Below, piece after piece: positions 1-64,000 of a stretch of 64,000 bases of DNA (its first letter is position 1; each line of letters opens with the position of its first letter). The stretch covers positions 141 through 64,140 of the forward strand of contig JABJMA010000019.1 in assembly GCA_018659605.1 (NCBI GenBank), read 5' to 3'. The notes beneath the pieces were generated by a model. The model was not told the DNA's origin. It made no database searches and saw only the letters and a list, made by a program, of their open reading frames with translations. The translations under genes were made by a program, and so were the position numbers. The stretch is from Rickettsiales bacterium (GTDB taxonomy: Bacteria; Pseudomonadota; Alphaproteobacteria; Rickettsiales; JABIRX01).

Positions 1-26
1 ACTATGCGGGCGGACCCCGCCCCTAC
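1..26. repeat. Partial GC-rich inverted-repeat element (right end only, cut by the window edge)
   Basis: GC-rich island GCGGGCGGACCCCGCCCCTAC in AT-rich DNA, 10 nt beyond the acnA stop. Its end GCCCCTAC matches the termini of the elements at 8341-8404 and 18565-18634. Confidence 0.5.
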
Positions 27-36
27 ATATTAATTA

Positions 37-2679
37 TCAATTTAAAACTTCACGAACGACCCTTTGTAAAATTCCACCATTTTGATAATTTTGTAATTCA
101 ACATCAGTATCGATTTTAACGGTTAATTCTACATCTTGATTTTTGCCATCTATGGACTGAATATTAGCTGTAACTTTTGAGCCAACACCGATATTATTTA
201 AGCCCGAAATAGTAACTAATTCAGTTCCAGTTAATTTAAGTGTAAGCCTATTATCGTTTTTAAATATTAATGGAAGCACGCCCATACCGATTAAATTCGA
301 TCTATGAATTCGTTCAAAGCTCTCAGCAATTACAGCCTTAACTCCAAGTAAGCGGCTACCTTTTGCTGCCCAATCTCGTGATGATCCTGTTCCGTAATTT
401 TTACCGGCGAAAATAACCAAATCTTTGGCTAATGCTTGATAACTCATAGCTGCATCGTAAATTGGCATTTCGGTATTAGAACCGTTATTTTGGAATAATG
501 TTAATCCTCCTTCTACGCCACCCATCATTTCATTTTTGATTCGAACATTCGCAAAGGTACCACGCATCATTACTTCATGATTACCACGCCTTGAACCATA
601 AGAATTAAAATCTTTCGAATCAGTTCCTTCTCTTTCTAAATATAATGCAGCTGGTGAATCTTTGGCAATAGCTCCAGCAGGGGATATATGATCGGTGGTA
701 ATGTTGTCGCCAAATAAAGCTAATATCCGAGCATTTTTAATATCTCGATCTATTTTTTTATCTAAAGTGTCAAAGAAAGGTGGGTTTTGGATATAGGTGC
801 TAGTTTTATCAAATTCATAAGTTTCACTCGGAGTGAAGGTAATTTTCTGCCATTCCTCATCACCATCAAAAACTTCAGCATATTTGTTTGTGAACATTTC
901 TGGATTAATTGATTTACCGACATATTCAGCTATCTCACTATTAGAAGGCCAAAGATCTTTTAAATAAACATCATTACCATTCTGATCTTTTCCAAGAGAG
1001 GAGGTTGTAATATCAGATCTGGTATTACCCAAAATTGCATAGGCAACAACCAATGGAGGCGAGCCTAAATAACTAGCTTTAACAAGCGGATGAATTCTGC
1101 CTTCAAAATTTCTATTACCTGATAAAACTGATGATACAATTAATTGATTATCTTTAACAGATTGCTCAATTTCACTATCAAGAGGGCCAGAATTACCAAT
1201 ACAAGTGGTGCAACCATAACCCACAACATTAAAGCCTAATTGATTTAAATATGGCATTAATTCGGCTTTGTTTAAATATTCTGTAACTACTTGCGAACCA
1301 GGCGCGAGTGATGATTTTACAAAAGGTTTAAGTGTTAGGCCTTTCTCAATTGCTTTTTTAGCAAGCAGGCCTGCTGCAATCATAACATTGGGATTAGATG
1401 TGTTTGTACAAGATGTAATAGCAGCTATTACAATATCACCATGACGTAAAGTGTAATCTTGATCTTTAACGGAATATTTTGTATCTAGACCAACGTTAAA
1501 TTTTTGCGCAAAATCACTATTAACATTAGCTAGAGTTACTCGTTCTTGTGGTAATTTTGGCCCAGCTAAGCATGGCTCCACTGATGAAATATCAAAATCT
1601 AGCATTTCATCATAGGCTATTTGATCATTGCTATCACGCCAGAATTTCTGTTCTTTAAAATAAACTTCAGTTCGATCAATTATATCTACAGATCTGGCAG
1701 TTAATTTCATGTAATTAAGAGTTTCACGATCCACAGGAAAATAGGCCATAGTTGCACCAAATTCAGGCGACATATTGGAGATTGTAGCCCTATCAGCAAG
1801 CGGAAGATTACTTACAGCATCACCATAAAATTCAACAAATTTACCAACCACGCCATGTTTACGTAGTGTTTCACAAATAGTTAAAACAAGATCTGTTGCT
1901 GTTACGCCTTCATTTGCCTTTCCACTTAATTTAAAACCAACAACTTTCGGCACAACCAATGAGACTTCTTGCCCAAGCATTGCAGCTTCAGCTTCAATGC
2001 CACCAACTCCAAAGCCAAAGACGCCAATTCCATTAATCATAGTGGTATGAGAATCGGTTCCAACTAAACTATCCGGAAAAATCATTTTACCTAAAGCCGT
2101 ATCTTTAATATATGATACTTCAGCCAAATATTCTAAATTAACCTGATGACAAATTCCTGTTCCAGGAGGCACAGCTCGATAATTATCGAAAGCTGATTGG
2201 CCCCATTTTAAGAATTTATAACGTTCATTATTACGCTCTAACTCTTTTTTAATATTACCAGATAAAGCCGAACTTGTTTTGTAGAAATCAACTTGTACTG
2301 AATGATCAATAACTAAATCAACTTGGATGATAGGGTTGATATCATTTGGATTACCACCACCTTCTTTAAGAGCAGAACGCATAGAAGCCAAATCAACAAC
2401 TGCAGGCACCCCAGTGAAATCTTGCATTAAAACTCGCGCTGGGAAATAAGCTACTTCAACATTGTAAGTTTTAGCTAGATAATCTTTTATTCTGCTTTCT
2501 GCTTCAGCAGCATTATCTCTAAGTAACTCTGAGCGTAAGTAATTCTCAAATAATATCCTGATTGAATAGGGTAATTTCGTAATATCGCTATTAATTGATT
2601 TTAGGAAATTCTTCAGAGAGAAAAATTTATAGATTTTATCACCGATTGATAAATTCTGAATATATGGATTTTTAGTCAT
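37..2679 (-). CDS. acnA: Aconitate hydratase A (aconitase/IRP family)
   Basis: 880-aa ORF collinear with AcnA. Fe-S cluster Cys motifs ITSCTNTSNP and GCTTCIGNSG are present, plus the swivel-domain motif GTGSSRDWAAKG. Confidence 0.95.
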   Translation of the reverse strand: MTKNPYIQNLSIGDKIYKFFSLKNFLKSINSDITKLPYSIRILFENYLRSELLRDNAAEAESRIKDYLAKTYNVEVAYFPARVLMQDFTGVPAVVDLASMRSALKEGGGNPNDINPIIQVDLVIDHSVQVDFYKTSSALSGNIKKELERNNERYKFLKWGQSAFDNYRAVPPGTGICHQVNLEYLAEVSYIKDTALGKMIFPDSLVGTDSHTTMINGIGVFGFGVGGIEAEAAMLGQEVSLVVPKVVGFKLSGKANEGVTATDLVLTICETLRKHGVVGKFVEFYGDAVSNLPLADRATISNMSPEFGATMAYFPVDRETLNYMKLTARSVDIIDRTEVYFKEQKFWRDSNDQIAYDEMLDFDISSVEPCLAGPKLPQERVTLANVNSDFAQKFNVGLDTKYSVKDQDYTLRHGDIVIAAITSCTNTSNPNVMIAAGLLAKKAIEKGLTLKPFVKSSLAPGSQVVTEYLNKAELMPYLNQLGFNVVGYGCTTCIGNSGPLDSEIEQSVKDNQLIVSSVLSGNRNFEGRIHPLVKASYLGSPPLVVAYAILGNTRSDITTSSLGKDQNGNDVYLKDLWPSNSEIAEYVGKSINPEMFTNKYAEVFDGDEEWQKITFTPSETYEFDKTSTYIQNPPFFDTLDKKIDRDIKNARILALFGDNITTDHISPAGAIAKDSPAALYLEREGTDSKDFNSYGSRRGNHEVMMRGTFANVRIKNEMMGGVEGGLTLFQNNGSNTEMPIYDAAMSYQALAKDLVIFAGKNYGTGSSRDWAAKGSRLLGVKAVIAESFERIHRSNLIGMGVLPLIFKNDNRLTLKLTGTELVTISGLNNIGVGSKVTANIQSIDGKNQDVELTVKIDTDVELQNYQNGGILQRVVREVLN

Positions 2680-2741
2680 TTTAATCTAAAATATAAGGTC
2701 TAATAAGAAATTAATCATAAAATCATAATTAACAATCGATC

Positions 2742-3212
2742 TTATGTTTTTTCACATCTAATATGGCCCTCTGTTTCCTGTAATGAGTCTGCATCAGAAA
2801 ATTTTAGTTTTTTTCTATGATGCGAGCATATAGTGTTTGGAACTTGATCGGCATCACTACAGACCTCATTTATTCTTTGACAGAACTCTGCTAATCCTGG
2901 GATTGGATTACTGGTATTATTATTACATATTTGATTTCTGTAATCTGCTATCATTGCTTCAAATTGTGTTATACCATTAGCATTGCTTATAACGTCAGTA
3001 CCACAAATTTTTTGCAAATCTGCAAGGTCTATAAATGGAGATTTTGTTTCACAAGAGAAAATTATTTGCATTATTTTGCCACAACTCATTAAGGAATCAA
3101 AATCTTCTCTATCAGGACTTTTGACAACATTTTTGTTATAAGATTTATCGCTTGAGTCAAAGGCGGGAAAACTAATGCTTCGTGCTCTCGTATTTTTAAG
3201 GAACGGTCTCAT
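2742..3212 (-). CDS. Hypothetical Cys-rich protein
   Basis: 156-aa ORF with 9 Cys, no signal peptide, and no family recognised. Coding status is supported only by ORF length and its position in an intergenic slot. Confidence 0.35.
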   Translation of the reverse strand: MRPFLKNTRARSISFPAFDSSDKSYNKNVVKSPDREDFDSLMSCGKIMQIIFSCETKSPFIDLADLQKICGTDVISNANGITQFEAMIADYRNQICNNNTSNPIPGLAEFCQRINEVCSDADQVPNTICSHHRKKLKFSDADSLQETEGHIRCEKT

Positions 3213-3362
3213 TTTGCTAACTTAAAAGTTAAAATACATAGATGCAGTAAAAAAATAGATTACAGAATTGTCAATCTTTATTTTAAAGATAAGAAATGGT
3301 ATAAAAAGTTTATAAATAAACTTTTTTGCTTATTTATAACTGTAATTAGATCAGAATTCATT

Positions 3363-3977
3363 ATGCTTACAATTGAGAATATTTCATTATCATTAGACGA
3401 TAAAGTTATTATCAAAGAATTGTCATGTAGTTTTTTTCAATGCTCTGTCAGTTTGTTAGATGGAGCAAATAAAGTAGCAAATACTTTGTTACTGAAAACC
3501 TTAGCTGGATTGCATAAAGCTTACCAAGGTGATATTTTGGTTCAGCAAAATAATATTTTAGATAGTTTTGAAGCTTATAAAAATGATATTAACTATATTA
3601 GTAGCCGAGATGGTTTAAAACTTGGTTTGAGCGTGATGGATAATATTGAGCATTGGGCTAGTATTTATGAAACTGAGATTCTGATCAATACAGCTTTTCA
3701 TTTTTTTGAATTAGAAGAATTAGCTGATAGTAAAATTCAAGATTTAACAAAAGAGCAAAGACAGCGTGTTTCATTAACTCGCTTAATTCTAAAACCAACA
3801 CCAATCTGGTACCTAGATAATCCTTGCCTGCATTTGGAAGAGAAAATGAAAAAGAAATTTTGCAACATGATAGAGGTTAGGGCTAGGGAAGGTGGTATTA
3901 TTTTAATTAATAGCGAGAATAAAGACATCCCAGTCGTAAATAATAAGATTAATCTTTCAGATTTTGACCCAAAATGA
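3363..3977 (+). CDS. ccmA: CcmA-like ABC ATPase with degenerate nucleotide-binding motifs
   Basis: Collinear with heme-exporter CcmA and overlaps a CcmB-like ORF by ATGA. Walker A reads GANKVANT (canonical GPNGSGKT). The signature reads LTKEQ (LSAGQ). Walker B reads IWYLDNP (LDEP). Confidence 0.6.
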   Translation: MLTIENISLSLDDKVIIKELSCSFFQCSVSLLDGANKVANTLLLKTLAGLHKAYQGDILVQQNNILDSFEAYKNDINYISSRDGLKLGLSVMDNIEHWASIYETEILINTAFHFFELEELADSKIQDLTKEQRQRVSLTRLILKPTPIWYLDNPCLHLEEKMKKKFCNMIEVRAREGGIILINSENKDIPVVNNKINLSDFDPK

Positions 3978-4315
3978 TTTTTAAGATTTTAGCTTTTGAT
4001 ATAAAAGATTTTCGTAACCATCTTACTAAATGGGCTCAAAATCTTGGTGTTTTTATATTAGCAATTACCATATTATATTTTGGCTTTAATGATTTTATTG
4101 CGCCGAGTGCGATAGTGATAATTACCCTAGCAATGCTTTATATTAATAGCATCGATTTCATAAAAGATGATTTTCATAATGGAATCATAGATCAATATCT
4201 TATTGCTAATATCAAGCTGTACAGAATCATAATTGTTAAATCACTATTTTTACTATTGATAAATTTACCTATGATTTTGATATCGATATTGGTCTATTTA
4301 CCCTTCTTGACGTAA
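3974..4315 (+). CDS. ccmB: CcmB-like heme exporter membrane protein, N-terminal half only (truncated, possible relic)
   Basis: 113 aa matching about the first half of the roughly 220-aa CcmB, including the block FIKDDFHNGIIDQYLIANIKLYRIIIVK (compare F..D.edGsLEQL). Only 64 bp remain before the next gene, so the C-terminal TM helices are absent. Confidence 0.5.
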   Translation: MIFKILAFDIKDFRNHLTKWAQNLGVFILAITILYFGFNDFIAPSAIVIITLAMLYINSIDFIKDDFHNGIIDQYLIANIKLYRIIIVKSLFLLLINLPMILISILVYLPFLT

Positions 4316-4379
4316 AAGCAAATCTAGATACTGTCTGGGATAAGAGTCTCTCTCCTACGAATGTAAATTTAGTGCAAAT

Positions 4380-6317
4380 CTACTCTTTATCCAAAATATG
4401 CAAATAGATAATCATATTCTCTAAAATTCTTTGAACGTAATTTCTTGTTTCCGGGAAAGGAATTTTCTCAACCCAATCTATAATATCATAAATATTATTA
4501 TATTCTCTGATATCTCCATTACGCTTAATCCATTTATTCACATTAGAAGGTCCTGCATTATAGGAAGCAACAGCCAAAATATAGGAATTATCGAATTTAT
4601 CTAATAAGTGATTAATATAATAACCACCTAATTTTAGGTTATATTCCTGATCATTACGTAACCTATTATAGCTGTATTTTAACTTTAAGCGCTTAGATAC
4701 ATCGCGCGCAGTTGCTGGCATTAATTGCATAAAGCCAATCGCACCCTTGCTACTAATAGCTTTGTCATTAAAACCGCTTTCTTGCTTAATAATAGCAAAA
4801 GCTAAAGATCTATTTTTGAAGTTAATATCTTCAATGATTGGGTAGTTAGCGGTTGTGATGACATTCTTGCGAGTTGCAAATCTTGATATTTTTAAAATGA
4901 ATTGCTGGTCATTTGTTTGTTTGAAAATTGCCAAATAAAGAAAAAGATTTGCATTTTTTATATTATTTTCAATTACATATTTAGCAAACTTGTAAGACTC
5001 TTTATTATAACCAAGATATTGCAAATATAGACTTAGCCTTAATGCTAGGTTAGTATTAACCCTAAATCGTAATTCTGAGTTATCATAAGGCTTGAGTTTT
5101 GGTAATGATATTTGAAGATTTTGTGCATCTTCCATTAATGCCATTTGCCCATAATAGGTGGTACTATATCCACTAGCTACACGAAACCATTTGCTGGCTT
5201 CGGTACTATTACCTAATGTTTTATAACTTCTTGCCAGCCAATAAGATGCTCGTGAGAGACTGATTGTATAACTAACATTATTATACATATTGGTAAAATG
5301 AATAACAGCCTCTTCAGGCTTGTCGATAAATCTTAAGGCTGTCCATCCTGCAAGCCATTCCATCTCGGCATATGCAGCAGTACCAGCTCTAATCTGATGA
5401 TTTTGTAATATTTGATATGCTGTCTTATAATTTCCTTTTTCAATATTATAACGAGCATTACGTATTTTTGCATTTTTGAATCTTTTGGGCACTTCTAATT
5501 CAGATGGTAGTGATAGCAGGTATTTACTTACTTTACTGTCTTGGTTTTTTGCATTATAATATTTTGTAATGTAGAAAATTAGAGCTTCATCATTCTGATA
5601 TTCCTCCGGCAAGCTACTCAAGAGTGATATTGATGATTTCGAGAGTTTTTTAAAGTTTGTTATAACTTTTAAATATTTTTTATAATCTTTATCCCTTATG
5701 TAATATCCAAGGAAATTTGCAGTTTTGATATTACCATTAATTAAATATTGATTTGATTTGGCAATGATATCTTGTTCATTTATGTAATTTTTATAATATT
5801 CCATAAATGTTTTTAATTCTGTGAAGTTATGCTCCCCTTTAAGCCAACTTGTTCTGATTAACTCTCTTTCTTTAGCCTCTGTTAGAGAGTTATTACTTTT
5901 GTGCAAATCAATATATTTCCTGACAATATCTAATTTATAGGCGTTATGACCTATGACAAGATTTGATAAATCATTAGCATTAACCTCCTGTTCCTTTGCC
6001 GCCAGTATAAATCTTTCCTGCATATTCCAAGGAAGTGGTATATTGGTGATCATTTTCTGGTAATTTAGTAAGCTTTCTAGTGAGAAATAATCTTCTTTTT
6101 GAATTATTAACCACTGGGTTAGTAATTTTATAGCATCGTCATCACAATGATCAGATTTGATTAATGCATCAGTATATTTGCCGCGAATAAGTAATGCATC
6201 AACCTGCTTAAGGCAGTGTAAATCATTTGGATCGAGAATATCTGTATAATCTGCATAAAGATTAGTTTGCAGAAAACAGAAAGTGATAAATATATATAAT
6301 AATATTCTTTGACCCAA
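4380..6317 (-). CDS. slt: Soluble lytic murein transglycosylase (Slt70-like)
   Basis: Signal peptide, long helical-repeat region, and a C-terminal SLT domain with the catalytic block AIIKQESGFNDKAISSKGAIGFMQLMPATA. Confidence 0.85.
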   Translation of the reverse strand: MGQRILLYIFITFCFLQTNLYADYTDILDPNDLHCLKQVDALLIRGKYTDALIKSDHCDDDAIKLLTQWLIIQKEDYFSLESLLNYQKMITNIPLPWNMQERFILAAKEQEVNANDLSNLVIGHNAYKLDIVRKYIDLHKSNNSLTEAKERELIRTSWLKGEHNFTELKTFMEYYKNYINEQDIIAKSNQYLINGNIKTANFLGYYIRDKDYKKYLKVITNFKKLSKSSISLLSSLPEEYQNDEALIFYITKYYNAKNQDSKVSKYLLSLPSELEVPKRFKNAKIRNARYNIEKGNYKTAYQILQNHQIRAGTAAYAEMEWLAGWTALRFIDKPEEAVIHFTNMYNNVSYTISLSRASYWLARSYKTLGNSTEASKWFRVASGYSTTYYGQMALMEDAQNLQISLPKLKPYDNSELRFRVNTNLALRLSLYLQYLGYNKESYKFAKYVIENNIKNANLFLYLAIFKQTNDQQFILKISRFATRKNVITTANYPIIEDINFKNRSLAFAIIKQESGFNDKAISSKGAIGFMQLMPATARDVSKRLKLKYSYNRLRNDQEYNLKLGGYYINHLLDKFDNSYILAVASYNAGPSNVNKWIKRNGDIREYNNIYDIIDWVEKIPFPETRNYVQRILENMIIYLHILDKE

Positions 6318-6496
6318 TTTATAAGCTCGTTAAATGATGCGATCGAAAGATATTTATATCAGATACTATCTTTTATCCATTAAAAATTTTACTAACTATC
6401 AGGATAAGAGAGAATTTCTTAAGGGAAATATGAATTTTCTTTTATTTATTTGCCCTTATATCTAAATATACTAAAATCTAACCGTGTTATATATAT

Positions 6497-7291
6497 ATGT
6501 TTGTAGCTGATTTTGATCCTAACTTTATTTCACTTGGGCCAATATCAATAAAATGGTATTCCCTTGCTTATATTTTTGGTATAATAGTTGGTTTTTGTTA
6601 TCTAGCCTTCTTAGAAAAAAAATACACTTTAAAGCTTTTCTCAAAAAAACAATTAGATGATTTGATGTTTAAGATTGTCCTAGGAATAATTCTAGGCGGT
6701 AGGTTTGGATATGTCTTGTTTTATAATTTGCCTTATTATCTATCCAACCCTATTGAGGCCCTATATGTGTGGCAGGGAGGCATGTCTTTTCATGGCGGTT
6801 TGATAGGATTAACTATAGCTGTATATCTTCATAGTCAGAAAGAAAAGAATGGATTCCTACGTAATATGGATTTCCTTGCTTGCGCCACTCCTCCGGGATT
6901 GTTTTTTGGTCGCATTGCTAACTTTATTAATGGGGAATTATATGGTAAGATTACGACATCAGACTTTGGCATTATTTTTCCTCGCGGCGGAATGGAACCA
7001 AGGCACCCAAGTCAGCTATATGAGGCCACTTTGGAAGGAATTGTCACTTTTTGTATTTTATGCTATTTAGTTAGAATCAAATCTATCAGGGAACAATCTG
7101 GCAGATTGGCAGCAAGTTTTATGATTTGCTATGGTATTTCACGTATTATAATTGAATTTTTTAGGATACCTGATCAGCATATAGGCTATCTTGTTTCCTT
7201 TGTAACGATGGGACAATTATTATCGTTGCCTATGATATTACTTGGAATCTATATGATTCTTCATAAGAAAAATTATTTTACCAGATTATAG
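6497..7291 (+). CDS. lgt: Prolipoprotein diacylglyceryl transferase
   Basis: Polytopic membrane protein with Lgt blocks GGMSFHGGLIG and GRIANFINGELYG. Confidence 0.9.
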   Translation: MFVADFDPNFISLGPISIKWYSLAYIFGIIVGFCYLAFLEKKYTLKLFSKKQLDDLMFKIVLGIILGGRFGYVLFYNLPYYLSNPIEALYVWQGGMSFHGGLIGLTIAVYLHSQKEKNGFLRNMDFLACATPPGLFFGRIANFINGELYGKITTSDFGIIFPRGGMEPRHPSQLYEATLEGIVTFCILCYLVRIKSIREQSGRLAASFMICYGISRIIIEFFRIPDQHIGYLVSFVTMGQLLSLPMILLGIYMILHKKNYFTRL

Positions 7292-7297
7292 TCTTGG

Positions 7298-8344
7298 ATG
7301 CAGAACAAGCTAAGCAATAAAATCATTAACCAGATTAAAATCAGTGGTCCTATCAGTATTGCTGAGTTTATGCAGCTATGTCTTTTAGATCCCCAATATG
7401 GGTATTATACCAATGAGAACCCTTTTGGTAGCGAAGGGGATTTTATCACAAGTCCGGAAATATCCCAATGTTTTGGTGAGGTTATAGCTTTATATTGTTT
7501 ATATTATCTACAAGATTCTGAAGGTGAAATTCAAATTATTGAGTTAGGGCCAGGTAGAGCCTTATTAATGCAGGACATGTTAAGGACTTTTCAAAAGTTC
7601 CCGAACTTCAATTCAAAAATATCAGTACATCTTGTTGAAAAAAGTCCTAAATTACGAAAAATACAACAGGAGAAATTAGCCGGTTTTGGTTTTAAAATTC
7701 ACCATTACTCAGAATTTAATCAGGTTCCAAAATCATTAAGTTTTATTATTTCAAATGAGTTGTTGGATTGTATCCCGATGCAGCAATTTGAGTTCTCTAA
7801 AGCTGAATGGTATGAGCGTAAGATTGACTATCAAGATAATTTCTGCTTTCGTTTAGCTAAGACGCCAGCAAGTCTGCTTTATCCTAAATTATTTCTGGCA
7901 GACTCAAGTAATAATGATGGCGATGTTTTTGAATTATCCTCTGCGACCATTACATTAATAAATGAAATTGCAGAATTTACACAAATAACTAAATCAAAAG
8001 CATTAATTTTTGATTATGGTTATAATTCTTATGATTTTAAGCCGACTATTCAGGCTGTAAAATCGCATAAATATAAAAATATCTTTGCAAATCTAGGTCA
8101 GCAGGATTTAACATATTTAGTTAATTTTTCGGCCATACAGCAAACTTTAGCAGAAACTAATCTCTGTAATTATGCATTATATGACCAAGGTGATTTTCTT
8201 TTGTCCATAGGGTTGGGTGCGCGAATAGATATGTGTAAGCAAAATAAATCTGAGGAGATTAAAGCTAAATTAGACAGATCATTATATCGCCTAACCTCTA
8301 AGGAGGAAATGGGTAGTTTGTTTAAAGTATTAGAATTGTCGTAG
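7298..8344 (+). CDS. SAM-dependent methyltransferase, MidA/NDUFAF7 (DUF185) family
   Basis: Blocks GDFITSPEISQCFGE and ELGPGRALLMQD are typical of the MidA/NDUFAF7 family. The TAG stop lies inside the left terminus of the repeat at 8341-8404. Confidence 0.8.
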   Translation: MQNKLSNKIINQIKISGPISIAEFMQLCLLDPQYGYYTNENPFGSEGDFITSPEISQCFGEVIALYCLYYLQDSEGEIQIIELGPGRALLMQDMLRTFQKFPNFNSKISVHLVEKSPKLRKIQQEKLAGFGFKIHHYSEFNQVPKSLSFIISNELLDCIPMQQFEFSKAEWYERKIDYQDNFCFRLAKTPASLLYPKLFLADSSNNDGDVFELSSATITLINEIAEFTQITKSKALIFDYGYNSYDFKPTIQAVKSHKYKNIFANLGQQDLTYLVNFSAIQQTLAETNLCNYALYDQGDFLLSIGLGARIDMCKQNKSEEIKAKLDRSLYRLTSKEEMGSLFKVLELS

Positions 8345-8404
8345 GGGCTCTCCCCCGTGATAAAGTTCGGAGTATGCTTTAGGGAACAATAACCTCGCTC
8401 CTAC
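8341..8404. repeat. GC-rich terminal-inverted-repeat element (64 bp)
   Basis: GTAGGGGC...GCTCCTAC termini. It sits exactly between two convergent genes, and both TAG stops (8342-8344 on +, 8401-8403 on -) lie inside the termini. Confidence 0.7.
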
Positions 8405-9141
8405 GAAACAATATCATTAATAATAGATATTAAAATTCGCAGGTCCGAATCGCTTGATAGACGGTGGTCACTATTTGTTCGCAGAATTAACCTTTTCTTT
8501 TCAGACGCTATCTTGCCAAATATTCTGGTTGAGGTTTCAAAAGGAACATCTTGATCCTTTTGCCCATGAATGCAGAAAGTCGGAATATTTATATTAATTG
8601 GTTTATCAGTATCAAGTAATAAATTTTCTCGCCCAGACTCTATGAGCTTTTTACTAATAGGGTATTCTTGATCACATTCTGAAGAGGGTAGGTTATAGAT
8701 GCCACCATTATTGATAAATTCCTGTGTATTGTCTGATAAATCATTCCATATGAGATCCTCAGTGAAATCAGGTGCCGCAGCAAGTGTAACTAGAGCTTTA
8801 ATCTTCTTTGGCCTTTTGAGAGATGCCAATAGAGCTAGCCAGCCACCAAGACTTGATCCAATTAGAATAACAGGATTTTGGGCTAGATTATCGATAACGT
8901 TCAGACTATTTTCTAGCCAATCATTAATTCCAAAATCACTAAAGTTACCATCTGACTGTCCATGACCAAGATAATCAAAGCGAATATTACCTAGGCCATT
9001 CCTAACAGCGTAATCTTCAATATAGAGGGCTTTTGTTCCCATCCTATCAGATCTTAGTCCCGGTAAGAAAATTAGATCAAATTTATTGCCTATAATTTGA
9101 TCATAAGCAATATTACCATCTTGCACTCTATGAAAATTCAT
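8401..9141 (-). CDS. Alpha/beta-fold hydrolase
   Basis: Nucleophile elbow GSSLGG, plus a later D and H (SDHRL), in a 246-aa alpha/beta hydrolase layout. Confidence 0.7.
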   Translation of the reverse strand: MNFHRVQDGNIAYDQIIGNKFDLIFLPGLRSDRMGTKALYIEDYAVRNGLGNIRFDYLGHGQSDGNFSDFGINDWLENSLNVIDNLAQNPVILIGSSLGGWLALLASLKRPKKIKALVTLAAAPDFTEDLIWNDLSDNTQEFINNGGIYNLPSSECDQEYPISKKLIESGRENLLLDTDKPININIPTFCIHGQKDQDVPFETSTRIFGKIASEKKRLILRTNSDHRLSSDSDLRILISIINDIVS

Positions 9142-9178
9142 ATAATATTTTGGAAAATTTTATTCTATTTAGAAGGCA

Positions 9179-10339
9179 ATGACGAAGAAATCAAGTCTAA
9201 CAATTATGCAATTAGTTCCAACAATGAATTCTGGTGGAATTGAACGAGGTACTATTGAGATTGCTGAGGCAATTATAGAGGAAGGTTTTAAATCAATCGT
9301 GCTAACAAAAGGAGGCATCTTAGAGCCAAGGTTGAGCAAGTCTGGGAGTAAGGTTATTCATATGGATGTAGCCTCTAAAAACCCTTTTACTATCTGGCGT
9401 AATATTAACAAAATAGTGAAGATTATAAAAGATGAAAAGGTTGATATTCTTCATGCCAGATCAAGGGTACCAGCTTGGAGTGCTTACTATGCCTGCCGTA
9501 AAACTAAAGCTAAGTTCCTTACTACTTTTCATGGCGTCTATTCTGGTAAGTCATTTCTAAAGAAGAAATATAATTCGATTATGACAAAGGCAGATTTGGT
9601 TATTGCTGTTTCTGATTTTATTCGTAAACATATGATCGATAATTATGCAGTAAATCCTAAGAAAATTCGCAAGATCTATCGAGGGGTTGATCTAAGTCTT
9701 TTTGACAAGAAAAGAGTTAGTATAGATCAAGTTGTTAAATATATGGCAAAATGGAATATCCCGGAAGATAAGCATATTATTTTACTGCCAGGAAGGCTAT
9801 CAAGATGGAAAGGTCAGGAGGTCTTAATTGAGGCCCTGGCCCAAATAAAAGATGAAAATTATTTTTGTCTTATTTTAGGGGATAGGTCAAAATCACCTAA
9901 ATTTGTAAAAACACTTGAGGCATTAATAGATAATAATGGTTTATCAGATCGGATATGTATTTATGATAATGTTCAGGACATATTGAATCTTTATCATATC
10001 TCAAATTTGGTAATTTCAACAAGTACAAGGCCTGAGGCGTTTGGCAGGGTTATGGTTGAAGCTGGCGCAATGGGTAAAATTGTCATCGCCACAAATCACG
10101 GAGGAGCGCGTGAGACTATAGTTGATGAGAGAACAGGATTTTTGGTAGAGCCAAATGATCCAAAAATGCTAGCTAGTAAAATTAAGAAAGTAATTAATCT
10201 AACTAAGGCAAGGCGTGGTTTAGTTAAAAAATCTGCAGTTAAGCATGTTAATGAGAATTTCGGAATTGATTTAATGCAGCAAAAGACTATAGAGGTGTAT
10301 AAGGAGTTACACAAGAAGAGGATTAAATCAGTCAAATGA
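9179..10339 (+). CDS. Glycosyltransferase family 4 (GT-B, group 1)
   Basis: N-terminal GGIERG block and C-terminal EAFGRVMVEAGAMGKIVIATNHGGARE block, typical of GT4 enzymes. Confidence 0.8.
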   Translation: MTKKSSLTIMQLVPTMNSGGIERGTIEIAEAIIEEGFKSIVLTKGGILEPRLSKSGSKVIHMDVASKNPFTIWRNINKIVKIIKDEKVDILHARSRVPAWSAYYACRKTKAKFLTTFHGVYSGKSFLKKKYNSIMTKADLVIAVSDFIRKHMIDNYAVNPKKIRKIYRGVDLSLFDKKRVSIDQVVKYMAKWNIPEDKHIILLPGRLSRWKGQEVLIEALAQIKDENYFCLILGDRSKSPKFVKTLEALIDNNGLSDRICIYDNVQDILNLYHISNLVISTSTRPEAFGRVMVEAGAMGKIVIATNHGGARETIVDERTGFLVEPNDPKMLASKIKKVINLTKARRGLVKKSAVKHVNENFGIDLMQQKTIEVYKELHKKRIKSVK

Positions 10340-10782
10340 ATAGTTATAGTTTTTACCAAATTTCAAAATCCCCATTAGATAAAATTCTACCATCATTGTT
10401 ATATAAAATTTATGCTCAATTGAAAAAACCCATGATGCTTTTAGTTGAAGATAGCGATGTGACAAAATATGATGCATTATTTTGGACATTTTCAACTAAT
10501 AAATTTTTGCCTCATGGCACTGAGGCTAATGATTCAGATTATTATAAATATCTATTAATTACATCTAAGAGCCAAAATATTAATAAATCCGAGATCTTAA
10601 TTGCTAAAGATGAAGTAAGCGAAGAATTCGCACAGAATTTTAAAAAAATCATCTATCTTTTTGATGATAACCATCCAAATCTTGCAAAATTCAAAGATAA
10701 ATACCAGCAAGAAAAACAAAACAAACCCAAAAATACGTTGTTCTGGCAACAAGATGAAAAAGGTAAATGGGCTAATAAATAA
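10336..10782 (+). CDS. holC: DNA polymerase III chi subunit
   Basis: N-terminus FYQIS...MMLLVED...YDALFWTFSTNKFLPHG matches the HolC pattern. The start overlaps the upstream stop. Confidence 0.7.
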   Translation: MNSYSFYQISKSPLDKILPSLLYKIYAQLKKPMMLLVEDSDVTKYDALFWTFSTNKFLPHGTEANDSDYYKYLLITSKSQNINKSEILIAKDEVSEEFAQNFKKIIYLFDDNHPNLAKFKDKYQQEKQNKPKNTLFWQQDEKGKWANK

Positions 10783-10787
10783 AGTCA

Positions 10788-10816
10788 TTAGGGTTGCCCC
10801 GTGTGTCCGACCCTAG
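10788..10816. repeat. Short GC-rich hairpin/inverted repeat just after the holC stop
   Basis: TTAGGGTTG-CCCCGTGTGTC-CGACCCTAG. The arms TAGGGT/ACCCTA pair. It may be a mini-member of the GC-rich element family or a terminator hairpin. Confidence 0.4.
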
Positions 10817-10834
10817 TTTATTATAAGATTTATT

Positions 10835-13800
10835 ATGCAAGCAACAAATCCTCATAATTCATTTTTTATTTCAGCCAATGCTGGGTCTGGTAAGACTAAG
10901 ATCTTAATTGATAGGATTACGGCTTTGATTTTATCTGGAGCTAAGCCGCAGGAGATTTTGGCAATTACTTTTACTAATAATGCAGCTGCTGAGATTAGGG
11001 CCAGAATTATTAAAAACATTATCAGTATTTTTATTTCCGATGATGAAACTCAAATCAAGTTGTTAACAGAGTTACTTGGTCATAAACCAGAAGATTTTCA
11101 TCTTAAGAATTTAGCTGATATTAAACAAGATATCTTAATTGGCTCAGCTAAGTTTAATATTCAAACCATTCATAGCTTCTCCCTAGAATTATTACGGAAT
11201 TATAGTTACGAAGCAGAGTTGCGTCCAGGATTTGCTGTAATGAGTGATGTAGATTCAAGCAAAATCATTGGTGATATTATTAGAAATACATACTCCAAGC
11301 CGGAACTTACGGAGAATTTTAATTATTTGGCATCACGTATTTCGTTAGAAGCAATATCAGAGAATCTAAAGCTTATAACTGATAAAAGAACAAATATCTT
11401 ATATTTACTATTTAAGGCAGGGAATTTAACGAATCAATTTGCTAATTTACGCAAGCTATTAGGGCTTCCTGAAATATTGCCAAATATCACTAATTTAAAA
11501 CGTGATTTTTTAATGCAGTCAGATTTGCAAGAGTTAATAAGAAATATAACAAATATTCATAGTGATCGATTGGGTAAGACTGATCAAGATAAGCTAAATA
11601 TACTCAAAGGTTTGAAATTTGATAATGATTTAACCATAAGGCAAAGTTTTGTTAAAATTAAAGATTTCTTTTGTACAAAACTAGGAACTCTTAGAGTTAA
11701 CTTCTTCTCAAAGAAAATATTTGATTTATTACCTGGTGTTGATCAGGAAATTGATATAATTGCACATGAATATCTTGAGTTGGCTGAATATTTAGCAAAA
11801 ATTGATGCATTTGAAATTAACAAGCGATTAATCGAAATAGCGGTATTATTACTAGATGAATATCGGCAGTTTAAGCAATCTCAAAATCTGTTAGATTATG
11901 AAGATATTCTATTAAAGGCATTAATTATTCTTAGCAGCAACAATAATCATAATATTAATTACCAGTTAAATTTAATTAAGCATATTTTAGTTGATGAGGC
12001 TCAGGACACATCAATTATTCAGTGGGAAATTATTGACTATCTTTATAATGATTTCCTGGCCGGTGGATTAAGTAAGACTGTTTTTATAGTGGGTGATGAG
12101 AAACAATCTATTTACGGATTTCAGGGCGCCAGGCACGAATTATTCAAACAAAAATATGATGAATTATCTAAAGGATTAGCACTATCTGGTGCTAAGCTTA
12201 TTAAATTAGACTTAGTTAAATCTTATCGAAGTAGCTCTGGTATAATAAACTTTGTAAACTTATTTTGTCAGAATGCTGCTATTAAAGATTCCTTAACACA
12301 GTTTAACATTGATCTAATTCATAATGCCCACCGGAATTCTAATTATTTATTTAAGTTATTACCATTTTGTAAAAAGGAATTCTCAAGGAGAAGCGAAAAG
12401 AAATTAGAGTTTCCAAAGTCTCCAATAGCCAAAGAGTCTAATTGTAACAAAGCTATAGAACAGATAATTTCTGAAATAACTAGATTAGTTACTGGTAATT
12501 ATTACTTAGAATCAACGAAAAGAAATGCTCGATATGAGGATATATTAATTTTATTTCCAAGACGAAATGAGTTCTTCTATGAGTTATATCAAGCATTAAA
12601 TGATCAGTCTATTGCTGTAAGTCTGGATGGTTTACGAGTTGTTGATAGAGATATTATATTTTTAGATTATTTGGCATTAATTAGATTTAGCTATATGCCT
12701 TGCGATGATTATAATTTAGCATGCTTACTTAAATCATCTTTATTTAATTTTGATGATCAGTTGTTGGAAAAGTTGTGTAGTTACTTAAATGACGATAATC
12801 TTTCAAAATCTTTATATGATATTATTGTCAATGAGATTTATGATTGGACTGCTGAAGCAAGCTCTGTGCTAAATGTCATTATTGATAAAAGTCGCTATTT
12901 ATCGCCCTATGATTTTTGTCTTAATCTTACTCATCATTTTGATTTATTTAACGCATATGATGATGAGTTTGCAGGTGATAGCAAAATACGCGTTGGTCAA
13001 ATTTTAGATTTAATTAAAGAGTTTGGGAATTGCTATGGGAGCTCATATCATGAGATTTATCAGGCTTTGATTCGACATGATTTGGCAATTAAAAATACCG
13101 GAGCTAGTAATAGTATCCGCCTTATGTCTATTCATGGTTCGAAAGGTCTAGAGGCGCCAATTGTGATCTTAGCAGATAGTAATAGCCGCGTAAGTTTAAA
13201 TAAGGATAAGCTTTATTTTACTGGCGATAATTTACTATTTACGACTGGTTCTTCTAGCTTTCCTGAGAAGACAGCTGCTATATCAGAGCATAATGAGCGA
13301 CTTGAGGCAGAATTTAGACGTCTAAATTATGTAGCTTTAACACGAGCTAAAGATGCTTTGATAATTGCAGGTAATGGAAGCTCAGTAATAGAAGGTAGTT
13401 TATATAATGTTATGGCCGAAGAATTGTCAAATAAGACAGATATCTCACTGATTGAGATTTATGATGAAGGGTATAAGGATTCAAACCTCGAGCAAAGAAC
13501 GCCTGTCGATAATTATGTAGAGATTCCCCCAGATCTCATAGAGACTCAAAGTAGAAAAATAGTAGCTAATAATATAGCTGAAGATTATCATAAGATATTA
13601 GGTATTATCATTCATAATATTTTAGATGATCTACAAATAATTAAAGTAGAAGATAGAAAGGATTTTATTAACTATCAACTTGATAAGCAAAGCGATCAGA
13701 TCCTAGAAGAGGATAAGGTAATTTTCAGAAGAGTGTTAATAGAAATTATCTCTGATCCACAATTTGAATACTTATTTGCAGCAAATAACCATGATGAGGT

Positions 13801-14038
13801 AGAATTAATTTATAAACAAAAATTACTTCGAATTGATAAATTTATAGAGAGTGAAGAATATATAGAAATTATTGATTATAAAACAGATATGGAATTACCT
13901 GCAAACATTAATGAAGTTAGAAGTGAGTATAGAGATCAAATGGCTCTCTATAGGGAGGCTATAGCACCACATTATCCAGAGAAGAAGATTAAGAAAACTT
14001 TATTTTATCTACGGCATAAACGTTTTGTGTCTTTATAA
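10835..14038 (+). CDS. addA: AddA-type double-strand-break repair helicase/nuclease (UvrD/REP superfamily)
   Basis: Walker A ANAGSGKT, helicase blocks VDEAQDTS and GDEKQSIYGFQGA, and a C-terminal PD-(D/E)XK-like RIDKF...IIDYKTD. No addB gene is adjacent. Confidence 0.8.
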   Translation: MQATNPHNSFFISANAGSGKTKILIDRITALILSGAKPQEILAITFTNNAAAEIRARIIKNIISIFISDDETQIKLLTELLGHKPEDFHLKNLADIKQDILIGSAKFNIQTIHSFSLELLRNYSYEAELRPGFAVMSDVDSSKIIGDIIRNTYSKPELTENFNYLASRISLEAISENLKLITDKRTNILYLLFKAGNLTNQFANLRKLLGLPEILPNITNLKRDFLMQSDLQELIRNITNIHSDRLGKTDQDKLNILKGLKFDNDLTIRQSFVKIKDFFCTKLGTLRVNFFSKKIFDLLPGVDQEIDIIAHEYLELAEYLAKIDAFEINKRLIEIAVLLLDEYRQFKQSQNLLDYEDILLKALIILSSNNNHNINYQLNLIKHILVDEAQDTSIIQWEIIDYLYNDFLAGGLSKTVFIVGDEKQSIYGFQGARHELFKQKYDELSKGLALSGAKLIKLDLVKSYRSSSGIINFVNLFCQNAAIKDSLTQFNIDLIHNAHRNSNYLFKLLPFCKKEFSRRSEKKLEFPKSPIAKESNCNKAIEQIISEITRLVTGNYYLESTKRNARYEDILILFPRRNEFFYELYQALNDQSIAVSLDGLRVVDRDIIFLDYLALIRFSYMPCDDYNLACLLKSSLFNFDDQLLEKLCSYLNDDNLSKSLYDIIVNEIYDWTAEASSVLNVIIDKSRYLSPYDFCLNLTHHFDLFNAYDDEFAGDSKIRVGQILDLIKEFGNCYGSSYHEIYQALIRHDLAIKNTGASNSIRLMSIHGSKGLEAPIVILADSNSRVSLNKDKLYFTGDNLLFTTGSSSFPEKTAAISEHNERLEAEFRRLNYVALTRAKDALIIAGNGSSVIEGSLYNVMAEELSNKTDISLIEIYDEGYKDSNLEQRTPVDNYVEIPPDLIETQSRKIVANNIAEDYHKILGIIIHNILDDLQIIKVEDRKDFINYQLDKQSDQILEEDKVIFRRVLIEIISDPQFEYLFAANNHDEVELIYKQKLLRIDKFIESEEYIEIIDYKTDMELPANINEVRSEYRDQMALYREAIAPHYPEKKIKKTLFYLRHKRFVSL

Positions 14039-14055
14039 TATATCGTTGATATAAT

Positions 14056-14109
14056 GCCTTCCCGCCTGTCTCTCTTGCATCCGGGCAACCACAAAGGCTC
14101 ATCCCCACG
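14056..14109. repeat. Degenerate GC-rich intergenic element
   Basis: GC-rich island between the convergent genes addA and the S1-domain gene. It shares CTTCCCGCCT and TCCGGGC blocks with the element at 18565-18634. Confidence 0.4.
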
Positions 14110-14114
14110 ACATA

Positions 14115-14948
14115 TTAATCCACAATTTTTACCAATCCATCTTCAATAAGAATTTTCTGCTCTGAATATAATTTACCAAGAGCTTTCTTATAGTTGGATT
14201 TGCTAACTTTAAATGTTTGAAAAATTAAATCAGGAGAGCTTTTGTCGGTCAGATCAGATGATCCACCTTCATCGTTTATAAACTCTAATATATTTTGTGA
14301 TAGTTCATTGACCACAATCTCGCCTCGTTCTTGCAGGCTTAAATTTATTCTATCATCTTCGCGTATTTTTCTGACATAACCTACTGATTTAGCACCAATA
14401 TTGATTGGTTGCAATAATTCACTATTATGAAGCAAGCCAAGATGAGTATCGTTAATAACAGCTTTGTAGCCTAAGTCACTACGACTAACAATCTGTAGGT
14501 CAACCTTTTCATCTTCGATGAATGTGCCATGGTTTTCTTCCTCTAAATATCGACTTAGCTTACTACTGGCGCTAATACGCCCAGTAGCGTCAATAAACAA
14601 AAACACACTATAGGATTTCCCTTTGAGCATTGGAATGCGTTGCTCCTTAAATGGGACTAGAAGATCTTTTGCCAAACCCCAATCCAAGAATGCACCAAAA
14701 CTACCCGTATCTACAACTTCTAAATGTGCTGTTTTTCCAATTTCAACATATGGTTTTTCTGTTGTAGCGATAATTCTATCTTCAGAATCAAGATAAATAA
14801 AAACTTCTAATTCATCGCCAATTTCAGCATTCTTTGGGGCATAACGTTTTGGTAATAAAATATTATCTTCATTCTCATCATCAAGGTAAAGTCCAAAATC
14901 AACCTGTTTGGTAACAATCAGTTTATTTGTTTTACCAATCTCAACCAT
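14115..14948 (-). CDS. S1-like RNA-binding domain protein (CvfB/YitL family)
   Basis: Tandem S1-like barrel segments followed by a C-terminal winged-helix-like tail (KSNYKKALGKLY), as in the CvfB/YitL family. Confidence 0.7.
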   Translation of the reverse strand: MVEIGKTNKLIVTKQVDFGLYLDDENEDNILLPKRYAPKNAEIGDELEVFIYLDSEDRIIATTEKPYVEIGKTAHLEVVDTGSFGAFLDWGLAKDLLVPFKEQRIPMLKGKSYSVFLFIDATGRISASSKLSRYLEEENHGTFIEDEKVDLQIVSRSDLGYKAVINDTHLGLLHNSELLQPINIGAKSVGYVRKIREDDRINLSLQERGEIVVNELSQNILEFINDEGGSSDLTDKSSPDLIFQTFKVSKSNYKKALGKLYSEQKILIEDGLVKIVD

Positions 14949-14956
14949 AGATCTTA

Positions 14957-15760
14957 TTATTCTAAGATCTTATCAGTATTGATCAAGATAATCTTACGGT
15001 CATTCAAAGGCTGAATAGGCCGTGCATTATCACCCATTATCGATATAAATTTGTCAATTTGCTCTTTTGATAAAGTAATAGGATCCTTTAAAATGTTCCA
15101 AAGCACATTCTCTGAACATGGCGGTGTAGTTAATGAGCTAGAAAATTGGTAATGGGAACCATTTATAGGTAATAAGTCAGAAGCGTTAATCTCAACATTA
15201 TCTAATCTAACAACTTTATGTTTTGTATCCGGAACATTATTTAAAATTGTTGAAATTGTTGAATTAGCCTCACCTTCTTCAATGAATACAGCTAAAACTG
15301 CAATATCTCCATCTGCATTTGTATGGACTAAGTGTATCACCATTGGATGTGCTACTCCATTTATATGATGCTCACTTGGAGTATGGAAATGAAATTGTAC
15401 TAATTTATATATAGAGGCTCCAATTTTTAAATAACTATCTGAGTTATATTTTATCTTAATAGTTTCGCCATTATTAATAATGGCTAAAGGAGTATTTTGA
15501 TATTTTTGTTGAAGTGTATTTGCCTTTGCAGATATGGTATCTGCTGTAATTATATTAATCGGAGATTGACTTGTTCCGTCAGAACATAATGTGTATTCAT
15601 CAGATAAACTGTGCCAAAATTCTGGTCCGGTATTACCTTCATAGGACCATGAATTATGTTTTTTTGTGTTTTCAGATTCATGTTTTATTTTGAAATAGAG
15701 CGTCGAAATACCGATAACTGGAATTAAGATTATTAAACTTATAATAATTAATTTTTTCAT
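14957..15760 (-). CDS. Alpha-class carbonic anhydrase, secreted
   Basis: Signal peptide, WSYEG..GPEFW, QSPINI, His-triad region QFHFHTPSEHHINGV...MVIHLVH, and TTPPCSE. Confidence 0.85.
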   Translation of the reverse strand: MKKLIIISLIILIPVIGISTLYFKIKHESENTKKHNSWSYEGNTGPEFWHSLSDEYTLCSDGTSQSPINIITADTISAKANTLQQKYQNTPLAIINNGETIKIKYNSDSYLKIGASIYKLVQFHFHTPSEHHINGVAHPMVIHLVHTNADGDIAVLAVFIEEGEANSTISTILNNVPDTKHKVVRLDNVEINASDLLPINGSHYQFSSSLTTPPCSENVLWNILKDPITLSKEQIDKFISIMGDNARPIQPLNDRKIILINTDKILE

Positions 15761-15828
15761 ATTATTTTACCTACTTCCTAACATTAAACAAAATCTAACT
15801 ATACCAAAATAATGTATATATTGCAAAT

Positions 15829-16482
15829 TTAATTATCAATACATCCAAATTGAACTGCTTCGGCTAGAGCCTTGCTTCTTAATGATTCACTAATGGTTGT
15901 TTGATTACTAACTAATAATGTAAATCCTTCACATGCCTCCTTTTCCTTGCCTAAAAAGCCTAGCACTACTGACATCTTAAACAAGGAATCAAGATAACGC
16001 TCATTATCAGGGTATTTTTGATATGAAATCAGATAATATTCAAGTGCGTCTGTATAATCCTTTCGTTTATAATGAATTTCGCCTTTCCAAAAATAAACTT
16101 CACCTAATTTATCATCCTCAGGATATTTCTCTATATATAAATCAAATGCTCTTTCTGCACGATTTATTTTATTATTAACGATTTGATTATAGGCATATTG
16201 ATACTCGGAATTTTTTGCTTTTTGAGTAAATAAATTATTAGTATCTTCATCTGTCTTGCCAACTATATTTAATAGTCTTTTTTGAAGATGTTCTATTTGC
16301 TCAAAGCGATCTTTTAGATCTGAAATTTCTAATTCCATATCATGTAATTTAGTTTCTAGCTTTAAAATAACTAGATCTTTTTCAATCAGGGTATTTTCTT
16401 CATATAATTCTAATTCAACTTTTTCTGCCATTGCAGCAGGTGTAAGAACTAATATTAATATATAAGTTAGAAATATTCTCAC
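15829..16482 (-). CDS. ybgF: Tol-Pal system protein YbgF/CpoB
   Basis: Signal peptide, coiled coil, then TPR-like C-terminus. It lies immediately downstream of pal. Confidence 0.7.
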   Translation of the reverse strand: MRIFLTYILILVLTPAAMAEKVELELYEENTLIEKDLVILKLETKLHDMELEISDLKDRFEQIEHLQKRLLNIVGKTDEDTNNLFTQKAKNSEYQYAYNQIVNNKINRAERAFDLYIEKYPEDDKLGEVYFWKGEIHYKRKDYTDALEYYLISYQKYPDNERYLDSLFKMSVVLGFLGKEKEACEGFTLLVSNQTTISESLRSKALAEAVQFGCIDN

Positions 16483-16497
16483 TACCTAATCCACCAG

Positions 16498-17010
16498 TTA
16501 TTTTATGGTCAAATCACATCGACGATTTTCCTTATAAGCTTTTTCATCATTATCGGCTTTTATTGGCCTTTCTTCACCATAGCTTATAGTTTGAATCCTT
16601 GATTTTGAAATATTCTCATCAATGAGAAAGTTTTTTACTGCAATAGCTCTTTTCTCTCCAAGGATTAGGTTGTAATCTTTGGTACCCCTTGAATCGCAAT
16701 GGCCAGCAATAACAATAGATGATCTTTTATCCTCTCTTAAAGATTTTGCAGCTTTACTAAGATCTTTTTTAGCTTGGCTTGATAGCTGGTAACTATCAAA
16801 TTCAAAGTTAATCTTGTTGATATCTATTTTGACTATAGGTAATTTTTTAAATGGTTTTTTTATAGTCATTGAGACTTTCTCAACTAAATCTTTGCTAACT
16901 TCTATTGCTGTAGTACTATTAGTTTTTGGTTGAGTCTCAATGTTATCAGCCTTCTTAGCGCAGGACATAACTAAGCAGATGGATAGTATTATAGATAAGT
17001 ATTTAGACAT
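16498..17010 (-). CDS. pal: Peptidoglycan-associated lipoprotein Pal (OmpA family)
   Basis: Lipobox LVMSC and an OmpA-like C-terminal domain (FEFDSYQL, GHCDSRGTKDYNLILGEKRA). The ORF extends to 17049, but the Met at 17010 (MSKYLSIIL...) gives a canonical lipoprotein signal. Confidence 0.8.
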   Translation of the reverse strand: MSKYLSIILSICLVMSCAKKADNIETQPKTNSTTAIEVSKDLVEKVSMTIKKPFKKLPIVKIDINKINFEFDSYQLSSQAKKDLSKAAKSLREDKRSSIVIAGHCDSRGTKDYNLILGEKRAIAVKNFLIDENISKSRIQTISYGEERPIKADNDEKAYKENRRCDLTIK

Positions 17011-17083
17011 TGGTTTTCCAAAATTTGTTGCTATCATTAAACAACACAATTATCTATAATGTTCAAGAGATTAATCAAAACTT

Positions 17084-18568
17084 ATGTATAAATCATTACG
17101 TGATTTTCTAGATATTCTTAGAAAATCTAATCAACTCATTGAGATCGATGAAATAATCGATAGCAATTTAGAAATTACTGAACTTCATAGACAGGTATTA
17201 CATAAGAGAGGGCCAGCTTTATTACTCAATAATGTCATGCATAATGGCAAAAAATCCAAAATACCCGTACTTGTAAATTTATTTGGTCATATTGATCGTA
17301 TCGCCCTTGGTATGAATACTGATAAAGAAGGTATAAAAGCCATTGGTGAAGACTTGGCAACACTTCGTCAGCCTATACCGCCATCTGGATTTAAAGAGGC
17401 GGTAGGTATGTTACCGCTTGTTAAAAAGCTTTTAACTATGAAGCCAAATATAGTTAAAAAGGCGGCTTGTCAGGAAGTGGTTTTAACTGGCGATGATGTT
17501 GATCTTAACATATTGCCAATTCAAACCTGTTGGCCAGGAGATAAAGCTCCGCTTATGACTTGGCCTTTGGTTATCACTAAAGGACCAGAGCCAAAAGAAG
17601 ATAAAACAGATGATTATAATTTAGGCATTTACAGGATGCAGCAACTAAATGAAAATCAAATGATAATGCGTTGGCTTAAGCATCGAGGAGGCGCGACCCA
17701 ATATCAAAGATGGTCGGATAAAAAAGATGCATCCTTTCCAGCCGCGATTGCAATTGGGGCAGACCCGGGCACGATCCTTGCCGCGGTGAGTCCAATCCCT
17801 GATAATTTATCTGAATATAAATTTGCAGGTTTGCTTAGAGGCGCTGGAGTGGATCTGGTAAAATGTAAAACCAATGATTTGTTAGTTCCTGCCAATGCTG
17901 AAATTATCTTAGAGGGCAGTGTGTCACTTTCTGATTATGCAGATGAAGGACCATTTGGTGATCATACGGGTTATTATAATTCAGTTGAGAAATTTCCAGT
18001 TTTTACCATATCAGCCATTACAATGCGCAGGGATCCTATTTACCTATCCACTTATACCGGGCGTCCGCCAGATGAGCCATCTGTTTTGGGTGAAGCGATG
18101 AATATAATGTTTAACCCAATCTTAAAGCAGCAATTTCCTGAGATTGTAGATTTTTATTTGCCGCCTGAAGCATGCTCATATCGAACAGCTGTGGTATCAA
18201 TTAAAAAAGCATATGCCGGGCATAGTAAAAGAATTATGATGGGTATTTGGAGTTTCTTACGCCAATTCACTTATACAAAATTTATTATTGTCGTGGATGA
18301 GGATATTGATGTGAAGAGTTGGGAAGATGTTATGTGGGCGATCTCAACTAGGATGGATTATCATCGCGATGTCACAATTATCGAAAATACCCCAATTGAT
18401 TACCTAGATTTTGCCTCCCCTGAAGAGGGCCTGGGTAGTAAAATGGGCTTTGATGCCACAAATAAAATCTATCCTGAAACAAAGCGTGAATGGGGTCGAA
18501 AAATGGAGATGACTCCAGAAATAACTAGTAAGATAAGTAAGGTTATAGATGAATTGAAATTGGTGTAG
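17084..18568 (+). CDS. ubiD: UbiD-family decarboxylase (4-hydroxy-3-polyprenylbenzoate decarboxylase)
   Basis: 494 aa, collinear with UbiD (NLGIYRMQ, GPFGDHTGYY). The TAG stop lies in the left terminus of the repeat at 18565-18634. Confidence 0.9.
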   Translation: MYKSLRDFLDILRKSNQLIEIDEIIDSNLEITELHRQVLHKRGPALLLNNVMHNGKKSKIPVLVNLFGHIDRIALGMNTDKEGIKAIGEDLATLRQPIPPSGFKEAVGMLPLVKKLLTMKPNIVKKAACQEVVLTGDDVDLNILPIQTCWPGDKAPLMTWPLVITKGPEPKEDKTDDYNLGIYRMQQLNENQMIMRWLKHRGGATQYQRWSDKKDASFPAAIAIGADPGTILAAVSPIPDNLSEYKFAGLLRGAGVDLVKCKTNDLLVPANAEIILEGSVSLSDYADEGPFGDHTGYYNSVEKFPVFTISAITMRRDPIYLSTYTGRPPDEPSVLGEAMNIMFNPILKQQFPEIVDFYLPPEACSYRTAVVSIKKAYAGHSKRIMMGIWSFLRQFTYTKFIIVVDEDIDVKSWEDVMWAISTRMDYHRDVTIIENTPIDYLDFASPEEGLGSKMGFDATNKIYPETKREWGRKMEMTPEITSKISKVIDELKLV

Positions 18569-18634
18569 GGGCGGGGTTCTTCCCCCGCCTTTGGGCGACC
18601 TCGATATTTCCGGGCGGCGAGACCCTGCCTCTAC
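18565..18634. repeat. GC-rich terminal-inverted-repeat element (70 bp)
   Basis: GTAGGGGCGGGG...GCCTCTAC termini. An internal hairpin GGCGGGG-TTCTTC-CCCCGCC is present. This is the best-preserved family member. Confidence 0.7.
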
Positions 18635-18705
18635 GATATAATTATTTTTATTTGTATATTAATTTCTATAATTTAATCCTTGAACATCTTCTACGGTAAA
18701 AAAAT

Positions 18706-18999
18706 ATGCTAAATATAAACCCATTCATAAATCTAATTTCATCGATTTTATCGATTTACTCATTTCTGCTATTTGTCTATATAATCATGTATTACCTATC
18801 ACATTTCAGCGTTATAAACCGTTATAGTCCAATTGTGATTAGGATAAATAGATTTTTAGTCGGACTTATTGAGCCGGTATTACGCAAAATACGTGTCTAT
18901 ATTCCATCAATTGCTGGCATTGATATCTCAATGATAGCGCTTTTTCTGTTGATCCATTTTACCCGCGATTCACTCTATACTTATTTTTATACTTATTAA
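18706..18999 (+). CDS. YggT family membrane protein
   Basis: 97 aa with two hydrophobic segments flanking the LIEPVLRKIRVYIPSIAGIDIS block typical of YggT. Confidence 0.6.
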   Translation: MLNINPFINLISSILSIYSFLLFVYIIMYYLSHFSVINRYSPIVIRINRFLVGLIEPVLRKIRVYIPSIAGIDISMIALFLLIHFTRDSLYTYFYTY

Positions 19000-19280
19000 G
19001 TACTTTGGAAGTTACTTAGCCTATGAAATAGTATAGTATTTTGATTTTGTCTTATTGCCATTTGTTGTAAAAATCCTACTGGAAAATCGTTTATATTTTG
19101 TAGGTCATATTGTATTAGCTTGCTTTCTCGTCTATTAGGTAACTTATCATTTTCCCATTCAATTTTGGTAAGGGCTGGGCTTATATAGCTTTAATTCTAA
19201 TGTGATAATTCCGATTTGTTGTTAGATTCACTTCACATTTAAGCAAGTTAGGCTTATATATTGAGGCAAAAGAGTTTTAT

Positions 19281-20276
19281 ATGAATTTTCAATATCCATT
19301 ACATAGAATGAGGAGAAATAGATCGGATAAATGGATTCGTGACCTTGTTTCTGAATCCTCACTTTCGGCAAATGATTTAATACAGCCGTTATTTGTGATT
19401 GAGGGTAATAATCGTAAAGAGAAAATAGAAACTTTGCCGGGTATCTATCGCTTCTCATTAGACCAGTTACTTAAGGAAGTTGAAAAAGTAGCCAAGATAG
19501 GCATTCCAGCAATTGCAATTTTTCCTTATGTTGAACAAGAACTTAAAACAGCAGGTTGTGAAGAAAGTTTTAATCCTGATAATTTGATTTGCCGAACCCT
19601 GCGAGCCGTAAAGAAAAATTTCCCTGAAATTGGCTTAATTGCAGATGTAGCATTAGATCCTTATAATATTCATGGTCATGATGGACTCCTTAAAGATGGC
19701 AAAGTCCTTAATGATGAGACAATAGATATTTTGGTAAAGCAATCTTTAGTACAGGCAGATAGTGGTGCTGATATCATTGCACCATCAGATATGATGGATG
19801 GTAGAGTTAGAAGGATTCGTGAAGCTCTAGAAGATCATAATTTTCAAGATACTAAGATTTTGGCTTATACGGCTAAATATGCTTCAAGCTTATATGGACC
19901 ATTCCGCGATGCCGTTGGTTCTGCAGGAAATTTAATTAGTGACAAGAAAACTTATCAGATGGATTTTAAAAATTCAGGTGAAGCTGTTTTTGAGGCGGGG
20001 CTAGATATTGAGGAAGGTGCGGATATGCTAATGGTAAAACCAGCTACTTTTTACTTAGATATAATTGCAAAAATTAAACAGACTTATAATTTGCCAATAT
20101 TTGCATTCCAGGTTAGTGGTGAGTTTGCGATGATGAAATATGCTAAACAAAATGGCATAGTAAATCATTATGAAGATTTGCTCTATGAGTCTCTCATAGC
20201 CTGTAAGCGCGCTGGCAGTAGTGTTATACTATCCTATGGTGCTTATGATATAGCACTAAAATTGGATAATTATTAA
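19281..20276 (+). CDS. hemB: Porphobilinogen synthase (delta-aminolevulinate dehydratase)
   Basis: Collinear with HemB. Blocks DVALDPYNIHGHDG, MVKPA and FQVSGEFAMM are present. Confidence 0.92.
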   Translation: MNFQYPLHRMRRNRSDKWIRDLVSESSLSANDLIQPLFVIEGNNRKEKIETLPGIYRFSLDQLLKEVEKVAKIGIPAIAIFPYVEQELKTAGCEESFNPDNLICRTLRAVKKNFPEIGLIADVALDPYNIHGHDGLLKDGKVLNDETIDILVKQSLVQADSGADIIAPSDMMDGRVRRIREALEDHNFQDTKILAYTAKYASSLYGPFRDAVGSAGNLISDKKTYQMDFKNSGEAVFEAGLDIEEGADMLMVKPATFYLDIIAKIKQTYNLPIFAFQVSGEFAMMKYAKQNGIVNHYEDLLYESLIACKRAGSSVILSYGAYDIALKLDNY

Positions 20277-20278
20277 TT

Positions 20279-20340
20279 TAGGGGTCACGTCCTCCCACAC
20301 CCGCCTTTATCATACTGGTGGTACTAGAGCGGGAGGGACC
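20279..20340. repeat. GC-rich hairpin element after hemB
   Basis: TAGGGGTCAC start. A long imperfect hairpin forms from GTCCTCCCACACCCGC...GCGGGAGGGAC. It shares CCCGCCTTT with the 18565 element. Confidence 0.5.
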
Positions 20341-20452
20341 TTGTTTCTCCAAGATGTACAATTTGGTATTTCACTCTAGTTGTTTGACTTTTTCTATATT
20401 TGCGCTATAATTACGGAAGTTTTTTAATTTAATTTAAAATTATAGTTACTGC

Positions 20453-21310
20453 ATGACAACATTGCTGCCAATCATAACCTCGGAATCTGAACTAACTACT
20501 TATCTAGGTAAAATAAATAGTTTTGCTTATCTTACTGAAACTGAGGAAAGAGAATTAGCTATATCATATAGGGATGGTAATGTAAAAGATGCTGAGCAAT
20601 TAGTAACATCGCATTTGCGGTTAGTTGCTAAGATAGCCTTTTCTTATAAGGGGTATGGTCTTTCAATGATGGATCTTATCTGCGAAGGTAATCTAGGTCT
20701 AATGCAGGCGGTAAAGAAATTTGATGTTGATAAAGGTTTTAGATTATCTACTTATGCTATGTGGTGGATTAAAGCATATATCCAAGATTATGTACTTAAA
20801 TCTTATTCTTTAGTGAGGATAGGTAGTTCAGCGCTACAAAAAAAATTATTCTTTAATTTGGGCAAAGTTAAGCAAAAGCTTAAATTATATGACCAAGGTC
20901 AGTTAAGTAGCAATGCTGATCAAGCAGAATTAATAGCGGAAGAATTAGGCGTAAGTGTTGAGTCAGTTAAAACAATGGATTGTAGATTATCACAAGGAGA
21001 TGTTTATCTGAGTGAAAAAATAGGCGGTGATGAGGACGGTCGAGAGTTAATTGATTTAATTGCCGATGAATCTGATAGCCAAGAAGTTTTATATATTGCA
21101 AATCAAGAGCGTAGCCAACAATTAGCTAAGCTAAAGCTGGCGATGTCTAAGTTAAATGAGCGTGAACAATTTATTATCCAAAATCGAAAATTGTCGGAAC
21201 AGCCAATAACATTAGATGAAATTAGTAATATCTATAACATATCTAAAGAACGTGTTAGGCAGATAGAAGTTAGAGCATTAGAGAAAATACAAGAGTTCGT
21301 TCAAGCCTAA
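20453..21310 (+). CDS. rpoH: RNA polymerase sigma-32 (heat-shock sigma factor)
   Basis: Sigma-70 regions 2 and 4 plus an RpoH-box-like LQKKLFFNLGKVK. Confidence 0.9.
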   Translation: MTTLLPIITSESELTTYLGKINSFAYLTETEERELAISYRDGNVKDAEQLVTSHLRLVAKIAFSYKGYGLSMMDLICEGNLGLMQAVKKFDVDKGFRLSTYAMWWIKAYIQDYVLKSYSLVRIGSSALQKKLFFNLGKVKQKLKLYDQGQLSSNADQAELIAEELGVSVESVKTMDCRLSQGDVYLSEKIGGDEDGRELIDLIADESDSQEVLYIANQERSQQLAKLKLAMSKLNEREQFIIQNRKLSEQPITLDEISNIYNISKERVRQIEVRALEKIQEFVQA

Positions 21311-21493
21311 ATTCAATTATTAGTAAGGGTAATTTCTTTCATCTGGAAACGGAGAATTCATTCTATAAAAGAATTCTACCTAACAATCAAAATCACGTAA
21401 AGAATCATAAGATTCTAGATATGAATTATCATATTTGCTAGCAGGACAAGAATATCTATGTAGATAGCTTGTTCTATCTAACATGAATCATAA

Positions 21494-21841
21494 TTATTGC
21501 GTAGGCCTTAAAGCTCTAGGCATTCGGCAGATATTCCGATCTTTATCATAACATTGAGACTCAGGACATAAACATGCTTTTGTGATTGCCGTAGTGCAAA
21601 TAGGCATTGTCGGCATTTCAACAGCTGAACAGTAGTTAGCACATCCATTATGAAAGAAAGTTACCTTAGCCCCAGCAGCTTCACAAGTTTCGTATAGATG
21701 AATTTTTGCGTCACTGGGAGGTGAGTTATATATAATATTTCTTCCTTTTTGTGTTATTAATTCAAATTCACTCATATCTGCGCTAGTTGGCTGACATGCT
21801 GATATAGCGGCTAATATTAATATAACTAAGGCAGTTTTCAT
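21494..21841 (-). CDS. Cys-rich putative lipoprotein
   Basis: Signal peptide with lipobox ISAC, and about 10 further Cys in 95 residues. No family recognised. Confidence 0.45.
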   Translation of the reverse strand: MKTALVILILAAISACQPTSADMSEFELITQKGRNIIYNSPPSDAKIHLYETCEAAGAKVTFFHNGCANYCSAVEMPTMPICTTAITKACLCPESQCYDKDRNICRMPRALRPTQ

Positions 21842-22016
21842 AATAGTTTTAGATATCTATGTTATTTAGTTTAATCGATAATATTAATTATACAATATTG
21901 GTAGAATATATAGCTTATGTGATAAAAATTTAGAGTAAAATAAATTAACTGTTGAGTAAGCCTTTTATATCACTTAATTAGTGATGATGAGGGATTAATA
22001 TAAAATTACTTTTATC

Positions 22017-22664
22017 ATGAAATTCTTAATTATTATTATTATATTGTCGATATTAGCTTTTCTAGTAATATCATTGCCAACCGGCTCAGGATATTTTATT
22101 ATTTATGCTGCCTTATTACTTTATTTATTAGTACCGATTCTTACTCAGTCAAAAACAGAAATATTAAGGAAGTTCAGATATTTAGCGATATGGGGTGTGA
22201 TATTTATAACTGGCTTTATAGCTATTAGTTACAAAGATATTTTTCTAAATAATCGTATTGTAGCTAATTTAGTTCCGGGCAGGGCTGAATATAATCAGCA
22301 GGAAGTTATATTTTATGCAGCAAGTGATAATCATTTTTATGTTCATGCTTTGGTAAATAGGCATAAAATAGAGTTTTTACTAGATACTGGGGCTAGTGAT
22401 ATAATATTATCTAAAAAAGATGCGAGTATGCTTGGTTTTGACCTAGCTTCATTAAAATATAATAAAATTTATTATACAGCAAATGGAGCAGTTAGGGCTG
22501 CTTCCGTTACTTTAGATAAAATTATTATTGGTGATATGGTTTTTAATAATATTAGAGTTTCCATTAATGATGGAGATATGCATAAATCCTTACTTGGTAT
22601 GAGTTTTCTAAGGCTGTTTTCATCCTATAGATTTGAATCGGATAGAGTAACATTAGTTAAGTAA
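22017..22664 (+). CDS. Membrane-anchored retropepsin-like aspartic protease (TIGR02281/APRc type)
   Basis: Three N-terminal TM helices, then a retropepsin-like domain with the catalytic block LLDTGASDIILS. Confidence 0.75.
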   Translation: MKFLIIIIILSILAFLVISLPTGSGYFIIYAALLLYLLVPILTQSKTEILRKFRYLAIWGVIFITGFIAISYKDIFLNNRIVANLVPGRAEYNQQEVIFYAASDNHFYVHALVNRHKIEFLLDTGASDIILSKKDASMLGFDLASLKYNKIYYTANGAVRAASVTLDKIIIGDMVFNNIRVSINDGDMHKSLLGMSFLRLFSSYRFESDRVTLVK

Positions 22665-22673
22665 ATATAATCA

Positions 22674-23453
22674 TTATTGATTAGTGGCATAACAAGTAAC
22701 ATTTATGATTTGTAGCTGAACCTCAAATTCCAATTTCTCTTTTAGCAGCTTAGCTTCAGCTTGAGCTATAAAATTTTTATTGATTAAAAAATTGCTTCTT
22801 TTTGATAAAATATTGGTTTCAGCAATTGCTTTGATATCTTGGCATAATTGTGATAATTTTGCATAGGTAATATTAATTCTGTCAATATCAGAGATTGGTT
22901 CTTTAAATCCGGTTTTCTGTAGCAAGTGGGCTGCCGATTTTATATCAATATAGGGGAAAAAATGTGGTGATGTTTTTTTTGCGTTTGCGTCAAAAAAAAT
23001 CTGGCGTAATTGTTTAAGATTCTCTTCACCAAAGAAGTTAGCCATAAAAACACCATCATGATTTAACAGATTCTTTATAGAGGTAAGGTAGCGAGGAATA
23101 TTATTAATATGATGAAGATCTAAAAAGCTATATACTAAATCAAACTTATGTTCAGTAGTTATAGCTTCGCTTTTAATTAAGGCTTTTGAGTATTGAGGGT
23201 AGTTTTGTAACAGCTTGTTTGATAAATCACAAATCACAAACTTCTCTTTTGCCTTATTTGCCAAGAAGTATACTAATTCTTCAGACATAACTCCTATTAG
23301 TAGAATATTATCAAATTGGGCAGAAAAACTATCAAAACGTTCAGTAATATTCTGGAATATATATTCCAATAGAAAATGGTTTTGATTAGATTTAGATTTT
23401 GCAACTAAGTTTCGTTTATGAATCAGTGCTTTTTGATCAAAAATATCAGGCAT
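22674..23453 (-). CDS. Class I methyltransferase-fold protein, NDUFAF5-like
   Basis: Collinear with alphaproteobacterial NDUFAF5 homologues (FDLVYSFLDLHHINNIP, DGVFMANFFGEENLKQLR, LLQKTGF). The Gly-rich SAM motif looks degenerate (LLIGVMSEE). Confidence 0.6.
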   Translation of the reverse strand: MPDIFDQKALIHKRNLVAKSKSNQNHFLLEYIFQNITERFDSFSAQFDNILLIGVMSEELVYFLANKAKEKFVICDLSNKLLQNYPQYSKALIKSEAITTEHKFDLVYSFLDLHHINNIPRYLTSIKNLLNHDGVFMANFFGEENLKQLRQIFFDANAKKTSPHFFPYIDIKSAAHLLQKTGFKEPISDIDRINITYAKLSQLCQDIKAIAETNILSKRSNFLINKNFIAQAEAKLLKEKLEFEVQLQIINVTCYATNQ

Positions 23454-23456
23454 AAA

Positions 23457-24215
23457 TTATATCAGATTTGCGATAACTATCAATTGCGCCAAGATTGCTA
23501 AGTTAATCCTTGGTCTATTACTTATATTGAGAAGTAATAAATATATTACATATATGCCTGCCAAGAGAGGTAGTGTCAAAGGCAGTGAAATTAATAACAA
23601 GATGCTAATTTTAATGATTAAAAATTTATCATCAGCAAATCTATTTTTATTAGAGAATTTTAGATACTCCAAAGATTCTGAAGCTTTGTTTTTAAGCAGA
23701 AAGAAGATATGCCAGTTAATCAAAACAAACATTAGGGCATAAAAAATTTCTAAAATTAGATCTGTTACAGTCAGACCTAATGATATTTTTTTAAGGCAAA
23801 TAAATACTAAGCAAATCTTTAATATAGAATCAATATTTTGTTTGGAGTTAACGAATATTACGCTCCAAATAGTTACTGCAAGAATAATGCCGGCATTGAT
23901 AATGAAGGGATCAGAAAAATTAAAAATTAGATAATTTATCATGAAGTAACTAAGAATAAGAACTTCTGTAACAAAATAAGCAAAGTGATATTCTATTTTG
24001 CCATTACAAAATCTACATGATCCTTTGTAAATAAAGAATGAGATTATTGAAAAATAGTCGCGAAAATATAGCTCATGTTTGCATTTGGGGCAGAATGGCT
24101 TTTCTGAGATCCAGGGCATGTTGTTAGGAATTCTGTATATTGCCATAGTTGCAAAGCTACCAAACCCTAGGCCAAATATAATTAAAAGAATAAAGCTAAA
24201 AATATCAATTATCAT
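23457..24215 (-). CDS. Prepilin peptidase (A24)-like membrane protein, possibly catalytically degenerate
   Basis: N-terminal GSFATMAIYRIP and a Cys4 pair CPKC...CRFC, then a polytopic body. The position of the first catalytic Asp motif reads FVNSKQNIDS. Confidence 0.55.
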   Translation of the reverse strand: MIIDIFSFILLIIFGLGFGSFATMAIYRIPNNMPWISEKPFCPKCKHELYFRDYFSIISFFIYKGSCRFCNGKIEYHFAYFVTEVLILSYFMINYLIFNFSDPFIINAGIILAVTIWSVIFVNSKQNIDSILKICLVFICLKKISLGLTVTDLILEIFYALMFVLINWHIFFLLKNKASESLEYLKFSNKNRFADDKFLIIKISILLLISLPLTLPLLAGIYVIYLLLLNISNRPRINLAILAQLIVIANLI

Positions 24216-24318
24216 AATAAAATTATTTTGATGGCAAGCTTATTAATATCTACTTGCAAGATCAGTAAGTTGAGATAATGAGTTACTAAATTAATTATTT
24301 ACTAATGGTATAAAGGTT

Positions 24319-24783
24319 ATGACGATAAATGCAAAATTACAAGAACAAGAAATAGAGTTACAAGATCCTGCTGCTCCAGTGGCAAATTATGTTGGCTATA
24401 ACATTATTGGTGACATGATTTATGTATCTGGTCAAATATGCATGGAGAATGGTGCCTTAAAATATGCGGGCAAGTTAGGGTCAGACTACAATGTTGAAGA
24501 TGGCCAAAAGGCTGCTCGGATATGTGCAATTAATATTCTAGCTCAGTTAAATGCTGCATGTGGTGGTAATTTAAATAAAGTAAAGAAAGTCGTAATGTTA
24601 CAAATTTTTATTAACTCTGAAAATGACTTCACGGATCAGGCGTTAGTCGCAAATGGCGCGTCGGATTTAATAGCCGAGATATTTGGTGAAAAAGGTAAGC
24701 ATGCTAGAGCAGCTGTCTCGTGTAATAGTTTGCCGAGAAACACTGCAGTTGAGGTTTGTGCTACCGTACAGATTGAAAGTTAA
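24319..24783 (+). CDS. RidA/YjgF family protein
   Basis: 154 aa with the YjgF/RidA fold pattern (VSGQ..., ARAAV..LPRNTAVEV). Confidence 0.75.
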   Translation: MTINAKLQEQEIELQDPAAPVANYVGYNIIGDMIYVSGQICMENGALKYAGKLGSDYNVEDGQKAARICAINILAQLNAACGGNLNKVKKVVMLQIFINSENDFTDQALVANGASDLIAEIFGEKGKHARAAVSCNSLPRNTAVEVCATVQIES

Positions 24784-24870
24784 TTTTATAATAAGGTTTT
24801 TAGATAGTTGGTCTTTGAATATAAATGACTTGAAACTTTTAAGCTAGTCGTTTACATAGAGGGGCCTAAT

Positions 24871-24945
24871 TGGGATGTCGCCAAGTGGTAAGGCAGTGGT
24901 TTTTGGTACCACCATGCGCAGGTTCGAATCCTGCCATCCCAGCCA
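24871..24945 (+). tRNA. tRNA-Gln (anticodon TTG)
   Basis: Cloverleaf folded by hand. Acceptor TGGGATG/CATCCCA, anticodon stem GTGGT/ACCAC, loop TTTTGGT, T-arm GGTTCGAATCC, and an encoded CCA. Confidence 0.9.
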
Positions 24946-24957
24946 CAATTTAATTTT

Positions 24958-25248
24958 ATGGATTCAGGAATTACAGTTACTATATATCAGCCTCGTAAAT
25001 CTGCCATGACTCAGGGTAATACTAATTTAGGTAAGTGGAAAATAAGGTTCTCATGTTTGGATGACAAATATACTTATGATTTGATGCAGTGGAACGGGAC
25101 AAAAAACATGAATGGAGAACTTAATCTTGAGTTCGAATCTAAAGATCAGGCTATAAAATTTGCTACTAAAAAACAGTGGCAATATCAGGTAGAAGCAAGT
25201 TATGAGAAAGTAATAATAAACAAATCTTACACTGATAATTTTAAGTAA
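24958..25248 (+). CDS. NDUFS4-like ETC complex I subunit conserved-region protein
   Basis: 96 aa. IYQPRKSAMTQG ... DLMQWNGT ... LEFESKDQAIKFA matches the pfam04800-type pattern found in alphaproteobacteria. Confidence 0.7.
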   Translation: MDSGITVTIYQPRKSAMTQGNTNLGKWKIRFSCLDDKYTYDLMQWNGTKNMNGELNLEFESKDQAIKFATKKQWQYQVEASYEKVIINKSYTDNFK

Positions 25249-25253
25249 TATTT

Positions 25254-26141
25254 ATGGAAAATATAAGGGAGTCAAAAAGATCGGGCTATAGCAAGAGTTT
25301 GTTGCTTGTTACATTCTTATTTTTATCTATTCTAATTGGATTTTTTACTTTAAATAAATATCAAAATTTATTTATTGAGAAGGAAGTTAATATTACCGCA
25401 ATAGAAGATGAAGCGTTTGAGGGTAATGAGTTGAAAAGCGATATACAATCAGATATTAAAGATATTTTACAAATAGAAGATGATGTTATTGTTGTGCTTG
25501 AGGTAGATGAGAATATTGCTGCTCCAATAGTACAGCCATCTGTTAATTCCCTTGAATTCGCCATACAAATAGAGAAATTGAATGAACGTATTGAATCATT
25601 AGAGTTAAGATTACAGGAGTTTAATCAAGTTGTAGTCAATATACCAAATTATCAGCAGATTGTTATTGCAATTATTGATCTTGAGAATGCAATTAAAACA
25701 GGTAAAGAGTTTGCTGGTATTGTGTTAGGTATTAAAAATATAACAGAAGATTCTTACATTACTTCTCGTGTTGATAGAATATCTGAGGCTAATTTTTTAG
25801 TAATATATGGCAATGATAATATCAATAATAATTTTACAAGAAGTTTATCTCGATATGATAATTCACTATTGTTAAACAATAATTCACGAAATATTTGGTA
25901 TAAATTATTAGGAGATTTTATAGTAATTAAAAAAACAGGGAATTTCTCTGGTGATGCTGAGGATCTAATTGATCAGGCTGAAATATTTTTGTATGAGGGG
26001 CATATTGAGAGAGCTTTAGATAATTTAAGGCTGTTAGATGAAGAGCGCTATGACTTCTTTCAAGATTTTGTTAGAAATGCCACTAACTCTATGGAGGCTC
26101 TTAGGTTATGCGCTGAAATAAAAAGCTATTTGAATCTATAA
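25254..26141 (+). CDS. Mic60/mitofilin-domain (HemX-like) membrane protein
   Basis: N-terminal TM, central coiled coil, and a C-terminal block GDAEDLIDQAEIFLYEGHIERALDNLRLLDEE...FVRNATNSMEALRL resembling the mitofilin signature. It lies directly upstream of a HemY-like gene, as in other alphaproteobacteria. Confidence 0.5.
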   Translation: MENIRESKRSGYSKSLLLVTFLFLSILIGFFTLNKYQNLFIEKEVNITAIEDEAFEGNELKSDIQSDIKDILQIEDDVIVVLEVDENIAAPIVQPSVNSLEFAIQIEKLNERIESLELRLQEFNQVVVNIPNYQQIVIAIIDLENAIKTGKEFAGIVLGIKNITEDSYITSRVDRISEANFLVIYGNDNINNNFTRSLSRYDNSLLLNNNSRNIWYKLLGDFIVIKKTGNFSGDAEDLIDQAEIFLYEGHIERALDNLRLLDEERYDFFQDFVRNATNSMEALRLCAEIKSYLNL

Positions 26142-26142
26142 T

Positions 26143-27471
26143 ATGGTTAATTTGGTTGCCTTAATCCTATTCATCTCAGTTGGTTTGGTCTATATATTTA
26201 GAGTATTCCCCGAGGATCAATTCTTAATGATAATAGAATTAAGCGAATATCAGCTTGAGATAAAATCTACACTTGTTTTTTCAGGGTTAATTTTATTAAT
26301 CACATTAATAGTTTTTATAGTTTATTTTATTATCAATTTTTTTACAGCCTATCGTAATAATAACTATCGCTCAATTATCAAAGGCCATCAAAATTCTCAG
26401 GTGGTATTATCTGATTTTATGAAGAACTTATATCTGCGTGATACGGTGAAGGCTCAAAAGAATATAAAGCAATTAAAACGTTATCTTGATAATAAATCAT
26501 ATTTATACCGTTTCCTTAACTTGCAGCACTTAATGGTGCAGGGAGATGATAAAAAGATAAAATCAGAATTATTATCTATGAATTGTGATTATCCAAATGA
26601 TATTTTTATCTTAAATAGCTTGGGCTTAGAATGCCATAAGAATAATGATTATGAATCATCCATTAACTACCTAGAGCGCTCTGTTAACATTGACTGTAAA
26701 TCCCATAATACAGTGGATGTTTTAATTACGAATTATCAAATTTGTGATGAGTATAATAAGTTGGATGATCTGATTAAACGAGCAATTAGAAAAAGACTAA
26801 TTAAGAAAAATGAGTACAGCAAAGAGATATCATTAAATTATTTGGCCATGGCACGCAACTATTACCAGAAAAATGATCTTAAAAATTATTATAAATATTC
26901 AGATCTATCTTTTAAGCAGCTAGAGCATCACCAATATGTTTTCAATAATTACATAAAATCATTACTATTAAGACATAAAGAGACAAAAGCTATTAATTTA
27001 ATTGTTAATCATTGGGACAAACTGGCTCATCCCAAGTTGCGTGAATATTTAATCACTTTGCTCAAAAACAGATCTGATAAATACAAATTGAAAATTACAC
27101 GTGATCTTATAGAGCGTAATTGCTATGATGTTGAATCATTTGTGATTTTTGGCTATATAAATAAAGATAATACTGATTTACATGATGAGGCTATTAAATA
27201 TTTAGATAGGGCCATTAATATTGCTAAAATAAGAGAGATAACAGAACTGTTAATTGAGATTAAATCTAAATATTATCCTGATACAGATAGTGAAATTATA
27301 AATCTTAAAAAATCTAAAGATAATATAACTTCCGAATATATATATGTGTGTGCAGAATGTGAGGAGGTGCAAGAGCATTGGCAACTGATCTGTAATAGGT
27401 GTAATAGTGTTGATCAGATTAACATTCGATTAGATAATAAGAATAAACTATCTTTATTAGATTATTCTTAA
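26143..27471 (+). CDS. HemY-like TPR membrane protein
   Basis: Two N-terminal TM helices, TPR-like repeats, and a C-terminal Cys4 ribbon CAEC...W..CNRC. Synteny with the Mic60-like gene supports the call. Confidence 0.6.
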
Positions 27472-27491
27472 GTAAACAAACAGATAGTAAG

Positions 27492-28022
27492 ATGAAAGAA
27501 TTTCTAGACAATATAAAAAGTAAGGACCCTGCTGCCAGGAGTTATATTCAAATTATTTTATTTTATCCAGGTGTGCATGCTTTATTTTTGCATCGTATTA
27601 GCCATTTTTTATTTAAATATAAAGTGCCATTATTACCCTATCTTGTGGCTTATATTAGTAGGGCATTAACTTCAGTTGAAATCCATCCTGCAGTAAGAAT
27701 AGGCAAGAATCTTTTTATAGATCATGGGGTTGGCCTTGTTGTTGGTGAAACTGCTGTTATTGGTGATAATGTAACACTTTATCATGGTGTAACATTGGGT
27801 GGTTATAATTATGAACCGATAAAAAGACATCCAACATTAGGAAATAATGTTCTTATTGGGGCTGGTGCTAAAATCTTAGGTAATATTAAAATAGGTGACA
27901 ATGTCAAAGTTGGAGCTGGCTCAGTCGTGATTAATGATTTAGCTGAGGAAAAAACTGTAGTGGCTGAAACGGCAAAAGAGATAGAAAGATTTCGAAAGCA
28001 TAATATCGAATATATGATTTAA
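27492..28022 (+). CDS. cysE: Serine O-acetyltransferase
   Basis: DPAARS N-terminal block and left-handed beta-helix hexapeptide repeats ([31 protein letters not shown]...). Confidence 0.85.
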
Positions 28023-28030
28023 TATTATTA

Positions 28031-28082
28031 TACGGGCGTGACCTTGTGGTCTCCCGTGATAAAAGAACGGCATCTATTCGTG
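28031..28082. repeat. GC-rich intergenic element (rearranged family member)
   Basis: Lies between the convergent genes cysE and recQ. It shares CGGGCGTGACC with the element at 1-26 and CTCCCGTGATAAAAGAACGG with the element at 8341-8404. Confidence 0.45.
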
Positions 28083-28091
28083 TTAACGATA

Positions 28092-29891
28092 TTAGATATA
28101 TTGCTTCACAATATCTAAGAATGCAGCTCCATAACGTTTGATTTTAACGTCGCCAACACCATTAATGCGAGACAGATCGTTATTGTTTTTGGGTTTAAGT
28201 TTAGTCATCTCGATAAGAGTATTGTTGTTAAAAACAATATATGGTGGCACATTTTGTTCTTTAGCTATTTCTAATCGCTTGGTCTTAAGGTCGGTATATA
28301 GATTTTTATCATCATCATTATCTAGGAAAATATCTGTTTTAGCCTTCGCTGATTTTGGAGTATTGATCTTGCCAATATATTTACGTAAATTGACTGTGTG
28401 TTTTTCTTTTAAAAATGCAAAACCATCTTGAGTGATCTTGAGGCCACCATGCTCTATCATATCTACTCTTAGTAAATTCATAGCAACTAATTGTCTAAAT
28501 ATCGATTGCCATTCTTGTTTTTTATAATCTTGCCCTATGCCAAAGACACTTAATTTATCATGACCAAAATTAATGATTCGGTCATTGCTAGTGCCAACCA
28601 ATACTTCAATTAAGTAAGTAACACCAAATCTTTGCTCGCTCCTATATACGCATGATATGGCTTTTTGTGCTGGGATTGTTCCATCAAATATCTCAGGAGG
28701 GTTTTGACAATTATCGCAATTTCCGCAAGGTGTGCAGTTATCACCAAAATAATCTAATATAATTTGTCGTCGACATTTTGCTGCTTCGCATAGCCCAAGC
28801 AGGGCATTTAGTTTTTGATGCTCGATACGTTTTTGATCATCATGTGATGTTGACTGTTCAATCCAATTACGCTGAGTGGCGGCATCATTTAAACCATAAA
28901 ACATGACAACATTAGATGCGAGGCCATCACGGCCAGCACGGCCTGTCTCTTGATAATAAGCTTCAATGTTTTTTGGTATATTCATATGTGCAACAAAGCG
29001 TACATCTGGTTTATCAATACCCATGCCGAATGCTATGGTGGCAACTATGATAATTTTATCTTCTTTGAGAAAACGATCTTGGTTCTGAGATCGAATATTA
29101 TTATTAAGTCCTGCATGATAAGGTAAAGCATTATAACCTTTGTCAGCTAGTAATAGTGCAGTCTCTTCTACTGCTTTTCTAGATATACAATAAACAATAC
29201 CGCTATGATGATGATGCTGCTCTTTGATAAATGCTAGTAATTGTTGTTTAGCATTATCTTTAATGGTGATTGTATAATTGATATTAGGTCTATCAAAGCC
29301 TGCAACAAAGGATTTGGAGTTATTAAACTTCAGACGCTCAATAATATCGTGACGAGTTGGCCCATCCGCGGTTGCCGTCAAAGCAATACGTGGTACATCA
29401 GGAAATTTATCCGCTAGGCAATCCAACTCTGTATAATCTTTTCTAAAATCATGCCCCCATTGCGATACACAATGTGCTTCATCAATGGCAAAAAGTGAGA
29501 CTTTGATTTGTTTTAGAATATTTTGAAAACTCTCCATTAATAAGCGCTCTGGTGCCACATAGAGTAGATCAATATTACCTGCGTAAATTTCTTGCACGGT
29601 GAAATCAATTTCTGCAAAATTCATGGAAGAGTTAATATAAGCTGCTTTAACCCCAACTGCTTTTAGTGCGGTTACTTGATCTTGCATCAGGGCAATTAAG
29701 GGAGATATGACAATACCTACACCATCTCTAATTAGGGCTGGAATCTGGTAGCAAATTGATTTTCCACCGCCGGTAGGCATTAGCACAAATGCATTATTAC
29801 CTTTGACTACATGATTAATAATTGCAAGTTGATCGCCTCTAAACTCGTTATAACCATAGCTGTGCTTAAGGATTTCTATAGGGCTTTGCAT
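28092..29891 (-). CDS. recQ: ATP-dependent DNA helicase RecQ
   Basis: Helicase motifs (MPTGGGKS, DEAHCVSQWGHDFR), the RecQ zinc-binding Cys cluster, and a C-terminal HRDC domain. Confidence 0.92.
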   Translation of the reverse strand: MQSPIEILKHSYGYNEFRGDQLAIINHVVKGNNAFVLMPTGGGKSICYQIPALIRDGVGIVISPLIALMQDQVTALKAVGVKAAYINSSMNFAEIDFTVQEIYAGNIDLLYVAPERLLMESFQNILKQIKVSLFAIDEAHCVSQWGHDFRKDYTELDCLADKFPDVPRIALTATADGPTRHDIIERLKFNNSKSFVAGFDRPNINYTITIKDNAKQQLLAFIKEQHHHHSGIVYCISRKAVEETALLLADKGYNALPYHAGLNNNIRSQNQDRFLKEDKIIIVATIAFGMGIDKPDVRFVAHMNIPKNIEAYYQETGRAGRDGLASNVVMFYGLNDAATQRNWIEQSTSHDDQKRIEHQKLNALLGLCEAAKCRRQIILDYFGDNCTPCGNCDNCQNPPEIFDGTIPAQKAISCVYRSEQRFGVTYLIEVLVGTSNDRIINFGHDKLSVFGIGQDYKKQEWQSIFRQLVAMNLLRVDMIEHGGLKITQDGFAFLKEKHTVNLRKYIGKINTPKSAKAKTDIFLDNDDDKNLYTDLKTKRLEIAKEQNVPPYIVFNNNTLIEMTKLKPKNNNDLSRINGVGDVKIKRYGAAFLDIVKQYI

Positions 29892-31726
29892 TATGCTTCA
29901 CCATTAGACATAGCTTCCAATGTTAGCCATCTTAGCTCGAGCTCTTCTAAGTCATGTATTTTATTACTAAGCTTTTCTAATATGGGGGCGATTTTTTCAT
30001 GCTCCTCCTCATAAAAATTCTCAGCGGTGGTGATATCTTCCAGAGTTTTTATTTCAGCTTCAAGTTGGGATATTTTTCCCGGAAGATTCTTTAATTCGAA
30101 TTGCAAATTATAGGATAGTTTTATAGGTGTTTTTTTAGTAGAGTGAGAAGCCTCTTTGGCAACTCTATCTTTCTTAGCTTTTTTCTCTTCTTGTTCTATT
30201 TCTTTAATGGTGGCTAAGTAATCTGAGTAATTACCAATATGTTCATTAATAACACCATTACCTGGGAAGGCTAAAATCTTTGTAACTATTTGATCTAGGA
30301 AATCTCGATCATGACTTACTACAATCAATGTACCTTTGTAACTTATTAATACTGATTCAAGAATTTCTAATGTATCCATATCTAGATCATTAGTTGGTTC
30401 ATCAAGAATCAATAGGCTGCCCGGATTAGCTAAAGTTTTAGCAAGCATTAAGCGGTTTTTCTGGCCACCGGATAAGGTAGATACAGGGTCATTGGCATTT
30501 TTAGGATCAAACATAAAATCTTTTAGATAGCCACAAACATGACGATTTTTATCACCAACTTTAATGTAATCACTACCAGATGGGCACAGGGATTTTCTGA
30601 GGGAGTCAGTTGGATCTAGGCCGCGCCTTGTTTGGTCAAAATAGGCTATTTGTAAATTTTTTCCTATTTTCACACTTCCGCTATCTGGAGTTAATTCTGA
30701 TAATAATACTTTGATAAGGGAGGTTTTTCCTGAGCCATTTTTCCCCAAAAGACCTATTCGGTCTCCTTTCATGATTCGGTAATTAAACTTATCTAAGAGT
30801 ATGTTTTTTTTATACTCATTTTCAAAGCTTTTACATACATTATAAAACTCAGCGACCATATTTGATGAATCAGATTGTTTTAATGGTTTTAGCTCGATTT
30901 TACTAATGGCTTTTCGGTAAGAACTTTTAGCTTTATCAAGAGAATCACGCTCTTCTCTGGTTTGATCTACCCTTCTAACATTTCTTTTCCGTCGTGCTTT
31001 AACCCCACGTCCTGCCCATTCTTCCTCGATAGCTAATGTGCGCTCACGGTTTTCTAGCTCGCGTCTCTCTTGCTCTAAGAGCATCTCTTGCCATTCTTCA
31101 AAATAACTAAAACCTTTTGGGCAAACTTTGATTAATCCGCGATCTAACCAAAAAACTTTATCTGAGACATTACTAAGAAACATTTTATCATGACTAATAC
31201 AAATCAGAGTGCCTTTATAGCGCCCCAAGTAATTCTCTAACCACTCAATTCCAGCTAAATCAAGGTGATTCGTTGGTTCATCTAGTAGTAATATATTCGG
31301 TTCTTCTATCAGAGATCTAGCAAGTGCAGCTCGACGTAATTGTCCGCCTGATAGTTTTGTCATTAGGTCCGTAGAGTTTAACAGTAAAGGTGATGTCACC
31401 ATGTCCACCATATATTCATACTCTTCTGTTTGCTGATCTTCCGGTAGAGCGCTCCAAATAAAATCAAAAATTGTTTCACCTTCTTTAGGAATAACTTCTT
31501 GAGCAAGGTGACTAATAGTTAGGCCTGATGTTTGCCATTTCTCACCTGTATCTAGCTCAAGATCGCCAGCTAATATTTTCATTAAAGTGGTTTTTCCAGC
31601 ACCGTTATTACCAATAAGGCAGATTTTATTACCTTGGTGAATATTAAATGAAAGATTCTCAAATAATATCTTGTTACCAAAAGCAATTGAGGCTTCTTGT
31701 ACTGCTAAGATTAAAGGTGGTGCCAT
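29891..31726 (-). CDS. ABC-F family ATPase (Uup-like, two ABC domains plus a C-terminal coiled coil)
   Basis: Two Walker A sites (GNNGAGKTT, GKNGSGKTS), two LSGGQ signatures, and no TM domain. Confidence 0.9.
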   Translation of the reverse strand: MAPPLILAVQEASIAFGNKILFENLSFNIHQGNKICLIGNNGAGKTTLMKILAGDLELDTGEKWQTSGLTISHLAQEVIPKEGETIFDFIWSALPEDQQTEEYEYMVDMVTSPLLLNSTDLMTKLSGGQLRRAALARSLIEEPNILLLDEPTNHLDLAGIEWLENYLGRYKGTLICISHDKMFLSNVSDKVFWLDRGLIKVCPKGFSYFEEWQEMLLEQERRELENRERTLAIEEEWAGRGVKARRKRNVRRVDQTREERDSLDKAKSSYRKAISKIELKPLKQSDSSNMVAEFYNVCKSFENEYKKNILLDKFNYRIMKGDRIGLLGKNGSGKTSLIKVLLSELTPDSGSVKIGKNLQIAYFDQTRRGLDPTDSLRKSLCPSGSDYIKVGDKNRHVCGYLKDFMFDPKNANDPVSTLSGGQKNRLMLAKTLANPGSLLILDEPTNDLDMDTLEILESVLISYKGTLIVVSHDRDFLDQIVTKILAFPGNGVINEHIGNYSDYLATIKEIEQEEKKAKKDRVAKEASHSTKKTPIKLSYNLQFELKNLPGKISQLEAEIKTLEDITTAENFYEEEHEKIAPILEKLSNKIHDLEELELRWLTLEAMSNGEA

Positions 31727-31848
31727 AATTATTAATATTAAAGCCGGGAAGGTAAAAGATATAGGCTAATTTGCAACTAATCCAGTATTAATCGTAGCGG
31801 TAGCAGTAGGATTTCTACATCCTTATTTGTTTTTAAAATGACAAATAG

Positions 31849-33228
31849 TTAAACAAGCCCTTGATCAATCATAGCATCTGCAACTTTTACGAAGCCAGCA
31901 AGGTTAGCGCCTTTCACATAATCTGTATAACCATCAGTTGTTCCATACTCAACACATGAGGTATGGATTGCTTCCATGATGTTTTTTAACTTAGTGTCGA
32001 TTTCTTCCCTGGGCCAACGATGTCTCACAGAATTTTGTGACATCTCTAATCCAGATACTGCAACGCCACCAGCATTTGATGCTTTACCTGGGGCGTATAA
32101 AATTTTAGCCTCTAAAAACAATTCAACTGCATCAGGAGTAGATGGCATATTTGCGCCTTCGGAAATACATATGCATCCATTTTTCAATAAAACTTCTGCA
32201 TCTTCTGCATGCAATTCATTTTCAGTCGCGCATGGTAGCGCAACATCAACCTTTGCTTGCTGCCAAGGAGTAGCGCCGGCTATAAATTCACAGCCATATT
32301 TATCAGCATATTCTTTAATTCTGCCTCTTCTAACATTTTTGAGATCCATTACAAATGCTAGTTTCTCGCTATCGATTCCATCCAGGTCATAAATAGATCC
32401 GCTTGAATCAGACAGTGTCACAACTTTTCCACCAAACTCAGTAACTTTTTCACATGCATATTGAGCAACATTTCCAGATCCAGAGATCGCAACAGTTTTA
32501 CCCGCAAGAGAATCATCCTTTGTTGCTAACATATTTTGAGCAAAATATACAGTACCATAACCTGTTGCTTCTGGTCTAATTAAAGATCCACCCCAATTGG
32601 CGCCTTTTCCCGTTAATACTCCCGTAAATTCATTCCGAAGTCTTTTATATTGTCCAAATAAATATCCGATTTCTCGTGCCCCTACACCAATATCTCCAGC
32701 TGGAATATCTGTGTTAGGCCCGATATGTCTGTGTAACTCAGTCATGAAAGATTGGCAGAACTTCATTACTTCATGATCTGATTTTCCTTTAGGATCAAAG
32801 TCTGATCCACCTTTACCACCACCCATAGGCAGTGTTGTTAAAGAGTTTTTGAACACTTGTTCAAATGCTAGGAATTTTAAAATTCCTAGATTAACTGAGG
32901 GATGGAACCGTAGCCCTCCCTTGTAAGGTCCGATAGCAGAATTCATGCCAATTCTAAGGCCCCTATTTACATGAATTTCGCCTTTGTCATCTAACCAAGG
33001 AACTCTAAATATTAACACTCTTTCTGCCTCAACCATTCTTTCAAGAATTTTTGCGGTTTTATATCGAGGGTTTTCCTCAATGAATGGTATTACTGCTTCT
33101 GCCACTTCACGAACGGCCTGCAAAAATTCTTTTTCTCCAGGGTTTTTAGCTTCAACTTTTGTTAAAAATGCATCAATCTGCGATTGATAATTCTGAGTTT
33201 CTGTTTTCATTTGAACTGCTGCTTTCAT
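31849..33228 (-). CDS. gdhA: NADP-specific glutamate dehydrogenase
   Basis: Collinear with E. coli GdhA throughout (LPMGGGKGGSDFDPKGKS, GSGNVAQYA). An alternative start is at Met7 (33210). Confidence 0.93.
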   Translation of the reverse strand: MKAAVQMKTETQNYQSQIDAFLTKVEAKNPGEKEFLQAVREVAEAVIPFIEENPRYKTAKILERMVEAERVLIFRVPWLDDKGEIHVNRGLRIGMNSAIGPYKGGLRFHPSVNLGILKFLAFEQVFKNSLTTLPMGGGKGGSDFDPKGKSDHEVMKFCQSFMTELHRHIGPNTDIPAGDIGVGAREIGYLFGQYKRLRNEFTGVLTGKGANWGGSLIRPEATGYGTVYFAQNMLATKDDSLAGKTVAISGSGNVAQYACEKVTEFGGKVVTLSDSSGSIYDLDGIDSEKLAFVMDLKNVRRGRIKEYADKYGCEFIAGATPWQQAKVDVALPCATENELHAEDAEVLLKNGCICISEGANMPSTPDAVELFLEAKILYAPGKASNAGGVAVSGLEMSQNSVRHRWPREEIDTKLKNIMEAIHTSCVEYGTTDGYTDYVKGANLAGFVKVADAMIDQGLV

Positions 33229-33284
33229 AGGTTTGCTTGTTGAATATATATATTCAACAATTTTATTTTAATGCATAATCTATG

Positions 33285-33899
33285 TTAGATGCAAGCACTA
33301 TCGATGCTAAAAATTACACTCTTCATATCCTCACTATCCCAAATAGCTGATATAAAGCAGAAGTAATCAGGCTTGTGATTCTGAAATTGGTTAAGATTAT
33401 GAGGGTAGAGGCCGCCAATGGCGCAAACAGAAATATGTAATTCTTGCTTTGCCCAATTGATTAGATTCATTTGAGGTTTGTAGATTTGCTCTTTAGTTTT
33501 AGATGGGAAGAATGTGCCGAAAGCAATATAGTTTGCTCCATCTTCTTTTGCAGCAAGTGCAAATTCTTTGGAGTCATAACAGCTTCTCCCAATAATGAAA
33601 TCATTTCCATATTTGCTCCTAATTGGACCTATATCACCATCTGATTGACCTAAATGAATTCCATCTGGCTTAATGATGTCAATTAAATCACAGCGATCAT
33701 TGATAATAAATTTAACGTGATATTTCTTACATAAATCCTTAGATATTTTAGCAGTAGATATCCATTCTTGCTCAGTTGCATTCTTTAGTCTAAGTTGAAA
33801 GATATCAATTTTATTAGTCCCAAAAGATAACTCTAGATGCTTAGCATAGCTATCCAAATCTGGAATGCTGGGTTTTGAAATTAGATAAATCTTACTCAA
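33285..33899 (-). CDS. thiE: Thiamine-phosphate synthase
   Basis: ThiE pattern FQLRLK, IINDR, DGIHLGQSD, IIGRS, and CAIGG. Confidence 0.8.
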   Translation of the reverse strand: MSKIYLISKPSIPDLDSYAKHLELSFGTNKIDIFQLRLKNATEQEWISTAKISKDLCKKYHVKFIINDRCDLIDIIKPDGIHLGQSDGDIGPIRSKYGNDFIIGRSCYDSKEFALAAKEDGANYIAFGTFFPSKTKEQIYKPQMNLINWAKQELHISVCAIGGLYPHNLNQFQNHKPDYFCFISAIWDSEDMKSVIFSIDSACI

Positions 33900-33910
33900 A
33901 TTACGAGAAT

Positions 33911-34840
33911 TTAGGATTTGTAAATTTTGATAATTTCATCAAGCATAGCAAGAGCTTCGTCTCTAGGTCTTTGGAAAGTATTCCTACCAATAATTGATCC
34001 ATTACCACCACCATCTCTAATTTGTTTAATCTCGTCATAGAGAGAGTTTACAGACTTACTGGTTCCGCCGGAGAAAATAACGATTCTTTTGCCATTAAAG
34101 CAGGCTTGTTTTACATGAGCAATACGCTCAGATAATGTTTCAATAGGTATATTGTTATCAATATAAACTTTTTTGGCTTCCTCTTGATCGAGAATATTTG
34201 TTGGTGGTTTTACCTTGATAATATGTGCCCCAAGCAATGCCGCCATATGAGCTGCATAAGCAATTGTATCTATTGCTGTCTCACCTTGCTTTGTAAGATT
34301 TCCACCTCTGGCATATGACCATACCACAACTGCTAATCCATATGACTTAGCTTCTTCAGACAATTCTTTGATTTCTTCGGCCATATCAAAAAAAGCATCA
34401 GAGCCGGGATAAACAGTAAAGCCAATAGCGGAGCATCCAAGCCTTATGGCATCAGAAACTGACCCAGTAAGAGCCTGATGAGGCGCCTCCTTCTCGCGGG
34501 CCAAGGAGTTAGAGGAGTTAACTTTTAAAATTAAGGGAATTGCGCCAGCATAACTATTTGCAACGGCTTCTATCATGCCAAGAGGTGCTGCATAGGCATT
34601 TAAACCAGCATCAATTGCTAGTTTAATATGATATTCAGGATCATAGCCATCTGGGTTGGGCGCAAAACTTCTAGCTGGGCCATGTTCGAACCCTTGATCA
34701 ACGGGAAGAATAACCATTTTGCCTGTGCCGCCTAACTTACCAGAAGATAAAATCTGAGCTAGGTTTCTTTTGGTTCCAGCATTATCACTTTCGTAATAAC
34801 TTAATATTTCTCTAACCTTTTTAGTAATTTTCATGTTCAA
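33911..34840 (-). CDS. Class I fructose-bisphosphate aldolase (FbaB/DhnA type)
   Basis: GGTGKMVILPVDQGFEHGP and a later IIKVK Schiff-base Lys region, collinear with E. coli FbaB. Confidence 0.8.
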   Translation of the reverse strand: MNMKITKKVREILSYYESDNAGTKRNLAQILSSGKLGGTGKMVILPVDQGFEHGPARSFAPNPDGYDPEYHIKLAIDAGLNAYAAPLGMIEAVANSYAGAIPLILKVNSSNSLAREKEAPHQALTGSVSDAIRLGCSAIGFTVYPGSDAFFDMAEEIKELSEEAKSYGLAVVVWSYARGGNLTKQGETAIDTIAYAAHMAALLGAHIIKVKPPTNILDQEEAKKVYIDNNIPIETLSERIAHVKQACFNGKRIVIFSGGTSKSVNSLYDEIKQIRDGGGNGSIIGRNTFQRPRDEALAMLDEIIKIYKS

Positions 34841-34853
34841 TCCTTAATAAAAA

Positions 34854-35711
34854 TTATAATTTATAGCGAGACCAAACTGTGATTTCGTTCATAAAATCAT
34901 TGGCCAAGGCTGTAATAGCTGATATTTGTAAATTTGCAGCAAATTTCTTTCGAAAGAAGCCTTTTGACCCTTCAATATTTTTAAAAACAACATTTTCACC
35001 ATAGCGTTTTTTTAAGACTTCTTCATAAAATCCAATATTATCAATCAGACCTAATTTTACAGCCTCTCTACCAGACCAGAATTTGCCATTAAATACTTCG
35101 TCATCCTCAACTGTAATCTTATCTTTACGTCTCGTTTTAACAAAGTCTATAAATGATCCATGAATATCTTTTTGAATGGTATTTATTAACTGCACATCTT
35201 CTGCCTTAGTTTTTGTGAATGGATCTAGAACTGACTTGTTCTTCCCTTGTGAATGAATTCTACGTTCAATTCCTAATTTTTTAATTGCATCCTGAAAGCC
35301 AAAACCACTGGATATAACACCTATACTTCCGATTATAGAGCTGTTTGAAGCGAATATTTCATCACCAGTAAGCGCAAGCCAGTACCCTCCGCTTGCCGCA
35401 ACATCTTCGCAGAAACTCAATATTGGTATTTTTTTTCCTTTATTATCAACAGCAAGAGAAGTAAGTTTTTTTGAGATTAACTCTGATTGCACAGGTGAGC
35501 CGCCAGGTGAATTTATCAGCAAAACTATAGCCTCAATATTAGACATCTTTTTCACCTTATCTGCAAATGCGATGCTTTCTAATGTTAGGCCGCTTGAGAA
35601 GTTACTAACCTTGCCTATAACACCATTTAGCCTAATTATAGCTATGACTGGCTTTTTTTTTAGTTTAAAGATTTTACGCAATTTTGTTGATAAGTTCATA
35701 AGAATTTTCAA
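34854..35711 (-). CDS. sppA: S49 family signal peptide peptidase (SppA 36K type)
   Basis: INSPGGS, ASGGYW and the GSIGV nucleophile region. Confidence 0.8.
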   Translation of the reverse strand: MKILMNLSTKLRKIFKLKKKPVIAIIRLNGVIGKVSNFSSGLTLESIAFADKVKKMSNIEAIVLLINSPGGSPVQSELISKKLTSLAVDNKGKKIPILSFCEDVAASGGYWLALTGDEIFASNSSIIGSIGVISSGFGFQDAIKKLGIERRIHSQGKNKSVLDPFTKTKAEDVQLINTIQKDIHGSFIDFVKTRRKDKITVEDDEVFNGKFWSGREAVKLGLIDNIGFYEEVLKKRYGENVVFKNIEGSKGFFRKKFAANLQISAITALANDFMNEITVWSRYKL

Positions 35712-35950
35712 GAATTTTATAGAGACCCTTCTTATAAAACTAAAGATCTAACTTTCAAGATATATGGAGTTGGAGTGACTTGTGTTGCCATAACTAATTA
35801 CTTATATATACTATTATTCGATGAGGTTACAAGGGTGAGATAACTTGTTACTACGCCATAAATTTTGTAGAGTGGACAGGAAAACCCTATTATTATAAAA
35901 TTATTACTTGAAATATTAGGGCTTTAAGCTAGAAACTCCCTACTTGGTAC

Positions 35951-36035
35951 GCGGATGTGGCGGAATTGGTAGACGCGCTAGATTTAGGTTCTAGTGCCGC
36001 AAGGCGTGGGGGTTCAAGTCCCTTCATCCGCACCA
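35951..36035 (+). tRNA. tRNA-Leu (anticodon TAG)
   Basis: Acceptor GCGGATG/CATCCGC, anticodon stem CTAGA/TCTAG with loop TTTAGGT, a long variable arm, T-arm GGTTCAAGTCC, and an encoded CCA. Confidence 0.9.
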
Positions 36036-36073
36036 AGTTTTTAAATTTAAACACAACATAATTAGCGGATAAT

Positions 36074-37420
36074 ATGCAGTTTGATCAAGTTCAAAAAAAA
36101 GGATTAAAAATTTCATACAAAATTCAGATTGATGGATTAGAGATTGAGGCAAAAAATGAAGATAAGTATGCAGAGCTACAACCCCATGTTAACATAGCTG
36201 GCTTTAGACCAGGTAAAGTACCTATTGAATATATTACTAAAAGATGGGGTGAGAAGGTTGAGCGGGAAACAATTGATGAGTTAGTAAATAACTCTTTGCA
36301 AGAAATTATAAAAACAGATGAGTTAAAACTAGTTGATAGACCTGATGTAAAAACAGATGATTATATAAAGGGTCAGGATTTGGTTTGTAATGTTGAATGC
36401 GAGGTGTTTCCAGCTTTGGATGCTGATGTGATTGATCTGTCAAAAGTTAAATTTGTAACATATGATGTTGCAATTGGCGATAAGGATGTCGTAAAGAAGC
36501 AAGATGAAGTAATAAAAAGAGCTGCTAAAACTATAGATTGTGAAGATAAAGCCTATAAAGCTTCAAAGGGAGATGTAGTTACAATTGATTATTCTGGATC
36601 TATAGATGGTGAGAAGTTTGAGGGTGGAACGGCTAATGACTCTAGTCTGGAGCTGGGCTCTGGCAATATGATCCCAGGGTTTGAGGATAATGTGATAGGG
36701 TTAAAAGTTGGCGACACAAAGAAATTCAAAGTAAAATTTCCTAAAAAATATCATGTTGCTAAATATCAAGATGTTGAGTCAGAGTTTGATGTAACTGTCA
36801 AAAAAATATCCAAATATGAGGCCCCTAAATTAGATGAAGATTTCTATAAGAGTATAGGGTGCAAAGATGCTAAGGATTTCGCGGACAAAACTCAAGAAGC
36901 CCTTGCTTCTGAAGTGAAAAAATCTAACTTTGAACATTTTAAATTGGATGTTTTCAATTATATTGAGGAGAAAATAAAATTTGAATTACCTGAATCTTTA
37001 GTAAATCGTGAAAATGAAGGCTTGGTAGCTAATTATATTAAAGAGCAGGGTTTTAAGGATGAAGATGAAGCAATTCAGAAAGATAAAAAGGGGTTCGAAA
37101 AACAGAAGAAAAAGCTAGCCCAAATTGCAATTCGTAGAGTTAAGGTTGGGATTTTACTGGCTGAGTTAAGTAAGATAAAGGATATTACTGTTCCTGATAG
37201 TGATGTTATAAAAAGCTTTAATGATCAAATTGCTCATTACCCAGAGGAGTATAAGAAGTCATTATATTCTTATTACCAAGAGAATCCTCATGCTTTCGAA
37301 CAGTTACGCGGTCCGTTATTAGAAGATAAGGTTGTTGAGTTTTTAAAGGATACAGCCTTGTTAAAACCGAAAAAGGTTTCTTTAGAGCAATTTGAAAAAA
37401 TATCCCAATCTAGAGATTAA
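36074..37420 (+). CDS. tig: Trigger factor
   Basis: Ribosome-binding N-domain (GFRPGKVP), central FKBP-like domain, and synteny tig-clpP-clpX-lon. Confidence 0.9.
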   Translation: MQFDQVQKKGLKISYKIQIDGLEIEAKNEDKYAELQPHVNIAGFRPGKVPIEYITKRWGEKVERETIDELVNNSLQEIIKTDELKLVDRPDVKTDDYIKGQDLVCNVECEVFPALDADVIDLSKVKFVTYDVAIGDKDVVKKQDEVIKRAAKTIDCEDKAYKASKGDVVTIDYSGSIDGEKFEGGTANDSSLELGSGNMIPGFEDNVIGLKVGDTKKFKVKFPKKYHVAKYQDVESEFDVTVKKISKYEAPKLDEDFYKSIGCKDAKDFADKTQEALASEVKKSNFEHFKLDVFNYIEEKIKFELPESLVNRENEGLVANYIKEQGFKDEDEAIQKDKKGFEKQKKKLAQIAIRRVKVGILLAELSKIKDITVPDSDVIKSFNDQIAHYPEEYKKSLYSYYQENPHAFEQLRGPLLEDKVVEFLKDTALLKPKKVSLEQFEKISQSRD

Positions 37421-37479
37421 TTTATTTACATTCTTAATTTATAACCTAAGGTTTTCTTATCAAACATTCAAAGGTAGCT

Positions 37480-38091
37480 ATGTCAGAAATATTGGACAAC
37501 TTTACTGGTAATTTAGTACCAGTCGTTATTGAACAAACTCCTCGAGGAGAAAGGTCATTTGATATTTACTCTCGTTTACTCAAGGAGCGTATTATATTTG
37601 TTAATGGTCAAGTAGAGGACCATATGGCAACTCTGATAGTTGCTCAACTGTTATTTTTGGAGTCGGAAGATCCTAAGAAGCCAATTTATATGTATATCAA
37701 CTCACCTGGTGGTGTTGTAACAGCTGGCCTCTCAATTTATGATACTATGCAATATATTAAGTGTGATGTGCATACTCTATGTATGGGGCAGGCAGCTTCT
37801 ATGGGTTCACTTCTATTAACTGCGGGAAAAAAGGGTTGTCGCTTTTCATTGCCAAATTCAAGGATAATGATTCATCAGCCTTCTGGTGGCTTTCAAGGTC
37901 AGGCAACGGACATTGAGTTGCATGCTAAAGAAATACTACGTTTAAAAGACGGTCTAAATAAGCTGTATGTAAAACATACAGGTAAGGCTTTACCTATAGT
38001 TCAAAGATCTCTGGAGCGAGATAACTTTATGTCGACACAAGAGGCTAAGGCATTTGGCCTTATTGATGGTATTGTATCTAATCGTAAATAA
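37480..38091 (+). CDS. clpP: ATP-dependent Clp protease proteolytic subunit
   Basis: Near-canonical ClpP ([18 protein letters not shown]). Confidence 0.95.
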
Positions 38092-38101
38092 TAGGAATTA
38101 A

Positions 38102-39424
38102 ATGACAACTAAAGATAAAAAAGAAAGTACTTTATTCTGCTCATTTTGTGGCAAGAGTCAATTTGAAGTGAAAAAACTAATAGCGGGTCCTAATGCATTT
38201 ATTTGTAATGAGTGCGTAAGCCTATGTCTTGACGTGATAAAAGATGAGGATAAAGGAAGTTTATTCTCTGATGAGACCGGTAAAATAGCTTATCCAGATG
38301 ATATTAGAAAAGTTTTGGATGAATATGTTATTGGTCAGGATTATGCTAAGAAGGTATTATCGGTTGCGGTTTATAATCATTATAAAAGATTGAATCATAG
38401 CAAAACATCTGGAGTTGAGCTTACAAAGTCTAATATTTTACTTATTGGACCTACAGGTTGTGGTAAAACTTTATTAGCCCAAACTCTAGCTCGCATATTA
38501 AATGTTCCATTCGCAATGGCTGATGCAACATCATTAACGGAAGCTGGCTATGTAGGTGAGGATGTAGAAAATATAATCCTAAGATTACTACAATCGGCTG
38601 ACTATAATGTAGAGAAGGCTCAAAGGGGTATTGTATATATTGATGAAATAGATAAAATTGCGCGAAAAGGTAGCAATCCTTCTATCACCAGGGATGTATC
38701 TGGAGAGGGAGTGCAGCAAGCATTATTAAAAATTGTTGAAGGTACGATAGCCAGCGTTCCCCCTCAAGGTGGAAGGAAGCATCCTCAGCAGGAATATTTG
38801 CAAATTGATACAAGTAATATCTTGTTTATTTGTGCAGGTGCATTTGAAGGTGTAGAAAAGATTGTTGCTAGTAAAAATAGAGGCACATCGATAGGTTTTT
38901 CAGCGGATGTGCGTGATATTCAAGATGTTCGTATTAATGATGTGTTGCGTGATATTGAGCCTGAGGATATGGTAACTTATGGTCTAATACCTGAGTTTGT
39001 AGGAAGATTGCCGGTGATAGCGCCATTAGCAAATCTAGAAGTGAATGATTTGGTCAAAATTCTAACAGAGCCTAAGAATGCAATAGTTAAGCAATATACT
39101 CAATTATTTAAGATGGAGAATGTTGATCTAGAAATAGATAAGGGGGCACTAGTGGCTCTAGCAGAGAAGGCTATTGCAAGAAAAAGTGGTGCCAGAGGTT
39201 TAAGAGCCATTATTGAATCATTATTGCTTGATGCAATGTATGAGATACCAGGTCGTGATAATATTAAGCAGGTTATTATTGGTTCAGATGTTATTACTAA
39301 GAACAGCAAGCCTGAATTTATTTTTCATAAACCTGAAAATAAAGAGTCAGCAAGTAGTTTAACAAAGAAATCTGGTAAAGCGGTAAGAAAATCATCAAGC
39401 AAGGGCAAGAAAAAAGTCAGTTAA
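38102..39424 (+). CDS. clpX: ATP-dependent Clp protease ATP-binding subunit ClpX
   Basis: N-terminal zinc finger CSFCGK...CNEC, Walker A GPTGCGKT, and IGF-like loop region. Confidence 0.95.
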
Positions 39425-39426
39425 TT

Positions 39427-41826
39427 ATGGTTGCTACAAAAAATAATAAAAAAGAAAATCAGGAGTTCTATGCTCTTCCACTACGTGATGTAGTTGTATT
39501 TCCTGACATGATCTTTCCTTTATTTGTTGGTCGAACAAAATCTGTTATTGCCTTAGAAAAGGCAATGGAAGATGAAAAGGAGTTATTTCTTGTTACGCAG
39601 AAATCTCCTTCAGTAGACGATGTTACTTCAAGTGATTTGTATCAGATGGGTGCGTTAGCACGTATAATTCAATTGTTAAAATTACCAGATGGTACATTAA
39701 AGGTTCTGATTGAAACAAAATCACGAGCAAAGATGGTTAAATTTTCAACAGATGGCGCTGCCTTTATGGCTGAGGTTGGTTTTGTGAGTGAAACAAATGC
39801 TAACAATAAAAATTGTGAGGCTTTAAGGCGGTCGATAGTTACAAAGTTTAAGGAATATATTAAATTAGAGGAAAGAATTCCAACGGATCTTGTTACTGCA
39901 ATTATTGAGATTAAGGAATTTGCTAAACTTTCTGATCATATAATATCAAGTTTGCCACTAAAAATTGAGGATAAGCAGAAGGGATTAGAGGAGTTGAATA
40001 TTTATAAGAGACTAGAATATGCGTATAAGATTTTAGGCTCTGAATATCAAATTCTAGAAACGGAAAGTAAAATTCGCAATCGAATAAAAAGCCAGGTTGA
40101 GAATTCTCAGCGGGAATATTACCTCAATGAGCAACTTAAAGCTATCAAGAAAGAGCTGGGTGATTCATCTGTTGAGGAAGGCGATGAAATAAAGGTTTTT
40201 GAGGCTTTAATTAAAAAAAGTAAATGCACGGTTGAGGCAAAGAAAAAGGCAGAGAGTGAGTTGCGTAAATTAAAAACAATGAACCCTATGGCTTCTGAGG
40301 CTGGTATAGTAAGGAGTTACTTAGAGTGGTTATTGCATGTTCCTTGGAAGAAGCCTACAAAGCTGACGATTGATCTTGAGAGGGCAGAAGCAATATTAGG
40401 GGAAAAACATTATGGTCTGGAGAAAGTAAAAGAGAAAATAGTAGAATATATAGCTGTTAATAAGAGAGTTGGTAAAATAAAAGGGTCTATCTTATGTTTA
40501 GTTGGACCTCCAGGAGTTGGAAAAACATCATTGGGGCGCTCTATTGCTGACAGTATGGGTAGAAAGTTTGTTAAGATGTCTTTAGGGGGGATTCGTGACG
40601 AATCTGAAATCAGAGGACATAGAAGAACATATATTGGGGCATTACCTGGAAAAATAATACAGCAAATGAAAAAGGCAGGAACATCTAACCCGTTGTTTTT
40701 ACTAGACGAAATAGATAAGATGGGCTCTGATTTTAGAGGTGATCCGGCTTCTGCATTGCTTGAGGTATTAGATCCGGAACAGAATAATAGCTTTAATGAT
40801 CATTATTTAGAGGTGGATTATGATTTATCTGATGTTTTATTTGTAACTACTGCAAATAGTCTAGATATTCCGCATGCTCTTCGAGATCGAATGGAGGTTA
40901 TAAGGTTATCAGGTTATACAGAGGATGAGAAACTGGAGATAGCTAAGAGATTTTTACTACCTAAGCAAATAATTAATGCTGGATTGAAGGAAGAGGAAAT
41001 CAATGTTTCGGATGATGCTATAACAGAAGTTATAAAGAAATATACCTATGAGGCCGGTGTTAGAAATCTCGAAAGAGAAATATCAAGCTTAACACGTAAG
41101 ATTACCAAAAAAATTGATACAAATACTAAGATTTCAAAGGTTAGTGTAAATTCTGCTAATATTAAAAATTTTCTTGGGGTAGCTAAATATGATCATGGTA
41201 AAATCCTAGACCAAGATCGTATTGGAGTTTCAACTGGTCTAGCATATACAGAGTTTGGAGGCGATGTACTCTCAATAGAAAGCGTAAGACTTCCAGGTAA
41301 AAGTGAAATTGAATATACTGGCAAGCTAGGAGATGTTATGAAAGAGTCAATACAGGCTGCTTATAGTTACTTTAGATCAACTTGCTTAGAATACGGAGTT
41401 ACCAGTACTGAAATCCAAAAAAGTAAAATTCATATTCACGTTCCTGAAGGAGCTACGCCTAAAGATGGTCCATCTGCAGGTGTGGCTATTTGTACATCCA
41501 TAGTATCATTGATGACTGGTATTCCTATTAGCAAGTATGTTGCTATGACTGGTGAGATTACTTTAAGGGGTAGGATTTTACCAATAGGTGGTTTAAAAGA
41601 GAAGTTATTAGCTGCAAAACGTGCTGGCATTAAAACGGTTTTAATACCTAAGCAGAATGAGAAGGATCTTGCAGAGCTGGCTAAGAAAGTCACAAAAGGT
41701 TTAAAAATAATTACAGTCTCAGAGTTCTCTGAGGTAATACCTTTTGCACTAACAAAAATTCCTAAAAAAATAAAAGTTGAGAACCAGGTTTCATCAAATT
41801 CTAAGGCTGAGAGATTGGCACATTAA
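39427..41826 (+). CDS. lon: Lon protease
   Basis: LON N-domain, AAA+ domain (GPPGVGKTS), and a Ser-Lys protease domain (PKDGPSAGV). Confidence 0.95.
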   Translation: MVATKNNKKENQEFYALPLRDVVVFPDMIFPLFVGRTKSVIALEKAMEDEKELFLVTQKSPSVDDVTSSDLYQMGALARIIQLLKLPDGTLKVLIETKSRAKMVKFSTDGAAFMAEVGFVSETNANNKNCEALRRSIVTKFKEYIKLEERIPTDLVTAIIEIKEFAKLSDHIISSLPLKIEDKQKGLEELNIYKRLEYAYKILGSEYQILETESKIRNRIKSQVENSQREYYLNEQLKAIKKELGDSSVEEGDEIKVFEALIKKSKCTVEAKKKAESELRKLKTMNPMASEAGIVRSYLEWLLHVPWKKPTKLTIDLERAEAILGEKHYGLEKVKEKIVEYIAVNKRVGKIKGSILCLVGPPGVGKTSLGRSIADSMGRKFVKMSLGGIRDESEIRGHRRTYIGALPGKIIQQMKKAGTSNPLFLLDEIDKMGSDFRGDPASALLEVLDPEQNNSFNDHYLEVDYDLSDVLFVTTANSLDIPHALRDRMEVIRLSGYTEDEKLEIAKRFLLPKQIINAGLKEEEINVSDDAITEVIKKYTYEAGVRNLEREISSLTRKITKKIDTNTKISKVSVNSANIKNFLGVAKYDHGKILDQDRIGVSTGLAYTEFGGDVLSIESVRLPGKSEIEYTGKLGDVMKESIQAAYSYFRSTCLEYGVTSTEIQKSKIHIHVPEGATPKDGPSAGVAICTSIVSLMTGIPISKYVAMTGEITLRGRILPIGGLKEKLLAAKRAGIKTVLIPKQNEKDLAELAKKVTKGLKIITVSEFSEVIPFALTKIPKKIKVENQVSSNSKAERLAH

Positions 41827-41980
41827 ATGCTGAGAAATTTAGTTTAATGAATGTTTTGCTCCACATCATATATATATCGAAAATTTATAAATAAAAAACT
41901 CTTGATAATACATATCAAGTGACTATACCATCAACTTCACCAGGTGTATTCCTGTAGTGAAAGTGACATTTTAAAATTAT

Positions 41981-42056
41981 GGGCGATTAGCTCAGCTGGT
42001 AGAGCATCTCGTTTACACCGAGGAGGTCGGCAGTTCGAACCTGTCATCGCCCACCA
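41981..42056 (+). tRNA. tRNA-Val (anticodon TAC)
   Basis: Acceptor GGGCGAT/ATCGCCC, anticodon loop TTTACAC, T-arm AGTTCGAACCT, and an encoded CCA. Confidence 0.9.
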
Positions 42057-42094
42057 TAATTTTGCTATCTATTTTAGATAGCAGTTAACACCCT

Positions 42095-42171
42095 GGGGGT
42101 GTAGCTCAGTTGGTTAGAGCGCCTGCCTGTCACGCAGGAGGCCGAGGGTTCAAGTCCCTTCACTCCCGCCA
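42095..42171 (+). tRNA. tRNA-Asp (anticodon GTC)
   Basis: Acceptor GGGGGTG/CACTCCC, anticodon stem CCTGC/GCAGG with loop CTGTCAC, T-arm GGTTCAAGTCC, and an encoded CCA. Confidence 0.9.
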
Positions 42172-42346
42172 CTCTCCAATTATAAGTATCTCATACCCTT
42201 ACAGATTATTTGCTTTAATCTTAAAAATACTTTCTATAACGCATTAGAATTGATTTTTTTTAGAGTTCAGCATTTTAACTTTTTATAATTTAATGTTAAT
42301 CATATGTGTTAAAAGAGGTTAAGACGAATAGGTTTGGTCTAAATGG

Positions 42347-42389
42347 AAAGGTTAGGGTCTTATTGATTCTGCATCTGTCCCTAACCTTT
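42347..42389. repeat. Perfect 11-bp inverted repeat (AAAGGTTAGGG / CCCTAACCTTT) with a 21-nt spacer
   Basis: Read directly from the sequence. It lies in the AT-rich gap between tRNA-Asp and the first giant ORF, about 145 bp upstream of its ATG. Confidence 0.6.
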
Positions 42390-42532
42390 ATAATGTCAAT
42401 GATGTTGGTTGTCGGGCTACTGCTATATTACTGAGAAATAAGATTAATTTATTCGTAAATGAAAAAATAGATGTCTAAAACAATAAAGCATAGTATGGAG
42501 GAATATAACCCTTTTTGGTAATAGAGGTTGTA

Positions 42533-44953
42533 ATGAGACAAGGTCATAAAAGCGAAGAAAAAGTTGAGGATATTTTAATATCATTAAAAGATCCGAATTT
42601 AATAAGTTTTATAAATTCAGAATATGAGCAGCCTAGTAGTGTTTTTTTAAGATCCAAACAATTCAGCATAAAAGCAAAGAGTCATTTGATTGCTACTAGT
42701 ATTACAAAGTTAGAAGCATCGATTGATTATGCTCGTAAGCAATATAGCCTTACCAAGGATGGTGAAAAAAGCAGAGATATTAAAAAAAATATTATGACAC
42801 AATATTCATTAATATTTGTATTATTAGCGATTAATCACTCTATGTCATCTGATGGTGAGCAATTAAGCTTCCAAAATGAAATTATGATGGGGAAAGTGGT
42901 TGAAGAGTTAGGGCTACACCAAGAGAAAGATCATTTTGAGAATTCTTTAACCCGGGTGTTTCTGATTCATTTACCACGAATAGTTTATAAATTCAGCAGT
43001 GATATTGTTAATACTAACAGAGTATATCAGTTATTAAGTGGAGGAAATCAAGATATACATGGTCAAGAAGGTGCAAATGAAAACGTTCAATTTATCAAGA
43101 ATTTATTAGTGTATCTAAATGAGATAAATGTTAATGATTTTTTTCCTCATCAGCATCAGGATGAAGAAATTTTGGGTAATTATAATTTCAATCCATATGG
43201 TTGGGCTATTCAAGATATACCCACAAGCTTTATGACTGATAAGATAGAATATAGTTTACCTGGAATAGATGAATTCTGGATGAAAAATAATTATTCAAAT
43301 ATATCACAATATCTTGTGTTTTTATTAGGTGATATATTGTGTCAGCATCAGCATAATATTACATTTGAGATGTTATGCCTAAATCCTGGCTATCCTTACA
43401 CATTAAAAAATATGAATAAATTTGCGAATGATGAATTTCTTAAAAAGAAGGTTGATCTAATGCAGTTAGAACAGGGGCTGAACCAAAAAACAGGGATAGA
43501 GCAGGGCTTATCATCAATAAATACTCCTAAGAATCATATTTGGATTAAATCTGGTTTCGAAATGGAGATAGGCTTAGTAGATACTCCTGAGCCAAATAGC
43601 AATTTCGTCCAATTAGAGAGATGTAAGCAATTGATATGGGAGGAATTACATAATCTTAGAAAGGCACAATATGTGGATGCTGATGATAGTCAGGGCAGCT
43701 TAGAACAAGATAGTGAAGAGGATGTGAGGGAAGATGGGAAGTTTTTTGATATTAGTAATGATTTTCAAGGGCCGGCTAAAAGAAAACCGGCTTTTGATTT
43801 GTCTGATGCGGATAAAACAAGCTTTAAAAGGGTAAAATCGGGTGATATAGAGGTTTTAGACTTAGTAAGGACAAACTTTAATGCCCTGGCTAGAAGTGAG
43901 CATGCCCTATTGCATTTAATATTATGTAATGAGTTAGGTAAGAATATAGCTTTTATGGGAATACCAAGGGATAAGATGGTAACTACAATATTAAAGTATT
44001 TAGAACAAGGTGTATTTAGTCAAAACATTACTGATATTTATTATGCTTATGAAATAAATACTGATAAGCCTTGTGATTTACATGAAACAGTGGCATTAGC
44101 CCAAAATGTAGAACGGGCGATGAAAGAGTTTTATGCGCCAAATTTCGGTATTAAAATTGAACAAGCCCCATCATTTCAGCTTAACGTAAGTTTATGGACT
44201 TATGAGGATAGAGTTCAAAATAGTGGTGAAGTAAATACCTCTAAGTCGGTGTCATTATATAGTCAACAAATAGTGAAAGTTGATGGTAAAAATATTGAAA
44301 AACATCAGCTAAATTGTATTCAACATTATAAATTTTACACTCATCTACTTGACAGAGTGAATATTAAGCTCACGGATTTAATTATAGATATGTCAGGTAT
44401 ATTTCGTTGTTCGAAGATTGTTTGTCACATTGATTATAAGGTTTATGATGAGGATAAAAGTAATGATAGTAATTTTATATCTGATTCGCCACGTACTTAT
44501 ACGCGTCATAGGGTGGGTAGTGATTTTATATCTGATTCGCCAAGTACTTATACGCGTCATAGGAAGGATAGTGCTAGATCGGCAACGATTAGGGTTGTAG
44601 GAACAACAGTAGATGATTCAAGATTTGAGATAAGGTTATTTGGTCCAAACGTTCATATGGAAGCACAAATGCCAAATAAGGAAACATTTAATGAAAGCAC
44701 ACTCCTGCAATCAAACCAATTGGCAATTATTGCTGAGAAGTTATTAGAAGCTATAGATGAAATTAATAAGGAACATGTGTTTCAGCCAGCATCTCTAATA
44801 GACAAATCTAGTGACAAAGAAAATATATTTAATAGGAGTAGGGCATTATCTGGATCCTATCACACTAAAACGGTATGTTTTGAAGGTGATGATATGCAAT
44901 GGGTCGATAAGCATCAAGCTGGTACTGATAATTTCTTGCATAAATCCTTATAA
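42533..44953 (+). CDS. Giant two-domain protein, paralog A: unknown N-terminal domain plus a divergent GS/GCS2/amidoligase-like (carboxylate-amine ligase) C-terminal domain
   Basis: The long ORF is open from 42515. The ATG at 42533 is preceded by AGAGG. The motif series reads GFEMEIGLVD, AYEINTDKPC, APSFQLNVSLW, TYTRHR (twice), SATIRVVG and SRFEIRLFGPNVH. It is collinear with the ORF at 45143-47683. Confidence 0.8.
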   Translation: MRQGHKSEEKVEDILISLKDPNLISFINSEYEQPSSVFLRSKQFSIKAKSHLIATSITKLEASIDYARKQYSLTKDGEKSRDIKKNIMTQYSLIFVLLAINHSMSSDGEQLSFQNEIMMGKVVEELGLHQEKDHFENSLTRVFLIHLPRIVYKFSSDIVNTNRVYQLLSGGNQDIHGQEGANENVQFIKNLLVYLNEINVNDFFPHQHQDEEILGNYNFNPYGWAIQDIPTSFMTDKIEYSLPGIDEFWMKNNYSNISQYLVFLLGDILCQHQHNITFEMLCLNPGYPYTLKNMNKFANDEFLKKKVDLMQLEQGLNQKTGIEQGLSSINTPKNHIWIKSGFEMEIGLVDTPEPNSNFVQLERCKQLIWEELHNLRKAQYVDADDSQGSLEQDSEEDVREDGKFFDISNDFQGPAKRKPAFDLSDADKTSFKRVKSGDIEVLDLVRTNFNALARSEHALLHLILCNELGKNIAFMGIPRDKMVTTILKYLEQGVFSQNITDIYYAYEINTDKPCDLHETVALAQNVERAMKEFYAPNFGIKIEQAPSFQLNVSLWTYEDRVQNSGEVNTSKSVSLYSQQIVKVDGKNIEKHQLNCIQHYKFYTHLLDRVNIKLTDLIIDMSGIFRCSKIVCHIDYKVYDEDKSNDSNFISDSPRTYTRHRVGSDFISDSPSTYTRHRKDSARSATIRVVGTTVDDSRFEIRLFGPNVHMEAQMPNKETFNESTLLQSNQLAIIAEKLLEAIDEINKEHVFQPASLIDKSSDKENIFNRSRALSGSYHTKTVCFEGDDMQWVDKHQAGTDNFLHKSL
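44472..44573 (+). repeat. In-frame 51-bp tandem duplication (2 units) inside paralog A
   Basis: Positions 44472-44512 and 44523-44563 are identical at 40 of 41 positions. They encode (N/D)FISDSP(R/S)TYTRHR twice. Confidence 0.9.
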
Positions 44954-45142
44954 ATCTATTAAGAGGGGGTATTTCTATTATAGAAGTATTGAGATGGACA
45001 AGATTTTTATTTACTTGAGTTTTCTTAGTAATGTCATTATGGTGAAACAGGAGTTGCAGGTTATGTTATAAAGGTTAACATATGTTCATGATCCAAGCGG
45101 TCATATATAGTAGTTAAGGGTTTTTAGAACCTTTGGAATAGC

Positions 45143-47683
45143 TTGCAAATTTTATGTGTTAAAGGGGATAAATTGAGCAGAAAAAATTCAAGAGAAGCGT
45201 CAGTATTAAACCGGATCATGCTACTTCCAGTGCCTCAGGAAGAGAAATTCTCTGATGAAGCAGGAACTCGTAGCAGTATGTCTGATGGATCTGGAGCTAC
45301 TAAATCTAGCATTGAGGCTATGGATGAGGCTCTAGAAGGGCTTTTGGCTAAATTGGATAGTTATGCTGGATTAGTCGATGAGCGCATCACGCAAGCGATG
45401 GCTTTGTTAGATGATATTGTTAGTAATCCCTCCTCAAGCCCTGCTACTACTAATGAACTAAAAAAGAATGATATTAAAAAGAATATCATGACATTTTATT
45501 CATTGAAATCTGTCTTGGAGGTCTTGTCAAACGGATTAAAACAGAGTGGAGCTAAATCCGTGGAGGAACTTTTTCCTAGTAAAGATGATATAGATACCCT
45601 TATTAGTGATTTTGGTAGTCACCCTAATCCAAATCATTTTGATAATTCTTTAACACGAGTATATTTGGTTCATTTGCCAAGGATAATAGATAGATTTCTA
45701 AAGGTATCTAACACTGAGGGCTTTACTCCTAAAAGAAATATTGCAGAAGTAATATTGTTGCGTAAGGATGAGGCTTTCAAGGATGAGGATGCTAAGGTTG
45801 ATAAGGGTGTGGATAAACAATTAGAGATTGAGGACAGCATTCAATTCGTTATGAATTTGTTAGTTTTACTCAATAGTATTAAAGTTAATAAATTTTATAA
45901 TCATGATAATACAGCAGATTGTTATCACTATGATTTTAATCCATATACAATATCTGAATTCACTGAGCGTCCAGCTGGATTTGTAACTGCACATGTTACA
46001 GACAATGATATAGCACAATTAGATGAGTTATGGATGAAGAATAATTATTCTAACATATCTCAATATATCACTTATTTACTATGTGATATATTACAAGTAG
46101 AGAATTTAAATTATCAGGATCCGAGAGCGGCATCGAAAGATGGAGTATCTGGCCAGGTAACAATAGAGGATTTATGTACAAATCCAGGCTATCCATATAC
46201 ATTAAAAGCATTAAATTTAGCAGCTATTAAGAAATTTGAAGAGCGTGAAGTTAATTTAGATGAGCTTGAGCAAAGGTTAGGAGTTGATCAAAAAGAAGAA
46301 GATGTACAAAGTGATGGCAGCTTATCAGTGCAAGATAATTCAGTGGGGGGAGTTAAGTCTGGAGGCGGAGGTAATACTGTTTTTCCAAATATTGACTCTT
46401 TAGTAATTGATGAGAAAGAGCAAGCGCAACCAGCGCCAAAAAATCAAATGGAGGTTAGGTCTGGCTTTGAGATAGAAGTTGGTATAATTGATGAGGTTAG
46501 TGAGTTAACAGTTGAGCAAAAAGAGAAATATGAAGATCTCCAGAGGTGTGTAAAGCGTGCTTTATTCAATAAAGCAACGAGCGAGATTTATAGGTTATCG
46601 GAGGATGCGCGAGATGAAATCGCAGAGAAATTAAAAAACTCATCTAGAAGCGAATTGATATTATTACATTTAATATTATGTAATGAATTAGGCGAAAATA
46701 TAGCCTTTATGGAGATGCCAAGAGAGAATATGGCTCAAAGAATAATAGGGCATTTAAGGGAAGGTAATTTAAAGCAGTCCATAACAGATCTTATTTATGC
46801 TTATGAGGTTAATATTGATAAACCATGTTCATTAAGTGAGACAATTAAAACTGCACAAGATGTTGAAAGTTTGCTAGTAGATTATTATGCACCAAATTTT
46901 GGTGTTAAAATTATTCAAGCCCCATCTTTTCAGTTGAATTTAAGTATGTGGGTTAAAGATAAGGATGGTAACTCAATAAATACGGCATGTCCAGCAAAGC
47001 AGTATACAGAGCTTGCTAATGGTAAAAAAACACTTCAATCTGTTAAATATACAGAATTCTATACCCATTTATTAGAAGAGGTAAATAAAGAGTTAACTAA
47101 ATTAATCACTGATGAGATTACAGGTATATTTCGTTGCTCCAAACTTGTCCCTCATATTGATTGGAAGGTTTACCCGCTAGAAGAGAGAAGATCTGGTACT
47201 GCACTCGCATCAGATGCAACTAGCTCATATACTAGGCATAGGCTTGATACAGGTAAATCAGCTTCTATTAGAGTCGTTGGTGGTGAAAGGAAGGATTCAA
47301 GATTTGAAATAAGGTTATTTGGTCCTAATGTTCATGCAGAAGCACAAATGCCTAATAAAGACACAATAAATGAAAATTTATTTAGGCAGTCAGACTTATT
47401 AGCTATTATAGCTGAGAGAGTTTTGATAGCTGTAGATAGGCTTAATTGTCGGGAAGTTTATGATGCCTCGGACTTATCCGTTGCTTGTAATGGGTTGTAT
47501 AAAAATTTTCAACGTGCTCGAGGTCTTTCTGGTTCAAGTTCTATTACAAATGGTTCTTTAATTTCTGGTTATACAGGTACTAGTGATTTCTTGGACTTTC
47601 CTCAGCTTGATGATTCTTTTTCTGATAAAGTTCAGTCAGCTGCGAATAAAGCTAGTCAATCTGATATATGTCGTGTCATGTAA
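45143..47683 (+). CDS. Giant two-domain protein, paralog B: unknown N-terminal domain plus a divergent GS/GCS2/amidoligase-like C-terminal domain
   Basis: It shares long identical blocks with paralog A (WMKNNYSNISQY, NPGYPYTLK, LLHLILCNELG, DSRFEIRLFGPNVH, AEAQMPNK). The start is uncertain: TTG 45143, TTG 45173 (after GGGGA) or ATG 45218. Confidence 0.8.
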   Translation: MQILCVKGDKLSRKNSREASVLNRIMLLPVPQEEKFSDEAGTRSSMSDGSGATKSSIEAMDEALEGLLAKLDSYAGLVDERITQAMALLDDIVSNPSSSPATTNELKKNDIKKNIMTFYSLKSVLEVLSNGLKQSGAKSVEELFPSKDDIDTLISDFGSHPNPNHFDNSLTRVYLVHLPRIIDRFLKVSNTEGFTPKRNIAEVILLRKDEAFKDEDAKVDKGVDKQLEIEDSIQFVMNLLVLLNSIKVNKFYNHDNTADCYHYDFNPYTISEFTERPAGFVTAHVTDNDIAQLDELWMKNNYSNISQYITYLLCDILQVENLNYQDPRAASKDGVSGQVTIEDLCTNPGYPYTLKALNLAAIKKFEEREVNLDELEQRLGVDQKEEDVQSDGSLSVQDNSVGGVKSGGGGNTVFPNIDSLVIDEKEQAQPAPKNQMEVRSGFEIEVGIIDEVSELTVEQKEKYEDLQRCVKRALFNKATSEIYRLSEDARDEIAEKLKNSSRSELILLHLILCNELGENIAFMEMPRENMAQRIIGHLREGNLKQSITDLIYAYEVNIDKPCSLSETIKTAQDVESLLVDYYAPNFGVKIIQAPSFQLNLSMWVKDKDGNSINTACPAKQYTELANGKKTLQSVKYTEFYTHLLEEVNKELTKLITDEITGIFRCSKLVPHIDWKVYPLEERRSGTALASDATSSYTRHRLDTGKSASIRVVGGERKDSRFEIRLFGPNVHAEAQMPNKDTINENLFRQSDLLAIIAERVLIAVDRLNCREVYDASDLSVACNGLYKNFQRARGLSGSSSITNGSLISGYTGTSDFLDFPQLDDSFSDKVQSAANKASQSDICRVM

Positions 47684-48250
47684 GTGATTTACGATAAAAT
47701 TTCTATAGTCAATATGATAAGTTTAAAGAAGCTAAGTAATATTACCGCAGAGCTCATCACTAATTTGCGTTATCAGACCTATGATAATGTATTTCAAGAT
47801 GTGTTATATCCAGAGGATTTTGAAGCAAGTTTACATGAAGAGGCATTTTTATGTCTAAAGAAGGCTATAGATATAGCAAGGAAGGAAAATTTGGTTTTTA
47901 AAATATGGGATGCTTATCGACCATATTCGGTTCAAGAGAAGATGTTTGATATTATAGGTGATAGTAATTTCGTTTCTAACCCCGAGACCGGATCGGTACC
48001 TCATTGTAGAGGTATCGCAGTTGATTTGACATTATGTGACTCCAGCGGTTTAGAGCTTGATATGGGGACAGATTTTGATAATTTTACTGAATTAGCTTTT
48101 TTTAATTCGAAGGATGTATCAGAAAGGGCTAGAAATCATAGAGTTTTACTTAGAGAAATCATGACATTGGCGGGTTTTGATTCTTACGATAATGAGTGGT
48201 GGCATTTCCAACTTTTTAATCCAAGGTCTTACGAAATTATCAATGGTTGA
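47684..48250 (+). CDS. VanX/DdpX-type D-alanyl-D-alanine dipeptidase (peptidase M15D)
   Basis: Collinear with VanX. Blocks are IWDAYRP (VanX LWDGYRP), PHCRGIAVDLTL (SHSRGSAIDLTL; His/Asp zinc ligands) and NEWWHF (EWWH; catalytic Glu plus zinc His). The GTG start is on the nucleotide after paralog B's stop; an alternative ATG is at 47714. Confidence 0.85.
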   Translation: MIYDKISIVNMISLKKLSNITAELITNLRYQTYDNVFQDVLYPEDFEASLHEEAFLCLKKAIDIARKENLVFKIWDAYRPYSVQEKMFDIIGDSNFVSNPETGSVPHCRGIAVDLTLCDSSGLELDMGTDFDNFTELAFFNSKDVSERARNHRVLLREIMTLAGFDSYDNEWWHFQLFNPRSYEIING

Positions 48251-48419
48251 TATTGAGGTGCTGACTCAACTTGTATTTTAATCCGTAGGTTATTTCCTAT
48301 AGATCGAACAATAATATTTGATGTCATCATGTAGCGGCAACAACATAATAATAAAATATTGGATTTTTTCTGAAAATTCTCTATAAGGCCATCCAAGCAA
48401 TATCAAAAAATATTAAGAG

Positions 48420-48908
48420 ATGCATAAAGATAAAGAATTTTTTCATAAAAGAAAAACAGTTGAACAAGTAGAGGAAGATAAAGAGCTGGCACCAAAATTT
48501 GATAAAGATGGCTTAATAGTTTGTGTTACCACTAGTAGCAAAAATGGCGATGTTTTAATGGTTGGCTATATGAATCAGGAAGCTCTTATTAAAACTATTG
48601 AAACAGGAGAGGCGCATTATTTCTCACGTAGTCGTAATTGTCTTTGGCATAAAGGAGCCACTAGTGGCTTAATTCAAAAAGTAAAAGATATCAGAATTGA
48701 TGATGATCAAGATGCTGTTTGGATTTCTGTTGAAATGGAAGGTGATGAGGCTAGTTGTCATGTTGGTTATCGAAGTTGTTTTTATCGCTCAATACCAATT
48801 GGTCAAACGCCAGATAAAAATTTGAAATTAGTCTTCAAGGAAGATAACAAAGTTTTTGATCCAGTTGAAGTTTATGGTGCTGATGCAGAAAATCCTACAA
48901 AGCTTTAG
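48420..48908 (+). CDS. hisI: Phosphoribosyl-AMP cyclohydrolase
   Basis: HisI blocks [32 protein letters not shown] and [11 protein letters not shown]. Confidence 0.85.
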
Positions 48909-49131
48909 CTTTATAGCTAAGCTACCATTTTATTCAATTATATTTTTATATCGTTATTTTATTTCACCGATAATAGTCCCTAGATGTCGTTTCTTACCAA
49001 CATGTTCTGAATATGCAGTAGAGGCTATTAAAGTTAAAGGTTGTATAAGAGGTGGTTTTCTGGCAGTAAAAAGAATATGTAAATGCCATCCATTTGGAGG
49101 GTCTGGATATGACCCTCTTTCAAAAGAATAA
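48883..49131 (+). CDS. yidD: Membrane protein insertion efficiency factor YidD
   Basis: [27 protein letters not shown]...[11 protein letters not shown]. The frame is open from 48856; the Met at 48883 fits the family length and overlaps the hisI end. Confidence 0.8.
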
Positions 49132-49238
49132 AGATTTTTTCCAACTAAAAATTGTATTAATATTGTAATTATGCTAATTATGTAGATAGACATAGTTTAA
49201 TAAGATCAATTTAGTTGCTATTTAGGAGGCACAAATCA

Positions 49239-50156
49239 ATGAATAAAAAACAAATATTAGATAAGTTATTAAGCAAGCTATGGCATGATTATAAAGGTAG
49301 GGTGAGTTATGCAAATCAATATGCTAATCTAGTCGAGGAAAAAGGCGGGAGCGTCATTAACGATCATATAGCATTTAGAAGTTTTAAAGATGATATTCCT
49401 AATCAGCAATCAGGTATTGAGCCATTTGTCCAAATCTTTCAAGCTTTTGATTATAAAATTAAGGCAGAATATGAGTTCGAGACTAAAAAATTACATGCGA
49501 TTCATTTGGAGCATGAAGATGATACCTTGCCTAAAATATTTATAAGCGAACTTTTAGTTGATCAGTTCCCAGAAGAATTTACTCAAATAATAACTCGAAA
49601 CATCGCTAGTTGCAATTGTAAAATTAATGATGATATCAAACATTTACTCCAAAATTTAAATGTTGAGGATCTCGATTCAAACAAGTCTGAGCAATTAATA
49701 GCACAATTAGTTAGTTTTTTTACTAGGCCATGGAGTCCGCCACAGCGAGCTGATATTTATGAGGCTAACAGATTCTCACAATATGCTGCATGGGTACTAT
49801 TGCATGGTAACTCGGTTAACCATTTTACCGCTAATATAAATTTTCAAAATGTTAAAGAATGGCCAGATATAGACTCAACACTCATATCGCTTAAAAATTA
49901 TGGTATTCCCCTAAAAACAGCAATAGAGGGTGAGAAGGGATCTATATTAAGACAATCTGCAACAGAAGCTGTTATTGAGGATTGTGCAGCACATGATGCT
50001 GAAGGTAACTTAATTACAGTGCCCTGGAGTTATGCTTATTATGAATTTGCTGAACGTGGCTTTGTCAATGATGAAAATAGCGAGCCAACATTATTCCAAG
50101 GGTTTTTGGGTGAACAGGCAACAAACCTTTTTGATATGACTGATGCAAAAAAATAG
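49239..50156 (+). CDS. DUF1338 (VOC-fold; HglS/YdcJ-like 2-oxoadipate dioxygenase/decarboxylase family) protein
   Basis: The INDHIAFRSF block is typical of DUF1338. The ATG at 49239 is preceded by AGGAGG, although the ORF is open from 49215. It forms an operon with lysine-catabolic enzymes. Confidence 0.6.
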   Translation: MNKKQILDKLLSKLWHDYKGRVSYANQYANLVEEKGGSVINDHIAFRSFKDDIPNQQSGIEPFVQIFQAFDYKIKAEYEFETKKLHAIHLEHEDDTLPKIFISELLVDQFPEEFTQIITRNIASCNCKINDDIKHLLQNLNVEDLDSNKSEQLIAQLVSFFTRPWSPPQRADIYEANRFSQYAAWVLLHGNSVNHFTANINFQNVKEWPDIDSTLISLKNYGIPLKTAIEGEKGSILRQSATEAVIEDCAAHDAEGNLITVPWSYAYYEFAERGFVNDENSEPTLFQGFLGEQATNLFDMTDAKK

Positions 50157-51270
50157 GATCTTTAATAAAATACTTATTTGTGGATATGGTGTTATAGGCA
50201 AATTATTAGCCCAGCTATTACTTGATTTAGGGTTTAAGGTTGTAGTAATTGATGTAATTAAGCATGAGGATCCAGATATATGTTTTGAAACTGCTAATTG
50301 TGCTGATATAGAATCCCTGCGCAAGATTATTCGTAAGCATGATTTAGAAAGCTTAGTATCATGTCTGCCTTATAATTTTAATAAGGCTCTGGCTGGTTTA
50401 TGTTTAGCAGAAAAATTGCATTATTTTGACCCTACAGAAGATGTAAAAACTACAAACTATGTCCAAGAGATAGCAAAAAAGGCCGATTCTCTTTTTGTCC
50501 CACAAAATGGTTTAGCTCCAGGAATTATTAATATAATAGCTAATGGGTTGATTAAAAAATTCGATACAAAAACTATCAGATCGGCACGTTTAAGAGTAGG
50601 GGCACTCCCTCAGAACCCTGTGGGGGATTTCGGATATGCATGTAATTGGTCTCCAGAGGGGCTAGTAAATGAATATATAAAACCATCTATTGTCGTTGAG
50701 GATTTCACGAAAAAAGAAGTTCGTTCAATGGGGCGTAAAGAGACAATTTTTGTAAATGGAGTAGAGTATGAAGCATTTCTGACTTCAGGTGGAGTGGGAA
50801 CATTATGTGAAGCCTATGATGGAGAGATTCGTAATTTAAATTATAAATCTATTAGATATCCAGGTCATTTAGATTGTTTAAGAATAGTTATTGATCAGCT
50901 AAAATTACGCGATGATCAAGATAAGATTGTTGGATTATTTCGTCATGCTTTATTACCAGATGATAATGATCATGTGATTATCCATGTGTCGGTTGAAGGT
51001 GAGGTTAATGGTAGGCAGATAACAAAAGAATTTGTGGCAGATTATTATCCTCAGAAATTATGTGGGAAATATAGAACTGCAATCTCATGGACAACGGCGT
51101 TATCCATTGCTACTAACATTGAGTTATCAGCTAATGGAGTATTTGGAAGTAAGGGTTTTGTGGCGCAGGAACAAATTCCAATTAAGGAATTTTTTACTAC
51201 TAAAACAGGGAGTTATTTTATTGATTTCCATAATAACAAAAATATTTTTGAGGAGTTATTAAATGAATAA
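50143..51270 (+). CDS. Saccharopine dehydrogenase-family oxidoreductase (L-lysine 6-dehydrogenase-like)
   Basis: N-terminal Rossmann motif ILICGYGVIGKLLAQLL plus a saccharopine-DH C-terminal domain. It overlaps both neighbouring genes. Confidence 0.7.
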   Translation: MQKNRIFNKILICGYGVIGKLLAQLLLDLGFKVVVIDVIKHEDPDICFETANCADIESLRKIIRKHDLESLVSCLPYNFNKALAGLCLAEKLHYFDPTEDVKTTNYVQEIAKKADSLFVPQNGLAPGIINIIANGLIKKFDTKTIRSARLRVGALPQNPVGDFGYACNWSPEGLVNEYIKPSIVVEDFTKKEVRSMGRKETIFVNGVEYEAFLTSGGVGTLCEAYDGEIRNLNYKSIRYPGHLDCLRIVIDQLKLRDDQDKIVGLFRHALLPDDNDHVIIHVSVEGEVNGRQITKEFVADYYPQKLCGKYRTAISWTTALSIATNIELSANGVFGSKGFVAQEQIPIKEFFTTKTGSYFIDFHNNKNIFEELLNE

Positions 51271-52771
51271 TCATGATTTACTTAAGCATTTTGGAATTAG
51301 CAGCGTTATAGCGAAAGGTGATTTAGATGTTTTTACTCCAATAGATGGCAGCTTAATTGCGAAATTAAAGAAAGATGATAAACGGGCTTATAATATAAAA
51401 GTAAAATCACTTTCTGAACAGTTTACTTTCTGGCGAAACGTACCAGCGCCTAAGCGTGGGGAATTAATTAGATTGTTTGGTGAAAAGCTTCGTGCTGAAA
51501 AGGAGTATTTAGCAAAAATGATTACACTTGAATGTGGTAAAATCTTAAGCGAGGCCCGTGGTGAGGTCCAAGAAATGATTGATATTTGTGATTTTGCAGT
51601 AGGCTTGTCTAGGCAGCTATATGGTTTAGATATTGCCTCTGAAAGATTCGAGCATAAAATGCAGGAGAGTTATCGGCCACTTGGTGTTGTCGGAGTAATA
51701 TCAGCTTTTAATTTTCCTGCTGCGGTTTGGGCATGGAATTTTGCTTTAGCTATTATTTGTGGTAATACAGTTTTATGGAAGCCTTCTGAAATTACTCCAC
51801 TAGTCGCTCTGGCATCACAAAGTATTTTTAACCAGGCCTGTAGTGATTATAAGCATATATATAAAAATGCTGATAAATTATCTGAAATAATTATTTCAGA
51901 TAAAGAGCTTGGAGATGCTATGGTTAGGGATAAGAAAATTGCATTAGTTTCTGCAACTGGGTCATGCCAAATGGGTAAAATAATTGCACCAATATTGGCT
52001 AAGAGGTTTGCTAAATCTATTTTTGAGTTAGGTGGAAATAATGCAGTGATCGTTTCTGATAAAGCTAATTTGCAATTAGCGCTTGATGCGATTGTATTTG
52101 GAGCTGTTGGTACTTGTGGTCAGAGATGTACCACGACTAGAAGAGTATTTGTGCAAGAAACAATTTATTTAAGTTTTTTAGATAAATTAAAAATGCAATA
52201 TGCGAAACTTAATGAGCAAGTTATAGGGGATCCATTTAATGAGAAAAAGCTAATTGGTCCTTTAATTAATAAATCTTCATATTTAGCTATGGTTAACGCA
52301 ATTGAGAAAATTAAAATTTCTGGTGTAAATGTTTTATATGGACAGAGGTTGTTTGCTAATAAATATAATAATGCTTATTATGTGCAACCAGCCCTAGTGG
52401 GTCTTAATAAACAAATTCCAATAATGCAGGAAGAGACTTTTGCCCCATTGCTATATGTTGCTCCATATAAAACATTAGATGATGCAATGGTAATGCATAA
52501 TGATGTTGAGCAAGGTTTATCATCCAGTATATTTACAACAAATATAGCGGAGGCTGAGTTTTTTCGTAATCATTCTGATTGTGGAATTGTAAATGTAAAT
52601 ATAGGCACCTCTGGTGCCGAAATAGGTGGAGCTTTTGGTGGTGAGAAAACGACTGGAGGTGGTAGAGAATCTGGTTCTGACTGTTGGAAAAATTATATGA
52701 GGCGCCAAACATCAACAACTTATTATGGTATTAAAACTCCAGAATTAGCTCAAAATGTCAAATTTGGCTAA
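51263..52771 (+). CDS. Alpha-aminoadipic semialdehyde (piperideine-6-carboxylate) dehydrogenase, ALDH7/AmaB type
   Basis: Strong collinearity with ALDH7A1, including FELGGNNA, GTCGQRCTTTRR and the C-terminal block CGIVNVNIGTSGAEIGGAFGGEKTTGGGRESGSDCWKNYMRR. Confidence 0.9.
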   Translation: MNNHDLLKHFGISSVIAKGDLDVFTPIDGSLIAKLKKDDKRAYNIKVKSLSEQFTFWRNVPAPKRGELIRLFGEKLRAEKEYLAKMITLECGKILSEARGEVQEMIDICDFAVGLSRQLYGLDIASERFEHKMQESYRPLGVVGVISAFNFPAAVWAWNFALAIICGNTVLWKPSEITPLVALASQSIFNQACSDYKHIYKNADKLSEIIISDKELGDAMVRDKKIALVSATGSCQMGKIIAPILAKRFAKSIFELGGNNAVIVSDKANLQLALDAIVFGAVGTCGQRCTTTRRVFVQETIYLSFLDKLKMQYAKLNEQVIGDPFNEKKLIGPLINKSSYLAMVNAIEKIKISGVNVLYGQRLFANKYNNAYYVQPALVGLNKQIPIMQEETFAPLLYVAPYKTLDDAMVMHNDVEQGLSSSIFTTNIAEAEFFRNHSDCGIVNVNIGTSGAEIGGAFGGEKTTGGGRESGSDCWKNYMRRQTSTTYYGIKTPELAQNVKFG

Positions 52772-52859
52772 CAAAAATTATTAGGAAATTACAAGTTTTA
52801 GTTGATTTTTGTTATTTAAATCATATTTGATTAATTCATAACAAATTTTATTTCTTCCT

Positions 52860-53630
52860 ATGAAAAAATTATTATTACTAACATCTTCTACACTTGCAAT
52901 ATCTGCATTTACAGTTTCAGCTAATGCAGCAGGTGTATCAGATTTATTCTTTAAACCAGTTACAGGTCAGATAGTATCAACTACTACTTATGATCTAAAT
53001 ACTTACACAGAGACTGATAGTGTTGAAACAGATGGAACGACTACTACGGAAACTATAGATTACGGTCTTAGTGATAAAAATACTTTATCACTAACAGTTT
53101 CATATGGTGATACAGATAATAATACATCTTCTACTAATAATAATAATCAAAATGGTTTTTACAATCCAGAAATTGCTTTGAGTCGTAGAATTGCTACTGG
53201 TGATGTAATTGTAGATTTAAATGCTTCTATAGCACCTGATTTAATTGATACTGATGATTCAGACTATGCTACTGATGCTACAGAATATAGCTTTGGTTTG
53301 GCTGTTAGTGGTACAAGAGGTATTGCTAAATATACTTTATCAGCAGATATGAAACAAATTGCCTCTGGTTCAGATGGTTCTGGAGCTTATTCAGCAGCTG
53401 TATTTACTATAGATAATCAATTTGTCATAACCGATCAAATACGTTTAGATCCTAGTATTTCTTATACTGATGCTGATGGTACTGATACAAATTATGTTAC
53501 TTATGGAGCTACATTAAGCTATGATGTTAGTGATTCATTAGCCATATATGCTGGTGTACGTAATATCAATTATGATACTTTAAACAAAGAGACAACTACT
53601 ACTACATTATCTCTAAAAACATTATTCTAA
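52860..53630 (+). CDS. Outer-membrane beta-barrel protein (Thr/Asp/Ser-rich)
   Basis: Signal peptide ...TVSANA/AG, alternating amphipathic strands, and a terminal Phe (LSLKTLF). Confidence 0.65.
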   Translation: MKKLLLLTSSTLAISAFTVSANAAGVSDLFFKPVTGQIVSTTTYDLNTYTETDSVETDGTTTTETIDYGLSDKNTLSLTVSYGDTDNNTSSTNNNNQNGFYNPEIALSRRIATGDVIVDLNASIAPDLIDTDDSDYATDATEYSFGLAVSGTRGIAKYTLSADMKQIASGSDGSGAYSAAVFTIDNQFVITDQIRLDPSISYTDADGTDTNYVTYGATLSYDVSDSLAIYAGVRNINYDTLNKETTTTTLSLKTLF

Positions 53631-53657
53631 GTTAATTCTTAAATGTTTTTTAATTAA

Positions 53658-53687
53658 GGCGCTAGGTAATCCCTGGCGCCTTTTTTT
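53658..53687 (+). terminator. Rho-independent terminator after the OMP gene
   Basis: GGCGCTAGG-TAATC-CCTGGCGCC stem-loop followed by a T7 run. Confidence 0.75.
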
Positions 53688-54118
53688 ATGGAGGTGGTCA
53701 AACTAGATGGTAAAGATATTAGTAGGGGTATGAAGAATAGTAATTTAATTTTATCTACAAAGAGTTTATCACAACCAAATTTTTAAGCCTATCGCTTTAG
53801 AACTTAATAAAAACTTATCTAAAAAACGATGTAGAAAAAGGGATACGTAAAAGAACTGATAGTTGGCAACATCCTTTTTAAATTATATGTAAGAGTAAAA
53901 GTCCATAAAACGATCATTTTATAGCCTATTTGCAAATCTTAAAATTGGAAAATTTCATGGTCTACATTGTCAGGGTATGAAAAGCATTGGAAGAATATAT
54001 GTAAATGTTGCTGCCTATGTGAAGGATAGCGTGTCATTTAATCCTTATAAGTTAGATTTTGCTAGATTTATCAAATCTTTTGATTAAGACTTATTATATA
54101 TAAAACCTAATGTGAAAT

Positions 54119-54487
54119 ATGAAGTTTGCTAAAAGATTAATATTAATATCAATTTTGTTTACTTCATGTGCCTTTGCAGATTCACGTAATTACGTTCCTG
54201 GTATTTCTGATTTACCGGTACCTTTAAATTTTCATCTTAAAAATGACACTTCTTCGGTTTTCTATAATGATTCTGGCCGTATTGTTGAGGCGGTATTTCA
54301 AGGGCAGGCAAGAGGTGATGAGATTAAAGAATTTTACAATGTAACTTTAAAGGCCTTAGGATGGGAGAGAGTAGGGGTTTTAAAATATGTTCGTGAAAAA
54401 GAATTACTAGAGATTACTACTAAATCAATTGATGATGATCAGTTTAACACTCTGGAAGTAAACTTCTCACTGAAGCCAAATAATTAA
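54119..54487 (+). CDS. Putative lipoprotein, function unknown
   Basis: Signal peptide with a lipobox-like FTSC. 122 aa. No family recognised. Confidence 0.5.
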   Translation: MKFAKRLILISILFTSCAFADSRNYVPGISDLPVPLNFHLKNDTSSVFYNDSGRIVEAVFQGQARGDEIKEFYNVTLKALGWERVGVLKYVREKELLEITTKSIDDDQFNTLEVNFSLKPNN

Positions 54488-54638
54488 TTTTTATAGGTCT
54501 AGGCCAAATAAAAGCAGATTAACTATTGAAGATAGCCTAGTTTGCCATGAATAGGAGTATTTAATTGCGTAAAATAGAGCTAATTCTCAGCATGAGAACT
54601 CCAACAACTTTTATAAGCTGGTGAAGCAACCTTTATCA

Positions 54639-56198
54639 TTAAGGTTCTTTAATTTTATCCATTTCTGTTCCAGGCTCATAACTTCTATCCATCACTACTT
54701 CATAATGTGGATCAGATTCATTATTACGATCTATTATGCATCCTGACTTCTCTAGCAGATTGGCACAATCAATACTAAGCTTTTGATATTTTATTATTTT
54801 GCCAATCTTGTTATATTTTTTGGCTAACTGCTCTAGAGCTTCTAGTCCTGAATGATCCCAAACTCTACTATGCTCAAAATTTATGATAATGTTATCAGGA
54901 TCAGTGTTTGGATGGAACAAGTCTTTAAACGATGCGACAGATCCAAAGAATATAGGTCCATACAAATCATAAATCTTAGTGTTTTTACTTGAATCTTCAT
55001 TGATGACAGCAGTTATATGATGCGCATTATTCCATGCATAAACAAGTGCTGAGACAATAACTCCAACAAAAACAGCAGCAGCTAGATCAAAAAATACAGT
55101 TGTTGCTGAAACCAAAACAATGACAAATGCATCACTTTTTGGTATTTTATTCATTATTCTAAGGCTTGACCATGCAAAAGTTCCAATTACTACCATAAAC
55201 ATTACCCCAACAAGTGCTGCAATAGGGATGGCTTCAATTAATGGTGCAGCAAAGATAATAAAGCTAAGTAGGAATATAGCGGCTGTAATTCCAGATAAGC
55301 GATGTCTAGCTCCTGAAGAAATATTGATCATGGTTTGGCCAATCATTGCGCATCCTCCCATACCGCCAAAAAAACCAGTGACAACATTGGCAATTCCTTG
55401 GGCTCCGCATTCACGGCTATTTCTACCTCTAGTTTCAGTAATTTCGTCAACTAGAGTAAGTGCAAGTAAACTTTCAATAAGTCCAACGCCAGCAAGTATT
55501 ATTGAGTAGGGTAGAATTATTTTGAGAGTTTCAAGATTTAAATCTATTATAGGAATATGAAATTTAGGAAATCCACCTGCAATACTTGCCATATCTCCAA
55601 CTGCTTTAGTATCGATATTGCATAATTCTGTAATGCCAAATATAACTAAAATAGCTACAAGTGCTGAAGGAATAGCTTTGGTAAATCTTGGTAAGTAATG
55701 AATGATTGCCATTGTTAGAGCAATTAGAGCAAGCATTATATATAGTTTATTACCTGATAGCCATATAATGCTGCCAGTAGAGTCAAGGGTTTGAAATTGG
55801 CTTAACTGCGCTAGAAAGATTACTATTGCAAGTCCATTTACAAAACCAAGCATTACTGGATGAGGTACTATACGAATAAATTTTCCTAGACGAAGTGCTC
55901 CAGCAATCATCTGAATTATTCCCATTAATATTACGGCGGCGAATAAATATTCAATTCCATGATTAGTAACGAGCGATACCATAACAACTGCAAGTGCTCC
56001 AGTTGCGCCAGATATCATGCCGGGTCTTCCACCTAGTACTGAAGTAATAAGGCCAACGATAAATGCCGCATATAATCCAACTAATGGATGTACTCCTGCA
56101 ACAAATGCAAAGGCCACAGCTTCTGGCACTAGTGCTAGAGATACAGTTAGTCCAGATAGTATTTCTGTTTTGATTTGTTTTGGTGTTACATTTCTCAT
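54639..56198 (-). CDS. SulP family inorganic anion transporter with a C-terminal STAS domain
   Basis: The SulP N-terminal block EILSGLTVSLALVPEAVAFAFVAG, many TM helices, and a STAS-like tail. Confidence 0.9.
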   Translation of the reverse strand: MRNVTPKQIKTEILSGLTVSLALVPEAVAFAFVAGVHPLVGLYAAFIVGLITSVLGGRPGMISGATGALAVVMVSLVTNHGIEYLFAAVILMGIIQMIAGALRLGKFIRIVPHPVMLGFVNGLAIVIFLAQLSQFQTLDSTGSIIWLSGNKLYIMLALIALTMAIIHYLPRFTKAIPSALVAILVIFGITELCNIDTKAVGDMASIAGGFPKFHIPIIDLNLETLKIILPYSIILAGVGLIESLLALTLVDEITETRGRNSRECGAQGIANVVTGFFGGMGGCAMIGQTMINISSGARHRLSGITAAIFLLSFIIFAAPLIEAIPIAALVGVMFMVVIGTFAWSSLRIMNKIPKSDAFVIVLVSATTVFFDLAAAVFVGVIVSALVYAWNNAHHITAVINEDSSKNTKIYDLYGPIFFGSVASFKDLFHPNTDPDNIIINFEHSRVWDHSGLEALEQLAKKYNKIGKIIKYQKLSIDCANLLEKSGCIIDRNNESDPHYEVVMDRSYEPGTEMDKIKEP

Positions 56199-56422
56199 AT
56201 CTTCATATCAATAATCCATCAGACAGTTTTAAGCTCAAGTAAAGCTTAGTTATTACCTGTTTTATATTCTTAATTCTGATAGTAAGTGCTATATAATTTA
56301 TAGCTGTGTAGATAAGCATTCTAAATCCTAACCTATTTGACTAAAGTTAAAACTTAGAATGATTAATGTATGATTAGCAAAAGTTCTATAAAGAGGCTTT
56401 TAGCTAAAAGAGACCTTATTAA

Positions 56423-56626
56423 TTATATGATCTCAATATTAGTAGCAGCTATTTTACCTCTGCTTTCTTCAGTGTCATAAGAAACTTTTTGACCTTCTTG
56501 TAGGGTGTTAATACCCTTCTCCTCAAGTTTGCTAATGTGAACAAACACATCGTTGCTACCATCTTCAGCTTGAAGAAATCCATAACCTTTGGTTGTGTTA
56601 AACCATTTTACTATACCTGTTGCCAT
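56423..56626 (-). CDS. cspA: Cold-shock protein (CspA family)
   Basis: GIVKWFNTTKGYGFL (RNP1) and VFVHIS (RNP2). Confidence 0.92.
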   Translation of the reverse strand: MATGIVKWFNTTKGYGFLQAEDGSNDVFVHISKLEEKGINTLQEGQKVSYDTEESRGKIAATNIEII

Positions 56627-56847
56627 TTTGAAAATATTTTATTAAATTGTTAATTGAAAGCTCTTTTGGCTAATCCTAGAACTTTCAGGGAGTGATACTA
56701 GAGCATTTATATTATACAAGCAAGGAATCTTTATATTATAATATTATAATCATTTATTATCACCTGTTGATCCATAAATAAGCCTCATAGCAAAACTCTA
56801 TTTTTTGAGAATTATTTGGGAAACTAATAAGCCAGTTTTAATAGGGC

Positions 56848-57261
56848 CTAGAGGGCTGGTTGTGAGATGCTAGACGCGCCTGCAGCTCTCTCGGTGGTAT
56901 ATGATACTGGCGGCTGCTCTTCTGCAGCAATTACATGTGACCCCTTAGAGCAAGGTTGCTGAAGATTAATAGAATTCCATATTTGAGCAAAAGTAACGGC
57001 AGCTAGCGTAACATTGTGACCATCGCTGCATCTTGATTTTTCAGCAAATACTGAGTTAAAAGATTCTTGTGAATATTTCTTCTCAAGAGTTATAAGCTTG
57101 TGATTGCCTGGAATTTGAAACTGAATAGTAATATTGTTATCATCAAGTGATATTATCGTTGCTGAAGTTGCTGCCGTAATACCAGTCTTAAAACCGATAT
57201 GCTGACAAAGTGCCTCTGTTGTTTCTTTTTGTACTCCTGGTTTAGCGTTAGATCTAGTCAT
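56848..57261 (-). CDS. Hypothetical protein
   Basis: 137-aa ORF. No family recognised. GC looks higher than in the flanking non-coding DNA. Confidence 0.4.
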   Translation of the reverse strand: MTRSNAKPGVQKETTEALCQHIGFKTGITAATSATIISLDDNNITIQFQIPGNHKLITLEKKYSQESFNSVFAEKSRCSDGHNVTLAAVTFAQIWNSINLQQPCSKGSHVIAAEEQPPVSYTTERAAGASSISQPAL

Positions 57262-57613
57262 TGTAATTATTTAATTATTATTAGATTAGAATATTATTTG
57301 GAACCATTTCACATAATATAAGCCGTTTAACCACCATTTGTGCTAAATATATTATTATTAATTAGACAGGTAGCGCCTTATCGAGTAGTTTACGGAAAGA
57401 CAGAAATCTTTATCAAATAAATCTAATGCCGGCTTGATAGCAGGACTTTCTTAAATTTCAACCTTATGTGTTAAATTATGCACATAAGATGAATAATGTG
57501 GAAGAATCCCTGGAAAGAATGTATTTGTGATTACAGTCTATATCTGCAATTTAATTGATTCTGATATATATTGTCTTAGCTTTTAAGTAATCAGTGGTGA
57601 TAACTTTACTACT

Positions 57614-57795
57614 CAAACTTCCTGCGGAACTTCTCATCTTTAAAGATATAACAAAATAAAAAAGCCAGGCAAAATACCTAGCTTTTTTATTTTTTTGGAA
57701 CCCCGGGAAAGATTGATTCAGAAGCTCTAAGGAGCTTCTTTACCCTGCGGGCGCTATCGCAAAAGCTGACGCGTCCAAATTACTTTGTAAAACAA
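57614..57795. repeat. 182-bp hairpin-rich repeat, copy A
   Basis: Over 90 percent identical by eye to 63847-64000. It contains the hairpins TTCC-TGT-GGAA, AAAAAAGCCAGG-CAAAATA-CCTAGCTTTTTT (terminator-like on both strands) and GAAGCTC-TAAG-GAGCTTC, followed by a GC-rich tail. Confidence 0.85.
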
Positions 57796-57928
57796 GAATT
57801 GCAGGATTAATAGATAAATTAACTAACTCTAATAGCGGAACATTCTAGCATTCAAATGGTGAAATTTTGCCTTGGTAGTATCAAGATTATTGATCTTAAA
57901 AATGTAGATTGATGAATTAATCTTACTA

Positions 57929-58528
57929 TTAGCTATCTTTTTGAAATACTAACATTTGATTATTGGTTGGCATTTTAAAATCATTAAAGAGTGATAGGCC
58001 ATGCGTTTTCATATGATGTTGCACGTCTTCAAAATTGCGTATGGCACTATTTGAATCTCGCTTATAAAGCCGTTGATCAAAATCAGCATTACTTTGCGAA
58101 GTATATGTACCGCCATATTTGAAAGGACCGTAAACCACAAATAATGCTTTATTGCCTAATCGTTTCGAACTAGATTGAATTAACTCTTCAACATTTTTCC
58201 AGCTCATAATATGAAAACTATTAGCAGTAAACACTAGGTCACATTGCTTACAGGGGAAATCATTCTTACCAATTTCATATTCAACAGGTCCTCTGATATT
58301 CGTTGTTTTTGCTTCATCTAACCACTCCTTAATACCATCATGATTGGATAACAAATCTGATGTAATCCAGGTAAGTTTTGGAAAATATGGAGTAATATAT
58401 ACTGCATGTTGTCCAGTTCCTGACCCTACTTCAAATAATATTTGTGGTTTGTTTTGAACTAATTTTTTTAATATATCAGCTATAGGTCGCCAATTACGCT
58501 CACAAGATGCTGAATATGGTTTTGTCAT
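57929..58528 (-). CDS. DUF938 family class I methyltransferase-fold protein
   Basis: SCERNWRPIADIL and EVGSGTGQHAV...WITSD are typical of DUF938. Confidence 0.75.
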   Translation of the reverse strand: MTKPYSASCERNWRPIADILKKLVQNKPQILFEVGSGTGQHAVYITPYFPKLTWITSDLLSNHDGIKEWLDEAKTTNIRGPVEYEIGKNDFPCKQCDLVFTANSFHIMSWKNVEELIQSSSKRLGNKALFVVYGPFKYGGTYTSQSNADFDQRLYKRDSNSAIRNFEDVQHHMKTHGLSLFNDFKMPTNNQMLVFQKDS

Positions 58529-58530
58529 AA

Positions 58531-58923
58531 TTATTCCGGCTTATGAAATTCAATGACATTATAATCCTGATCTCGGATAAATATTGATGTACCGCCTGGG
58601 AAGGTTACCGGTCCTTCAGTGATTTTAATATCCTTTGATTTTAATAATTTTAATATTTCATCAATAGCATTTATTTCTAAGGCAATATGAGTATATCCGG
58701 TATATTTTTCTGGGACATCCATTAGAATATTTTTTGCTGTAGCAGCAGAGCCATTGAGAATGAAATTGATATTAATACCTGACGGATGTTCCATAATAGC
58801 AACTGGCTCCGGTCCAATCGGACCGACTATAAATTCAAAGCCTAATTGTTCATAGAATGTTCTTGCTTTTGTAAGGCTGGTTACTCTTAGCCCTATATGA
58901 TTGATTCTGGTTATTGCCTTCAT
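58531..58923 (-). CDS. VOC (glyoxalase/bleomycin-resistance/dioxygenase) family protein
   Basis: 130 aa with paired beta-alpha-beta-beta-beta modules (INHIGLRV ... HIALEI ... EFHK). Confidence 0.7.
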   Translation of the reverse strand: MKAITRINHIGLRVTSLTKARTFYEQLGFEFIVGPIGPEPVAIMEHPSGININFILNGSAATAKNILMDVPEKYTGYTHIALEINAIDEILKLLKSKDIKITEGPVTFPGGTSIFIRDQDYNVIEFHKPE

Positions 58924-58976
58924 GGTTTAATTTATAAATTATAATTCATTTATCCAAATAGCTCAATAAAATCGCT

Positions 58977-59227
58977 ATGACAAATAATAATTTACCATAT
59001 ATCGTCAAAAAAGCACCTTATAAAATAACTGTAGAACAAGACAAAATATATTCTATCCACTCTAGTGGTTATAACAAAAAACAACCATTTTCGATGGCTC
59101 TCACCGAGAAGAAGCCCCATCATATCATACCGTTAAATATCAGGCTACAGAAAATAAGGCAGTGTATTTTGTGGTTGTAAATATAGCAAAAATAGCCCTT
59201 ATGCATGAGGCTCTTAATGACCTATAG
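58977..59227 (+). pseudogene. Decayed CDGSH-type iron-sulfur domain gene (frameshift plus ligand substitutions)
   Basis: Frame 1 gives ...YSIHSSGYNKKQPF and frame 3 continues DGSHREE.... Restoring one nucleotide at about 59091-59092 recreates the spacing C-x-C-x2-[ST]-x3-P-x-C-D-G-S-H, with the first two Cys now H and S. A second downstream copy of the motif is fully degenerate. Confidence 0.45.
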
Positions 59228-59545
59228 TCTATCTATTTTCGTAGCTAAGATAAAATCATTATCGTGCAGACCATTTATTGCATGAGTATAAATCTCTATA
59301 GTGCATTTTCCCCAAGTAAAATATATATCGGGATGATGACCCTCTATCTCGGCAATATTTCCTACTTTATTAACAAAATTTAAAGTGGTAATAAAATCTT
59401 TAAATTTAAAATTCTTTTTTATTTTTCGACCATCCTCTATTAATTGCCAATCATTCAAACCAATTAATTTTTGTTTTGCTATCTCAAAATTAAGCGGACG
59501 GTCTGCGCTTGTGCATGGTGTGCAGTGTGTTATTTTATTATTCAT
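59222..59545 (-). CDS. phhB: Pterin-4-alpha-carbinolamine dehydratase
   Basis: PCD pattern W.L...I.K.F.FKDF..T..FVNKVG.IAE.EGHHPDI...TH..GL...DF.LA.KID. Confidence 0.85.
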   Translation of the reverse strand: MNNKITHCTPCTSADRPLNFEIAKQKLIGLNDWQLIEDGRKIKKNFKFKDFITTLNFVNKVGNIAEIEGHHPDIYFTWGKCTIEIYTHAINGLHDNDFILATKIDRL

Positions 59546-59766
59546 GAATTGATAAATTACATTTTAACTTATTGCTTATTACCGTTTTAGATATTTTTTA
59601 ACAAAAATTACAATATATCTGTTATCTTGAGATATAATGATCTAGGGACAGTATAGATAACTAGCAAGCAAAATAGAGCGTCCTGCGAATAATTAAGCAC
59701 ACTGCCCCAGAACTTAAATTTTAGCCCGTTATTAATACCAAATCCCCTTTGTTCATACAATGGTTG

Positions 59767-59795
59767 TTGACACACATGTTTTTCGAGGCGATAAT
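59767..59795 (+). promoter_or_regulatory. Candidate sigma-70 promoter for the cyclophilin gene
   Basis: TTGACA, a 17-nt spacer, then GATAAT, about 90 bp upstream of the ATG at 59882. Confidence 0.4.
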
Positions 59796-59881
59796 CGTCA
59801 CTAATATTGTATCAGGGGAGCATGTCTTAGATGATGAGCAAATCCTAGTAATATATAGTAACTAACAAATAGGATATAAAA

Positions 59882-60397
59882 ATGGCAATACGAGTTTATT
59901 TTGACATGAACGCTGGTGGCGAAGAGCTAGGCAGAATTATTATGGAATTACGTGACGATATAGTTCCAAAAACAGCAGAAAATTTTAGAGCATTATGCAC
60001 TAATGAAAAGGGCTTTGGATTCAAAGGAAGCTCATTCCATCGAGTGATTCCTGACTTTATGTGTCAAGGCGGTGATTTCACTAACCATAATGGTACAGGT
60101 GGAAAATCAATTTATGGCGATAAATTTGAAGATGAGAATTTTGAACTAAAACATACAGGTCCTGGAATATTAAGTATGGCTAACGCAGGTCCTAATACAA
60201 ACGGATCGCAGTTTTTCATCTGCACCTCTGAAACAGCTTGGTTAGATGGCAAGCATGTTGTGTTTGGAAAAGTTGTAGACGGCATGGATGTTGTTAAAAA
60301 AGTAGAATCTTACGGTTCTCAAAGTGGACAAACATCTGTCAACATCACTATCTCTGATAGTGGAGAGATCGCTGATAGCGGAGAGATTGCTGCATAA
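59882..60397 (+). CDS. Cyclophilin-type peptidyl-prolyl isomerase, eukaryotic CypA-like
   Basis: Collinear with human cyclophilin A with long identical runs ([76 protein letters not shown]). It is unlike bacterial PpiA/PpiB. Confidence 0.92.
60356..60391 (+). repeat. 18-bp in-frame tandem duplication at the cyclophilin C-terminus
   Basis: GATAGTGGAGAGATCGCT / GATAGCGGAGAGATTGCT. The two differences are both synonymous. It encodes DSGEIA twice. Confidence 0.9.
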
Positions 60398-60415
60398 GAA
60401 CCGGGGACGGTTTTT
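60398..60415. terminator. Weak hairpin between the convergent cyclophilin and gloA genes
   Basis: AACCG-GGGA-CGGTT followed by TTTTT on the + strand. The stem is short, so confidence is low. Confidence 0.3.
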
Positions 60416-60417
60416 AA

Positions 60418-60810
60418 TTACTTTTCAATAAGCTCTATTTTATAGCCGTCGGGGTCTTCTACGAAGGCGATAACTGTAGAGCTATGCTTCATTGGTCCTG
60501 GGGGGCGAGTGATATTTGCGCCTGATGCTTTTAATAAATCGCAGGCGGCGTAAATGTCTGGTACTCCGAGTGCCATATGGCCAAAGCCATTTCCCAAATC
60601 ATACGCTGCATCTTGTTCCCAGTTATGGGTTAATTCAATAACTGTATTATTTGATTCATCGCCATAACCAACAAAGGCCAGAGTAAACTTGCCATTTGGG
60701 TAGTCTTTTTGACGCAGTAATTTCATACCAAGAAGGTTGGTATAAAAATCTAATGATTTCTGTAAATCATAGACCCGAATCATAGTATGTAGCATTTTAA
60801 ATTGTGCCAT
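60418..60810 (-). CDS. gloA: Lactoylglutathione lyase (glyoxalase I)
   Basis: Collinear with GloA (LHTMIRV.DL..S..FY...LGM.LL, TLAFVGYG, IELTHNW, GNGFGHMALGV, PGPMKH, AFVEDPDGYKIELIE). Confidence 0.9.
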   Translation of the reverse strand: MAQFKMLHTMIRVYDLQKSLDFYTNLLGMKLLRQKDYPNGKFTLAFVGYGDESNNTVIELTHNWEQDAAYDLGNGFGHMALGVPDIYAACDLLKASGANITRPPGPMKHSSTVIAFVEDPDGYKIELIEK

Positions 60811-60851
60811 AATATCTCTTGGTGTAAAAGGTTAGGGGTGATCTAAATATT

Positions 60852-61127
60852 TTATATATTCTCGTCGGTAGGCTCGGTAGCTACTGTAGTTTGCTTTGAA
60901 TCTTTTACCTTTATTTTTTTACCTTCGAAAACAGATCCATGCAGTGCCTTTATTGCAGCATTGGCATCATCATCATTGGACATCTTAATAAAAGCAAAGC
61001 CTTTGGATATACGGCGCTTTTTATCAAAAACTATATCGCATGTTTGTACGGTGCCATAAGCTTTAAATAACGCAGAGAGATCTTGTTCTGTGGTCCAGCG
61101 AGATAGGTTGAGTATATTTATAATCAT
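60852..61127 (-). CDS. RRM-type RNA-binding protein
   Basis: RNP2-like INILNL and RNP1 KGFAFIKM in a 91-aa protein. Confidence 0.75.
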   Translation of the reverse strand: MIINILNLSRWTTEQDLSALFKAYGTVQTCDIVFDKKRRISKGFAFIKMSNDDDANAAIKALHGSVFEGKKIKVKDSKQTTVATEPTDENI

Positions 61128-61315
61128 TAGAATTGCTTAAGATGTTTTTATATTTTGTGTATTAAATACCATTTTCGTCATTATGCCAGAACAAGTAATA
61201 AAGCATAGTAAAAGATATGGGGCAGCTCTTAATGATATTTTCTTTACTACAAAATAGTTCATTGTTAAGTATTGAGATAGGAGCCTTTATCTACAAAATT
61301 TGAATTCTTATTAAG

Positions 61316-62077
61316 ATGATAAACCTATTTAACAAAGCTATATTTAGCTTAGGCATTACCATAATGTTATTTGCGGCATCAAAGTCTATAGCTAGCTCTG
61401 ACTCCCATACCCCAGTGCTTAAGTTGCGATTTCATTTAGTACAAGATTTAGAGATGCAGCAAAAAGGCGTTGATATGGTTAATTGGATTACGCCTGAAAT
61501 GATAAGAGATACCGTGATGCCGGATCTTAATAAGATTTGGTCAGATGCAGAGATTAGATGGGAATTAGCAGGGGTTCATAATGCAAGTACTAAAAGCGCG
61601 GGGCGTCAAGAAACGGTCGATTATCTCTTGCGGGCTAGACGTAATGAGCAGGGAAAATCTGATCCAGAGCGGATTAAAAAGTTAAAAAACATCTTACCTT
61701 TAGCGGCAAGGGACCCAAATATAATTAACATATATGTTATTCCATATTTAGGAATAACTTCTCAAGGCAATGCTTCTCCTAGACAAAATATTGTAATCAT
61801 GGGGCAATGGAGTGATAAAAGTTCTCGTGGGCAATCTCCTCCTCAAAAATGTATTTTATCTCAAAATGGAGCGCCAAAAAAAGGTTCCTTTAGTAGAACT
61901 ACAGCCCATGAATTAGGCCATATTCTTGGCTTGCGGCATCCAAAAAAATCAAATAAAACAAGATCTCAAAATCTTTTGATGGGTGGTGGCTCATCGGTGC
62001 CAGGTGTAAATTTAACTAATGCGGAAATATTGATTGCACGAGAAGGTGCTTTCCTATTAGAATACGCTCAACGTTAA
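61316..62077 (+). CDS. Secreted metzincin-like zinc metalloprotease
   Basis: Signal peptide and the extended zinc motif HELGHILGLRH (HExxHxxGxxH). Confidence 0.6.
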   Translation: MINLFNKAIFSLGITIMLFAASKSIASSDSHTPVLKLRFHLVQDLEMQQKGVDMVNWITPEMIRDTVMPDLNKIWSDAEIRWELAGVHNASTKSAGRQETVDYLLRARRNEQGKSDPERIKKLKNILPLAARDPNIINIYVIPYLGITSQGNASPRQNIVIMGQWSDKSSRGQSPPQKCILSQNGAPKKGSFSRTTAHELGHILGLRHPKKSNKTRSQNLLMGGGSSVPGVNLTNAEILIAREGAFLLEYAQR

Positions 62078-62091
62078 TAGGAAGAAGTTAT

Positions 62092-62421
62092 ATGACTGTT
62101 AAAAATAATATTAAAGAATCAAATGTAGTTTTAGGTAAGAATATAGGGCGATTGCGGCGTATAAAAAATATTACCTGTATGCAGCTTGGACGTAAGATTA
62201 ACCAAACTGAGCAACAGATTGTCAAGTATGAGAGTGGTAGCGTTCTTGTTCCTTTGCCTATAGTTGAAAAGATTGCCAACGCATTAGATGAACCTATTAC
62301 TAAAAAAATTATAAGAAAAATATCTACTTTGAGAAAGTTAGAAGTAGAAAAAAAGACAGAGATGGCAGACGAGCTGATAGATTTATATAATCAGGCCTTC
62401 CCAGATGATATACTGGAATAA
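62092..62421 (+). CDS. XRE-family helix-turn-helix transcriptional regulator
   Basis: N-terminal HTH_3-like segment LGKNIGRLRRIKNITCMQLGRKINQTEQQIVKYESG. Confidence 0.7.
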   Translation: MTVKNNIKESNVVLGKNIGRLRRIKNITCMQLGRKINQTEQQIVKYESGSVLVPLPIVEKIANALDEPITKKIIRKISTLRKLEVEKKTEMADELIDLYNQAFPDDILE

Positions 62422-62464
62422 GAGGCTATTCTTATCTTACTTATTACTGAAAAAAACTCTTTAA

Positions 62465-63046
62465 TCATTTGCTCGTTATTTGATAACCAATCGGTTTGTA
62501 ATTAAAATTGTTTGACTGACCAGCCGAACATGCTGTTAAAGCTATTATCAAATCCATTTCAGCTTTAAATTTTGTAGATTCGCCAGCTTTGCTTTTTGGA
62601 GGAAGAACTGAAATTTTACCTATATTATCAAACTCCACATTCATAAAAACATTAAATGCAGTAGGGATATCATCAGCTTCAATACCCCATGCCGATAAAA
62701 CTTTCTCAAAGTTACCTTGGCAACCATGATGAGGGTTATCGTCATTATATAAAATTCTAAATGTGTCTTTAGAGCAAGGAGTAAGGGTAAAATCATGTCT
62801 GCCCACTTCATCCTTATCAATGGTCAGCATCGGGTTACTGCGGTTTGAATAAAGAATATTACCTGTAGTTAAATATATGTTCTCTGCATAATCAAGTGAT
62901 CTTCCTGAAGATATTACCTCTCTTATGTCCTCTAGGTTATAAGCAAGCATGTCTGAAACTTGCTCACCTTCAATGTCTGTTACGGTTAAATACTCACCCC
63001 GCTTTAACTTAAATGCAGTTCCTGTTCTAGCTTCTATTATTTTCAT
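62465..63046 (-). CDS. DUF1989 (urea carboxylase-associated / carboxyguanidine deiminase-related) family protein
   Basis: The N-terminus ARTGTAFKLKRGEYLTVTDIEGEQVSDMLAYN is typical of DUF1989. The start overlaps the upstream gene's stop (ATGA). Confidence 0.7.
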   Translation of the reverse strand: MKIIEARTGTAFKLKRGEYLTVTDIEGEQVSDMLAYNLEDIREVISSGRSLDYAENIYLTTGNILYSNRSNPMLTIDKDEVGRHDFTLTPCSKDTFRILYNDDNPHHGCQGNFEKVLSAWGIEADDIPTAFNVFMNVEFDNIGKISVLPPKSKAGESTKFKAEMDLIIALTACSAGQSNNFNYKPIGYQITSK

Positions 63047-63708
63047 TATTTACCTTTTATTTTTAATGGACATTTCCAGCTCTTATCAACATGCCGGCCG
63101 CTATATTGGTTTGCTTCTGCTCCTTCTCCAAAATTCTTTACCATAGGGTTGATGGAGCCATTGATTTCTAAATCTTTTTTTCTTATTATTTTCTGTAGTG
63201 TTTCATACTTACCGTTCTTGCGTAAGGTTTCAAATTGTGCATGGGAATTGAACACCATAGCGGGGTATTTAAATGTTCTAGCTGAACGTGAAGCATTAGC
63301 ATGAACGCCAATTATGAAAAAGCTGTAACCTGCAATACTCATACTAAACTTAGAGGATTCTGGTAGGGATCCACAATCCTCAGACCAATCAACCTTCTTG
63401 GTAATATCAATATCATGTAAAGATTGGAGTTTTCTCCATAATAGATTTTCAAAGTCTATTTCAGAAAATTGCTGTTCATCTGAAAATATCAATACAAATG
63501 ATTGTAACGCTATGCCATCTAAATCGAGTTTTTGACCAAACTCCTTTAGCGACCCATGCAAATTATCATCATAGGATGAATCCAAAATAGATTCTGCAAA
63601 ATAGAAATTCAGATTTGATTGAGCTAAAGAAGATTTAGCTCCAACGCATGGAAAACTTTCACTATTTATATAAGCTCTAAATTTATCTTCTATGATTTGC
63701 TTTTCCAT
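63046..63708 (-). CDS. YqcI/YcgG family protein (GntA-like heme-dependent N-hydroxylase family)
   Basis: N-terminal FPCVGAKS block and overall length are typical of YqcI/YcgG. It is translationally coupled to the DUF1989 gene. Confidence 0.6.
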   Translation of the reverse strand: MEKQIIEDKFRAYINSESFPCVGAKSSLAQSNLNFYFAESILDSSYDDNLHGSLKEFGQKLDLDGIALQSFVLIFSDEQQFSEIDFENLLWRKLQSLHDIDITKKVDWSEDCGSLPESSKFSMSIAGYSFFIIGVHANASRSARTFKYPAMVFNSHAQFETLRKNGKYETLQKIIRKKDLEINGSINPMVKNFGEGAEANQYSGRHVDKSWKCPLKIKGK

Positions 63709-63825
63709 CTAGACTTTTTATTTTATTGGCTCCCCGGGAAAGATTGATTCCGAAGCTCTAAGGAGCTTCTTTACCCTGCGGGCGCTATCGCAATGCTTAC
63801 GCGTCCAAATTACTTTGTAAAACAA
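63709..63825. repeat. Hairpin-rich repeat, copy B (GC-rich half only)
   Basis: Matches the right 117 bp of the 182-bp unit and begins on the nucleotide next to the ycgG-like start codon. Confidence 0.85.
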
Positions 63826-63846
63826 TGTTTTCCTGCAGTAATTGGT

Positions 63847-64000
63847 CAAACTTCCTGTGGAACTTCTCATCTTTAAAGATATAACAAAATAAAAAAGCTA
63901 GGCAAAATACCTAGCTTTTTTATTTTATTGGCTCCCCGGGAAAGATTGATTCCGAAGCTCTAAGGAGCTTCTTTACCCTGCGGGCGCTATCGCAATGCTT
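63847..64000. repeat. Hairpin-rich repeat, copy C (runs off the window edge)
   Basis: Tandem to copy B after a 21-bp spacer. It includes the perfect 12-bp-stem hairpin AAAAAAGCTAGG-CAAAATA-CCTAGCTTTTTT. Confidence 0.85.

Follow-up and report, generated by a model that had tools for sequence, protein, structure and literature searches.

A CypA/CypD-type cyclophilin gene of probable old horizontal origin in an uncultured marine alphaproteobacterium

Eukaryote-type cyclophilins have already been described for actinobacteria, at a much lower similarity to the human proteins than that reported here. The PpiA protein of Mycobacterium tuberculosis clusters with eukaryotic and not with prokaryotic cyclophilins, binds cyclosporin, and is 46-48% similar to the closest human cyclophilins. 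Its N-terminal sequence is used for secretion and it has been proposed to act on eukaryotic host proteins, while a horizontal transfer of the gene was discussed and left open (PMC3913756). A second described type is formed by the AquaCyps, cyclophilins specific to marine Alphaproteobacteria. These are about 290-300 aa long, carry a conserved disulfide, and include a NIC domain composed of N- and C-terminal extensions and of 40-50 residues inserted between strands 4 and 5 (PMC4898713). The ordinary proteobacterial cyclophilins are represented by PpiA and PpiB of E. coli and by CypA and CypB of Brucella. According to literature quoted in PMC9659587, E. coli PpiB has a Phe at the position where the Trp that binds cyclosporin A (CsA) would be. 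Our literature search returned only the distant actinobacterial and M. tuberculosis types and the unrelated AquaCyps, and no account of a group of Planctomycetota and Verrucomicrobiota proteins that are 73-84% identical to the protein described below. Members of this group are routinely annotated as peptidylprolyl isomerases.

The DNA analysed here, called the window, is a stretch of 64,000 nucleotides and corresponds to a metagenome contig (JGI 3300072015, 64,054 bp). It carries a gene for a cyclophilin of the human CypA/CypD type (Table 1), which provides a new alphaproteobacterial example of bacterial cyclophilins almost indistinguishable from the human enzyme. We consider it likely that this gene encodes a functional cytoplasmic peptidyl-prolyl isomerase of the CypA/CypD type and that it was acquired horizontally long ago, the immediate donor being either a eukaryote or a bacterium.

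Comparison with human and bacterial cyclophilins

The 171-aa protein matches the Pfam profile PF00160 over positions 2-156 of 159 (E 6.5e-49, 166.7 bits for a cut-off of 21.7). Looking up the exact sequence of the protein returned no record. The top PDB matches are human mitochondrial CypD (288 bits) and human CypA (270 bits). Both align without gaps over residues 5-163 and the identity of the window protein to the two human proteins is 74-75%. With human CypA, for which a sequence identical to PDB 1ak4_A was used, 117 of 159 positions are identical (74%) with 0 gaps. The sequence-only reading, made from the DNA without database searches, had estimated this identity at about two thirds: the close likeness stands, the figure was too low. 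The uninterrupted identical runs that it quoted are present and measure 27 and 12 residues.

All 12 catalytic or CsA-contact residues that were checked match those of hCypA (Table 1). They include the equivalent of Trp121, a determinant of CsA sensitivity according to literature quoted in PMC9659587. With this Trp kept, the window protein is predicted to bind CsA and would probably be sensitive to the drug. It falls in the same length class as human CypA (PPIA, hCyp18) and CypD (PPIF), to which it aligns without gaps and with all the checked residues alike. It differs from both in the replacement of Cys161 by Ser, in a C-terminal tail of 8 aa, and in being encoded on a bacterial chromosome behind a bacterial promoter. 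Unlike CypD, it has no mitochondrial presequence.

The bacterial types are clearly more distant. The window protein shares its Pfam family and the general reaction with the ordinary proteobacterial cyclophilins (E. coli PpiA and PpiB, Brucella CypA and CypB). However, E. coli PpiB (MG1655) is only 33% identical to it, with 17 gap positions located in loops, which for PpiB agrees with the earlier remark on different loop lengths. The scores against the NCBIfam equivalogs are far below the cut-offs both for PpiA (NF008151, 61.3 bits for a cut-off of 308) and for PpiB (NF008057, 53.1 bits for a cut-off of 297). With both cut-offs missed and 33% identity to PpiB, an assignment to the PpiA/PpiB type was rejected. 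The AquaCyps have in common with the window protein that they are cyclophilins of marine Alphaproteobacteria, but their extensions, insertion and disulfide are all missing here. With 171 aa and no insertion relative to hCypA, the window protein is not an AquaCyp. It also differs from M. tuberculosis PpiA, being 74% identical to hCypA and devoid of an N-terminal secretion sequence. Every sequence criterion tested places the window protein in the eukaryotic CypA-type subfamily. The first claim of the sequence-only reading, a eukaryote-type CypA in a bacterial genome, is thus upheld by the gapless alignment to CypA and CypD, by the distance to PpiA and PpiB and by the location of the gene on a segment of bacterial chromosome.

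Table 1. Features of the cyclophilin locus (positions in the window) and residues of the window protein identical to those of hCypA
Feature	Position	Strand	Remarks
Promoter-like site, sigma-70 type	59767..59795	+	TTGACA-17 nt-GATAAT; 11/12 consensus positions
Shine-Dalgarno-like AGGA	59871..59874	+	7 nt upstream of the ATG; AGGG in the sister L001, block conserved
Cyclophilin gene	59882..60397	+	171 aa plus stop; ATG start; single-domain, CypA/CypD-like
In-frame 18-bp tandem duplication	60356..60391	+	copies 60356-60373 and 60374-60391, 16/18 identical; encodes 12 aa
Terminator-like hairpin, then T-run	60395..60416	+	between cyclophilin and gloA, which are convergent; consensus match only
Identical residues, window = hCypA (1)			R54=R55, F59=F60, M60=M61, Q62=Q63, A100=A101, N101=N102
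Identical residues, window = hCypA (2)			A102=A103, Q110=Q111, F112=F113, W120=W121, L121=L122, H125=H126

Expression signals, genomic setting and age of the gene

The near-consensus promoter had been pointed out in the sequence-only reading. Only three sites in the 64-kb window, counting both strands, reach 11/12 matches or better, and this is one of them. A sister species (MAG L001) has kept the two hexamers, with AATAAT at -10, and the greater part of the spacer. Much of the leader of about 80 nt is conserved as well, while the sequences farther upstream are unalignable. Such conservation speaks for a genuine promoter of the cyclophilin gene, which would be transcribed from this conserved sigma-70-type site of its own. 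The predicted 5' UTR, about 80 nt long, gave no Rfam match when searched for regulatory RNA, and its fold is no better than that of shuffled sequence (z 0.11). Downstream of the gene, the single terminator-like match found has to be set against 1.3 expected in shuffled sequences. The tandem duplication at the 3' end of the gene adds the C-terminal tail of 8 aa past the end of eukaryotic CypA. This tail is common to the three members of the clade described below, in which it has diverged (...NSGEIAATKEIAA and ...NCGEISESGEVSA).

The window contains tig-clpP-clpX-lon, acnA, an addA of alphaproteobacterial type, recQ, gdh and four tRNAs, a content that identifies it as chromosomal DNA, together with lysine-degradation genes. 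The metagenomic relatives of its ClpX are 87-91% identical. The best named matches of this protein, at 67-69%, belong to Holosporales, Rickettsiales, Rhodospirillales and other Alphaproteobacteria. Further ClpX matches lie at 71-79%, one of the genomes behind them being represented by an ENA contig of 1.5 Mb that carries P0133. The nearest genome, a MAG, bears the label 'Rickettsiales bacterium SI075_bin151'. The bacterium is an uncultured marine alphaproteobacterium. No indication of a host-associated lifestyle was observed anywhere in the 64-kb window. The genes around the cyclophilin are housekeeping or stress-related (gloA, RRM protein, pterin dehydratase). The sole hint at a lifestyle comes from a more distant relative, L092, which encodes an ankyrin-repeat protein and a coiled-coil protein of 1008 aa.

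The sister MAG L001 and a third lineage, P0008, have orthologues of 171 aa, which are 92% and 88% identical, respectively. Together with the window protein they form a clade with a bootstrap of 99% in neighbour-joining (NJ) trees. The open reading frame is intact and real, and it is under purifying selection. Pairwise dS values of the orthologues are 0.30-0.50 and pairwise dN/dS values 0.09-0.21, those of the window gene with its two orthologues being 0.09-0.13.

Since the window is a metagenome contig, a chimeric assembly or a eukaryotic contamination might be envisaged. This can practically be discounted. The sister orthologue and its neighbour genes recur in independent assemblies obtained from several samples by several pipelines (NCBI MAG, ENA, JGI). 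The gene is intronless and is accompanied by a bacterial promoter, a Shine-Dalgarno sequence and a terminator-like hairpin, its composition resembles that of the rest of the window, and bacterial genes tightly flank it on both sides.

The window and the sister species share the gene order cyclophilin - RRM gene - HTH gene. Between these anchors, however, the genes are entirely different: gloA and a metzincin-like gene in the window, and zeta-toxin, VF530, AhpC and YdjM genes in the sister, with no overlap between the two sets. The flanks past SulP also differ. The cyclophilin is kept although all the intervening genes differ, and it therefore corresponds to a retained gene within a zone of rapid gene turnover. 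It offers a clear example of a probably transferred gene that was retained, together with its own promoter, amid the turnover of every neighbour. After its acquisition, purifying selection would have maintained the cyclophilin while the adjacent genes were replaced. When metagenomes were scanned with the HTH gene as anchor, only two loci emerged, the sister species again and the new relative L092. In L092, no cyclophilin gene was found within 10 kb of the shared HTH anchor. The related lineages that were examined do carry orthologues, which in part is what the sequence-only reading would have taken as a sign against a transfer; L092, with no copy in this interval, differs from them.

The proximity of a cyclophilin and an RRM gene recalls PPIE/Cyp33, an RRM-cyclophilin fusion. 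The two genes were rejected as the halves of a split PPIE. The RRM gene (60852-61127) lies on the opposite strand, with gloA between the two. The best PDB matches of its product are generic (PABP, Sxl, Hu and an A. baumannii RRM), and PPIE is absent among the 60 matches listed.

The stretch of about 59.9-62.1 kb had been described as richer in GC than the window average. It is: the GC content of 59882-62077 is 0.378, compared to 0.337 +/- 0.022 for windows of the same size, which places it in the top 1.4% although it is not the maximum. The GC content of the cyclophilin gene itself (0.391, compared to 0.340 +/- 0.033 for 56 genes of the window) follows the same trend. However, the excess sits at codon positions 1 and 2. 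At third positions the value is 0.279, compared to 0.252 +/- 0.040 (z about +0.7), and the leave-one-out synonymous-codon score of the gene has a z of -0.39 (rank 22/57). In silent-site composition and codon usage the cyclophilin gene cannot be told apart from the surrounding genome, which the sequence-only reading would have counted in part against a transfer. This host-typical composition indicates that the gene is not recent. The transfer would be old enough for silent sites and codon usage to have converged fully on those of the bacterium. The genes of the window that depart most from host codon usage are gloA and the metzincin-like gene, the immediate neighbours of the cyclophilin, both of which are absent from the sister locus. 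The region around the cyclophilin does take up foreign DNA.

Distribution in bacteria and possible donors

Relatives of the cyclophilin were identified in at least 415 bacterial species representatives by scanning one genome per GTDB species with a pattern-based search, which variants can escape. The best 80 of these 415 loci are 73-92% identical to the window protein, and 73-84% identical if the sister L001 is set aside. They are mostly labelled Planctomycetota or Verrucomicrobiota and several are located on complete or Mb-scale chromosomes, the complete ones including chromosomes of Planctomycetota. The best 80 of the 415 also hold Myxococcota, Acidobacteriota, Binatia, a spirochaete, a cyanobacterium and a methanogen. 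None of them carries an alphaproteobacterial label except the sister L001. The proteins from Planctomycetota, Verrucomicrobiota, Myxococcota, Acidobacteriota and other groups belong to the same subfamily as the window protein. N-terminal leaders of 25-60 aa, often hydrophobic and Arg-rich, are carried by many homologues from Planctomycetota and Verrucomicrobiota and by eye are probable export signals. The window protein, in contrast, is leaderless and carries its own C-terminal tail. Leaderless bacterial versions of 164 aa also exist (L044, L049 and L053).

A horizontal acquisition by the small alphaproteobacterial clade is well supported by these comparisons, that is by the distribution of the subfamily among the best 80 of the 415 loci and by identities of 74-84% across phyla and domains, compared to 33% with an ordinary proteobacterial cyclophilin. 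The gene would have been gained by an ancestor of this uncultured marine clade, at least three lineages of which carry it. The ultimate source of the subfamily is most likely eukaryotic. Presumably eukaryotic at first, the subfamily is now widespread in bacteria, especially in Planctomycetota and Verrucomicrobiota. The inter-domain transfer that the sequence-only reading thought probable can thus be retained for the ultimate origin of the subfamily, but not for the donor of this particular gene.

The opposite direction deserves consideration because the best PDB match is mitochondrial CypD and the bacterium is an alphaproteobacterium. The gene might have been inherited vertically as a eukaryote-like bacterial cyclophilin, or the eukaryotic CypA and CypD might themselves derive from a gene of the alphaproteobacterial (mitochondrial) ancestor. 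Both forms of this explanation appear highly improbable. The window protein is 74-75% identical to the human proteins but only 33% identical to E. coli PpiB, and among the best 80 of the 415 loci L001 is the only one labelled as part of the group to which the bacterium belongs, and no other carries an alphaproteobacterial label. Within eukaryotes, CypA and CypD are paralogues. The slightly higher score of CypD therefore reflects slower change rather than ancestry.

The closest sequences outside the clade are bacterial by a narrow margin. Two Verrucomicrobiales proteins are 84% (L002) and 81% (L003) identical to the window protein, and two further sequences (P0011 and P0013, on contigs of 39-53 kb) reach 84%. 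The best non-clade matches in protein databases likewise include 84% to sequences on contigs of 39-70 kb. The best eukaryotic matches, proteins of a dinoflagellate, a fish, a tick and a chytrid, are 82-83% identical. The two sets are in a virtual tie, with a margin of 1-2 percentage points favouring Verrucomicrobiales. The NJ trees (160 aligned sites, simple distance correction, 200 and 300 bootstraps) support no sister group beyond the three-member clade. Across 300 bootstraps restricted to labelled sequences, the clade has a purely bacterial sister group in 38% of the replicates and a purely eukaryotic one in 37%, while the remaining 25% give a mixed group. The 160 alignable residues would therefore not discriminate between a eukaryote and a bacterium as the immediate donor of the clade, although a model more refined than the simple distance correction might bring out some signal.

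A transfer from another bacterium, for example a marine verrucomicrobium or planctomycete, the leader having been lost or never present, is a serious possibility that falls somewhat short of probable. It is in agreement with the best non-clade matches, with the presence of the subfamily in hundreds of bacterial species, complete Planctomycetota chromosomes included, and with the leaderless bacterial forms. In addition, 58% of the bootstrap resamples have a bacterial protein as the closest sequence. However, a purely bacterial sister group is recovered in little more than a third of the replicates, the identity margin over eukaryotes is small, and no indel or C-terminal tail is common to the window clade and any bacterial group.

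A direct transfer from a eukaryote, for example a protist host or prey, independently of the Planctomycetota and Verrucomicrobiota copies, can be proposed tentatively. The NJ point estimate places the clade beside marine eukaryote transcripts, and the window protein is on average nearer to the eukaryotic set (mean distance 0.235) than to the bacterial set (0.278), although the eukaryotic sample is biased to the best matches of the query. The protein also has a short leaderless N-terminus, M-x-[IV]-[RK]-x-[FY]-F-D, combined with an ELRDD motif. This combination is found in a fish sequence (P0052), in EukProt P0100 and in the marine transcriptome sequence P0098, all of which are eukaryotic or probably eukaryotic, whereas the 78 other bacterial sequences all lack it. 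N-terminal length and ELRDD thus point weakly to eukaryotes, in conflict with overall identity; the signature consists of two characters and is possibly a homoplasy. The ankyrin-repeat protein of L092 would be compatible with a eukaryote-associated lifestyle. On the other hand, the grouping with marine eukaryote transcripts has a bootstrap of 1.5%, a eukaryotic sister group is no more frequent than a bacterial one, and the single closest non-clade sequences are those of Verrucomicrobiales. Column-wise log-odds of bacteria against eukaryotes place the window protein between the two groups, leaning to the bacterial side (+8 to +28 bits).

Predicted location and role

The protein exhibits no Sec or Tat signal peptide. 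In the alignment its N-terminal end pairs directly with CypA strand 1, and hydropathy peaks at 0.48 among the 12-residue segments that start at residues 1-30. No secretion-system genes were identified within the 64-kb window. Most likely cytoplasmic, the protein would speed the cis-trans isomerisation of Xaa-Pro bonds in the folding proteins of the bacterium itself.

The sequence-only reading had regarded the gene as derived from a host of a host-associated bacterium, with a possible action on host proteins. Nothing in the window shows either a host derivation or a host association, and since the protein has no signal peptide the proposed action on host proteins is without support. A related possibility is that of a secreted effector mimicking a host protein, exported for instance by a type IV system through the acidic C-terminal tail and acting on host proteins. 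The near-identity to host-type cyclophilins and the 8-aa tail specific to the clade would be consistent with such an effector. So would the eukaryote-type cyclophilin secreted by M. tuberculosis (PMC3913756) as a precedent, and the ankyrin-repeat and large coiled-coil proteins encoded by relatives. Nevertheless, this is quite unlikely for a protein with neither a signal peptide nor secretion-system genes in the window, encoded in a housekeeping or stress-related neighbourhood. Moreover, homologues are widespread in free-living Planctomycetota, indicating that this type of enzyme serves bacteria without any host. More elaborate, and very doubtful, is a scenario in which a protist-associated bacterium captured the cytosolic cyclophilin of its host and now redelivers it as a mimic, the duplicated acidic tail being an export or targeting signal.

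An enzyme type present in hundreds of bacterial species, together with a copy that is old and adapted to its genome, corresponds to a fairly ordinary ancient gene transfer. Since the eukaryote-type enzyme is this common in bacteria, a high similarity to a human protein is no evidence of a recent transfer from host to symbiont. Bacterial cyclophilins of this type are predicted to bind drugs of the cyclosporin class.

Gene turnover around the cyclophilin

Comparison of the window between approximately 56.2 and 63.7 kb with the sister-species locus L084 (positions 1-10300) reveals a zone of rapid gene turnover. Three anchors are conserved in both species, the genes of the eukaryote-type cyclophilin, of a single-RRM protein and of a 109-aa HTH protein, while all genes between and around them differ. 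The window carries gloA and a metzincin-like gene at this zone and the sister species carries zeta-toxin, VF530, AhpC and YdjM genes. The two window genes exhibit the least host-like synonymous codon usage among 57 genes, and gloA also has the maximum GC3 of the window (0.359). Both are missing at the sister locus. Recent acquisition is therefore likelier for them than for the cyclophilin, which the sequence-only reading had proposed as a probable inter-domain transfer, and they represent the better candidates.

The metzincin-like protein includes a HELGHILGLRH zinc-binding motif (HExxHxxGxxH) and a hydrophobic, signal-peptide-like N-terminal stretch. Its only Pfam matches, Reprolysin_5 and Peptidase_M10, are weak and sub-threshold. 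This suggests that it is a divergent secreted metzincin-like protease.

Cyclophilin tail and RRM gene

The 18-bp duplication encodes DSGEIA twice, thus repeating the last strand residues of the cyclophilin. The resulting 8-aa tail is retained, in diverged form, in all three clade members (the window, the sister species and P0008).

The RRM proteins of the window and the sister species share 75% identity. The top PDB matches are generic eukaryotic RRMs and a bacterial RRM protein from A. baumannii; they indicate no specific kinship to the RRM of PPIE (Cyp33), a eukaryotic RRM-cyclophilin fusion.

Features of the window and of the L092 locus (L092 coordinates where indicated)
Feature	Coordinates	Strand	Remarks
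215-aa protein	22017-22664	+	PF13975 domain (E 6e-24): aspartyl protease of the retroviral, gag-polyprotein-like type
Tandem paralogue, 812 aa	42515-44953	+	directly 3' of tRNA-Val and tRNA-Asp
Tandem paralogue, 846 aa	45143-47683	+	directly 3' of tRNA-Val and tRNA-Asp
Thr/Asp/Asn-rich protein, 256 aa	52860-53630	+	weak TonB-receptor beta-barrel match
18-bp in-frame tandem duplication	60356-60391	+	3' end of cyclophilin gene
gloA	60418-60810	-	codon usage z -1.8 (57 genes)
Single-RRM protein, 91 aa	60852-61127	-	close to cyclophilin gene, conserved there in both species
Metzincin-like gene, 253 aa	61316-62077	+	codon usage z -1.7 (57 genes)
L092 coiled-coil protein, 1008 aa	1165-4191	-	
L092 ankyrin-repeat protein	10592-11194	+	

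Distant relative and other window proteins

The HTH anchor gene (68% identity) also leads to a more distant relative, L092, where no cyclophilin was found within 10 kb of this anchor. Its coiled-coil and ankyrin-repeat proteins hint that the wider group is perhaps eukaryote-associated.

The two large tandem paralogues of the window share 36% identity and have no match among the Pfam and NCBIfam families; they might represent effectors or large proteins specific to this lineage. The Thr/Asp/Asn-rich protein has a hydrophobic N-terminus resembling a signal peptide, and its extremely low GC3 (0.089) is the minimum of the window.
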